Assembly: GCA_038496445.1 (NCBI GenBank)
Contig: JALMLS010000361.1
Span: 62,001-126,000 of the forward strand
DNA length: 64,000 bases
Direction of reading: 5' to 3'
DNA from: Trichosphaerium sp. ATCC 40318
Lineage: Eukaryota > Protista > Tubulinea
The translations under genes and the position numbers were made by a program. Positions 1 through 64,000 of this stretch are shown here, one piece after another. Each line of letters opens with the position of its first letter. The first letter of the stretch is position 1. Under the pieces are notes generated by a model that was not told the DNA's origin, ran no database searches, and worked only from the letters and a program-made list of their open reading frames with translations.

Positions 1-1224
1 GTGGCATGCCACAGCAACGTAGTGCGTTCGTAAATCAGCAACCATTCGGCAATCGCTTTGGGGCGAATGCTTCACACAACGGCTTAAGGCCTTTGGCGGA
101 TCCAATGCAAGGGCACGCTTTGGCTCCTGTAAAGAATAACTGGCATAGCCAAGGCATGGTACGTAGAAATATCTTAAACAAGTCGAATTTGTGATTGTGT
201 ATTTTCTGATAATCTAACGCTCTTTTTTTTTTACAGAGTAATGATACTTCTCGTTTATCTCATTACACTCACGATGCTCAAATGGAAACAAGGAAAAAGA
301 AGAATAAAAAGCGACGATCTTTGGATAGTGCGCGCTTACCTTCATTCCAATCACTCACTGCTGGTACAAAAGAAAACCTCTCAAAAAACATGAGAAAATG
401 AACTCTTAAACAATTCTTGTTGGCTTTGTTATTGATTTGTTGTTTAGAATTCCGTCGTGTTGGCATAGATGATTATGATTATGATGACGCTGAAAAGAAA
501 CGTGCTAGAAAGGTTAAGAGGTTATCTCTTGATAGTGAGAGCCAGAAACAATTGAATGCTATTAACGGATTTAAGTACGTTATTTGAAAAAAAAATAGAA
601 ATATTGTGGTTGCTTTGTTTTAACGCTCTAATTTAGCCGTGGTCGTTCTGCGCGCTCAGTTTCTGATCCGCCACCACTTATTGTTAACCCTCTCGTTAAT
701 GGCACTTCATTTTCGGCTCAATCATCACCAGTACCTTCCCCATTACCTTCTCCGCGATCCTTTGATGCTCCTACGTCTCCTTGGGCAGTATCACCTGGAG
801 AAGAGCCTAGTTACAACTGGAGTTCTGCGCCTAGCTCACCAGCTGGTGCTCATGGACACAATTACAGATCACACACAAGAAGGGGAAGCAGAGATCGCGT
901 TTCTCGTTCTAGATCGCCTTCACGAAGCAGTACGTTAGCCTGCGCTTAAATTTGGGAATTATTTTTCCGGCTTTTTTTTTGACTTTCTTGCACGTGTTTG
1001 TTGTCACATTGGCTTGTCTCATTTTTTTTAAAGGACGCAGAGAACAGCGTATGCCTAGATCCAGGTCCCTCACGCGGATACACGAGCAAAGAGGCGTTGG
1101 CTTCACTCCTGGTTTCACAGCAATCGCAGAAGAACCTTCAACCTTAGAATCAACAAGCGGGGCAAATTATGAGCGTTCTGTTAAAGAACATTATATCCCC
1201 GCGCCTATGCAAATAGACCCGTGA
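1..1224 (+). CDS. 3' part of a spliced gene for a low-complexity Ser/Pro/Arg-rich protein (5' end outside window)
   Basis: GT-AG-bounded exons join to ...SSPVPSPLPSPRSF...RSRSPSRS...HYIPAPMQIDP* (TGA 1222-1224). No recognisable domain. Confidence 0.6.
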
Positions 1225-1728
1225 CAGTTGTGTATTGTAAAATGAAAGTGTAATTAAGTTTTTTAATCCTGACCGGATTTTCAAACGAGAAAAAAAAAAA
1301 TTATGAAAGTCTTTATCCTTTTCTGACCTGCGGCTTGAATTGGTTTTTTTTTTAGTTCGTTTTGGAGAAATAACTTCAAAAGTTCTCAGCAATGGCATTT
1401 TTACTTACTTCCTGTTACGCGTTTTTATTATTGTGTGCGTATGCCATTGTGTAATATAACAGTGATACCGCGTCATTGTAATTAATATGAAACGTGCTTT
1501 TGAGATATTTAGGTTTTTTTTTTAATAAGTGTACTTGATACAAGGGATAACCAGTAAGACAAAAAAATTGATACACAAGCCTAACGCGAGTTGTTTTGGA
1601 AACATTTCGATTTTTTGTTTGGCATGTAATAAATGAAATTAGCCTACAGGTGAGTTAGATAAACTGTATGTCATGTTTTAAACAATGCTAACTACTTTTC
1701 CTAAAATTTCGAGGTTTGTAACGTGCCT

Positions 1729-1908
1729 TTAAGCTGCTCCAGCTCTTCTGCGAGCGCAATAACCAAGAACGGCGAGGATACCGACAACGCCAATCACCAA
1801 AAAGAGTACCAAAGCGATCCCGTCACCAGCATCAAAAGCAGCGGCTGCTTCTACACCAACAGAGAAATAGGCCAATAGAAGGGTTACAACGACTTGAAAG
1901 AGGTTCAT
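1729..1908 (-). CDS. SMIM30: 59-aa single-pass membrane microprotein, SMIM30-like
   Basis: Intronless ORF below the track cutoff: MNLFQVVVTLLLAYFSVGVEAAAAFDAGDGIALVLFLVIGVVGILAVLGYCARRRAGAA. Signal peptide, AGD-x-IAL, TM helix and LGxxARxR match human SMIM30 as recalled. Confidence 0.8.
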   Translation of the reverse strand: MNLFQVVVTLLLAYFSVGVEAAAAFDAGDGIALVLFLVIGVVGILAVLGYCARRRAGAA

Positions 1909-2237
1909 TGTGAGTGTCTGTGTCTGTTGTTGTTGTTTTTATGAAGTTTCAGTCGAAAAAGTTCTGTTTCCCAAAAACTTAGCATCAGACTTATTATTTT
2001 GCGACAACATTTTCTTCGCGCATGACACTCGCTTTGCTATTGTCTACCGCTTCATAGCTCACCAAACAAGCAGCCAATGTGTACTTTTTCATGTGATCTA
2101 CAAATTGGTTTTAATGCTTTGATATACATCTAAGAGTGTATGAGGGTTGTGTGGGAATCATTTTCTCTACAATAGAACGGCACTTAACGGGTAGTATTGT
2201 AGGTTTAGCTACAAATCGTTTCTAGCGTTAATATAAC

Positions 2238-4783
2238 ATGTCGAGTACGTCGCCCGGTGAAAAGCAGCCGCAAAGGGGCTCGTCTACAGAAACGGACAAA
2301 GGGGTGCAAACACGTTCCAGAAAGCGGAATGCCGAAGCGCTAGACACGGCCCTCGATATTTTAACGGAGAAGCGACGCATGAGTAAGAAAAAAGCCAAGA
2401 GGGCTTTTGAATCATCCGATCAAGGCCAAAGGCGTCAATTAAAGACAATATTCCAAGCTTTTGACAAGGATGGAGACGGTCACGTGGTGCGTTTACATTT
2501 CTCTCTGAATATTATGTAGCAATGCGCTAAATACTGTACAGACGCGTGACGAGTTGGCTGAAATAATGGTGCGGTACTGGGCCTTGTTTTCTTTTTTTTC
2601 GTAACGTAAATCGCCAATTTATCGCTAATTGACGAGTGTAGCGTAGTATGGGTAAGCGCCCGTTAAAATCAAAAATTGATAGGATATTTCAACAGGCAGA
2701 CACTGACGGGGTAAAAGGAATCAACTTGAAAAGCTAAGCTCACTCTGTTTAGAATGGTACAATAGAGCTATCGGAATTTGTATCATTTTTTATTGGTAAA
2801 AAGCAAGAGGTACGCTACTACTTGCACTCAGAGTTGTATCGTTTATTTGTTTCTGTACTAATATATACAAAGCTTACAGCTACGAAAAGAGAGCTACGCG
2901 GGAAGGCACGTGACATCTTATAATGTTAGTTCAGTAGTAACAAACCCCTAGCATTCTGAAAAAAATAGAAAAACATTGGCTCACTTCTACCGCGTATTCT
3001 CCAATGAGCCAATGTCGGGTATGGAGATGGGTAAAACGAATGCGTTTTCTGGATTCAAAATACTCATATATGACCCTATATCTGCAAACTTATCTGAACA
3101 ACACATCAAACGGCACTTGAACAAATTGTGCGTGTTCCGTTTTTTCTCAACGGTTTTTTTTGTATCGTTTTTAACCATACTCACGTTCACATTGTTATAA
3201 TTGACATCACGTGATTATGACTAACTAACGTCGCAGCTAGGTCTTTCTCTGTTGTGGTATGTTCTCGCACAGCAGACTTCATGCAATTACTTCCTACTGT
3301 TGATCAAGGTACTGCTTGATGGTATAATGATATCTTACAGTAGTACTAGCGTGGATAATATCTGGATCTTCTTTGGAGGAACATACACATCCCACTCAAT
3401 TTGCAGCATCTTTAGCTTCATTTTTTCAACAAGGAAAGGGTATTGCTATTTGGGGGACGCCAAAAAGAATAGCACACGCGTCAGCGGCTGTATCACATTT
3501 ATTAAAGGTAAGTGGCTGAACACTTTTTATTTTTATTTCTTTTTTTTTTCTCCCTCACAATTCCCTCCTTAGCTAGATTTGTCACTGTCAAACACATTCT
3601 TTCTTTATACTGAAGTAAAACCAAGTCGTATATTTATTGATATATCTGACTCGTTCAAATTCATCAAGTGCGTATGGTCCTAAGAGAACATGCTTTTATT
3701 GTATAAGTTTTTTGTTGGAACAGCAGTTGACAAAACAATTAGGCCTGAACGTGGTTGTATGATAAGGTAAAGAGTATTTAGATAGTCAGAACCACTGTTG
3801 TTTAGTTCTGTTTAGAAATATGGCCGTATGGCTAATGCATACAAAATTGCTAGCTATTACTCAACCGACACCACCTCCACCGCCACCACCTATTGCTACT
3901 AACCCTGTAAATCATATTGAAGGTAGAGAAACTGTACGTGACTTTATTGTCTTAATTAACGAGTAACACATGCTTTCAAGTGCCTGGAATTAAGAACTGG
4001 TGAACGCTTTGATTTAGAACAACGAATGACGAAAGTGCTTTTTGGCCTAGGCTGGGATACACCCTTTGACCTTGACGTATAGTGCAGTAGTAGGGTTTTA
4101 ATTATCTTACACAAGTGTAGGCGTCTATTCTTATTTATGATCATGTTGGAAAGCATGGTACGTGAGTGAAGGGCACGTGATAGTACTCAAATTAACTGTT
4201 TTTTGAAGTTGAAACGATTTATTATGGCAAATTGAAGTCCAGTCATTTTGAGATACAACACAGCGGTGATACAATAGATGGTGCTTTATCCAATGGGACG
4301 GATGGAGAGCAAATTGCAGTTAATTTGGCAAGGTACCTCATTTTCTTTATGACGATGATGTTGCTTAACCCGTTCAGCCTTCCATACACAATCACAACTC
4401 TACTATTTGTGGCTAATGTATTTACTGATGGTCGGACTTTTTCAGATGTCAAGGACGCCTATGTGCGTCTTGTTGATGCTACAAATCATCGTGAACAATG
4501 TCGTTATACCATCAAAAAGGTACCTCCTTTAAACCAACACATCACATCATTGATTCTAAAAAAGGGTTTGGGCACAGCAAGAGCTGTGGTGATATGTAAA
4601 GTGTACAAAAAAGATAATAGATGGCATCTTGTTTCAATTGGAGAACCTATAGAGCGGTACGTTTCTTTTTTGTTTTTTTTTCTTTAGTCTTAATTTTGAC
4701 TTATGTAAATTTGTACTAGAGGGGGACGAACACCTCAAGAGGTTATACCCTACGTTCAAGAGTTCCTGGACAATAGTCATTGA
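2238..4783 (+). CDS. EF-hand pair + central alpha/beta domain + C-terminal TerD domain protein
   Basis: EF loops DKDGDGHV and DTDG|NGTIE. TerD motifs GLGWD..DLDAS, HSGD, DGEQIAVNL, AYVRLVD, W..VSIGEP. Stop TGA 4781-4783. Confidence 0.8.
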
Positions 4784-4991
4784 AGAAAAATAAAGTATTG
4801 TTTTTATGTTTTTCTTTTCAAAGTGACAGCCAAACTCCTGATTTTGGTTTGCCTGACTATCTTGTATGATTCTGCAATGGCACCCTTCGTCAAAGCCGGC
4901 TTTCAGGTCTTATACACGTTGCGGATTAAACGAGAACTTAAAGATGTTAAGTTCTAGTTATTTTTTGGAAGGTGCAGCGTTGTTCGGCATA

Positions 4992-5750
4992 ATGTCATCG
5001 AAATCGAAACGTAGGAGCTCTGGTAAGAGAAATAAGCCAAAGCCAAAGCCAGAAGTCGCTATAAAATCTCCTCCAAAAGAAACAACTACAAAAACCGTCG
5101 GTGTTACATCTGAGGATGTAATGCATAAAACTGCTGTTAATGTTTGGTCCAAGGTATTTTCTAACGGTAATTGTTTATTATTGAACAAATCGTAGTGCAA
5201 CAAGATGCTAGGGGATCTAGTAACGCTAATGAGAATGGTGGAAGAAAATTTAAACACTGATGAGGAAGAAGCGCTCGCAGAGATGGGCGGCTCATCCTTT
5301 CCTGCACTTAAGAGTGAGTAATACTGTCTAATAGCGCGTCTCGCAGTTTAACGTACATTTACTGTAAAAAACTAACCAAAGCACAGAGAAAGCCCCACAC
5401 TTCGCTAAAGAACTTGAAAAAACGAACGGCTTTCTTGCCAGTAAAAAACAAAAGAAAACACCTATTAAGCCATCAGGCAAGCGCAAGGTACGTGTGCATA
5501 TCATACCAGGAAACTCATGACAATCCTTCAAACAAAAAAAAAAACCTTACGCAGCAACAAGTCTGTCATTGTCTTCAAAGTATTTAAAACCGCGTAATAA
5601 CGCTTTAAAAAGGCACCAGGAGACTCAACGGATTCTGAACCACCTTCGAAAAAGCGCAAGACAGACACAAAAGCGAGACGAAGCTTAAAGCTTGGTGGTA
5701 CTCCAACAAAAGGCAAGATTAAGAAATCTCCAGGCAAAAACAAACAATAG
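4992..5750 (+). CDS. Small Lys-rich, probably nuclear protein of unknown function
   Basis: Spliced MSSKSKRRSSGKRNK...PSKKRK...ARRSLKLGGTPTKGKIKKSPGKNKQ*. NLS-like basic runs and TPxK/SPxK sites. Confidence 0.55.
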
Positions 5751-5980
5751 ACAGACCGTAAAGAGAGATGACAATTGTATAACTAACTAGTGTAATAAAA
5801 AAAAAATCTTCAGCTTGTAACCTGTTAGAGGTCAGATTAGCAATGAGGCCACCAAAAATAACTTCAAGGTCGATAAGTGGCTAGTACGTTTCAAAAACCA
5901 TGGCCTCTTCTTTAAAGCCAACAACAGTTCCAGTTCAGCAAAGGTACGCGTAGTTTGTTTGTTTGTTTATTGTTTATCGT

Positions 5981-6122
5981 TGGGGTTGACTTTCGGGGCA
6001 TATAACGCCGCTATATGAAATCGCCCCACCCGACATGGCTACAAGACCCTGTTACAATAGGTACACGACGCGTATCTATTTGGGGATAAGGGGATGGTGC
6101 AGAACGAACCAAAGGGGTGCCT
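5981..6122 (+). ncRNA. Candidate structured RNA (family unassigned) upstream of the SPP gene
   Basis: GC-rich island with hairpins 5981-6028, 6047-6093 and 6095-6111. G-U wobbles favour the + strand. Confidence 0.35.
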
Positions 6123-6173
6123 TAACGTAAATCTCACGAAATTTTGATTTTATTTGATCACAAACTACCATAC

Positions 6174-7862
6174 ATGTCTTGGTTAAATGAGATTGGTATT
6201 GATACGGCTTCGTTGTATTGTTTAAGTGTTGCAGGTAATAAATCCGTTTAAAAAAGATATTCGTAGTTTACAATACGCGTAGTATTGTATGTAGCATCGC
6301 AGAGGAGCCTCAGTTTCGAAAGTCAACTCAATACAGATGATCTAGCTCCGCAAGGCACGAAATGAGAGTATAGCGACACTGACGTACTATTGTGTAGATT
6401 TAAGCATGAAAACAGCGCTATTGTTACCGCTTATTAGCTCTGCATCCCTCCTAATCCTTTTCTACTTTTTCTCGATCCTTTCGCTTATCTGGCTTATTAT
6501 GACTATTTTGACCACAATAATGGCACTCGCTTTTGCTATTCAACCACTTTTAGACATGATCCTTGCTCGTGTGTCAAAGAACTCGTATGTACCTCCTTCT
6601 TTACCCAATCGCAGCCTTACGCTTACCCAAGCAATATCACGGATGGCGTTCAGATCTTCAACTGGCCGAGTGTTATCGTAGCAGCCCTTATAACGATTCT
6701 TTGGACGTTTACTGGCAACTTAATTCTGTACAATTGTAAGATATAATTTTTATGAATTTTCTACCAACAACAAAAGGTTTCTGCCTTTTTTCTCATTTGA
6801 TATTGTACCTAGTACTTTCGGCAAGTATATGTATTATTGGACTTTCTTTTATGCGCGTACCCACAGTCAAAATGGCAACTGTATTACTCATTGGCTTGCT
6901 CATTTATGATATTTTTTGGGTACCTTTTTTTTCATACAAAGTCATTAACAAACCAAGTGTTGTGGTGATTATTCTCAACTGGTAAACTGGCGTACTAACC
7001 CCTATTATTTAGGTATACTTTTCAGAAGGTATGTACACTGCTATAGATGCATCTGCGTGCTATACACTTTATTTCTGACAAGAGAGTTATTAAACCATTT
7101 TAGGTATTTTTGGCAAGAATGTAATGTATGTATGAGCCTTGTTGCTTTATCTTTGGTTTCTTCAAAACCAAAAAAATTCATGATTTCTTTTAGGGTTGAA
7201 GTAGCTACTAAAGAGAGTGGTATGTCCTTTATTGAAAAAAAGTTGCTATTGGTTTTTCTTGACATTTTTCTTTTCTACTAGACAACCCCATACAGACACT
7301 TGCAGATACCTTGAACCTCGGACAAATAGCAATTAAAAGACTTCAGCTTCCTGTCAAATTCATATTGGGACGCCATATGCTCGGTTTGGGCGACATTGTA
7401 GTACCTGGACTTTTTGTCACATTGTTCTTAAAGGTAGTTTTGTTTTGTGCTTGAGATGGAGTCTAATGTTGTGTTAAAGCTGGATAAGCGTGTTTTCAAA
7501 ACAATGAGGTTCTTTGATGGCTACTATATAGTAAGCCTTATTGGGTATGCTCTGGGCCTTCTTTTGGCCATAGTTGCTGCGATAGGATTTCGGTACGGGA
7601 GTTTTAACAGTTTTTTTTGTTTACATTCCAACCAAAGCTGACCTAGTACTTTCAAGGGTGGCACAACCTGCTCTTCTATATTTGGTTCCTTGTGTACTTT
7701 TACCCGTATTTTTACGGGCTGTGGCGCGTGGCGAGTTTACAGTAAGTACTCTTTAAAATATGTTATTGACCAACATGTTGTTTTAATATTAATCGTTAGC
7801 GCTTGTGGACAAGCACGATTGCAGGGAAAGCAACTGAACTAAAAAATGATGTTTTGGTGTAA
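6174..7862 (+). CDS. Signal peptide peptidase / SPPL (A22B GxGD intramembrane aspartyl protease), SPPL3-like
   Basis: Spliced catalytic motifs IYDIFWV, LGLGDIVVPG and QPALLYLVP, with multiple TM helices. Start codon uncertain. Confidence 0.9.
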
Positions 7863-8010
7863 TAAAGAACTAGTGTACAAGGACGTTTTGTTCATAATCA
7901 CGTTGGGATTAACAACACTTTTGTGGAAGCTCTGTTTTATAATACTCTTTTAGCTGAACTTCTGTGGTTCGTTGTGTACAAATTAATAATTTTTTATTGG
8001 ATGGCTTATG

Positions 8011-11000
8011 TTAATACTTCTTGTATTCAAAAGTCCATTCTTTAGGAACAACAAGAGAAACATCACGTGATGGAGGGTATAATTTTGGTAAGTTTTTAAT
8101 AAGCTTATCCTGGTTTGATTTCTTTCTCTTCTTTCTTTTTGGAGAGGAGCTCATCTCTTCATCATCTGATGGTTCTATTTTGTTGTTAAGTATAAGAAAA
8201 AAACGAGAAAAAAAAAGGACTTGAGGAGTCAAGGGACCTTCGATGTTTTTGATTCGATGTTACGTACCTTTGACGTTATGTAGGTATTTCTTTCTTCCAA
8301 TATTGCTTTGTTTTTGTTCGTACCTCTGTGATAGATAAGACTTTAAAGTCAAGTTTGTATCAAGCATTGCATTTAAATCGAAACGAATTGGTCTTATATT
8401 TTTAGAACAATGTGCTGCTTTTATAATCTGTCGACCAATAGCACGTGCCAATGGAGGAGGAACTATTAGAATGTACAGTTAGTTTCTTGAAAAAAAGTAC
8501 ATTAAATAGTAAACAGACAATAAAACAAGTGAACTTTTAGTGCTCAAACTCTTTTTCACTGTCTTTCTGCTAGCAAAAAAAAATACTTGTGAATTTCCTT
8601 GTTACTGCTGTTTGTTCGTTCGTTACCTGCATTTCCTATTTGTTTTCTTATTGTTGTTTCATTTTTACCACAAAATAAATAATCATCAGGAAATCCTAAA
8701 ATAAGACGTCAGTTTGTTGAATCATTCATTCTTAGTCTTGTGTTTACCTTGTGCGCGAGCAAGTTCTCTATATGTAGAGCATCTGTATCCGAAATCAGAC
8801 TCAATGAACCTTGTTACGACATCGCCACCAGCACAAATAGTACCAAATACATCTTCATTTCTTAGAATAACACGTTCTTTCTTCTTAGCACTCAAATCTG
8901 TGTAAGGTGCTACGTGATGTGTAACTGTTTTAGCGGAAGGCTTGAAACACGTGTTAATCAAAATTGTTTTATGTATTTGCATGTACCGAACGCCATATCT
9001 TTTGGTAATACGAAGCTTTTTCGTAAGGTACTGTGTATGGTGCTTCTTTATGCTTGAATTTTTTAACACCTCTTTTATTGTTGTAGAGCTTTGGCAAGTC
9101 GCCTTTTGAAGAAATGGGAGTTAAATTCTCTTGTAGGTTTGGTATTAGGGTAGTGGTATCATACCTATTACATCGGATACTGTAGGGCAAGGTGATGTTT
9201 TCATTGTTAAAGGATCGCACTTAACAAGAACAGGCTCTCCCTGTAACAGAAAGGGCAAAGTTAGTCACTTTGTGGGGAGCACAGAGAAGAAGTATCAGCA
9301 ACAGCTCCGTACATCACACTCTCTCATATCTAATGGTATCATGGAGGGAGGTCTTATATAGAACTCATGTGTAGTTGGGGCAGGGAAACTAGGTAATTTC
9401 CATCCACGTTTTGCTCCAAAAATAAACACCCGAAACCTGCGGCATGTGAGCACACTTTTTTTAAAAATGCATTAGTACCGTCTTTGTGCTACTCCATAAT
9501 TACATGCCTTAGCTACATGAAAGCTAATTTGATAGTCAGCACGCATGAGTTGCTTTTGAAGTCCTTGTAGAATGTGTAAAGCGTTTGACCGAACTGTTTC
9601 TGATACATTCTCCAACAGAAAGTACTGAGGCTAAAAAAAAGCATGTGGTAAGGAATAGCAGTAGAATTCCGGTCTTTGTACCTGCACGTATTCAATAAAA
9701 TCAGCGTAAGTCTTTACCTCTTGATTACGTCCATCATCAAGCCTATCACGCTTTCTCTTCCTGTTTGCCTTCCTTTTGTTTGATTAGTATTCTCATTATT
9801 TTCTTATAACACGTACGAGAATCCTTGGCAAGGGGGTCCACCAGAAATAAGGTTTATATCTCCTGGGGAAGGAAGACAGTTCCTAAAACCATAAATATAC
9901 ATAAAACCAAATGAAGCCATTGATGTCAACCTCAAAAAAAAAGTTTGTTTTGAAGTTAATCAAGCCCACTTTTCCAGCATAACTAAAAATAATTCCTCAA
10001 ACGAATACCATAATATTGTACTATACAAAATCATAGTACAATAATATGGGTAAGGTTGACCTGGAGTATTGATTGGTATCAAAAGAAAAAACAAACTCGT
10101 CTTTTTTAAGCAACTTTGAGAACGCACTCTTCTTTTATCCTTGCAAGAATCTCAGATATTTGTCCACCGAGTTTATCATAATCTATCATCTTTGTTGATA
10201 AAGGAATCTGAATTACCTTTCCACTCTTTCTTTTGAGTACAACATCAATCCCATGCTAGTACAAAAAAAAATAAGTCACCGTTCCAAAAAAAAAGAAATT
10301 TCTGTGACTGCACCTTTGTCAAAACAACGTCCTGCACTGTGCTATTTGTATCATCGAAAGTATAGAGTAGTTTTCTTATGGCACGTGTATCTAAATCAAT
10401 TTCATCAAACCATTGATCTATGCCACCGTATCGACAGTAATACTGAGTAACCTAAAGGCATGGGTTAAAAATTAGCTATTGAAACAAAAATGTCTTTACT
10501 CTTAGCTCTGATTTTTCTTCCCTAAACAAACGTATACTCCATTCATAGATAGATGTCAGGGCGTTGTAATCTATTTTCTCTGCTTTATAATTGTTTTGAT
10601 TGATGTTGGCATCTCTCCTGTACAGCTAAAAAAGGCTTAAGGACTGTCTAGTGTCTCTTTGTATTTTTTTTTATTATACGTACACTGAGGTCCTTTTGTA
10701 GTTCTTGCTGTAGCTCTTTTGCAGTAATGTCACCATTAACAAGTTTTAAATACATTAAAAAATGTCCAACAGAAGCACAGTACACTGTTGTTTCAGGATG
10801 ATTTGTGCTATACGTCTCACAAGCATCCTAGAACCGATTTAATCTTAAGTTTGTTAAATAAGACGAACCTTATACAAGTCAACAGCCACAGGTATTTCGA
10901 TACCTGCTTGAATAAATCCTGTTCCTATTCCCCCAGCACCACAATACAATTCTAAAGCCTTCAAAGGACCATTCTTAAGTGCATAGTTTAGCAAAACCGA

Positions 11001-12066
11001 ACAGAACAAAAGATGAAAAAAGGTATGTAAACTTTGAACCCAATCTTTTCTTGAGGATTTCATACCAACTTCCATTTCTGCTTTTCAATGTCTACTAATG
11101 TGAAAATATTTCTGCCTTTCTTATATCTATAACAATACTTCGCTTCACTAATCATCATATTAATAAGCATAGGAGTGTTATATTTATGAACGCACATATC
11201 TTTTTCATCAAAATGTCTTACTGTTGTTGGTGATATAAGCTCACTCGCAAAACACCAATCAGTGTCATCTGACAAAAAGATCTAGGTAGCATGCGCGGTT
11301 AGCATCAAACTATTAAATAACAAAAAAGATGGGATCCGGTTTTACACGAGCAGTAGAAGCTTGCTTGAACAGAGGAAAAAAAATCGTACCTCTTTTTCGT
11401 CCCATCCTTCCATGGATGGTACAGCTAAGTGCCATAGATGAAATGCCCATTTAATATGGACAATGATAGTACCAAATTTATTCTTCTATAAAATCTTGTT
11501 ACAACACGTGATAACAAACTGACCTTGACAACCACACAGTTTAATAAAAAAAAGTTGGTTATTTGTAAAACAATTTTTTCAGTTGGTGTTTATCTGATTT
11601 TTCGCTTGCCAACTTATAAGGTAAACAGGTGATTTTGATTTGAAGAAGTTGAAAAACTGCACAGTTTTAGCAGATGTATTACCATTTGAAAAAAAAAACC
11701 ACTTTTTGATTGAATGAAAACAAAAAAAACCCACTAACGGCTATTTCTATTATCTGGCCAAGCCATGGTACATCATCTTTTTCTTGAGCGTCATAAGCAG
11801 CTCTTGGGAAATAAATAAGCAACTATTGTCTAGGAGACGAAAAAAAAGTGACATGTGGTTTAGTTGACATTTATTTTATTTTTGTCGTTTAACGTTACTG
11901 GCGTACCCATTTTCATACTCTCCTGGCTTTATATGAGCGTAACACCCTATTTTATAAATATTTCCGTTGATCTAAACCCAAAACAGTTAAAACTGCGCAG
12001 CTGTGTAAGATATACCTCGCAAGTCTCTAATTTGGGGCTGATATCGCTCGGCTCTAGTGTTGACAT
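8011..12066 (-). CDS. C5-cytosine DNA methyltransferase, DNMT1/chromomethylase-like (BAH + MTase with insertion)
   Basis: BAH-like N-terminus (INGNIYKIG..PWLGQIIEI..VHIKW..EIFLSDDTD). Motif I LELYCGAGG, NHPET, IV GGPPCQGFS, VI LLENV, VIII QRRFRVF, IX RELARAQGFPD, X QIGNAVPPPLA. Confidence 0.92.
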
Positions 12067-12510
12067 GTTGTGAACGAGTTTGTAAGGTAAAACGCCACTA
12101 ATAGCATGCGATTGTGCGTATGCTCGCTTTGTGCAGGTACGAAGGTGGCTTGTGGTAGTTTAACAGAAAAAACAATGAGAAGAGCTGTTGGTAGACAATA
12201 CTAGCGCCAGGTAGTTATTGATGACCGCTTTCAAGAGAATAGCGCGTTCAAGCCAAGTCAATAGTTTGTCAACTTGTTTATTGAACAGAAATAGCATTTC
12301 TATCATTGATTTACATTACATGCACGCAACTTATAAATGAAGCGGAATTGATATTAAACAAGCTTATGTCAGGACGCAATGTAATGCAGTCGCGTAAATC
12401 AAAGCTGAAGATCTTAAATCTCAACAGAGTCTGAGTTTCAAACGGTTAGAAAAAAAACAGCAAAGGAGTACATTGAGGACATTTTTTTTTCTTTTTTTCT
12501 ACGCTACAAT

Positions 12511-15500
12511 TTACAAAGATATTACAACATCTTGCCACCATTTTGGATATTTACATTGTTACCCTCGTTCATATAATACAATCCAATCAGACAGCACTTT
12601 ACAGAATTTACAAATCTTACTTCTTTCCTCAAGGTTGCTTCAAAGAAGCAACAAAAAAGGAAAAAAAAGCTTACTTCAATAAATATTTACAAGTCAGTTT
12701 AGAAAACAAATGAGGCCTATGTGCATGCTTAGGAGGAAAAACATAAAGCATACAACCATCACTATTAATCTTACAAGCCGTATTATGCTTACGCATACGT
12801 TCAAGAAGATTAACATAGTCATGCTCTGATTGCTTTGTATTATGTAAAAACTCTCCATAAAATGTCGCCCATTTCTGGGATGCTTTACGGGCCTCACTTG
12901 CATCAACCTCCTTGGCTTTCACTACTGTATCTCTATACAATTAAATAAGCAAAAAACGAAGCTAGATGGTTCATTGTACGTACATTTGTACTCTAGCATC
13001 AGCAGAGAAGATTGTAAACAAAGGACGGAAAACTTGTTCATCTTTAGGACAAAAACAAAAAGTCGCTTGCCACCGACTAATCTCTTGTTCTCCATAGTCA
13101 ACAAACTCTTCATTCGTTTCACGTTTAGGAGATTCTTTCCTAGTCGGAGAAAAAGTTCCTTCATCATCACTTTGTACAGGAGGAAAGGTAAAACCGTGTG
13201 CAGCTGCTGACGCCATGCTTCGTAAAAAAGTTAGCTTGAACAACACAAAAAAATGGTTGTCTGACGTACAAAGTCCCATGTTGCTCAGATATTCCTATCT
13301 GAGAACAATCTTTTTGTGAAGAAAGAACATTTGTATCTTGCGAATCAATATCTGAAGATTTAGGCGAAGCATCCATTGAAGGTTTTTGGGACTCGTAATA
13401 CGGGTCGGTTTTAATTACAGCTCCTTCTTTCCATTCTTTCGCTCTGTGAGCTTCTTTCCTGGCTTTTCGTAGCTCTGCAACCTTCGCCTTAAGAAAGAAA
13501 AAAGTCAGAAAAAAAAAATACTTTTCTCTCGTTTTGTGTTTCTTCACTTTGCAATTAAAATACCAAGGCTCACCTGTACATTATCAAACTCTATTGTATT
13601 CCGAGCAGTAGAGTATGGAATATAGTATTCAACTATTTTCTCATCTTTTTCGATAGTAGTAAAGGCACGACCCTTAACACCAATAAAATTATGCCTAGCA
13701 AGAACATCGCTGAAGTAAACAAATCCTGTGCGTTTTCCCGTTTTGACTGTTGTCACGTAACAATGTATACTAGTTGAACATAAATACTTTATACCTCATT
13801 AAATGTAACACAAAAAAACATAAAAAAAAGCTGAAAAGGGAAGGTTATGCATAAGCAAGACGTACTAGGAAATACTGTACTCATCCAAAAATTTCCTGAG
13901 GTTTTCAATTGAACCACCAAAATTGGTTACTACTGCGTAGTTAGGGTTTGGAGATTTCTTCCCTAATGAAAGTAAGTATTTAAGATAATTATAAAATAGA
14001 CAACAGTAAAAAAAAAAAAAGCCCACCCACGTACCAACACCTCTTTGTGGAAAATCATAAAGGTCATTTTTCAAGCCATCAATAAACTTATTCGATACTG
14101 AAATTAATCTGATTTCCCACCCTGTATTACCATTACTATACGGATATTTGCCATTCATTTCCAAGGCTGTTAAAGTGTCCTATTAATCTCAGGTAAGCTA
14201 AGAATACCACACAAAAAAAATCTTCTCTCTTGATGAGACTGACATCAACAGTGGTGATAAAAACAAAAGGTACCTCCATTGTTTCGAATTTGAGAAACAA
14301 AGATCCCAAATTCATAGTATTGTGGCGTGAAAAATAAGCTTTCATACTTTTTGGTGCCTGTTCACATTCTTTAAATAAAAGCTCAACATGAAGCGCTGTA
14401 ACCCTTGATGGAACCTCTAACAATTGAAGTGTATTATTATTGTTCTTTTTAACGGAGGCTATACGGTCTTCTTTGGTTGATACTAAACAAGAGTCAACAA
14501 CGAATAAGCATATCAAAAGAAAAAAAAAAAAAAAGAGAACCAATCAAAACTGTTGTATTCAAAATACGCACAGCCTCGCCGTGCTGGCCGGGTTTTTTGT
14601 GATGGTGGTTGGTATGTGACAGTATTACGTGAGTATGATCGTCCAGTCCTGTCCCTGTGAGCTATTGATGCACTTCTGTATAATTTTGGAGGAGACCTTC
14701 TACGAGGTGGCGCATATCTTCTTTTCTTAGACTCTCTCGATGATCTCCGATGGTGGGGCGACTTTGAATAGCTGTTACTATATGATGAAGCCCTTCTACG
14801 ATACGTTGAAGGACTGGACGGCCTTTTAGAAGTAGACTTTGGTTCTGACCTCGACAAAGACCTTGAAGGCCTTTTATATGTAGACGGACTCTTTGCTGGA
14901 CTTTTGGTGGGCGAAGTATTGGCTGATTTTGATAGGGTTGTTCTCTTCCTCTTTTTACCAGTGATTTGTGGGGAGGAAGAAGGACTCTCCAAGCCTTCAA
15001 GAAAACTCCCATCATATACTTTATCTGACTCTAACCTTGTATCATCCTTGTCCTCACTAGGTCTCTTTGAGGAAGGATCTTTTGTCGGTTCAGGCTCATC
15101 TGTTGGTTCAGGTATTGGAGCATCTGGTGGAGTATTCATCATATCCAAGCCTTCAAGCTCAGGACAATCTTCGTCTTCGTCTTCGTCTTCATCTTCAGAT
15201 AATCCTTCAAGTTGCATAAGAAAATCATTCATGTCGGCATCTGATTCAGTTTGTTCGTCGCTATCATTCGCATTGGATTCACCTTCAATTTCCATGGCAT
15301 CTTCTGAAACGCTAGCATTGTCTCCTACACTCATCTGCAAATTATGCTTTGCTTGTTGTTGCAAAGGTAAAACGATAGCACTATCGTCCTTGTCCAAACC
15401 AGATTCGCCAGCGATAGCTTTTTCAGGTTCATTTAAAGCAACATCGGTGTTCTTTGTAGCATCCTTCTTCGTAGTACTAGCAGTGACGGCAGGTGTCTTG

Positions 15501-18186
15501 TTAGGCTTAGCAATCACCTTGGAGGTTGCCTTGTTCTGGTTTGATTTCCTTCTAGATCCAAAAAGCATGCCAAGTGTACGCTTTTTCTTTGGCTTTCCAG
15601 TTGTTTGTTTTGGAACAAGTTTAGGAACACCTACAGGTATAATAGGAGTGCTATCTGTAATATCTATAACAGTTGTTTCTCCATTCATAGCCAATGTAAC
15701 AGGAACAGATTTACTTGGCTTGCCTTCTCTATTCCTCTTCTTGCTTCTACCAAAAGGATTCAATTTAGAAGAAGGTTTTACTGATTCCTTTATTGTCTTA
15801 GGTAGAAGCTTTCTTCTTTTTGCTGGACTTTCTTCAGGAGCACTACTTTCCCTCTCATTCTCTTGAGGTTTCTCTGGTGACACAGTAGCAAATTTGGTAG
15901 GTTTAGCGGTAGGTGTCGTTGCTGGAGACTTGCTTGGAGATCCCAAAGGTTCTGGCGTAGGCAGTGCTTCTTGCTGTTGTATATGAACTTGTCCAGTTGG
16001 AACATTTGTGGTTGATGAGTTGTGAACTATCGGTGCTGATGTAGGAGCTACAGAAGCTGCTCTTTGTAGAGAAGTGGCGAGCGTTGTACGAATGGGAATT
16101 TCTGTCTCAATACCCGTTTGTGGTTCGGTTACTTGAGCAACCTCAGTTCTAGACGTAGACGTAGGAACAGCAGAACGTCGTGCACGAGGAGGTGGTGTAG
16201 TTGCTCTAGGATTAACATCACGTGATGGTTGTTGTACTGCTGGCGCTGGAATCAATTGTGGCATCGCATCTTGCTATATTTGTTTAATAACCTTGTAGAT
16301 TGAAATATTTTTTTCATATTACGTACTGAAGCTTGTGTTGTATGCTCAACTTGCATTGGATCATCTTGTACCGTTGGAACAACTTCTTGTTGTTGTGTAT
16401 CAGTTAAAAAATGTTCCAGTGGGTAGACTGGAAGCATAAGTTCAGCAGCATCCGTTATTTCAGGTTGTTCTGCTGGTGGCGCAACTACAACGTTTGGAAC
16501 TATTCTAACATGTGCTGGCAAGTCACCATTCTCAGACTGTTCATATGTCTTACTACTGTCTTCATCATAAGTAACTTCGTATAATATACCCTTGTCATTT
16601 GTAGAATAATCAGTAAGTACACCAGGATACCAAGTTTCTAGACACAAAAAAAAGTTAAGCTGGTTCTTTAGATTGATTACTTTATGCGTACCATCGTTCT
16701 CCCAATATACTTCTACTGCCTTGCCCACATACTGAGATTGATCAATGACTTGTGGTAGGGCCTATAGTGGGTTAGTAGGATGTCACCATAGCCAAGGAAA
16801 GGCATTATTTTCTGAACTCTACAAAAACCTGTAACGTACTTGAACGATATTTACTGGGTCTTCTCCAATAATGGCGTAAAGCGAATGTTGCAGAATAACT
16901 TCTTGGGTAAAATGTGAGGAAACTAAAGTAGTTCAACAAACTTAGTACCTGTATCATTCCATTTAGAAGACGCTCGTAAAGCTCTTAAATCGCCATCTTG
17001 CGCTCCAACTCTCGTTGCAGGTGAAGGGTTCGCAAGTATAGACCTGCCGTACTGAATGTACAAGAACACGTAGCCTGATACTTCGGTGTTGAAGGAGCGA
17101 TGTGGTGATAAAGGAAACCAGTTACCAACCGCACCACAGTTTGAGAGTTGAACTAATAACAGTAAATAACAGCGTTAGAGAACGTTTCTGGTACAAAAGA
17201 AAAAAAACGGTTTTTTTGACACAAACAAGTAGTTAAAAATAAATATCTCCTTTCGAGTGATAAGCTAGGTAGAAAATCTGGGTATAGAAGCGTATGAGGT
17301 GTTCTAAAAATGAGAAGCCGACACACGGAGTTATTAGTAAACTTTTACCTTTATTAAGCTTAATGGTGACTGTACCCAAGAAGCGATGCCCTATGCGGCT
17401 CCACAACGTTACCTGGTGTTTGTTAATAAAAGATTACGAAAGTTTTTTTCGGTTCAACGGTTATTTACTTACTCGTACACCTCCAAGAAGATTGACTCTA
17501 CTGAGGGGGTTGTTAGAAATTGTAGATTAATCACATCGTCTACGCACTAGTTAAAGGTCTCCTCCCAAAGAGGCTCATTACCATGGCTAGTCATAGTCTG
17601 CATAGGAGTGGTTATGGGGTCACCAGATGTAGACAGTAGTGCTATTGTGCAATAGGGTTGAAGCCTACAATAAGTTAAAACAAACGAATTTGTCTTATCT
17701 ACGCGCCTATTCCCCGCTAGCTTCTTGGCTCGCATAACTAACACTGTTTAGAATTTATGGTACGTTCATACTTTAATTACCTTTAATTCTGAAGGGCTTT
17801 GTTGGTGGAGCAGTATCTATGTGGTTCACAGTAGTAGGAAGCCTTATCACACCTAATTATCACAATTATTCATTTGTGTTTTCGTTATTCTCGAAAAGCC
17901 CACTACGTACGTCTTGGATCATTAGTGGGGTATACACAGCGAACAGAAAACATGGAACAACTGCTACATGGAGAACGCCCATCACAAAAGCGAGCGTTCG
18001 CAATACAACCAGTACATGTACTTTGGAAGTTGCAGGCTCTCATAACAGCTCAAATTACGGACGTATTACCAAATAAAGGACCAGAGGATACAGCTTCGAA
18101 GAACGTTTGTTTAATTTGCTAATTTCTTTGAGAAAAAAACAGAACAAATTCAAGGCTATTCAACCATTCACCTCTTTCTAATCAAT
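12511..18186 (-). CDS. Large multidomain nuclear protein: Zn2Cys6 - C2 - Tudor - Pro/acidic/RS-rich disordered region - 2 RRM-like - SPOC-like (probably the C-terminal part of the cyclin gene)
   Basis: In-phase GT-AG exon chain. Zn cluster CTGCIANARFCDGRSPCSSCSMFSVRC. C2 (PYCTI..NEPLWEETF..RFLGTVTI..WFPL..VSG). Tudor (VGKAVEVYWENDETWYPG..YEVTYDED). RNP1-like RTGFVYF. C-terminal ..LYVFPP..CLIGLYY. 5' end uncertain; a free-standing ATG exists at 18043. Confidence 0.7.
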
Positions 18187-18260
18187 CTATGAAACTTGAT
18201 TGACAGCAACCACAACCAAAGTAGACTTTGGTCCAAAGTTATTGATTTTTTATATTTTAT

Positions 18261-19474
18261 TTACACATCAAATACAGTCTTTTGTACATACTCCACGGCT
18301 ACACACTCCTCTTGCGGTAAGCTACCATAAGAGGCCACGTGCTTTTTTAGTCAAAACCGAAAATTGGCGGAAAAAAAAACCGCCATTCTCTGACACCCCT
18401 CTTTTGTTCTCAAAAACGCTTTACGAATATGCATCTACCATTCTAGAGGAAATCTCTGGTTGTCAAAAAGTGAGAAACAATAAAAAACGGATTTGTAAAA
18501 ATGTTACCTTTCACCTCTGCTTCGCTTGTATTGAACGCAGTGAACCAAATACCGCGATTTGGTTTAGATGTCACTTCAGAGTCTATTTCAACCGTCAATA
18601 TTTTTGAAGCAAGGTATAGAGCAGCGCAAGCAATTTTGTATGCTGGAACTTCAACGCAGAGTGTTGTAACCAAATTGTCATTGACGATATTCTAAGGAAA
18701 AGTCAAAAAAAAGAAATTTGTAAAGATGACTTCTTTCCGCACCCACGCAGTTTGAACTACCTCAGATTGAGCCCTCAACGCTTTGGCATAATTCAATAGA
18801 TATTTATAAGGCAGTTCGCATTGTATAGAGTACCTACAGGTACAAAGGATGTCAATTCAAAATTTTCAATTTCAGTTACATACCCAAGGGTGCGTAACAC
18901 GTATTGCTCCATGCTGATGATCTCATCACGTAAATCATAGTACCGTCGGTTACTGCCATCCTCTAGACGCAAAGGAGGTGCTTGTGGATTACGCATACGA
19001 TGTACAACGTTTATAATATCGCGTAGACGTCTTGTAGTTTCTGTAGATTTACCAGCCAAGTAGAGAAATGTTTTAGCCATTAACTATTGGTGTAAGCGCG
19101 TAATTTGTTGCGTATGGACTTGTTAGTACGTCAGGAGACATCTTATTGATGGTGTGGATCGTAAAAAAGCGATGCATTAGCACTGTAGCGACAGCTATGG
19201 TATTCTGAGGACTAAATAATTATTAAATTCTCAAAAACGCTTGTTTATACTCGTACAGCGCTAATCTACGCGCAACGCGTCTCATAAATGAGGCAAGGCG
19301 GCTTCTATATTCATTTTCTTCTTTTCAAGGATAGAAATAAGTAACAGGTACTCTAACTGTACTGTAGGCAATAGGTTGATAGGAACTAGTTTACATACCT
19401 TTTCGAGAGTACCCGTTTTTGCGAGAAGGCGTTTCTTCCAGCTGTTTCGCGTCAAACACTTGCTGGTGTGCCAT
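18261..19474 (-). CDS. Transcriptional cyclin (cyclin L/K/Q family), short form
   Basis: TPSRKNG, ATVLMHRFF, LYLAGKSTETTRRLRDIINV, EQYVLRTLGY..ELPYKYLL, VQTAWNIVND, IACAALYLA. Unspliced read-through stops at 18261-18263, followed by AATAAA. Confidence 0.88.
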
Positions 19475-19809
19475 TCTGCAATGCCAAAGTAATTTGTGTT
19501 GCTGACTGGCAGTTGACTTTGATGTCACATTTTATTGAAAAGTAAAACTGGTAGAGGGCACTGACGCGCTTTAACTTTAAAGAAACAAATGCAATGTGCA
19601 AAGTGTCACTTTTATTGCAACACATTAAAAAAATTGTACAGCTGCTACAACTGCCGGCTGCTACAAAGTCGCTTTGTGAAATATATGTATAGACCCTATA
19701 TATGGGGTGTTGCTTTTAACTGCCGTGTCTGTGCGTAGCGTTCGTTCTTTCGTTCGGAGCAATTTTTCCGGTTTTTGTACATTTGTTGTTACATGATTGA
19801 CAGTAGCGT

Positions 19810-20221
19810 TCACTCGTTTTCGCCGTAGTAGTCTGCGTCTTTGGCCTTGCCGTACCAATCATCTTTTATTTTTTTATCGTTACTTTCAAAGCCCAAAGTA
19901 CCCATTTCTTCCTCTAACATAAGGCCCTACGAACGTAGTGAGACGCTGTCACTATTTGGTTGGCAGTGAGTTCAAAATTGGCATACCTTGTCCATACGGC
20001 ATTGTAGGTACGCCTGGGCTGCTTGTCTGCAATCTCTGGTTATTCCATCGGTTTTTGCGATACAAGCCAAGTAAGCCTTTTGAATATCAGAACATTCGCC
20101 CAGGTGATCCAAGGGAAACGAACCTAGATGTTTGTGTAAGCTTTTTGTCCGAGTCATACTACATTTTCATATTACCCTTCTGGGGAGGTGATAAATTCAA
20201 CTTTCTCCTTGGTGTGGCCAT
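19810..20221 (-). CDS. COX19: Cytochrome c oxidase assembly protein COX19 (twin CX9C)
   Basis: PPQKGSFPLDHLGEC..YLACI..CRQAAQAYLQCRMDKGLM..LGF; 3 exons. Confidence 0.92.
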
Positions 20222-20377
20222 TGAGAGTATTTTTTGACAGGCTGTTAAAGTGTAGTCAACGAACAGTCTTTTTCTTAATAATTACAATATTGTGGGAAAA
20301 CACGTAGAAGTGGTTAAAATATAATTTCCAAGAGTATTGTTGCGTTTATACGCCAAACACCAGACATAATTCAATAA

Positions 20378-22375
20378 ATGGCATCAAACGATCTCTTTTT
20401 TGTAGACACAAAGGGCTCCAGGAAGCACCAGCAACATGATACAGATTTACATGACAATGAGGTCGAAGATGATCTCTTTGTTGTTGACACGAAGGGTACA
20501 AGCATAGGCGACGCAGAATACGCTTCTGGGGACAAACAGACGAAAACCCAACAAAAAGCTGGTATATAACTTACGAACACTTACAATATCGCGAAAACAG
20601 CGTATTTAACGCTTTATTCTTACTTGGTTTTAGGCAAAAAATCTAGAAACCAACAAAAAAATAAAAGAAGAGGCTCCCAAACGAACAAGGCTTCACAATT
20701 AGATGATAACATGGAAATGTCTAGTATTCAACAAATTTTGGAAGATAACGAATTTGAGTATGATGAAGAGCTAGCAGCCATGGACGTAGACATAGAAAAC
20801 GCGAATAAAAAGCAAAAAGCAAAGACTACAAAAAAGGTACTAGGCTGTTTTTCTTTGGTCTTTATTGATTTTAAGCGTATTTCTAACTTACTCTAGCCTT
20901 CCAAAACAAAACCTGCAAAGTATAAAAAGCCTTCGCCAAAGGTATTAGCAACGTGGGAGGCATCTGCAGAAGAAAGGCGCCTTGCAAAGCTTTGTACACC
21001 ACTTTTACAAAAATTAAATTTGAGTGACACATTGTACGTATCTTGACAAGCTTCTTTTCATTGAAATTATAATGTCACATTTGTCTAATTCGAATCCTAA
21101 CGTATTTTCAAATAGGGAGAAGGGAGAAAAAAAATCAGGACTTGGTGTGTACGTTCAGTAGTATTGCTTTTGTTTTTTTCTTTCTATTTTTCTGAAATGT
21201 AACATTTTTTTTTTCCGATTTCGTATCTGGTAGCGTCTTTTCCTATCGTTTTTTGGTCGGGTCGTAGAAACCATACTTCTATATACCAACCAAAGGGATG
21301 ATAGTGTAATTGGCAGCACCGCACGTTTGGAACGTGTTAATCTGGGTTCAAGTCCCAGTCGTCCAGTTAAAAATACTTGTATTTTTTTATTTATGGAAAG
21401 TTCAACGAATAGTTTAATTTACAACCTACTTAGAGCAAATCGCTTACACTACCTGACAGAAAAGAAACTTTACTTTGAATTACCAAAATATCGTTTATTC
21501 AAACCACTTCCTGTTCAACTTACAGGAGGTATCTCATGGTTTGCTGTACGCTATTTTTTATAGATTTGAGATTTGATTTGGAGGACTAATGTATTTGTTA
21601 AGGCTGAAGAAGCAGATGCGTTCTTGAAAAAAGCAGATTTACAACTTGCTGTTGAATCCGAAAGGGTTGCCAGGTCATTGTCAAAGAAGGGTGCTAAGAA
21701 GCTGAAGAAAAAAAGAAATGAAGAAGTTCTTAAGGTAAGTCACATAATAGCTGAGACTATTTTGCTTTACTTTATGAATTATAGCTTTGATCTAATATGA
21801 TTTATAGGGATGGAATCTACCTCGCGTAGAGATGACTCCAGAAAAGAAAAAAGAAATGCAGATAGCAGCTCTAAGGTACTTTAGTTGTCACTTTGTTTTT
21901 TGTTAACTTTTGTTTTAAAGACGTTATGCCGGAGGTATTAATACCTTACGTGGTACTAACGAATACACTGTACCTACACATTTTCATGAGGGATACATTG
22001 AATATGGTGCGCACTATTGAATATCAGCATAATTGTTAAAACAACCGTTGCTACCACAGCACGCTAGTTTATTCTCATGTTTCCTTTTTTTCTCTTCTAA
22101 CAAATTCTTCAGGACCTCAAGATTATTACAATAGAGTATCAAAGAAAGACCGTAAACAAAGTATTGCTGATGAGATCATTCAATCTGATGAGTTTAAGGA
22201 ATATAAAAAACGGTATGCACTACAAAAGTATTCACCAAACGCCAGCGCACTACTGCCTAGTTCTTTATCTTCAAGTGCTATTGTTATTTTAATTAATTTA
22301 ATGTTTAGGAAAATGGCAGCTATTGCTGAGTTCCAGCAAACTAAGAGAAGGAAGGTTAAGAGATACAACGTGTAA
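20378..22375 (+). CDS. FCF2: Fcf2/DNTTIP2 pre-rRNA processing protein
   Basis: C-terminal WNLPRVEMTPEKKKEMQIAALR..PTHFHEGYIEYGPQDYYNRVSKKDRKQSIADEII..FKEYKKRK. N-terminal DLFxVDTKG occurs twice. Confidence 0.8.
21295..21366 (+). tRNA. Atypical tRNA with TGG (Pro) anticodon inside an FCF2 intron (possibly tRNA-derived or pseudo)
   Basis: Full cloverleaf: GGGATGA/TCGTCCA, D arm GTGT-AATTGGCA-GCAC, anticodon arm GCACG-TTTGGAA-CGTGT, T arm CTGGG-TTCAAGT-CCCAG. A T-run lies about 16 nt downstream. Confidence 0.75.
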
Positions 22376-22688
22376 AATAATTAATATTTTTAAACATTCA
22401 TTCAAAATGTTGTGTAAAAGCACGTGATACGTTTTGGGCACTCGTAGCTAGTATAACAACAATGCATACGAGAAGATATGTTGCAGACTCAGTTTTTTCT
22501 GTCACTGGAATTTTTAACTACCCTTCACTGAAAAGTCAGTTCAATTGAGCCGTGCAACTATTAAACATGTTTTCTAAGTCCATCTAGGTCTACGTAGACA
22601 TTTGCTATTTACTCGTCCTTGTAGCTGGCCGTCTATTCTTCATTACGCTTGTAGAACCAGAAAGCATGAACCAAATCCAGGTAGAAGT

Positions 22689-23139
22689 TCAAGTGTCCTA
22701 GGCGGTTCCATCTGTGGCAAGGCGTTGGTATAGTAGTTGCCGTGATAACGCTTTGTATCGTTTTTGTTGGTTTCAATACAGGTCCTACGTATATCTTAGT
22801 GGCGAGTGAGGATAGTGCACCTTCTACTTCCTCCCAATCGGCCGACCGAGCACTTTTAAGCATCAAATGGCACTAGTGACATCAGCACGACCAACACGCG
22901 TCGATAATCCCGCAGACAATCCTACAGTAGATTTAAAAGTAGAATCTACAGAAGTTCCAGAATTTACAGTGTACTGTGACAGTATTGACCCAGAGGATCC
23001 CGAAGGTGTGTCTTCAAATTACAATGACACGAACCCAAGATATGTTGATCGCGAACTTGTTTATAAGCGGTACTTGCTTGTAGTTGAGTACGTCAAAACT
23101 GTTGACAGCATAGGCTTTCTTGTCTTTTTCTTAGTTTAG
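22689..23139 (+). CDS. Possible small single-pass membrane protein (model incomplete)
   Basis: Segment QGVGIVVAVITLCIVFVGF can be spliced to the acidic ORF 22867-23139. Ends unresolved. Confidence 0.3.
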
Positions 23140-23304
23140 CTCCCTAGTACTTGCGTTTATTGATTGATTAGTCGTTTGTTGTCTTTATAAGAGACAGTCT
23201 GTATACGTGTTTCAAAAGCGAAACAACAATTTAGAGGTCTCAAAAAAAACCCTTTGAAAAAAAAAACTTACCCTAAAGCCTTTATTTCTGTATAGTTGTA
23301 CAGT

Positions 23305-24492
23305 TTAAAAAAATGTCAAGGTTGACACGAGACGTTTTATTTCCAGCTCCTCCTTTTTCTGAGGCGTTACATATTTATAAGTATCTACTCTAGGTCCAGG
23401 AGGGCACACTAATTCTATACAATCTGATTCTTGATCTGTCAAAGCAAAGAAATTCCATTTCTCGTCTTGTTTCTTTAAAGGCAAAGTTAATCTTCCTATT
23501 TGCAAACATTAATAAAATCGCCTCTCTGCGTTCAGCTACAATTCATACCAACTTCAGTTCCATTGAAATAAAATGCTACTTCTCTTTTTTCAAGGTCCAT
23601 AAGTACACCTATTTTATCACCACTGTTATATGTTGGTACTACTTTTCTATCTTCTCGAATGCCTTTCCCCAAATAGTCAAAAGTATTCCTTCCTGCACTG
23701 TAAAAGAGTTAAAAATGTATGTGGATATTCAAGGTACGTACTTATCTACATATGCTATAGTATTGGGATGTGTGTCTATTCTCCAAGTTTCAACCTACAA
23801 AGCTACGCCTTAATACGACTTAAAAAATTTGACTTTAAAATAGGGTTTTGTTTTGTTTTGTACCTTTTGAAGTGCTTCACTGTCATTGGTAACGCCTAAC
23901 CACATTTCATCGGACATGGTGATGATATAAAACTCAATATACCTGACCCCAGCCGTCATATCAGGCTTTACAATTGCAATAGTTGCATCTGGGTGATTAC
24001 CTTTTTTAATAATTCTATGATAGAATTGTCCTTCGAAAGTCAAGTGTTGAGCGTTTATCGATGAGTCGAATTTAAACTCTGTCTTTAAAGGGTTTTAGTC
24101 AAATAGCAATACAAATGAGCCAATAAGTACCAGTGCTTTATACCAGGCTTTCCAACCATTAGTAGACGCATCAATAGGTTCTAATGATAGAGTTTAGCTT
24201 AAATAAAGTTAAAACAGTCCATACGTGTACAATGAGGGCGCCAAATACTATTTTCAGACGCTGCTACGCACCATTGCTTCGAAATTGTTGATATTCGTCC
24301 AAGCTTGTTTAATGGCACGAAAGATAGAAGGTGTATGAACATTTCGTATGGTAGTGCTGTATAGAAGAATTAAAAGAGGTAAAAAGAAGAAGAAATGCAA
24401 ACTGGTGCTACAGGACTCTGCTAGCGTCTGCATTGTGTCTATTTTGTAAAAATACCATCTAGACTATCTACACTCTGATCAGGAGCTGCCAT
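23305..24492 (-). CDS. F-box + SPRY domain protein (FBXO45-like architecture)
   Basis: F-box LPYEMFIHLLSFVPLNKLGRISTISKQW..SENSIW. SPRY GVRYIEFYI..MWLGV..GDKIGVLMDLEKREVAFYFNG. Start at 24433 or 24492. Confidence 0.8.
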
Positions 24493-25399
24493 TGTTGCTG
24501 ATGTTGACGTTTTGGATTAAACTGATTCAATGAATACAAGCAACTGACTTGAGTTCGCATAGATAAGTAACCTTTAATAATACCAATATACAAGTGATGA
24601 TATTCTGAAATTGTACGCTTGCTTGTATGTACATGCCAACACCTTCAAACGTTCACCTAACTATTAGATTCTACACGAACGAAATTTCAATATTTACCTT
24701 TAGCACGTGCTTACCACGTGTGTAGTATAGTAATACTTATTGTTTTCGCACAAAAGGATAGAAGAGAAAACTACTCCAAACAAAAGGTCTACATTGTATT
24801 CTTACGTCTAGGATTTCTTTTGTTGGAAGTTGCAAATAGATATCAAAAATGTTAATACCATAATTCAACAGTTAAAAGAGCCTCTAATTCAAAATCTAGT
24901 CTAGTAGAAATATTGATTTAGCCCTGTATAGTTTTATACGATGTGATCTCATTCAGTGGATCTTTTAATTCACGCTTGATGATATTATTATTTTGTGAAA
25001 TATAAAATAGCAGTTAATGGCGTTTTAAGCTATGATACCTCGATAGCTATCTAAAATCCTTGACATCCAGTTTGCAATTTGCAACGAACATTTCAAGACT
25101 GTGACGTGTATAAACGCTTAACAAAACCAGAACGCATGACAGTTTTGTAATAATCACGAGATTAGAACGTTAACACTAGATCTTAGTTACCAGTGTTAAA
25201 CTTCTGTCCCTATTTATGTCTGTAATTTTATCGTACGTACTAGCAAGAACGTTGCTGGATGCAGTGAACAGACACCGGTCAAGATAAGATCCATGATCTG
25301 GTGGAATGTCACATAATTAACCAGCTGAGCTCCAATTTTTTTCACTGTGCTTAACCGTACGCTAAGGCACTGAACTTTAAGGGCTCTAACTTTACCGCA

Positions 25400-26713
25400 A
25401 TGGCTAGTGTACTATGTGATGGCACAAGTTCTCGTTTCCTTGAAACAATACCAACAGAGCTTATAATCACCATTTTTGAGTGTACTCCGTGTAAAGCGCG
25501 ATATTCAGTTGCTCAGACATGCTGGCTGTTCTACAACATTATTCACAGACACGTTGGTTATGGTACAATCCATATAAGATCATCAGAGTCCATAAAGCTC
25601 TTACGCAACAAAAAATCGCTTTTAAACAATACGCTTGTATCAATCCATAAGTACAAGGCTACAGACAAAGAAATACGTTCATTGGCAGGTGTTAAGCGAT
25701 TATCAATATGGCAATTGGAAGTGACTGACGAGTGCTTTGAGGCACTTGCTGGTGTTAAGGAACTAGATATTTATAAGTGTAAACAAATCACAGATGAAGG
25801 TATACAATTCTTGTCGGGCGTACATACAATAGATATGAGTTTCATGACACAGTTGACAGATAGTTCATTGGAAGCTATAGCAGGCGCTTATGAAGTAGAT
25901 ATTTCGAGTTGTATTGATATCACTGATGAAGGATTAAAGTCACTTGCCGGTGTCCATTGTATAGATATCACATCTTGCAAAGTTACTGACATTGGTGTAA
26001 AAGCACTTGCTGGAGTCCACACAATAACAATGTCGGGTTGTGACAATATCGTTGGTTCTTGTTTTGAACAATTGGCTAGAGCTAAAAACGGAAAAGGTGA
26101 AATATGTCTTCACGTGATTAATATTTCTGGTTGTAGCAGTGTTAAACTAGATAATGTGAAGAAGTTATCTGGTGTCAATGACATTATTTTACGTAGCTTG
26201 AACGTCAAAGATGAAGATATCATACCTCTCGCTGGTGCAAGCGCTCTTGACTTAAATGGGTGCTACAACTTATCTGTAGCGTCTATGCTGGCTTTTTCTG
26301 GTATTCGCAGCATCGATTTGGGAAGGTTAGCCATACAAGACTCATGGCTTGAATGCTTATCAGGGGTGTATAGAATACAATTGAGGAACTGTCAAGGTGT
26401 AACTGATAACGGATTGAAATCACTTGCAGGAGTTCATACTATTTCCTTAAATAATTGTGCTGATATCACAGATGATGGTGTTATCCATCTTGCGGGTGTA
26501 CATATGATATGGTTGTTAGGGTGTATTAAGATAACAGATAGAGGTGTTAAAGCTCTTGCAGGTGTTCATACAATAAATCTAAATGGTTGCCTTCTTGTAA
26601 CAGATGAAGGAATATCAGCTCTTAAAGGTGCATTCAGAATTTGGGTAGGAGATACAAAGTGTACAAAAGAAGCTGTCACTGCATTAGGAGCTAACTGTAA
26701 TTCATTCATATGA
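25400..26713 (+). CDS. Intronless F-box/leucine-rich-repeat protein
   Basis: 437-aa ORF. F-box-like LETIPTELIITIF, then about 14 repeats of about 22 aa with consensus LAGVHTIxLxGCxxITDxGxxx. Confidence 0.9.
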   Translation: MASVLCDGTSSRFLETIPTELIITIFECTPCKARYSVAQTCWLFYNIIHRHVGYGTIHIRSSESIKLLRNKKSLLNNTLVSIHKYKATDKEIRSLAGVKRLSIWQLEVTDECFEALAGVKELDIYKCKQITDEGIQFLSGVHTIDMSFMTQLTDSSLEAIAGAYEVDISSCIDITDEGLKSLAGVHCIDITSCKVTDIGVKALAGVHTITMSGCDNIVGSCFEQLARAKNGKGEICLHVINISGCSSVKLDNVKKLSGVNDIILRSLNVKDEDIIPLAGASALDLNGCYNLSVASMLAFSGIRSIDLGRLAIQDSWLECLSGVYRIQLRNCQGVTDNGLKSLAGVHTISLNNCADITDDGVIHLAGVHMIWLLGCIKITDRGVKALAGVHTINLNGCLLVTDEGISALKGAFRIWVGDTKCTKEAVTALGANCNSFI

Positions 26714-27052
26714 ATTAGAAATCAAAGTGTACTACGAAGAGAAAAGATGAATAAACGTTTACAAACACCAATTCAGAGTGAGAAAACTTGGTTAGTTTCA
26801 ACTCTTGTTATGTTAAAAAACGAATGCGGTCCGAAAATATAAATGCGCAAGAAATAAAATGAAGATAGAACGCATTGAATGTAGCCCTCACTTATTTAGC
26901 GTCATTGCGAGTATTTCCGAATGTACTATCGTGTTTGAAACAACCCGGAAAATTATCAGCCTTGAGCTGAGACTATGATTACTCGTAATGTATTAGCTGT
27001 GTTTTCCATGTTCTAGAAGTAATGAGTTGTTTACGCTGACAGTCGATTTTTT

Positions 27053-27253
27053 TGTAGCGGGTATGTACCGCGATTGCGCTTATTAGGGAATCTTCTCCAA
27101 TTTCATGCGTTTCATTGGCTCGCAATAGTGATTTACATGAAATAGGTACCGTGCACTCGACAGATGGTGTCATGGTAGAGTACATTCGAGACGATGATGA
27201 AGAAGATCGGGTAAGTTGCAACCTTATTGCGCAACAGCCGTTTCTGAACGGTA
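27053..27253 (+). repeat. 201-bp copy of the myosin gene segment 44745-44945 (intron + exon + partial intron)
   Basis: Direct alignment at offset 17692, with 2 mismatches (27238, 27244). Confidence 0.95.
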
Positions 27254-27760
27254 AAACCAGCTAAGATAATCTCCTACGCACACAAAACCACCTGAGGCAT
27301 AAACAAAAGAATTTGGTGTACGCTACGCCCTTTTACTGTAAATCACGTTTAACGAACCGAAAGGTCACCAAGTTGCTCCTAAATTATTCTCCATAAAACT
27401 GCACACTATCCTGTATTGTATTCATTGCTATACCTGAGAATGCTCAACTTTTAAAGAAATCTGCATTCTATTTCTCCATTCTGTTATACTTCAGACTACT
27501 GCGCTATCGCGGCTCAAAAACAAGCTCACACAAATGTCACAATTTCAGAAAACACAGAACGAATGGTCAATAAGGAAAGCCTTCCAGAATATTGTTGATT
27601 ACTTTGTTAAACGACCTGTTTATAGTCTAATTTAAAAAGAGGTAATTTGGCCAAAAAAGGATGAAATTAAGGTTTAGAACAAACAGACTTTATTGCCAAA
27701 AATAACATTTGAATCCAATTTGGTGAAGAATTACAAAAATAGCACTAATATTATGCCACT

Positions 27761-28370
27761 CTAGTATTTATACGTGAGCTTAGTGCTGCTACCAGCACTC
27801 TTGGTGGATCTAACCTTGCGACGTTTTCTCCTTTTATCAGGATTAGAATGTAGCACTTGCACTGCACAAGCTTCAAGATAGGTCCAGTCGCCATACTCTG
27901 CGCCAGATTCGCATATTTCTGTCGACAAACACGATGTTAGAAATGCAAAAAAAAAGTATCAGTCGTGTCGGTTAGGTACCTCTAACGTAGCATTGAAATG
28001 CCACAGCTGTCTTATTTTTCGCGTGGTTATACTTGCGTTTAGGAATAAGCACCTCTGGAATTTCAATTTTGTTGGATAATGCAAACAGGACCCAAGCCTC
28101 CCTGGATTCGCAGTAATGAGGTTTAGGACCTCCTTTGATGATACCTAGAGGGTAAAAGTGAGCGCTTTTTGAATGTGAACAAAACGTAAAGAGGAAAAAC
28201 AACCGTTAGACTATGAACGTACAGTCACCGCATCCGCACTGTTCCCGTTGGTTAACTACATGCGAAATGAACTTTTTCGTTTGAGCGGCACAGTTGGGTC
28301 TCTCGTTCTTAGGGAGACTCCAGGTAACCGACCTCCCTGAAGAGACAGCGCATGTATTGGTTTTAGCCAT
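27761..28370 (-). CDS. Orphan Cys-rich basic protein (about 155 aa, 3 exons)
   Basis: MAKTNTCAV..CGCGDC..PHYC..DKRRKRRKVR..KY*, with two in-phase GT-AG introns. Confidence 0.55.
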
Positions 28371-29411
28371 TAATGAGGTGTTGTAAGTGTTGTAGAGTTA
28401 TGCAATTATGAAAAAAATGGCGGAAAAAAAGTTGATATTTTTAAACGTTGGAGTGAAGTTTTTCTATTTGTAGACCTATACCCCTTCGTGCTTATTGTGA
28501 TGCCTGTTAAATTGTTTAATGAAAGTCTGCAAAAACTACTTAGTTGTCTCTTTGGCCTAATTGAGTCGGTGTCAGCTACTGTGTCCTACGTTTTCCGTGC
28601 CTTTTGAACTTGTTCTGTGCTTTTTTTTTGAAACCTAATAATTCCGCGCCACGGGCATCATCTCAACGAGTGATTCCTTGGTCTAGAGGATGCTGTTGAG
28701 TAACGTCTAGTCAAAAACTTGTAGAATCATATTGCAACGCTCTAGCTTGTTACCAAGCAACGTGTACCACGGAGGACAGCGAGTCAAATCTCACCTGTAA
28801 AAAAAATGAGCTACGAGTAAAGGGTAAAAAAAAGGTTAACCGAGGACTCTTAGAACCTACGTTGATTCTTTGAGTAAGATGAGAGCAATCTAGTCACTAC
28901 AAGCTACGCATAAAACACGGTAAACGTTGTTGTGTTTCACGTTCTCTAGCAAAGGCTTTATTGAATTATATACATAGAAACAGCCAAAAACAAAGAAGAA
29001 TTGTTTTTTGTTGTTTGTTTGAGAAAAACTTGCCAACCAGTACTAGCGGCATTCAAATAGCATTGGTGCGTAAAGGTTGTACTTGTAGTAGAAATTTTTC
29101 AATACCTTTTGCTAACGTCAGTATCGTCCGAACAATATGCGATGTCGTGCGCATGTGAGTTTACTTCTTGGCGGTTAGTGGAAGATTATTTCTTCGACTT
29201 AACATTTCTTTTTCCACGTGCTCAGAATCAAGAATGAGATCATGTGGACGTGGCCGTAGCTGCTATAAAACCAAATACAAGGCGCAAATTGGTAAAAGCT
29301 TCATCGGTGGCTTTAAACCAAAAAAGGCGACATTTCCACGGTTAAGGGAGTTGAGTGGATTTGATTACTATGAGACAATCAGTCGGCGGAGTGCTGAAAT
29401 AACTTGGCGAA

Positions 29412-32400
29412 ATGGAATTCAGTGCCTACAGACTTTCGTATTTTGGTAAAAAGCAAAGTGGTAAAATAACTCTGCTTTACCTTTCTTGGCTTGCTGGTTC
29501 TGTTATTGTGGCATTCTTTCAAGTGTTATTGATTGCTTTACGGATTGATGAGCATTTTACAGCAAGCTGGCAACTGTTATTTGGACCGTTTTGGATTTGG
29601 GCTGCAATTTCATGGCATATATGCCTCTATCAGCTCTATGACGCGAATATACGTGCGTAGAGGTATTATTTTTCAAATCTCTCCTAAAATCAGCCACAGA
29701 GAAATCTAGTACGTGGAAAAAAGCCCCAGAGAACCTACGGTCTATAACTGTGTACTTTGGCTTTCCTTTTATCTTCACAATGATAGTTTCGGTTTTTCTC
29801 ATCGCCACACGCTTAGATGGTGCGTATTGTAATAAAAACGCTACACAGCGACCCGTTTTTTTCATGTGTCATTAACGTAACGCCCGTCTTTAGGTATTTC
29901 CGGAACGAAAGTCTCCCGTACGTTTTTAATCACCTCTCAGTCGGTTTAACGCTGTAATTCGCCCTTTTTGAACATATTATTTATGCATTTTTTTTACAGT
30001 TATCTTTACGCTACCTTGGCTTGTTGTTATTGGTATTGGGATTTATGAAATTTGTTTAAAAGGATTCTCGGCGTACCCAGCAGTTATAATTTGTTCCTAC
30101 ATAACCGTCGGTACAAACACGTGATTTTTTTTGTTGCAATTTATTTATTCTGTCTTCTTTTTTTAATCTTCTTTACAGCGCTTTCTATTATGGCAGCCCG
30201 CCTTGAGGGTCTAAACACTTGGAATTGGTACTCATTCCTTGATATATTTCACGTGTTATTAATGTCATGACACTCAACAAAATGAAGAAGTGTATCACTA
30301 TTTGTGGAGCATTTTTTAATGTTCTTTTTTACGCAACTAGTTCTTGTTTTGTCCTCGCTCAATTATCTCCTGACATATACATATTTAGGATCGGTGTATT
30401 GGCAGTAATTTTTTGGATACCAGATGCAGTCATAATCGGTATGCGATAACTCAATGTGCATTTTTTGGAATTTTTTTTGTACCAATGCTTATAGACGTTT
30501 TGTAGGTTTATTGATCTACGCAGCTTATTTGAGACTTGGTAAGACAATAAGGAAAAAACAAAAGATGAAGATTATCCATGATGTTGCGTGGTATATTATC
30601 CTACTGTTCCTATTTGGTCTGTTCGTTGCTTGGCAGGTAATATATTCGAAAGTTTTTCGTTTTGCTTAAGTTCTGTTTATTAGACTTTACTTGCTTTAAA
30701 CCTAGAAGGTGTTGACTTTCCTCAAACTCATGTACAAGCTCCTTTACTAGTCATGCTGTTTATTATTCTGCTTTTGATTTTACGTGCGTGTCAAGTGTTT
30801 TCTTCTTTTTGTAAGATGTTGCAAGTTTTTCATCTAAGTAAGTCTTTGTAGCTACTATATGGGCTACACAACTAAATAAGAAGCGTATAGCAGAAGATAC
30901 TGTTGCTTTAAATTATAAGAACAAACAGTAAGACGATTAGTTATTAATTGTTGCAGACTGAGCATGATTAGGAAAAAAGTAATGACTTTGTTAAATGATA
31001 CCTTTGATGCGCTAGTGAAGGACAAACTAAAAAAGTGTAATACTCTTGGTCACGATATGGAAGGATTACTTTTAGACAATGATATATTAGGTATGTTCGT
31101 CTATGCTAGATTTACGAGGTGTAACATGTATTCTGTAGGAAATTGGTTTAGCGACATGACAATCAAGATTGGTACTGAGCAATTTAATGTTCACAGGTAT
31201 GTGCTAATGACTCTTTTTGAATTATATAACCAACACTATTATAGAGTAGTATTAGCTCTACGTGCGGGTGTTTGTGATCTACTAGCTTGCTTGAAGACAG
31301 GTAAAAAGTCAATATTGAATGAAAAAGAAAACAACCCAGAAAAGAAATCTTTTTGTTTTAGTTCGCGTTTGCAGGGAATATAGTTATTTTTTGCGGTTTT
31401 TAAATCTATTCTTACGGTTATAATAGATATTATACCGGCAAAATATAGCAAGAAGACGTGTACCTATATCATTTCAAATGACTTTGGTATGTCTCCCGGA
31501 GAACTCAAACAATTATTGCTTTTTGTATACAGTGGAAAAGCAGAATACAAATCAAATGCGCAAGCAACGATCAAGAGATACTCTCTACTATCCGATAATA
31601 TATCTACAACACTTGAGGATGATTTTGGAAAAGCTCTAGATACACCTAAACAGTACAACTTTTTTTCTCTTTTTTTTCTTTTTTTCCGTTCTTATTCGTC
31701 TGCTATGTAGATACAAAAAATATGCAGATGTATTTGTTATAATACAAGGAAAGGAATATAGTTTTCATAAATGTTTCCTTTGTTGTAGATCAGAATACTT
31801 TGGTGCGATGTTCAGGTATGCTATTGTTTGTTTTGTTGGCAAATGTAATTTAAACTCACCTTTTTTTTAGAGTTGGTATGGCTGAAGCTTTAGATGATGT
31901 TATAGAATTGACTGATCTTGATGATAAAACGACATCATATGTATTTAGAGCAATCTATACTTCTGATATTGATGTACGCAACTGAGAGAAAATTACCCCT
32001 TTTCATTTTTTTGAACGAATTCTGTTTTTAACCCCTTCTCTTTTGTTGATCTCTTTTAGGTACCTTCAAATGATTTGGTTGAATTTATGGAACTGTGCCA
32101 TCAATATAGATTAGTAGATGCTTTGCAAAAAATTCAAGAAAAATTGATAAGCTTCATTGACTTCCAAAACGTTTTTGGTGCGCCCTCTTGTTGTATCCCA
32201 ATATTCTTATTTTTTTCTTAGATATGGCTAATTTGGCAGAGATGTTCATGCTTGATTTACTTCGTGCATATTGTGTATATTGGCTACTTATTCATTATGA
32301 GTATGTTTCTAAATTCAAGACATATAATAAATTGAACGATAACATCAAACAAGATGTCATCAAAAGGCGGAAACAAGGTACAACTTGCGTTCTACTATTT

Positions 32401-32714
32401 GATAGAATTCTTTTTTATTTTCGAAAAACAAAGAAATTGAGGCTTTTTGTGTGGAGCACAAGGGACAGTCTCATAACAGACATACTACTCGCACTGAGTG
32501 AGCAATTCGAGGTTTTTTTTCTTATTTCTTCATAGGTGCTAAATGGGCAAAGAATGGAACTTCTACGCAATTGGAGGATGCTATTAAGGCTGCCAAGAAG
32601 GATTCTTTAGTCACCTCGTTCAGAGCGAATCCTATAAGAGATTCTCGTAATCAACCTATTTTGGAAACTATATCTGATTCACATGAGCAATATGACCACT
32701 TACCGGGTGTGTAA
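29412..32714 (+). CDS. Multi-pass TMEM185/FAM11-like membrane region + tandem BTB domains
   Basis: Repeated 'LxxxLDG..W..F.P.W' TM units (IALRIDEHFTASWQLLFGPFW; AARLEGLNTWNW). BTB1 FSDMTIKIGTEQFNVHRVVLALR. BTB2 YADVFVII..FHKCFLCCRSEYFGAMF, followed by a BACK-like helical region. Confidence 0.75.
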
Positions 32715-33374
32715 AGGGTGTAAGCCATGAGAAGAAAATCTCAGCTGCTCATTATTCGCTCTCAACCCACCCCGTGTAAACACGTTTTCGTGTAAGCAAC
32801 TGAAACTCTGTACAGACATAAACATTGTGTTTTAGTAAGAACCTGCTTGGATTACTTGTAAAACTACTGTAGGCTAGTAATTCCTGATAACGACATGATT
32901 TACACTTTTGTGACTGTGTTATGGAGAGTGAATAGTACCAAAGCGGTGTTCAGCTTTAGTAGCTTCACAAAAAAAAAGAAAAAAAGACTTGGAAACTAAT
33001 ATCAATGAAGTTTGTTCGTATTAAATAGTTTTCAGTGTTTTACTTAGTAGGTACGTATTTTATCTTACTCTCCTCTGACCATCTTATCAGCAAGAACAGC
33101 GGTGGCATCAGGGTAGCAATTATTGACATTTTTTGAGCAGGAATACTCATGTTTGCGAGAAATAAAAATTAAGTGGGACCGTCAAATAGAGCTCCTTGTG
33201 CAACTTCGTAGTAAACTTTTTTGTTTGTGCACGTGACTTGTATTATGGGATTAATGTAGCCCAATATCCAATTTTAATACTAGATAAAAGAGAGTCCTTT
33301 TTCAGTGCTGAAAGTTCATTTTGCTACTTCTATTGACTACGACTTTGTCACTTATTTATCAACAGCTGGGGAGT

Positions 33375-34180
33375 ATGGCACTTGCTCAAGCAGCTGAAGA
33401 AGGTGATTTTGATGAAGTAAAATCAATTTTAAGCGGAGGGGAGGTAAGTATTGATGAATGCGACCTGATAGGATATTCGGCACTATTACACGCCGCCAAT
33501 GAAGGTTAGAGCGACTGTGGAAGCCTCTTACGCCTTTTAGGTCACGTTGAGATGGCATTCTTTCTCATAACGAAAGGAGCCAACGTAAATATAAACGCAA
33601 CCTCTGGAGGTGATACACCCCTTCATAGGGCAGTTTTAAAACGTAATTACGTAAATTTTACACTACTATTAGATCATACTAACGCCTCTTCAGATCAAGA
33701 CATTATATGCACCGCTCTTCTCGAAGCTAAGGCAAATCCAAACGCTAAACGCAAACTAGATGGTAACACACCCCTCCATTGTGCTGTATGCATCCAAGAT
33801 TATACTAAGAGATGCACAAACACTGACAGAAAGCGTAGGTAACAAAATCAAATCCTAGCCTTGTCAAGATGCTCTTAGGTTCGTTTAACATACATACCGT
33901 TACATTTGTCGACATCGTTGCTGACGCTTTACCAAACAGAGAGTGGCGCAGATCCAAAAGTGAAAAATAAAAGAAAACAAACTCCTGTTGACCTTGTCCA
34001 TTCGCACGATAAAGCCTCACTTGAACTTATGATGGGTAACTTACTTGTTTTTTTACCTGGTTTTTTTTTGTTGAAATCTCGCCATGGTGTACTTTGTATT
34101 TACTTTCTACAGAGTATATGCCAGGACACATGTTGGGTAAGACTCATAAACAGATTGTAGATTCATATATGGCCAAGTAA
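33375..34180 (+). CDS. Small ankyrin-repeat protein
   Basis: GYSALLHAANEGH, GDTPLHRA, GNTPLHCA, GADPKVKNKRKQTP. Confidence 0.85.
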
Positions 34181-34246
34181 ACGAGAACAAACGTATGTAA
34201 GAAATATTTATTTATCCAAGATTGACAAAAAGCATTTTTTTTTTCT

Positions 34247-37402
<3,156 letters not shown>

Positions 37403-37670
37403 GTGGTCAGTTTGTATTTTTGACTGTAGTTCGTAGACCTTGATTCACTTAATCGCATTTAACTTGTGGTTGATTTTTTTGCGCCAAAAAGTTTACCCGC
37501 ACTTCCGTATGGATGTATAATTGCGCCAATTGATACAAGTACGTTTAAAATTGTCATGTGTATAAGTTATGTGCAACTTGGATTCAGTGATAGGGAGGCT
37601 GAGTTACCAAAAAAAATGAGTTATCCCGAATTCCATTAATTTGTTAAGTCGGGTTTATATTATTACTTTT

Positions 37671-39228
37671 TTAGTAGCGTTTTGGTGAGTAAGAGCTAGT
37701 ACATTTTTGAGATTTTATCACTTCAATCTCCTTATTGCGATTGTTATCTTTTTCCTATGACCTGCTTTTACAATACCAATACTCTATAACCAACCATCAG
37801 CAACAAAAGAAAAAAAAGTCGAATTAAAAAAAAAAAAGCATACCTTTAAGTCATTGTCAGTTAACATTTTTACGATACTCATCTGCTCATATCCACCTCT
37901 AAATAAATGAATTATTGGACAGAATATCCAAAACAACAATCAATACCTTATAAAATTATGGGCGTATTGCTGCATTTCAATTTTTTTCAAAAATTTATAG
38001 ATTTTCTTTACTTCGATTGGACGGTTACTTATTGTTCCTCCAGCGGTTGGTTGATATGAAGGATCGAGACTATTAAACAATTATATATAAAATATGGTGA
38101 TAGCCCAAACACCTAACGAGAGTACCACGTACTCTGGTATCAAAGGTGCCTTTTCGGTATTTTCGTCTCTTTTTTTTTTCTTCAGTTTGCGCTTTTCTCC
38201 ATTGTCACCTAGTGAAAAAAAGTGATGAGAATGAGAAACTATCGCGTTAGAAGGACAATAACACTCCATATAATCGAATGAATCTCTCTTCCTTACCATA
38301 CAATGCGCGATCTTCAACTCTATGCGTATACCATACAAGTACACCAATAACAACAATAAGCATAATAACGGTCAAAACGCCAAGAGTGAGCAATAAAATT
38401 TCACGTTTTGAGTAGGCTACAATCATTAATAAGGAAAAAAACAAATCAAACAAAAAATTTTGTGACATATTTTTGACACTTACGTCTTGATCCACTTTCC
38501 TTCGGAGGAGCCGTTCCGTTCTTCACAAGCGTACATCCATACCGTGAACGAAGATTTATGTGGTAAGTACCATCAACAAGACTGTTTGAATCATCATATT
38601 CAACGTCCTCCACGTTCGCGTCGCAAGAAACTCTGATAGCTGTATCTCTACTTTTTTTTTCAATTGTTGGCTACCAAAGAAAAACGACAGTGTTATAGTA
38701 CCTGTTAATACTACTTGGGTAAGTTAACACCACGCCCATTCCGTCGTTTTCAGCTTCAATACTAATTTCTGTACTAATGAATACACCATAACACTTTTGA
38801 TTGCCGCGAGTATCCCATGGTGTTTCTGTAACGCGTTATTTGAGCAATGTCACACGACTTGTTTGTAATACCTCCAGAAGATCGACACACGCTTGTTGTG
38901 TGAGGTTTAGAACAGCTCACGGCGTCAGAGCACCCTTACAAATTAATTAACACCAACAGTATTGTAAAAAAGCTTACCAAAGCTCAAAGTATCACAAATA
39001 ACGAATTTAGTAGTGCTTGCATCGCTACGATCAATGTGCTACACAATGTCAATATAACATTCCACTTTGCCAGTACAGCAATGAAAGCCGCCAATAACAC
39101 ACCTCGTACTCTACGCCACTAATAGGATCAAGATTGTAAACACTCCCGTCTGGTGCGATAATGTCACCACATTCAGCGTAGACAAACGCGATCAGAAATG
39201 CAAAGGATAAAAGCGTAACTATACGCAT
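37671..39228 (-). CDS. Type I membrane protein: signal peptide, MRH/ATG27-like luminal domain, TM, cytosolic SAM domain
   Basis: DGSVYNLDPI, GVVLTY..TAIRVSCD..YHINLRSRYGC. TM ILLLTLGVLTVIMLIVVIGVLVW. SAM MQQYAHNF..LTDNDLKSIGIVKAGHRKKI. Confidence 0.7.
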
Positions 39229-39485
39229 GTTTAAAAGGCTTGATAAGCCTCCTCAAATAAAGTTACAGCGATTTTTCGCTTGACTCTACAAGACTTACTT
39301 TTTAACGTCTTTTTTTTCAGCCATCTGACAAGCCATTCGTACTACAATCTATTTTGAGGCGTACTAAACATAGTGCATAGAAAATCACGACCCAACCGCC
39401 AAGACTTCGACTTCAAACAGAAAAGTTTTACATCTTTTTTTTTCAAATTGCCAGAAGGCACTTTACTAATTTTGTACATTTTCTT

Positions 39486-40911
39486 TTACACAGTCAAATA
39501 CTTCATCAATATTGACGTGCATTTCAACACTTGCAAGTAATCATCTGATCCATCTAACAAGCTCTTATCAGCAGCACCGAGAGCAATAATTACTTCAGCC
39601 TTGCACTGATCATCAAGTTGTTTTACATCCCAATCAATAACAAGGTCAAGTATCTAACAAAAATGTTAAACAGACATTATTAATAACCAAAAAGTACCTT
39701 TTCTAAAATTTGGGCGCCACTGAAACCCTCAGCTATTGTATCTGCTACAGCCTTTTGAAGTTTGTCTACTACACCTCCTTTACATGCTTCAATAATAGAA
39801 TCAACTTGCGATAACGGCATTTCCTTTAAAGAACCAATCAGAACAAAGACCAAAAAAACAACAAGCCAGCAAAACTGTTGCGACTCAAGTGTCCCACGTA
39901 CCCCTGACAGAGATGTAATCTTGTCACTGTCCAGGTCTTCGCCACAAAATCTGTAACCTGTTTGAAGGAATGTTATAGCCTTACGCATATCTCCAGCTGA
40001 TAAATCAACAATTGTTTCATAGACATCACTAGGTAAGCTAAAACCTTCTTCTTTTGCAATGTACTCAAGTCTGTTAACCATAGCCGATGACTCTAGAGGC
40101 TTGAAACGGAATTTAGCACATCTGGATGTCAAAGGATCAATTATCCTAAAACAGAAGCGTCAACTTTGATAACAAAGACGCTGCGTTGTGATGTCTTGTA
40201 CGTGCCTGGAAACGTAATTACAAATAAAACAAAATCTTGTAGATCCAGAATAAAGCTCCATTGTGCGTCTCAAAGCAGCTTGAGCATCATAGGTCATACT
40301 ATCAGCTTCGTCAAGAATAATTATTTTGTAAGGAGGACAAGGGTATTTTCTATTTGATTGTCAGTGACGCCACGCGAAGAAGATATTTAATACCCATTTG
40401 GTGCAGCTCTGGCGGTCAATTTTGCAAATGTTTTGATTTTGGATCTGACAACGTTTATACCACGATCATCAGAGGCGTTGAGCTCTTTGACACGTTGTTT
40501 TATTAAATTTGGGCTATGGTAAATGCGTTAAATGTCTAGTTTATATTGTATGTCATCACTAACCCATATAGTTGCCTTGCTATAGCGTGTATTGTCTAGA
40601 GGCAACTTTTAGAAGTAATGGGACACAAATACGTACAGATGTTTTTCCTGTACCCGGTGGGCCGTAAAATAGCAAGTGGGGAAGCTATAAGAGTGAAGGT
40701 AAAACGCGCCAAAACAAATTCAAAAAATTATCAAAATGCATTACATGAAGGATACGTTTCCGCTCTCCAAAGATTTCTCTAAAGCTCTAACAACTTCATC
40801 TTGATGAGCTATGTCTTGAACAGTTTTTGGGCGGCTTTTAACGCTTAGCTACCATAAATGCTGAATTACGTACTATTTTTGAACCCAAGGCGCGTTAAGA
40901 TCGTTACTCAT
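39486..40911 (-). CDS. RFC4: Replication factor C small subunit (human RFC4 / yeast Rfc2 type)
   Basis: [58 protein letters not shown]. Confidence 0.95.
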
Positions 40912-41145
40912 ACTTGTTATTAATGATAAAACTGACAACAAGCAAAAGTCAACAAATTTATTTATCAGGAACACTTTGGGCGTTTAGATTACCCCAGACG
41001 CAATATAGGGTAACGAGTTACGAGTGCTCACCGAACAGAAACGAAATCACGCTTGACGTTTGAAGAATTTTATTGTAGAGTACAACTTGACACGAATACA
41101 TGTCACAACACCGTTGCGCGTTGTAGATCTATACGTCAATAGCAC

Positions 41146-41773
41146 TTAAGCGTACTTTCTCATGACGTTCAACAAACAGTATTGTACAGCGAGAGGGTTC
41201 TTCCACTCGTACAAATCAACAGTACTAATGTAATTGAGAAAATGATGTCTAAAGGAGAAAAAAAGTGCGTACACGAAAATTTCGGTGCTCTTGAAACCGA
41301 GGCTCTCTAAAGCCTTTAAAAAGTTACCAATGTTTTCCATTTGAATGAATGGCATTTTACCTACGCGTAAGTTAGGTTTGAGCAAAAATAAAATAACTGG
41401 TGAAAAGAAGCGTTGTAAAGAAGGTGTAGTGCGAGGAGTGCCATTTTCACCAATACTGCGGTTTATACGTACTTGCTTTAGCGTTTTTGCAGCATCCACT
41501 TTGAAGAGCGTTAGCTAGCTTACATAGAGCAACCTAACGTCGGTGAGCAACAAAAAGAACAGCCGGGTTACATACACCGCTTTTGAAAGCCTCATGGAAA
41601 GTACCCTCTACAGCACCAATCTTAGATTCAATCCATTGTCTGATATCTTGCTCTTTTTGTTGGCTGTATTGCGAGTCTTGCTTTGCTTTTACTTCAGAAG
41701 AGAGTCCTTTTTTTGGGCTTAGTTTATTATCTTTACGCGTAGACGTACCGTATCTAGGTCCGTGGTTTGCCAT
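41146..41773 (-). CDS. Calponin/transgelin-like CH-domain protein
   Basis: MANHGPRYGLSSEVKAK..KSGV.LC..KMPFIQMENIGNFL..F.TVDLYE. Confidence 0.9.
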
Positions 41774-41950
41774 TTGTGTTGTTTATGTAGTTTCTTTTTT
41801 ACTGAAAAATGTAGAAAAAAATAAAAAACCATTTGGGCATAAATAGTTCGCGGTTGGCATTATAGTGTAATGTCAATCATACACTTCCTCTACTTCATTC
41901 TTACGTATTACAACAAGCAGTACAAACTTTTTTATTACAACTGCATCGTT

Positions 41951-44458
41951 TTAATCTTCATCTTCCTTTTTATCTTCCTTTTCCGGACACCCGTCTTGTA
42001 TCCATTCCACAAACTCGTCAATGAGGGTTGGCCATGATCCTAGATTAAAAGAAAACAGAGTGAGAACAAGTTGATTTAGCGGCCAACTGATGCGTACCTA
42101 AAGGATCGTATTCGTCAAGATTCTCTGGATACTCTTCAACAAAGTCCAAAAGAAGCAGCCAAACATCCCCTCTAATAAATTCTCCATTTTGATTCAGGAA
42201 CTTAACCCAAGTTTTGTAAAGTTTCCATTCAATCTTGTATTGTGCGAAGAGTAAATCCCAGACCATGAGAGCTTCTTCAATGGCTGTACAAAGTGAGTCA
42301 TTAAACATAGTCACTACTAAATAACGTACACAAAATAGTCTTGTCTTCCTTTAAATAGCCGAATACAAACTTGTAGAAAGCTTTGAATGCTTTTCTGTCT
42401 TTAATCAAGTTATCATTCCATTCTTTCGTCTTTTGCTTCATCTGCTCAATTGTTGCACATCCGTGAATAGACCTAAGGCACTACATCAGCAAAAGAAAGT
42501 AAAGAAACAGGAAAAAATCTCCATACCATCCATTCATCCATTCTACTTTGGAAAACGACCAAACGGCAGTACAGTTTAGCTTCCAAGCGACAACCAATAA
42601 AGTAGGATCCTTTTCAATATCTACTCCAATATCTTGCGAGAATTGAATGGTACCTGTACCTACAATAGCTTCTTCCCAGTCATCTTCATCGTCATCTTCA
42701 GGTTCTTCATCCTCGATACCGATTTCTAACAAAAACAATAAGGACTGAAAAGATAAACTGATATTTCTTACTTTTGTAGTGCTGGTACAATTGCTCAAGT
42801 TTAGCACCTCCTTTTTTATCAAGGTTTTGTAGGAGTGGATTAAATCCTTCAGGCTCAACTTTGAACGGTTGTTCTCCAAAATTAACTGATACTTTTGCAT
42901 TTTGTAGAATTATAGTAGGAGATAAAATAATCATTCTTGAAATCTCAGGTGAATCAAATAAAGTTCCCACTTTAACACCGTTACGCCAAACGTAGATATT
43001 TCGCTCCTATATTACCAATAAGATTTTATACTATTCAATATACATAGAGATACGTACAACGAGATCAGCAGCAATAGTAATAACATCATTTCTTTGCCTG
43101 GCAAAAGATTAGAATCTATCTAAAGACAGAATATTTCAACCATACCATCGGTCATTGTTCTTGAAGTCGACGACTTTGCCTTTAATTGATTTTCTACCTT
43201 GGTTTGTGATAAAGAATCCATAGTCGTCAGTTTCCTGTCAAGAAAAAATGTCATTTCTAAGTACTATTTTTAAGGCAATTTGACGCTTACCCGTTTAAAT
43301 TTTTGTGTAGCCCACCCAACTTTGATAGTACCACGACAATTCAAAACTGTAACTTCGAAGAACCAGTTCGCTGCTTGTACACGCACATCACTTCTAGCAA
43401 TGCCCATGGAACCACTAGTATGCTCTAGTTCTGTCTATGTACAACATCAGTAATCATTTTTAAACTACATTATTAAACATGCCTTTTTGACTCGAATGCT
43501 ACCGGTGACTGTATTAAAACCTGGATTAGGAGGTCCCTATTAAAAGTAAGATATCACTACAAAAAAAATTACACTTACAGATCTAGCTTGTATTGAGTTG
43601 TTCAATTCCTCTTTGGAGTCTTTGTCCTCTTGGATAACCACGTAAGCTGATTTTTTTAATTGTATATCTGCACGTGTTAGTCAGGTGACTTTTTTTTTCT
43701 ACGTGCCTTTTTGATTCCAGTTAGACGATATATGGAGTTGGTTCTGTGGCTCGGTGACCTCTTCTGAGTCTTCTTTTTCGTTTTGTTTACGTGAAGATTT
43801 TGGCGTAGCTTTAACATCACCGTACTGTATCTTCATGTGTATACGACCTGAAACGTGCTCCTTTGATTTTCCTGGCCTCCTGGATAGAGTGAACCAATCA
43901 TCAAGCGCTTCTTGTGAGTTGAGAAGTTCTAAACCAATTTTTTTTAGCGAAATGATTCTTTGTGTTTTTTGGTAGAATCATTTACCTGTATTAAACTTAA
44001 TGGTAACAAGGCCCATGAATTTGTCTTTTAGGAACTTGTGTTTATCCCACACCATTACCTATTTGTTGGTTAGTGAAGGGTTACTTCCTAAACTGTACTT
44101 TTAGACCAGTGAATCCGGTTCCAACATCACTGCGCGTAGGGTGTCAGTGGTACCGTTTTAATCTTTGCCTGTAAAAAGAAACGCACAATTTTAGCGTTTC
44201 CTGCCACTTCGGGTTTAAATTGTTTTTTATAACTGCCGTGCGTTTCGATTTGTTGATTCTTTCGCCTGCTGAGCCAAGTAGGGATATCACGCAGTAAGGA
44301 TCAGATCTAACGTTACGTTGGTGTGATAAATGATAGTAACACTACCTGAATTTATTGTTTTTAGGTGCTAGGTTCTTGCCTTCAACGACTATGTAGGATT
44401 AATAATACAAATGACTAGAATACGTACCACTAATCTTCAGTGGCTTGGTGGATGCCAT
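41951..44458 (-). CDS. C2 - SPRY - DCN1 (neddylation co-E3) fusion protein
   Basis: C2: VVEGKNL..SDPY..NLNP.W..WDKHKFLKDKFMG. SPRY: WFFEVTV..IKVGWA..IYVWRNG. DCN1: LVVAWKLNC..FSKVEW..FYKFVFGYLK..WDLL..W..FL..DVWLLLLDF..YDPLGSWPTLIDEFVEW. Confidence 0.85.
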
Positions 44459-44621
44459 TGTACTGACTTTTTAACGAACGAAGTGCCAGAAGTCAACATG
44501 AGTTCTACGTTTAAACAAAAGTAGTTCTGTTTGTTAGAAGGTAGCTGGGTGTTGTAGACGCCGAAATTTCAGCTGTCTTCTAACCAATAGTGTAAAATGG
44601 ACCAAGCCAGAGACGAAAAAG

Positions 44622-47600
44622 ATGCAGTACGACCCAAACCAGTGCGTAGTATGTTACTAAAGTGTTTAAGGTTACTTTGTCCAGTTTTGTACATAAACTG
44701 GGTAAAGGTACACGTATATGGGTCAAGGATAGAAAAGAAGGTTATGTAGCGGGTATGTACCGCGATTGCGCTTATTAGGGAATCTTCTCCAATTTCATGC
44801 GTTTCATTGGCTCGCAATAGTGATTTACATGAAATAGGTACCGTGCACTCGACAGATGGTGTCATGGTAGAGTACATTCGAGACGATGATGAAGAAGATC
44901 GGGTAAGTTGCAACCTTATTGCGCAACAGTCGTTTATGAACGGTACATAGATAAAAAAGGTAAAAGCAGACGACACGTTTGTTCGCAATCCGCAACTCCT
45001 CGAAGGCGCTGACGACCTGACAACGTTGTCATTTCTGGTTCGTACAAACCCGCGGATTGTTGGTATTTTACTTACACACTACAAGCACGAAGCAGCTGTA
45101 CTCCATTCTCTTCGGCATCGCTATGCCATGAACCAAATATACACATACTCAGGACCTATTTTGATAGGTAAGTTTATGATGTGACATGTGTCACAATGTC
45201 ATGATGCAATGTTATTTTGTTAATTAGCTAACTTTTTTTTTAAGCTATAAATCCATACCAACGCTTGCCTATTTATTCAGGTGCGCCCTCCAAGGAAAGA
45301 TATTGTATTAATCACTGCAAATAGAGTCTTTGGTATCTGCTTACAGAGGGAAAGCTTTGGGCCAGTTAACACCTCATATTTATGCAATAGCAGATTATTC
45401 TTACAGAATGTTGAGGATGGGTATTACTTGCAGTATTTTTTAACTTCTAATACGTGTTGTAGGTAAAGACCAGTCTATTCTTGTTTCTGGAGAGTCAGGA
45501 GCAGGCAAAACTGAATCAACGAAAGTACGTTTATAAGATTGTTTTGAAAGACTTACAATATGCTAGATACTATTACAATATTTTGCAACAGTGACACCTA
45601 AACGCCAAGGAGAAGATGTTGCTGATATATCTTTTAAAGTATTACAAACTACTGCTCTTTTAGAAGCGTTTGGTAATGCCAAAACTCTTCGGTGAGAAAT
45701 ACAAGTATGGTTCAATAGATAACAGATTTGTAGGAATGATAATTCCAGTAGATTTGGTAAATTCATTGAGCTCCAGTTCAACAGCTCTGGTGTAGTTGCA
45801 GGTGCAAAGATACATACATACCTATTAGAGAAATCCCGTATTGCAAGGCAAAATGAAGGGGAGCGTAATTTTCACATTTTCTATCAGGCAAGTATCTTCT
45901 TGTTTCAACAGTTATCATATCATTAACAAATTATCCAGCTCTGTCACGCACCATCTGAGCTACGTAATAAACTAAAGCTCGGTGAAGTAGATACATACCA
46001 TTATTTAAATACAACTGGATGTCTTAACATTCCTTCTGATCCAGACGATGAAGGTATTGGTTTTCTGTCGCTTTTTTAGTCTTTTCAAACATCTTGTAGG
46101 GTTTATGAGAACTTCTAATGCCTTGATGACACTCGGTATTGGTAAACAGGAACAAGAACAGTTATTTAAAATAGCAGCAGCTATCTTACATATTGGTAAT
46201 ATCACGTACGCTTACAAGTTACATTTTATTTGTAAGAGTTTCTAAATTATTTTCAGATTTGCCGAAAACGGAAAGGATCAGGCTGTTGTAACAAATAAAG
46301 CTGCGCTGACAACTGCGTGTGAACTCCTTGAAGTATCTGCTCCAGATCTAGAAGCAACACTCACGTGGCAAACAGTTAAAATGATGAAGGAGAGCTACAA
46401 AGTAAACAACAAACATGACTTTGTGCCATACTAATTAATTGCAGAAACACTTTAATAACGAAGAGGCATGTGGCGCGAGAGATACGCTAGCCATGATGAT
46501 ATATACCAAACTATTCGACTTGTATGTACATACAGTACCTATTTATGTTAAGCAACATCTAGGCTGATTATTCTTATCAACAAAGCGATTAATAATGAAG
46601 AAAAGAGAGTTAATATGATAGGCATTCTTGATATTTACGGTTTTGAGAGTTTTGAGAATAACAGTTTCGAGCAGTTTTGTATTAACTACGCCAATGAGAT
46701 GTTACAGAACCAATTTAATCACGTACAAACCATAAAACTTTTAATTAAAGCTTCAGTTGAAACTAACATATTTAAGCATATTTTCAAACTTGAACAAGAT
46801 GTGTACACAAAAGAAGGCATTGATTGGTCTTTTGTTAAGTTCAGGGACAATCAAGTACGCTTTACCTGTCCAAAAGGACCATGCACAAAATTATTCTAAC
46901 TATGGTTTTTAGGGATGTATTAATCTGATAGAAAGTAGAATGGGTATCCTAAGTATCTTGGATGATTGTTGTCGTATGGGTAAATCCACACCACAAAGCT
47001 TAGCTCAGTACGCCAGTGTTATTTGATTTGAGGTCTTACTTTATCATAGGAAGTTGATTGAGACACTGAGAACCAAGCCATACTTTAAAGTAGGCAGATT
47101 TGGTAACACAACATGTACGAATGAGTCCAACAACAACTGGCACATAACTAACTTTTATTTCTAGTCACTGTTGATCATTATGCTGGTAGCGTAACATATG
47201 ACACAGAGCGTTTCTTAGAGAAGAATAAGGTATGTTAAAGCAATGGTTTGTCGTTTTGTGTACTTAATTTTTTGCCACAGGATTTTGTTATTCAAGAACA
47301 AGTCGCTATTTTACAAAATAGTACATCGCCTATGGTGAAAGCTCTTTGTGCTTCAGGTCCAAAAAAAGCGCCACCACCAAAGAAAAGATTTGGAAGACGA
47401 AGGCAGCCTCAAGGAGGACAATCTGTTAAGTTTAAGAGTGTAGCAACACAATTCAAAACTTCTCTTAAAAAACTAATGAAGACTATTGCTGCAACGGAGC
47501 CTATTTATGGTACGTTTATGGTAGTGTACTTTTTATATCTCACAATGATGATTTAGTGCGTTGTATAAGACCGAATGACTACAAAGAGCCCAACAGCTAC

Positions 47601-50600
47601 GAGTGGCAGGACGTCCTACACCAGGTATGTGAGACATGTTTTTTGTGTTACTTTTTTGGCATCGTGCCACTTGCTGTTTTTTGACACAATTTTGTTAGCT
47701 TAAATGCAGTGGTGTACTAGATAGTATACGTATTTACCGTGCTGGATTTCCTTCAAGGAAAAAATACGACGAAATGTTTCAACGTTACAGGATTCTACTA
47801 GTACCTCATAAAATTCCAGAGCCTAGTGCTGATATATCAGTAAAAAAAGAAGCTGCAACTAGACTAATGGCAAGAACAAAAGTTGACAAAGAAAACTGTA
47901 TCCTTTTTGGATTTTCATTCGTGTCTTTATTGACCTGCTTTCTTTCGTTTAACTCTCAAAAGATAAATTTGGGCTAACACGTGTCTTCATGAAACCTGGT
48001 ATTCTTGCAATTCTGGAAGAGCTCAGAACAAGGGTAAGCTGGTGTTGGTTTTTTCTTGTTTTTATCATCCTTTTGATTTGATTCTTTCTTTTCTTATTTT
48101 CTTGTAGATCCTTGGGAAAGCAGCTACATCAATACAGAAAGTTTGGAAGGGTAAAAGAACGCGCAGGTGGTACAAGAAAACTAGAAAGCAAATTATTATG
48201 CTTCAAGCAAGTATGGCGTACAAACATCTCTCATGTGTTATGTTAATTTGATTTTAAATAGCTTTCAGACGTGCTACTTCTTTCAACGTCTTCAATAAAA
48301 AACGTGAGATATCGTGTGTAACTACTCTTCAGAGTCATGTACGCCGATATCTAGCTTGGAATTACTTGAAGAAACATAAAGAGGCAGCATCCAAGATACA
48401 ACGCGGTACGTCTTCTCTTATGTTTTCCCTTTCCTGCAATTTTCTTACTGCAAGCAAAACCTTTACACTTTATGTTAGTATACAGAGACTTTATTATACG
48501 TAAGAAAATATTATCAAGGATTAAGGATGCTGGTATCTCAATGGTTCAGGCTTGGTTCAGATCGTGGAATGCACAAACTTACTTTCAAAAATTGCGTGCT
48601 GGTACGATTATAGCACAAGCACGATGGCGTGCCAAAGGACCAAGGTATGTTTATACACATGTTAAAAGTGCTTTGTGCTTATAATTTTGTAGGAGAGAAC
48701 TACGCCGTATGAAACTGGAGATTAAAGAGCGTGAAAGGAATAAGATTAACCAGATAGAACAAGAAAAAAACAACCTTGAGATTCAAGCTGAGGTGTTGAC
48801 TAATAAGGTTGGCCTTGCGCACTCTCAAGTACAAGGAATGGCTAAAGAAAAGCGCCGTATGGAACGTACTATACTGAAACAGAAAAAGAAACTCAAAGAA
48901 TGGAAGTTGTGTTATGATGAACTTGAAAATGAAGTGAACGTAGCTGCTAAAGAGTTTGAGAAACAAAAAGAAGCAATGGAAAGAGAGGTACTCCATTTCT
49001 TTTATGCATTGATGCGACCTTATCTAATGCGATCAATAGGCCAAGAGGTACGCAAAGGAGATAAAAGTCATGAAGCGTCTGTACAAGGTATAGCTTTACT
49101 TGAGTTTAAACGAACAAGTTCTCAGGTTTTTTCCTGTTTTATTCTTATCCGCCTTACAATGGATTTTTTTAGGAGAAGAATGCTCATTTCCAGAAATTAA
49201 ATGAAGAAGTCGTGATGCTTAATGATGATGTAACTCATGAAAAGACTAAAGCAGATGAAGCTACTTCACTTGTTGCTACACTCCGTGAGCAAAACAGATT
49301 GCTTACAGAAGAAAACGAGAAATATAAACAGCTTCTTGAGGAACAACATCGTATAAATAGAGAGTTAAAGAGACCTCAAAAGGCTAGGAATAGTGATGTT
49401 ATTGATCTTCAAATGGATACATTAACTCAAACTTTAATGCAAGTGTCACAAAACTTTTCAGTTAATGACGGTATGAGAAAATCAACAATATGCCTATTAT
49501 CCTTACACTCTTTTGTTTAGCTCAATTACTTATTGTTGGAAAGACACTTAACAATGTGTCTCGTATAGAGAGTGTTCTAAACAATATACCTGCACCTGCT
49601 TTGATTATATTCAGGTACAATCCAACACTGAAGCTCACTGCCAAGCAAGTTCACAATAAACTTATGTTATTGTTTTTTAGGGCTTTATTAAATTGGGACT
49701 ATCTCAGTGAAGATAGATATAATTTAGACAAAGAATTGGCTCCAAAGTGTGACCAAGTATTGTCTTTTGTTATCAAGTCATTGTACATCCTCGTAAAGGT
49801 AGGTTAACTTTTTTGTATTGGTTAACATTCTGGTAGACCATCAAGAACTCAAGAGAGGACTTGACTTATTGGCTAAGTAACTTAGTTATGTTATATCACT
49901 TGTGTAACCAAGCATGTCCTGAACCATCGATGGATCTTATTGATGTAATAGCCGAGGAAGAGAGCTTCAAAATACGAGGTACGCACTTCAACGAGAACAA
50001 CATTTACATTCCTCAAAGTATTACCCTTTTGTGTAGAAGAGAAAAAACACTTTAAAATATGGAATGATGACAACCAAGAATCGTCAAGAGTTACCACTAG
50101 AGGTAACGGTATATGTTCTCCAAAGAAATTCCTTGGAGAACTTCGAAAATTACTATCTACTCTATTTGTTGTATTACTTCGATCTTTGATAAGAGAAGTT
50201 ACTCCAATAGTACAACAAGTGTTCCTTACAAATGACCCAGAAGTTGCAGTACGTCATAAACATCTTTTGTTAGTCACGTGTGCTAATGTGGTTCTTAGCT
50301 TGAACAACTTGATTACCTACAAGAAGTCTTTGCAGAGATTCAACAGACATGTCAAGTGTACGTTTGTTGCCTTTTTTAGGAGAAAACACTTGTTTTTAAT
50401 GATTTTATTTTCTCTTCTGATATTTGTTGTTAGTAAGGGTATGACTGAGGGTATTTCTCGTCAGCTTATTATGCAACTTCTTAAACAAACGAATAAGATT
50501 ATATTTAATGAGTTTGTACTTCGTGCTGATCTATGTAACTTTGAAGGAGGTACCGTCTTTTTAGTTTTCTTCTAGTAAAACTAGTTCAAGTGTATCTTTT

Positions 50601-51256
50601 TCTGTTGCATCTGCTTTAATTTCACACTTTCTTTTTAGCTATACAACTGAAGATGTCACTGTCTAGCTTCATAGACTCTGTCAGAAGAAGTGGTGGACAT
50701 AGTATTGAGGAAGTCAGTGATTGTTATAGTCACTGTCTTCATTTGATTGCTGTCATAATGTGCAGCAAGGCCGAGCTTGTAAACCCAGAGTTTAGAGCAG
50801 AAATATGTCCTAGTTTGACAAGCTCTCAAGTTAAACAAATCCTTGCCATATATTATTGCTCTAAAGAAGACAACGACCCTGTACCAGGTATGTTTACTTT
50901 AAATTTTTTTTTTTCTTGCTCTTACAAGAAGTCACGTGACTTCTTTTGTTTAATTTTTTTGATTGAACTTGTTTTGACTTATACGCCTTTCTAGTTGAAG
51001 TTCTTAATGCACAAGATACTGGTAATATTGACCAAACGCTTCTTCTTGAACCTAAGCTCAATGGACTTGACATTACATCATTAGATACAATACAAGTATG
51101 TACTCGGTTTTTTTTACCATTTATTGATTTGTGTTTAGATCCAAGATGTTACTCGTATACGAATGCCTGCATCTATTATAAAGATATTTACTACAGTAAA
51201 TCAACCTCAAGAAAGCGCTCCTAGACGTCCTGCAACAAGTAGAGCAAGCAGAGTAA
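44622..51256 (+). CDS. Class V/XI-type myosin (motor, IQ motifs, coiled coil, DIL domain)
   Basis: [35 protein letters not shown]. Several IQ motifs, a coiled coil, YWLSN and [13 protein letters not shown] (DIL). Confidence 0.95.
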
Positions 51257-51411
51257 TTAGTCGTGGGTTTTTTAGTGGGTTTCTTGGTTCTAATAACAAT
51301 CAATAGCAATACTTAGTACATAGGTAGCAAGATACTGGTACTAGTTGTATTATAAAATAAACATAACAATTGAAGTTCTAAATTACCATTGTCATGCCAA
51401 CGTTTGCTCTA

Positions 51412-52355
51412 CTATGCGTTTACCATTGCAATAATCGGTAATGCTCTTTTGATGGTTGCTATAATGCAGGGCGCCTTGTTGTTCTTATTAGCAACCTATT
51501 AGTGATATGTGTTATTCATGTAAGTACAAATAAATAATGCTTCTCTACTTATCATAGCCACCCTGGGCACGGACTTCGTACTAGAATGCAACTAATTTAA
51601 GCGCATTTATTTTATTTTATGTACACTAATAATGCAATCCTTTACAGATGTTATGAGTGTAGTAGTCATGCTCATGTATTGCAACGCCAATTCCATCTTC
51701 TCTGTACCTTCAATATGTACTACTTGTCGTACAACTGTGCTATGCCAATTTGAAGCATGTGTCGGTTGCCACGTGCCACTTTCACCATTGGCACTCGTAT
51801 CACCAAGTTGAACACGATATCTAAGCCACGCAGTACTTGTATATGCCATCCCAGAGAAGACAACAAGAAATGTACCAGGTCCATCAATACTTCCTGAAAT
51901 GACTGTTTTCCAGGTATTCTGTGGAAGATTTGCTATTGTATACTCGCTACAGAAGAGTGTATGCGCATTCTCTAAGATGTGAAGGCGATTGCTGTTCTTT
52001 TGGGAACTATCAAGTGTCTCAGGACCAAGAATAATGTCAGTAATAAAGTTTTCAGATGTTATCTGTATTAACCCCTATGAATCATATTTTAGCTCTAAGA
52101 GTTTAATAGTTGTCACTGTACGTCATCTGATATGGATTGTATAGACCAATTTGCATTTCTGGCAACGGTTTCAATGCGGTTTAATTCAATACCTTCGGGT
52201 ACGCTGTAGACATGCTTGTACGACTGCCTTGATGACTCTTGTATTAAACTAAACACTAACGAAGCTGTACCATCCGCATTTGATTGTTGTTTGATAAATA
52301 AAGAATAAACAATGCCTTCGCGCACAAGACGATGTAATGGTGCTTCCTCTGCCAT
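51412..52355 (-). CDS. Hypothetical beta-rich protein
   Basis: Four in-phase exons, MAEEAPLHRL...IIAMVNA*. No family recognised. Confidence 0.55.
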
Positions 52356-52539
52356 GTTACGCTTCGGTTTGAACACGTGTTGACTTTTTTTTGCTTGTCA
52401 GTTCCTACAGGAACAAGAGCACTTGGCTAACTTAACATGCACCTATCAATCAAAAAAAATCAAGTGTCTATTCGTGAAGAGTGTAATTAAGATATTTCAT
52501 CTTATATTTAGTTTATTTGTCTGTGATACAAAATATGGA

Positions 52540-53245
52540 TTATATTGCTTTGACATCTGCATCAGTTGGTAAAGCGACTTGGGAGTAAGAGTTTACAACC
52601 TACAAAAGAAAATCAAAAAAAATTTCTGGTTAAATCACATGTTCACATACCGCCTTTGGAACTCCCGTACATGTAACTGAGACTTCATCAAACATTGAAA
52701 TACCCAAAACTTTGTAAACTCTGAACTTATCTTTATCAGATATGGCAGCCAAGACATAATCATCTTTTTTGACCTTTGGCTTTGGTTTTCGATTGATTTT
52801 AATCATTTTATCAAAAGTAGCTTCTGTTGGACCATCAGCATGTACACTAGTGCACTCTACCTAAAACAGGAACTGAATAAGTACATCTTTATCGACCTTG
52901 GCCTTCTAAAACTAAAAATAGCTCGTTGTGAAAGGCTTTTACATCTGTAAGGTACAAAAAAAAAGATTGTTGTTTGTTTGTAAACAACAAAATTCTGTTA
53001 TCGGAACTAGAGTAATCGTTAAAGAATACACTGCTTCAAGGAAGTAAACCACAAAAATTACACTTTCGATTTCTTTTTTGTCAATGCGTTCACCCAAAAA
53101 TACAAGTACTTTACGCATAGAAAATCATGTAGTATACCTTTTTCTCTTCTTCTGATACTTTTGTTACTTTAGCAGCGATAAAGTGAGCCCCGAACGCATC
53201 AGACCCTTTAACTACGAATTCGTCACCTACTGCGTATGTTGTCAT
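52540..53245 (-). CDS. Small hypothetical protein (about 125 aa)
   Basis: MTTYAVGDEFVVKG..|VECTSVHADG..|VVNSYSQVALPTDADVKAI*, in-phase GT-AG exons. Confidence 0.6.
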
Positions 53246-53509
53246 GGTTGTTTAGTCTTCTGAATAATGCTAAATGCAACTTGAGACAATAAGAGTTAAG
53301 CCAATTCCTAGTAGTAGTTTTCACATGAAAAAAACGTGAAAAAGTTCACGTATTTTTTTTGCGTTCTCTCAAAAACTCCTCTCTTCATTTCTGTTCCACA
53401 CTTACTTTACCACCCGTAGTGGCGCTTATTTACATTTTACAAGCCAGTTTTTTTTTACAGTTTCGGGTTTGGGTTTGGGCTGTGTCTGATTATTCTTGAC
53501 GTGTCTTTT

Positions 53510-56225
53510 TCACAGAAACTTTCGGATGTTCTCAACTAATTTCTTTTGTTCCAGTTCTTCCATATATTTTGAGCTAACCACTTCCATACGTTGGAGTACA
53601 CTAGACTTTATACAATCTAAAGGGATGCTACCTACTCAAAAACATAAGCAAAAAAAAATTAATAGCGCAAAAAAAAAAATGAAAAAATGAACTAGACGGT
53701 ACCAAGCTCGTATCCAGGATTAAAACGTGCGTAAGTAACTGAAGGTACTTCATTATTTACCCAAGACTGGATAGACTTATGAACACGCTCAGAAGACTTG
53801 GCAATATCCACAATATCATCAACAAGATTAAACACATTCTCCATACCAAAAGACTCACAAGGGGGCGTTCCACTTCCAAATGATAAAATACTATTACCAC
53901 AATGTTAATAAAACCAAAATAGCTAGTTTTCGTACCAATCAATGTGTTTATCAGGCCACAAACAATGTGATTCAGAAATAGCAACCTCAGTAGGATTATT
54001 GGAAAGCATGCCTAGTTTGAGAAGAAAAGTTTAGAATCACATGTTTATAAAACAACCATTCAAAACGTACCACCATCCAAAAATCTGTCATTTTCAATAT
54101 TTACATCACCGAAATATGGCATCGCAGCTATACTAGCTTTTAAACAATTTAATACACTCACCTACCACAACTGTCATTCTCAAAAGAAAAATTGCTATTT
54201 CTGTTTAAAAGCAACACATGTGAGATAGTGTTCACTGAACAGGTACACCAGTCTACCGTGACTAGAAAAAAAGTACGAATACGTACATTGTCAATGTGTT
54301 TATATTTGCTCTTTTCGGAACTATAGTTAGAAAATAGAGCGACTTCCCAAGGAAACTCTGTAGCAATAGTAGTTGTAATAGCAAGTCTAGGCAAATCTTT
54401 ACCAAAATCAGAAATTTTTTCCTTTCTTGTATCTTCACTAAGGATACTACCAATCATACTGCTATCATAAGCACCACCACTTTGATAATACTGCCACCTA
54501 ATATACATCAACAATGACGACAACTCTACCACAATTGTAAAACCTTACATTCTCCAAGGAACATTATAATAACTCTTGCAATATAACTTCTTACTCATAT
54601 CAATGTAATCTTGTTTGACCTTTCGTATACTACTCGCCATCATACCAACCTATTTTTATCTCAAACGTCAGCTCGAACATAAAACAAGGCATGAAAAAAA
54701 ACAGAGAGTGGTAACTTAGAATATAAGACGCACAGCAATCAAAGCTCCTGTAGATGTAGCTACTATTAAATCTATGCTGGAAAGCAGTTTTCGTGTCCCT
54801 TTAGGACCACTATCACCATAAAGAGATTCGGTAAGGTACTAAAGAATACATAAGTACAACTCATACCAGAGAGCTGAGTAAGAAAAAACCTTACCTCCAG
54901 CATTTGAAGTTCTATTAACCCACGTATTCCACCACCGTCAAGAGTCAAGATATTTACACCACGTTGTCCATTACTATTCTAAAATACGAGTAAACAACTT
55001 TATAAACTTGCAATACGTACTTTGTTAGCCTTCAGTGCAGCCCCAACTGTTTTAAGGTATTGTTCTGACAACAACTCGTGTCTAGTTTTACTAGTATAGT
55101 TACAATGATCTGCATCTCCAGAGAATCGTGGTATTATAGTAGGTGATTGTGCAATATTACTAGGCTCAGCACCATGTTGTAGAATACTCCATGCATCTGA
55201 CACATTACTAGACAATCCATTTTCAGCCTAAGAATCAAGAATTAACCTTCTAATAATCCAAATAATTAAACAAATGCTTCAGTTTGCTTTTTCTAAAAAT
55301 GATATCACGTGTCATTTACGTAACTGCGAAAATAGATTTTTCGTTAGTAATAAGCTCTCTTGTAATAGAAGCACCAATAATAGCTTCCTTTTTAATCAAT
55401 TCCAAATCAAGACATGTCGCTATGAATTCTTTGAGCATCTCACTTCTAGGTAATATATAGCGTACCTTGTGTATTATATAAAAGTACTGGTGCAAATATT
55501 AGTGCTAAATTATGAGTTGACATTTTGTTCTTGGCACATTGAGAAGCAACTTTACTAAATGACAATGTAAACGGTTTAGAAACAACAATTCCTCTTAAGT
55601 ACCATGCTAATCGCACTATATAACACAGTAGTTTCCGTTCAGGTGCTTCTAGGGCAGCTACGATTTGTACTAATGAATCAATGCGCTCCTTACTGTCTTG
55701 GACTAATCCAGGCGTTAAGAGAATTATACAAAGAGTCTTTGACTTACGTGCGATACGCTCCAGAGTTTGTAGTTTGTTGTACGGTAGTAATGATTGAGGT
55801 AGGGATCGCACATATAATTTAAGTATATCAGCTGCCAGAATTGGGTTGTTTAACTCCCATGGTTGCTCTTGGCGCGTAAGAAGGTGTTTGTTGGGTTTCT
55901 TGAAAGAAAAAATCTCGTACGAGTGTCAATTAATTCAACAAGCTCAGATATATCTTCACGCGATCCACTGACGCGAAAAATGCCCTCTGTACTTATACCT
56001 AAATTTTTGAGCGTTAAAACACAATTTCAACGTACCGTATTCTACAACGTAGTGGGCACATATTTTAACTACGTTTGGAATGTCTGTATCATCCCGTGCG
56101 CAAACAGCACCTAACGCTGCTCCGAACACTTTTTGACCATCTATTAGGCGTCAACAAGCATTTAATAACCAATTTGAAGTACTCGAGGTAGGAATTCCGT
56201 TTTCTGACCACAACCAAGATAGCAT
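53510..56225 (-). CDS. RhoGAP - patatin-like phospholipase fusion
   Basis: RhoGAP: VFGAAL..IPNVV..EGIFRVSG..NKMSTHNLALIFAP. Patatin: ILTLDGGGIRG, ATSTG, FLDGG..NNP. Confidence 0.85.
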
Positions 56226-56329
56226 ATTTATACTAGCCTTGTGGCTTCGTTGAGGTAGCGTAATAAGTCATCAGCGTTTTTAGTGAATTAAGTGTTGCCA
56301 GCCAAACATTTTTTTTGCCGCGCTTGAAA

Positions 56330-58566
56330 ATGGAGCTTCCTACACCACCTACATTACGCTCGCCTTTAAGAACAACCAGTATGGAGCTTCCTCGAACCCC
56401 TACATTGTCTTCACCTCTGAAAACGACTGAATTGATTGTTCGCCATGCAGCTGCGAATGCATACACCACGCAGATGCTGCCATCTCCAATATCACCAGAG
56501 CCGTTGTCGCCAATGTTAACGACTACTATGCTTACACCAACTAAATTGAATACAACTATGCCCAGAGACGACGAAATACTAAAGACACCTACGTTTTCAT
56601 CACCACGTGCGATTTTTAACGTATTGTTGAGTAATAACTGTCACAATAGCAGCTTTGACGAAACCAATCGTTCGTTCACGCGATGGCAGTACGCAAAAGC
56701 TACTAAAAACACCTAAAACACGCTAAACCTTTTAGTACCGCCACAACCGCTTCTCGATACTCCTCCAACGCCTAAAATGCGCTCACCAACTCAAACACCG
56801 ATGATAACAAGGTTTTCAAGCAAGTACGAACCTGTCAACAAAATGGCGGCAGTTTTCTCTAAACACCTTTTCTGTAGGTACACTGCGCCATCAGCTAGGA
56901 AACTACCAGTGGATTCTCCAGTTAGCCCTGTTGTATCACCTGGACTTAGAGCAACAATAGGCAAGCACAGTAGCTGTGAAAACGAAAAAAAACAGGAAAC
57001 CACGCGTATTTCTGACTTCTTGTAATTTAGAATCAATGAGGAATACTTGTGGCATTATACCCAACAATGCATCACCAGAAATAGAAGCTAGATTGCAAGC
57101 TCTAACACAGGTCAGCAAAGAAAATAATCAATTCATTTTTCTTATCTGCTATTCGCTAGGGAATACAGACTCCACTGCTACGTCATCGTCCAGTGCAATA
57201 CGATGCATCCATGGTAATGACAGGAGAAGATGTATTGCAAGAGGAGTTCTCCACAACACCTCTTGCGCAACAACAAGAGATTGTAAACGAACTTCCAAAC
57301 CAAGTAAGTTTTCAAAAAAAAAAACAAAACCGTTGTGTTCTAACATGCCCAAGATTTTCTCTCAAGATGGCGCTTACAGCCAATTGATTAGCGATCCTGT
57401 AACGTATGACGATGACGAAGAGTGCCCTCAAGTTACTATGGTAAACCTTTTTATTTAGTTAATTAAATTAACTTTTATCTAGGACCTAAACCAGCGTTTC
57501 TTACTTACCCGAAGTGGTTCTGCTCTAGGGCTTACTCCTTCACCACAACCCAATAGATCGATTGATCAAGGAGCACCGCCAAGTACACCATACAGAGCAA
57601 ACGTAGAGCAATGTCAAGCTGCAGGAACGCCACAATTCAGTTCCCCACATACACCAAATGTACAACCTGCGGCCTTTCAAAGCACGCCACAATCAACACA
57701 TTTTCCATCCACACCACAATCAGAAAACTTTCCAAATACGCCACAATCAGCAATAATCATGACACCTCAACAAAGTGTAACAAAAACACCTCAAAACTTC
57801 ATTCAAAACCAAATGCCTCCAACACCACCTCATGATGTAACACAAGTACGTCTGATACTACACTCAATAGCGTACTCACATTCGTATCCTAGGATATCAC
57901 CCAAGCTCTAAGAGCCGCTAGAATAGAAGAAAACAATGAACCAAGAGAACCAATTGAACAAACACCAGCAGTTGTTACTCCTGTTTCCAAACCACAACCT
58001 ACTTTTTCTAAATCGAGTGACTCACTTATACCGGTTTACACTCCTTCAATTGAAGAACAAGAAGAACAAGAAGTCACTTACAAATATATGGTAAAGTTTA
58101 TGAAAGACTTTAATGCCAGCAGAACGCATACAGAAGTGCCTGGAGTGCAAGTAACAAAGGTACTTTTTTTTTGATTGTAAAGATTCATCTTAATTCTCTT
58201 TAGCCTTACCACCCTTGGGTCTCTGGAGCTCCTGATCCTGATCTCGCCGAAAATATACTTGAATATATGTCGCCGAATTGTCCTTCGCTTCAAAAGAAAC
58301 TGGCAAACTGGCCAGATTCTGTGCGATGTCTTATTGTTCCAGGACATGTACGTACCGATCCTATACCTCCTGATTAACTAGTAGCCAACAAAACAACTTA
58401 CAATACTTTTTAGACGGTGGAACAGCTAAAATTGTTTGGTCGTGATGGCCCTACATTCGAACCTACTGTGCTTTACTTACTTGAAAAAGGTCTCATTTGG
58501 AGACGTAAAAACCGTTTCGTTACATCAGAAGCTGTAGTGATAGACAATACCAAAATTGTAGAGTAA
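56330..58566 (+). CDS. S/T-P-rich disordered protein with a small C-terminal domain
   Basis: Multi-exon chain with many TP/SP motifs and an N-terminal duplication MELPxxPTLxSPLxTT. Ends ...VVIDNTKIVE*. Confidence 0.55.
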
Positions 58567-59340
58567 TGTAAAAAACAACCAATACACCTGTAAATTCGTA
58601 CAACGCAAGCGTATGGCGAAGAGTATTGGTGCAAGTCAATCCTCAAACCTGACATTAGTAACTAAGCACAGCTGTTCTCGGATTAAGAAATTAGAGGACC
58701 CAAAAGTCTATCCGAAGAATTTTTTTGCTCCCTTAAAGTTTAAAAAGTTCCTTGAGAAGCGCAACAACTGCGCTTGAAGTATGTATATTCTCCATCCACA
58801 TAAATTATCGTAGTGGTACGTATTTTAACCTATTCGCAACAATTTCCTTCAAAAACGCGATGATTATGAAAACCTATACGACTACTCTCTTGAAGACAAA
58901 GATTTACCATAACTATCACTCTTGGCATCTGAGAACTTCAAAAAAACTTTTCATTTTCCTACCAACAAGTTGAATACCCAACTTACTCTACCCAAGGCAC
59001 TGATCACTCGAAGTACCGCGGAAAAGAAGCGAATCGTACAAGAATGAGTTGTTTTACCAAAGCTATGTCGTCTCCTTGGTGTCATCCACACCGTAGAACG
59101 TTTCGCTGCGTATTGCCAGAGAGATTTTGTAGACTTGTTTGTGTATCCATTTCTTTTGAGTCACATATTCTATTTGAAGCACGCGCAATGTAAAACCTAC
59201 GTCTAGTTTAACATTCTATGTTTGATGTTTGAAATGATTTAACAATCGCTGAGTTTATAAGTTGTTTATTACGCATGTCACAGCGTTTTATTTATACTTA
59301 AGCGCGTTATAGCGTATTACTCCCTACAGAGGCGTTCTTT

Positions 59341-60816
59341 TTAGTTCGCTTCCAAAATAAATTTGAGAATGTCACAGACGCTGATAACCTTAATGGGTTT
59401 GAAACCTTTTTCATCATCAACAACAAATACGCGATGAACACGTGTTGCAGCAATCTTTCCAATTGCCAAAGGTATTTTATCGTGATCGAATACAGAAATC
59501 GTAGGTGCCTTGATCTGTAGGGAAATTGATTAGCATGTTGGTTCGAACCAAAAAAAAATTGAAGCGAAGTGTCAAACAAAAAATGTCGTACGTCAATTGA
59601 TTCTCTGCGGATTGTTTGCAAGTATTGGAAAATATTTGCGTCAAGAGCAGCTAGAGATGGTTGCCTCAAAAAGAGTGCCAAATCTTTACCAGTTGTTGTA
59701 CCCACTAAGTAAAAGGACTTTGTTAACAACCCATTTCTGTAAAGTAAAAAAAAACTTGTCAATAAAATTATAGCACTTTACCTAAACGGCCTAGTTTATC
59801 GACGATTGCTACGCCACTTCTCTTTACAGAATCCATTAACCTGTTTATCGGTAAGAAAGTATTTAATTAAACCATTGTAAATGTACTTGAATGTTTGTAT
59901 GACAGTTGCGTCTTTCTTTACAGACAACACTGGTGATGTGCCAATAGCAACTTCGCTAATCTACGAATAAAATGTCACCTTGGAGAAGAAATACTGAAAA
60001 GTATTTCGTACCTTCTTTTCGAATACTGGCTCAGGCTTAATGTTCTTGGCAATAAATGCGCAAATTGTGGACTGTGAGATAATATTGATTATCTTGAAAA
60101 GAGAAAACCAATTAGTTTACACGTGCCAACACATTACAAGAGAATAATACTTGCGAAAAAAAAAAGTTCCCTTCATTTATCACTCACCTTTCCTGAAGCG
60201 TTTACAACAGGTACTCTGTGTACGCGTTGAGCCAATATTTTTGTAACCTCAAGTAAGTTATCAGACTCCTTTACCGGGTGATATCTATTCCGTCTTGCGA
60301 GATCTAAGAAAAATAAACAAAATTGAACGGTTGTTAATTTGAATAAAGTGTTAAAGCGCTGTAAGTGTTGTGTTAGCACGTACACGATACAGTTACGCCA
60401 TCAGTAGTGGCAGTTTTGACGATACCACCTCCATGAACAAGAATATCTAAAATTTCCGTTTAGCCCGGGCTGGTCGTAATCAAAGGGGGAATTACCTTTC
60501 AGTGTTGCGTTATCTGTAACTTTTTGTTCATCGTGGATGAAAACAACGAAAGAAACCAAATCGCGGATGTCTAAGAATCCAATATACTCTTTACCGTCGT
60601 GAACTGGAGCCGATAAAATATTGTTTGAGATTAACGTCTACAAACCGTTGTTAGTTTTAATTTTGATCAATTTACCGGAGTGTGCTCTTAACGCGCTAAA
60701 CAACGCACTTGAAACGCGTCGTAAGTCGAATCGGTAGACTTTAGCTCAATTACAGATTTACATGCTTCTAAGCTGGAAACTTTCGTTTCTTCAAGGAGTT
60801 TGCGAGTGGCAGCCAT
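59341..60816 (-). CDS. CBS-domain protein (AMPK-gamma/Sds23-like, 4 CBS)
   Basis: NILSAPV..GFLDIRDLV; RVHRVPVV..IISQS; SGVAIVD; RVHRVFVVD..VISVCDIL. Confidence 0.88.
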
Positions 60817-60960
60817 ACTATAGTTGTGTTTGGAGTTTAGTAACTTTAAAGTAGGTTGGACTTAAACCAAGGACTTGACAGTACTTAATTGAATTTCCCA
60901 GAACTATTGAAATTTCAAAGCTATTAACACCGTAACAAGCAACGCAACACATCTCCAAAA

Positions 60961-63687
60961 ATGATATCTGAAGGCGTTCTACATCAAATAGTAACGAACA
61001 ACATTACACCACCTCAACCCGTTCTACAAGTTCTCAACATAACGAATAACCAAGCACAAAACCGTTTTGGGTACGTTTTATCACCTCTGAGAATAATGTA
61101 AAACATAATTTTTTGTGGTGAAATTTGCGTAAAAATATTCGTTAACTCTTCCCTAGCTTGGTTCTAAGCGACACTCAGACTACCATATCTGCGAATCTAG
61201 CAATAGAGTTGAACCCTATTGTAGCTGGCGGACAGCTACAAACACAAGCTCTCATAACGCTCAATTCTTATAATATCCAACGATTGCAAAATACAACGTA
61301 CGTTTCACTTCTTGTAATTTACACTTTTAACGCTTAGAAATTAGAGAAATTTTCATTCAATCACTTACTATTGCGCCTCCGTTACAACAAAACGCAAAAC
61401 CTACCCCTCAGCTGCCACAACAGCCGATTCAAAATAACGTGCAACCAGTTCAACAAGCAAACGATCAGGACTTTCTTAAAAGTTCTAGTTCATTGAGCTT
61501 CAGTCCAACAAAGTTTCTTCCACCGAAGACAAATACTCAAAACTACGGTGTTCCAAAGAAACAAACAAAGACATCTCACGCTCCATCACAGAGTAATATC
61601 CAACCTCTACAAATGACGTCAAGTCATCAGCAACCAGCACCAGTACAGCAACCTGTTCAATCTGGTCCACGCTATACAGCAATAGCTGATCTTAATCCTT
61701 ACTTCTACCGTTGGAATTTAAAAGTAAGAGTAACGAACAAAGGTCCTATCAAGGTAAAATTGTTAACCATGACATGAATTTTTTACTGATAGTTTTTTTT
61801 TCGAAGAATTTTAGCAAAGGCAATGGATTCTTATTCGCCATCGATGTCATTGACGTTGAAGGATCAGAACTACACATTGTAATGTTTAATGATGTTGCAA
61901 CTCAGTTCCATTCTCAGATTCAAGCAGGACAGGTACATACCGACGAATTAACTTCTTAAAGTTAACACAACTTTAGTGCTACGCGATTTCCAAAGGTAAA
62001 ATCAAAGCAAAGTCAGCGAAATACCAAACTGCTGGATCTCCTACTTACGATGTAACATTAAACGAACACTCAATCGTCGAACCACTTCCTGATGATCCTG
62101 CAATTCCAAAAATGAACTGCAAGTTCACACCAATAGTAGATCTGCCGAAACTCACATTACCATCAATCACTGATGTCCTTGGAGTTCTACGGTATGCAAA
62201 GAACTTCTAATAATCTTAGTGCTTACTTTGAAATAACTAGAGATGTTGGTCCTGTTGCAGATGTCGATACAAAGAGAGGCCTATGTCCTAGACGTACAAT
62301 GGATGTTGTTGATACTACTTCAGCGATAAGTGTCACACTTTGGGGAGCTACAGCCAATCAATTCAAAGGAAACCAAGGAGACATTGTCATTCTAAAGAAC
62401 ATTCGTGTCACTGACTTTAATCGTACGCAATTTGTAGCTTTTGTTGACGTATTATTTTCTTACTTGGTACCTAGAATGCTCACTTGCAGCTAATCCAAGC
62501 ACTTCTATTATCATCAATCCAAACGTATCTGAGGTTGACGCCCTTCGCCAATGGGTCCAAACGCAAAGTTTTGATGCTCTATTCAGTATTCCAAGCGTTT
62601 CGTCAAAAGGCGTTTCACCAACAAAGTACTAACCAACAGAACCATTACGCAATCTTTCTCACGTGCCTCTTAGGACACCTCTTAATAACAAACCGGCACC
62701 AGAAATTACACTCGGAGAACTCACACCTGAACGTGTAGCAAAGGAGCAATACTTTGACGTATCAGGTATGTCTAATTCTGTTCTCGAAGTTGTTTAATCT
62801 CACTCTTTGTCAAGTGGCTATCAAGGGATTTGGTAAGAATAGCATGCACTACGAAGGATGTCCTACTTGTAATAAGAAGGTATTGATGGACGATATGAAC
62901 CTGTATTACTGCTCAAAGTGCAATGCACAATTTCCAAAACCTGCCTTGAGATATATCTTGTCTGTTCAAGTATGTGATCACACAGGATCCCAATGGTAAG
63001 TGGCTACCAAATCGTTGTTATCTAACTATCATACAGGATGCGTTGCTTTAATGATACTGCTCTTCAGATTCTGGGAGAGCAAAATACTGCGGAACACATG
63101 CAACAACTTCGAGAACAGAACGAAGAAATGTTTGATAAAATACTTGATGACTTAAAGTACAAAGTTCTTACTTTGCGTATCAAAGCAACCTCTGATGTTC
63201 AAGATGATGGGACACCAAGAATGAATATTATCATTTGCAACTCAACGTATGTAGCCTACATATTCAGACATGTGCTAACTTTTGTAGTGATATCAACTTC
63301 AGTGACAGAGGTCAAAACCTACTAGCTATGATTCAAAACGCAGGCACTCTGTCAGACGCACCTCCTCAAAATCAGAATCAAGTTCAACACAACCAAGGCA
63401 ACAACGGACAACACGTCCAAATACCAGATTCTGGGATCTATCCAGATGGTCAGCAGGTGATCAACTTTCAACAGGCACCTCAGCAACAGCAACAGGGCAT
63501 GTACCCTCAACAGCCTCAACAGCCCCAACAGCATCAACAGCAACAGTTTGTATCAGGTGCCCAATATCCGCAACAAGTTCAGCAGATGCAACACGTGCAA
63601 GGGCCAAACTTTGCTCATCCTGGCAACGCTCAACCTGTATCGCATCCTCAACAAAACCCTGTACAAAGGCGCATATTCTCAGCTTAG
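60961..63687 (+). CDS. RPA1: Replication protein A 70-kDa subunit with a Gln-rich C-terminal tail
   Basis: PVLQVL..LVLSD; LNPY..WNLKVRVTNK; VTLWG; zinc ribbon YEGCPTCNKKV..CSKC..RYIL...DHTGSQW. Confidence 0.93.
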
Positions 63688-63882
63688 TGCTTGAAATGCT
63701 TCCAAATTGTTAAATAAAATTAGACTTGTACAAACACAGCTTCGTTATGAACCGCGTCTCAGTGATATTAAGTAAAATATTTTAGATAACAAAGACATTT
63801 GTTTCAGGTTACGGCAGAAACCCTGCTAATGGTACATCATTTTTTTTTTCAATTCTGTTTTCGAATAAAAACACATAATACT

Positions 63883-64000
63883 TTACAACAAATTACACGA
63901 TTTCTTCATCTTGTGAGATACACTCGCTGACCTAGATCTTGCTTTCCTTGACTCTACTTCATAATCTGCACCACTCTTCTTTGTTTGATTACTTGAACCT
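63883..64000 (-). CDS. 3' end of a gene ending in a basic CaaX (CNLL) prenylation motif
   Basis: ...RKARSRSASVSHKMKKSCNLL*; the rest lies outside the window. Confidence 0.55.
   Translation of the reverse strand, partial: GSSNQTKKSGADYEVESRKARSRSASVSHKMKKSCNLL

Follow-up and report, generated by a model that had tools for sequence, protein, structure and literature searches.

Chromomethylases (CMTs) are defined by a Pfam Chromo domain (PF00385) located between motifs I and IV, and the survey reported in the same source found no CMTs outside Viridiplantae (PMC5410703). CMT-like genes of haptophytes have been discussed (PMC9998398, PMC12344493). Does an amoeboid protist possess such an enzyme? 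The question is raised by a gene of Trichosphaerium sp. ATCC 40318, for which the original prediction proposed a CMT-type or convergent enzyme. We analysed this gene in its window, a stretch of 64,000 nucleotides (contig JALMLS010000361.1), to whose letters all positions below refer. On balance, this intact nuclear gene, which is rich in introns, probably encodes a C5 DNA methyltransferase of 801 aa. The enzyme would be of the DNMT1 superfamily type, diverged in its lineage, with a BAH-like N-terminus and a new insert.

Gene structure and catalytic motifs

The gene lies on the minus strand of the window, as do all its parts given below. It is intact and runs from its start codon at 12066 to 8011, the last base of its stop codon, which agrees exactly with the boundaries first proposed. 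It has 20 exons, 19 introns that are all of the GT-AG type, and a product of 801 aa. The exons are located at 12066-12016, 11971-11907, 11802-11739, 11485-11390 and 11281-11066 (exons 1-5), 10973-10869, 10827-10684, 10625-10500, 10451-10314 and 10255-10128 (exons 6-10), 9882-9817, 9772-9682, 9630-9479, 9436-9313 and 9240-9165 (exons 11-15), and 9129-8987, 8940-8748, 8695-8627, 8462-8268 and 8174-8011 (exons 16-20). A script built on these coordinates gave 2406 coding bases, introns of 35-253 nt, consistent phases and one terminal stop codon, with none internal. Alternative donors at 10217 and 8324 were rejected because their phases were unfit. Family scans, homology searches and folds were run exon by exon, and the 801-aa model was joined only for the frame check and the motif reading.

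No cDNA for the gene was found by a protein search with exon 13, by a word search with the exon 17 region, which returned nothing, or by scans of viral and metagenome contigs. Because neither cDNA nor a relative turned up, the exon model is a prediction from sequence logic. The composition of the gene is that of its surroundings and the introns are of the host type (n = 19); therefore, the gene is not a recent transfer.

Reading of the translation showed that motifs I, IV, VI, VIII, IX and X of the C5-methyltransferases are intact and in the correct order, with the catalytic signatures present (the PCQ cysteine, ENV, QRR, RE.AR.QGFPD and GNAVPP). The strings from which the original prediction started, NHPET (residues 208-212), LPSPGDINLISGGPPCQG (residues 381-398) and VTQYYCRYGGIDQWFDEIDL, were all recovered. 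The exon-wise Pfam scan gave collinear matches to PF00145, and these matches and the ordered motifs together place the gene among the C5 DNA methyltransferases. Motifs I-II (LELYCGAGG; AVDLYKDACETYSTNHPETTVY) are located in exons 6-7 (10684-10973), from which a helical stretch leads into the insert; the motif I piece of exon 6 matched profile positions 2-30. Exons 11-12 (9682-9882) encode motif IV (GGPPCQGFS), including the catalytic Cys396, which matched positions 59-76. The best exon match came from motifs VI-VIII (positions 103-153, E 2.4e-11); these motifs (LLENV; GVAQRR) and an LPSFPAPTTH segment occupy exons 13-14 (9313-9630). Motifs IX-X (GFPDDYLFCG; QIGNAVPPPLA) and the C-terminal tail are in exons 18-20 (8011-8695), where the motif X exon matched positions 286-309. 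The tail holds a basic KRKKRKK run at residues 760-766.

Affinity of the N-terminus and the catalytic domain

A BAH-like N-terminal region was recognised by motif resemblance in exons 2-5 (11066-11971, residues about 18-164; YKIGCYAHIKP, VHIKWAFH, then EKE and IFLSDDTDW on either side of an intron). Single exons gave no significant Pfam or PDB match for this region, and no Pfam BAH match was found anywhere in the gene, as introns break this region up into pieces of only 21-72 aa. A search of the own genome revealed no second copy of the BAH-like exon. The genome's BAH pieces are so fragmentary that they gave no useful profile. The phase-0 intron before IFLSD corresponds to the phase-0 intron before LFVSD in the first BAH domain (BAH1) of a DNMT1-like gene elsewhere in the genome. 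The single BAH domain originally proposed is thus plausible from motif resemblance and one common intron position, although it lacks a significant exon-level match. The accompanying claim, that the enzyme has no DNMT1-type RFD, CXXC or second BAH, held, as the gene has no room for them. Matches to PF12047 were found elsewhere in the genome and none in this gene.

Only two PF00145 loci exist in the 70 Mb genome. The second is the canonical DNMT1-like gene mentioned above, located on contig C7 at 644-650 kb (G000:C7:644-650 kb), with two BAH matches upstream of its methyltransferase domain. At least three SRA-domain loci were also found, so a canonical DNMT1-like gene and SRA readers are present in the same genome as the insert-bearing enzyme.

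The target-recognition region is short, with about 172 residues between motif VIII and motif IX (RELARAQ) in exons 15-17 (8748-9240). Exon 17 had no phmmer match in PDB, DNMT1 included. When the region was aligned pairwise with the C7 exon that matches the DNMT1 target-recognition domain (TRD) at E 2e-17, a gap was found where C7 has GADWRWLP... (24 protein letters not shown). The enzyme, as read from its predicted exons, is without the TRD block IPWCLP...HNxWAGLxGRLxW that is common to DNMT1 and the C7 gene. This block helps DNMT1 to read the methylated parental strand, as known from DNMT1-DNA structures. Hence three features of a maintenance-type DNMT1 are not found here: the RFD, a pair of BAH domains, and a long TRD that contains the CLP...W..L..RL.W block.

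The affinity of the catalytic domain was examined exon by exon. For exon 13, the most conserved of the catalytic exons, every methyltransferase match in PDB at E ≤ 10 was a DNMT1 (23 distinct sequences); identity to DNMT1 was 43%, or 21 of 49 residues, at about 20 bits. For exons 5, 7, 8, 14 and 17, phmmer found nothing in PDB. In exon-wise tblastn, exons 11 and 14 were nearer to the C7 gene than to bacterial loci (74% identity over 19 aa for motif IV in exon 11, 56% over 27 aa for exon 14), whereas exons 6 and 13 scored higher with some phage or bacterial loci than with C7. The latter comparison is biased: the bacterial loci were chosen because they have an 8-residue word in common with exon 13, and in C7 an intron interrupts the corresponding stretch. 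It is one exon of about 50 aa, at about 20 bits, and some short matches that point to an affinity with DNMT1. The C7 and DNMT1/MET1 enzymes also resemble this one in motif order, in the LP.FP.P.H segment past motif VIII and in a BAH-type region ahead of the catalytic domain. They differ in having two BAH domains, not one BAH-like region, and an RFD, and in the absence of a large motif II-IV insert; moreover, the C7 gene has no catalytic-domain intron positions in common with ours.

The enzyme could instead be an 'orphan' methyltransferase and not a DNMT1-family paralogue; its catalytic domain would then be an old acquisition from a bacterium or a virus, to which a eukaryotic N-terminus was joined later. 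Orphan DNMTs are widespread in protists (PMC12344493), and the short target-recognition region is like that of many prokaryotic enzymes. The scores of exons 6 and 13 are in the same direction, as is the protein search with exon 13 (51 aa), which gave no match at E ≤ 0.001 among 1.84 billion representatives. However, a query of 51 aa reaches only relatives above roughly 55-60% identity, so the result means no close kin and no cDNA-derived protein that includes exon 13, and is not proof of an orphan. Viral and metagenome contigs yielded only phage and bacterial methylases for exon 13, at 29-37% identity and with one common 8-residue word, against 43% for DNMT1, and no bacterial methyltransferase was matched in PDB. 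The 19 spliceosomal introns, the host-like composition, the BAH-like N-terminus and the intron in common with BAH1 of C7 also argue against this origin. Orphans and diatom DNMT4 do share with our enzyme a narrow distribution and an unusual domain make-up, but companion domains are usually absent in orphans (PMC12344493), and the chromodomain of DNMT4 is N-terminal, not inside the catalytic domain. We consider an orphan origin unlikely and continue with the diverged DNMT1-type enzyme.

The insert and the chromodomain tests

An insertion of more than 100 aa before motif IV had been proposed. We found that PF00145 profile positions 30-59 are spanned by about 186 residues, so the insert is real and larger than first stated. 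From NHPETTVY to LPSPGD there are about 165 residues, roughly 130-155 above ordinary enzymes. The lineage-specific part covers exons 8-10 (10128-10625, residues 248-378), which are open in the coding frame only (0 stops, versus 3-5 in the other frames). A search of the own genome found no paralogue of the insert. It occupies the motif II-IV loop, the same loop in which plant CMTs carry their chromodomain, and it contains the strings that had been called chromo-like, YKAEKI (residues 260-265) and VTQYYCRYGGIDQWFDEIDL (residues 290-309).

A genome-wide six-frame scan with PF00385 found 39 sites elsewhere and none in the methyltransferase gene. Pfam Chromo did not match exons 8, 9 or 10 individually either; that is, with exons tested singly, the domain that defines CMTs is not found between motifs I and IV. 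With phmmer, exons 8 and 9 gave no chromodomain in PDB, and a match of exon 9 to S100-A8 (E about 1) was judged to be chance. When aligned with the genome's own chromodomains, the insert reached an hhalign probability of 0.8%, equal to that of a control exon; nonetheless, hhalign chose the register originally proposed. A local chromodomain HMM gave exon 9 ("VTQYYCRY...") 1.5 bits and rank 25 among 1236 stop-free pieces of the window, with 24 unrelated pieces scoring higher. ESM Atlas features of exon 9 were ≤0.82, belonged to unrelated families and were not above controls. Thus neither Pfam, phmmer, hhalign, ESM nor the local HMM sees more resemblance to a chromodomain in the sequence of the segment than chance would give.

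Structure predictions were also made, from single exons and without an alignment, so that these AlphaFold models are weak evidence in either direction. Folded alone, exon 8 became a single long helix (pLDDT 87); YKAEKI, the proposed first strand, lies in this helix at pLDDT 87-97, about 25 residues before the next strand. Exon 9 folded alone into a two-strand hairpin and a helix at low confidence (pLDDT 57). A chromodomain would show this strand-strand-helix order in its final two thirds, although Foldseek of the low-confidence model gave no chromodomain match. Of these single-exon models, that of exon 8 speaks against the proposed chromodomain and that of exon 9 is partly in its favour. Because of the fold order of exon 9 and the hhalign register, a cryptic chromo-like fold may be present in the insert. 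The insert is not a recognisable chromodomain, since all sequence tests are at noise level and the proposed first strand is helical when exon 8 is folded alone.

These results bear on the reading of the gene as a true chromomethylase analogue, in which the insert, through convergence or from an old common origin, would fold as a degenerate chromodomain or a different methyl-lysine reader and would act with BAH to guide non-CG methylation to marked nucleosomes. The location of the insert agrees with it (definition in PMC5410703), as do the succession Y-x-A-E-K-I ... Y-Y-C-R-Y-G-G ... W-F-D-E-I-D-L and a helix, which mimics the chromodomain order, the predicted elements of exon 9, the register selected by hhalign, and the BAH-like N-terminus with no RFD, which fits the CMT layout. 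However, the 39 Chromo sites of the genome, none of them here, the noise-level results of hhalign, the local HMM, phmmer and ESM, and the lack of a Foldseek chromodomain match for the low-confidence exon 9 model argue against it, as does the helical YKAEKI; furthermore, the near-invariant Trp of the KW strand is Tyr here and the hairpin is four residues short. We regard such an analogue as quite unlikely.

The comparison with plant CMT3 and ZMET2 gave a similar picture. Like these, our enzyme has about 800 aa in all, lacks an RFD and a CXXC, and joins an N-terminal BAH-like region to a C5-methyltransferase in which a large insertion separates motifs I/II from motif IV. It differs in its insert, in which no chromodomain signature was detected and which is larger (about 130-155 aa) than a chromodomain, in the shorter target-recognition region, in the conserved catalytic exon that matches DNMT1 alone among PDB methyltransferases, and in that the organism is not a plant. 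Membership of the CMTs is not shown, because the chromodomain tests are at noise, exon 13 matches only DNMT1 in PDB and the target-recognition region of about 170 aa is without the DNMT1 block. Of the CMT-type or convergent reading, the BAH-like N-terminus, the C5-methyltransferase, the large loop insertion and the missing RFD and CXXC stand, and the chromodomain does not; a convergent enzyme with a reader in the CMT loop is possible.

Possible function and significance

The diverged DNMT1-type enzyme may work as follows. Its N-terminus would be a single BAH-type module that ties it to chromatin, and the basic C-terminal run (KRKKRKK) would take it to the nucleus. The insert, which we infer to be a new module, probably consists of a long helix (exon 8 and the end of exon 7), then a small strand-strand-helix element (exon 9), then exon 10, and it might serve as a docking arm, a reader or a regulator. 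If the missing block does help to read the methylated parental strand, a copier of hemimethylated CpG is less likely here than a de novo or non-maintenance writer guided by chromatin. It would act beside the C7 DNMT1-like gene and the SRA-domain proteins of the genome.

Fungal DIM-2 and other lineage-specific DNMT1 paralogues are, by description, similar in being derived from DNMT1, in keeping BAH and in having lost the replication-coupling parts. We know of no insert of this kind in DIM-2. By analogy with DIM-2, the enzyme may be guided by chromatin marks and not by replication (PMC12344493). It has also been shown that protist DNMTs acquire chromatin modules independently (PMC9998398, PMC12344493).

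It could be argued that DNA methylation has been lost and that the gene is a decaying copy or one with a regulatory or RNA-directed role. In favour of this are the truncated target-recognition region, the large insert within the catalytic domain, the lack of expression evidence in the exon 13 protein search and the exon 17-region word search, and a CpG depletion in the window that is no more than mild (observed/expected 0.85). However, the catalytic motifs are all intact, the 20 exons are in frame without a stop, and the BAH-like and basic nuclear-type features point to chromatin, whereas the RNA-directed DNMT2 and DNMT6 are without companion domains (PMC12344493). This explanation is very unlikely. 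That the insert is partly a gene-model artefact, with at least one of exons 8-10 absent from the mature mRNA, is highly improbable: no cDNA supports the model, and two introns exceed all others in length (intron 10, 245 nt; intron 3, 253 nt), which leaves alternative splice choices, but exons 8-10 are each open in the right frame only (about 7e-4 for all three by chance), with canonical sites and matching phases, whereas a direct join of exon 7 to exon 11 was rejected because it breaks the frame, and an 800-nt intron would be far beyond the range of this gene.

Textbooks connect histone methylation with DNA methylation through DNMT1-derived enzymes that read chromatin marks, such as plant CMTs and fungal DIM-2, and to our knowledge these enzymes come so far from few lineages only. 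A bolder proposal is that an amoeboid protist independently built a chromomethylase-like enzyme, by combining a BAH-type module with a new histone or nucleosome reader in the CMT loop and losing the hemimethyl-CpG block, which would give chromatin-guided, possibly non-CG methylation outside plants. We hold this to be an outside chance. Should the insert prove to be no more than structural decoration, the gene would not be a surprise, but it would still add a useful new branch to DNMT phylogenies. If the proposal is true, evolution would have made this experiment independently for a third time, with a BAH-like head, a module in the CMT loop and a reduced target-recognition region, and the gene would allow a direct test of whether chromatin readers generally dock at the CMT insertion loop.

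Gene model and catalytic domain

One minus-strand gene, read from the sequence with its exon ends set by coordinates, fills positions 8011–12066 of the window with 20 exons and 19 introns. The limits of the original prediction are those of the gene, as the first ATG lies at 12066 and the stop codon ends at 8011. In the coordinate-based assembly, the introns (35–253 nt) had consistent phases and GT-AG ends in 19/19 cases, and the 2406 coding bases were translated into 801 amino acids with a single, terminal stop. G+C content was 37% in the exons vs 33% in the introns, and the base composition of the gene was that of its surroundings. GTACG and GTATG were frequent donors and introns of only 35–60 nt were common, traits that may help gene modelling in this species as a splice signature. 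Upstream of exon 1 its frame is open as far as 12159 and an ATG-started open stretch lies near 12300; the gene may have a short additional 5' exon within 12067–12510. This stretch is too short for an RFD, a CXXC or a second BAH, none of which the original prediction saw.

Pfam, homology and fold tests were run exon by exon, and much power was lost because most exons encode only 21–72 residues. Four exons matched PF00145 collinearly with the profile: exon 6 (motif I, profile positions 2–30, E = 0.014), exon 11 (motif IV, 59–76, E = 0.0062), exon 13 (motifs VI–VIII, 103–153, E = 2.4 × 10−11) and exon 18 (motif X, 286–309, E = 0.0074). The translation contains LELYCGAGG, NHPETTVY, GGPPCQGFS (Cys396), LLENV, GVAQRR, RELARAQGFPDDY and QIGNAVPPPLA, so that motif I, NHPET and motif IV indeed follow one another as had been proposed. 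With the motifs readable and the frame intact, no signs of decay were seen.

In the PDB, exon 13 matched 23 distinct DNMT1 sequences and, up to E ≤ 10, no other methyltransferase; it was identical to DNMT1 at 21/49 residues of the printed alignment. Its best phage or bacterial matches in the viral and metagenome collections, picked up solely through one common 8-residue word, showed 29–37% identity. Exons 11 and 14 (LPSFPAPTTH) were nearest to the second methylase gene of the same genome, which is DNMT1-like and lies on contig C7. These short and weak signals of exons 11, 13 and 14 point to the DNMT1 superfamily over CMT or prokaryotic enzymes, and do not replace a tree. Searched against the whole library, exon 13 had no match at E ≤ 0.001, a result that for a 51-residue query rules out only relatives above roughly 55–60% identity and a cDNA-derived protein of this gene. 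No match was found in a word search with exon 17.

The insert before motif IV

About 165 residues (216–380) separate NHPETTVY from LPSPGD, which bears out the predicted insertion of more than 100 residues ahead of motif IV, and about 186 residues span PF00145 positions 30–59. The surplus over an ordinary enzyme is roughly 130–155 residues, which come from exons 8–10 and the last part of exon 7. Each of exons 8–10 is open in the proper frame only (0 stops vs 3–5 in the other frames; joint chance about 7 × 10−4), and the reading frame is lost if they are skipped; they are therefore real coding sequence. The insert is single-copy in the genome. It occupies the loop that holds the chromodomain of plant CMTs, which sits "between the catalytic motifs I and IV" (PMC5410703).

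The original prediction saw a chromo-like segment here, formed by YKAEKI in exon 8 and a stretch of exon 9; in single-exon tests this resemblance stayed at chance level. Pfam gave no match to any insert exon. When the complete genome was scanned in six frames with PF00385, 39 chromodomain pieces were found, many being partial exons with scores of 28–58 bits, and none of the 39 falls in the gene. With phmmer against the PDB, which includes many chromodomains, exon 8 was blank and exon 9 hit only S100-A8 (E about 1). Against a local profile built from 13 chromodomains of the same genome, hhalign aligned exon 9 in the predicted register (DQWFDEIDLD opposite NKWEEEGNLD) at 0.8% probability; its score of 11.1 was no better than that of the control exon 10 (10.7). 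Among all 1236 stop-free pieces of the window, an HMM made from this alignment ranked the exon 9 piece 25th (1.5 bits) and the exon 8 piece 81st. ESM features of exon 9 were noise. Exon 9 also has Tyr where the "KW" strand carries a nearly invariant Trp, and its hairpin loop is four residues short.

Folds of single exons, predicted without an alignment, are weak evidence. Exon 8 was modelled as one helix (mean pLDDT 87, 97 mid-helix) spanning YKAEKI, the proposed first strand. Exon 9 was modelled as strand, strand, helix (pLDDT 57), which is how a chromodomain would run over its final two thirds, and Foldseek returned no meaningful match to this model. The chromodomain reading of the insert is thus unsupported, with no positive evidence and one structural hint against the first strand; a cryptic chromo-like fold is possible.

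N-terminal and target-recognition regions

A single BAH domain had been proposed for the N-terminal region, which is split into exons of 21, 21, 32 and 72 residues, and no exon-level BAH test was significant. Its strings YKIGCYAHIKP, LGQIIEI, VHIKWAFH and EKE-IFLSDDTDW fit, as we take it by eye from the family consensus and the genome's own BAH matches, the BAH pattern. This reading gains support from a phase-0 intron (DEKE/IFLSD) that agrees in position and phase with the DKKE/LFVSD intron in the first BAH of the C7 gene. BAH identity is likely but unproven. The BAH-like exon is single-copy in the genome.

An exon-wise six-frame scan of the 70 Mb genome found only two PF00145 loci, this gene and the C7 gene, a count that is a lower bound. 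Within the same bound, no DNMT2-like or DNMT3-like locus was among the matches. The C7 gene (C7:644018–650549, minus strand), a canonical DNMT1-like gene, has two BAH matches upstream of its catalytic exons, the catalytic motifs and a TRD exon that matches the DNMT1 TRD (E = 2 × 10−17), the block LIPWCLP.T..RHN.WAGL.GRL.W included. No RFD match was found beside it. Two weak DNMT1-RFD matches (C28:224374–224541 and C340:31452–31619, 23.7 bits each, one in-frame TAG each) lie apart from both methylase genes.

In the gene studied, motifs VIII and IX are about 172 residues apart, and the TRD exon had no match in the PDB or in a database word search. Pairwise alignment with the C7 gene placed a gap exactly opposite the block. 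In DNMT1-DNA structures, this block helps to read the methylated parental strand; if it has that role, its absence here would mean that the product is not a classical maintenance enzyme.

Methylation context and placement of the gene

SAD/SRA domains of the 5mC-binding type were found at C547:1022–1815, C42:68012–68869, C91:167722–168543 and C615:2759–3580. The C91 and C615 scores are identical, and these two may be duplicate copies or haplotigs. The genome therefore has 5mC reading machinery, with at least three SRA loci. Across the window (1–64000), CpG observed/expected was 0.85, with slight excesses of TpG (1.11) and CpA (1.14); CCG and CGG were at about 0.75 of first-order expectation and CAG and CTG near 0.94. 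The depletion is mild and CpG-centred only. Together with the TpG/CpA excess it is compatible with some methylation and proves nothing.

The gene resembles CMTs in its general layout and insertion loop. However, it lacks in exon-wise scans the Pfam Chromo signature, the one defining CMT feature that could be tested, and its conserved exon and TRD do not look CMT-like; the proposed CMT-type membership is not borne out. It also fails membership of DNMT1 in the narrow sense, as it has no RFD, one BAH-like region and no TRD block. The reading that fits best is a lineage-specific branch of the DNMT1 superfamily, of the same general kind as CMT and DIM-2; an "orphan" protist DNMT as described in PMC12344493 is less likely. 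Some protist DNMTs are already known to carry chromatin modules, examples being diatom DNMT4, with its chromodomain at the N-terminus, and the CMT-like genes of haptophytes (PMC9998398). This makes an unusual module in the present gene plausible, and the theme is not unprecedented. The observation of an intact methylase gene with an insert is sound and of moderate interest; for high interest, the joined insert would have to be a histone reader.
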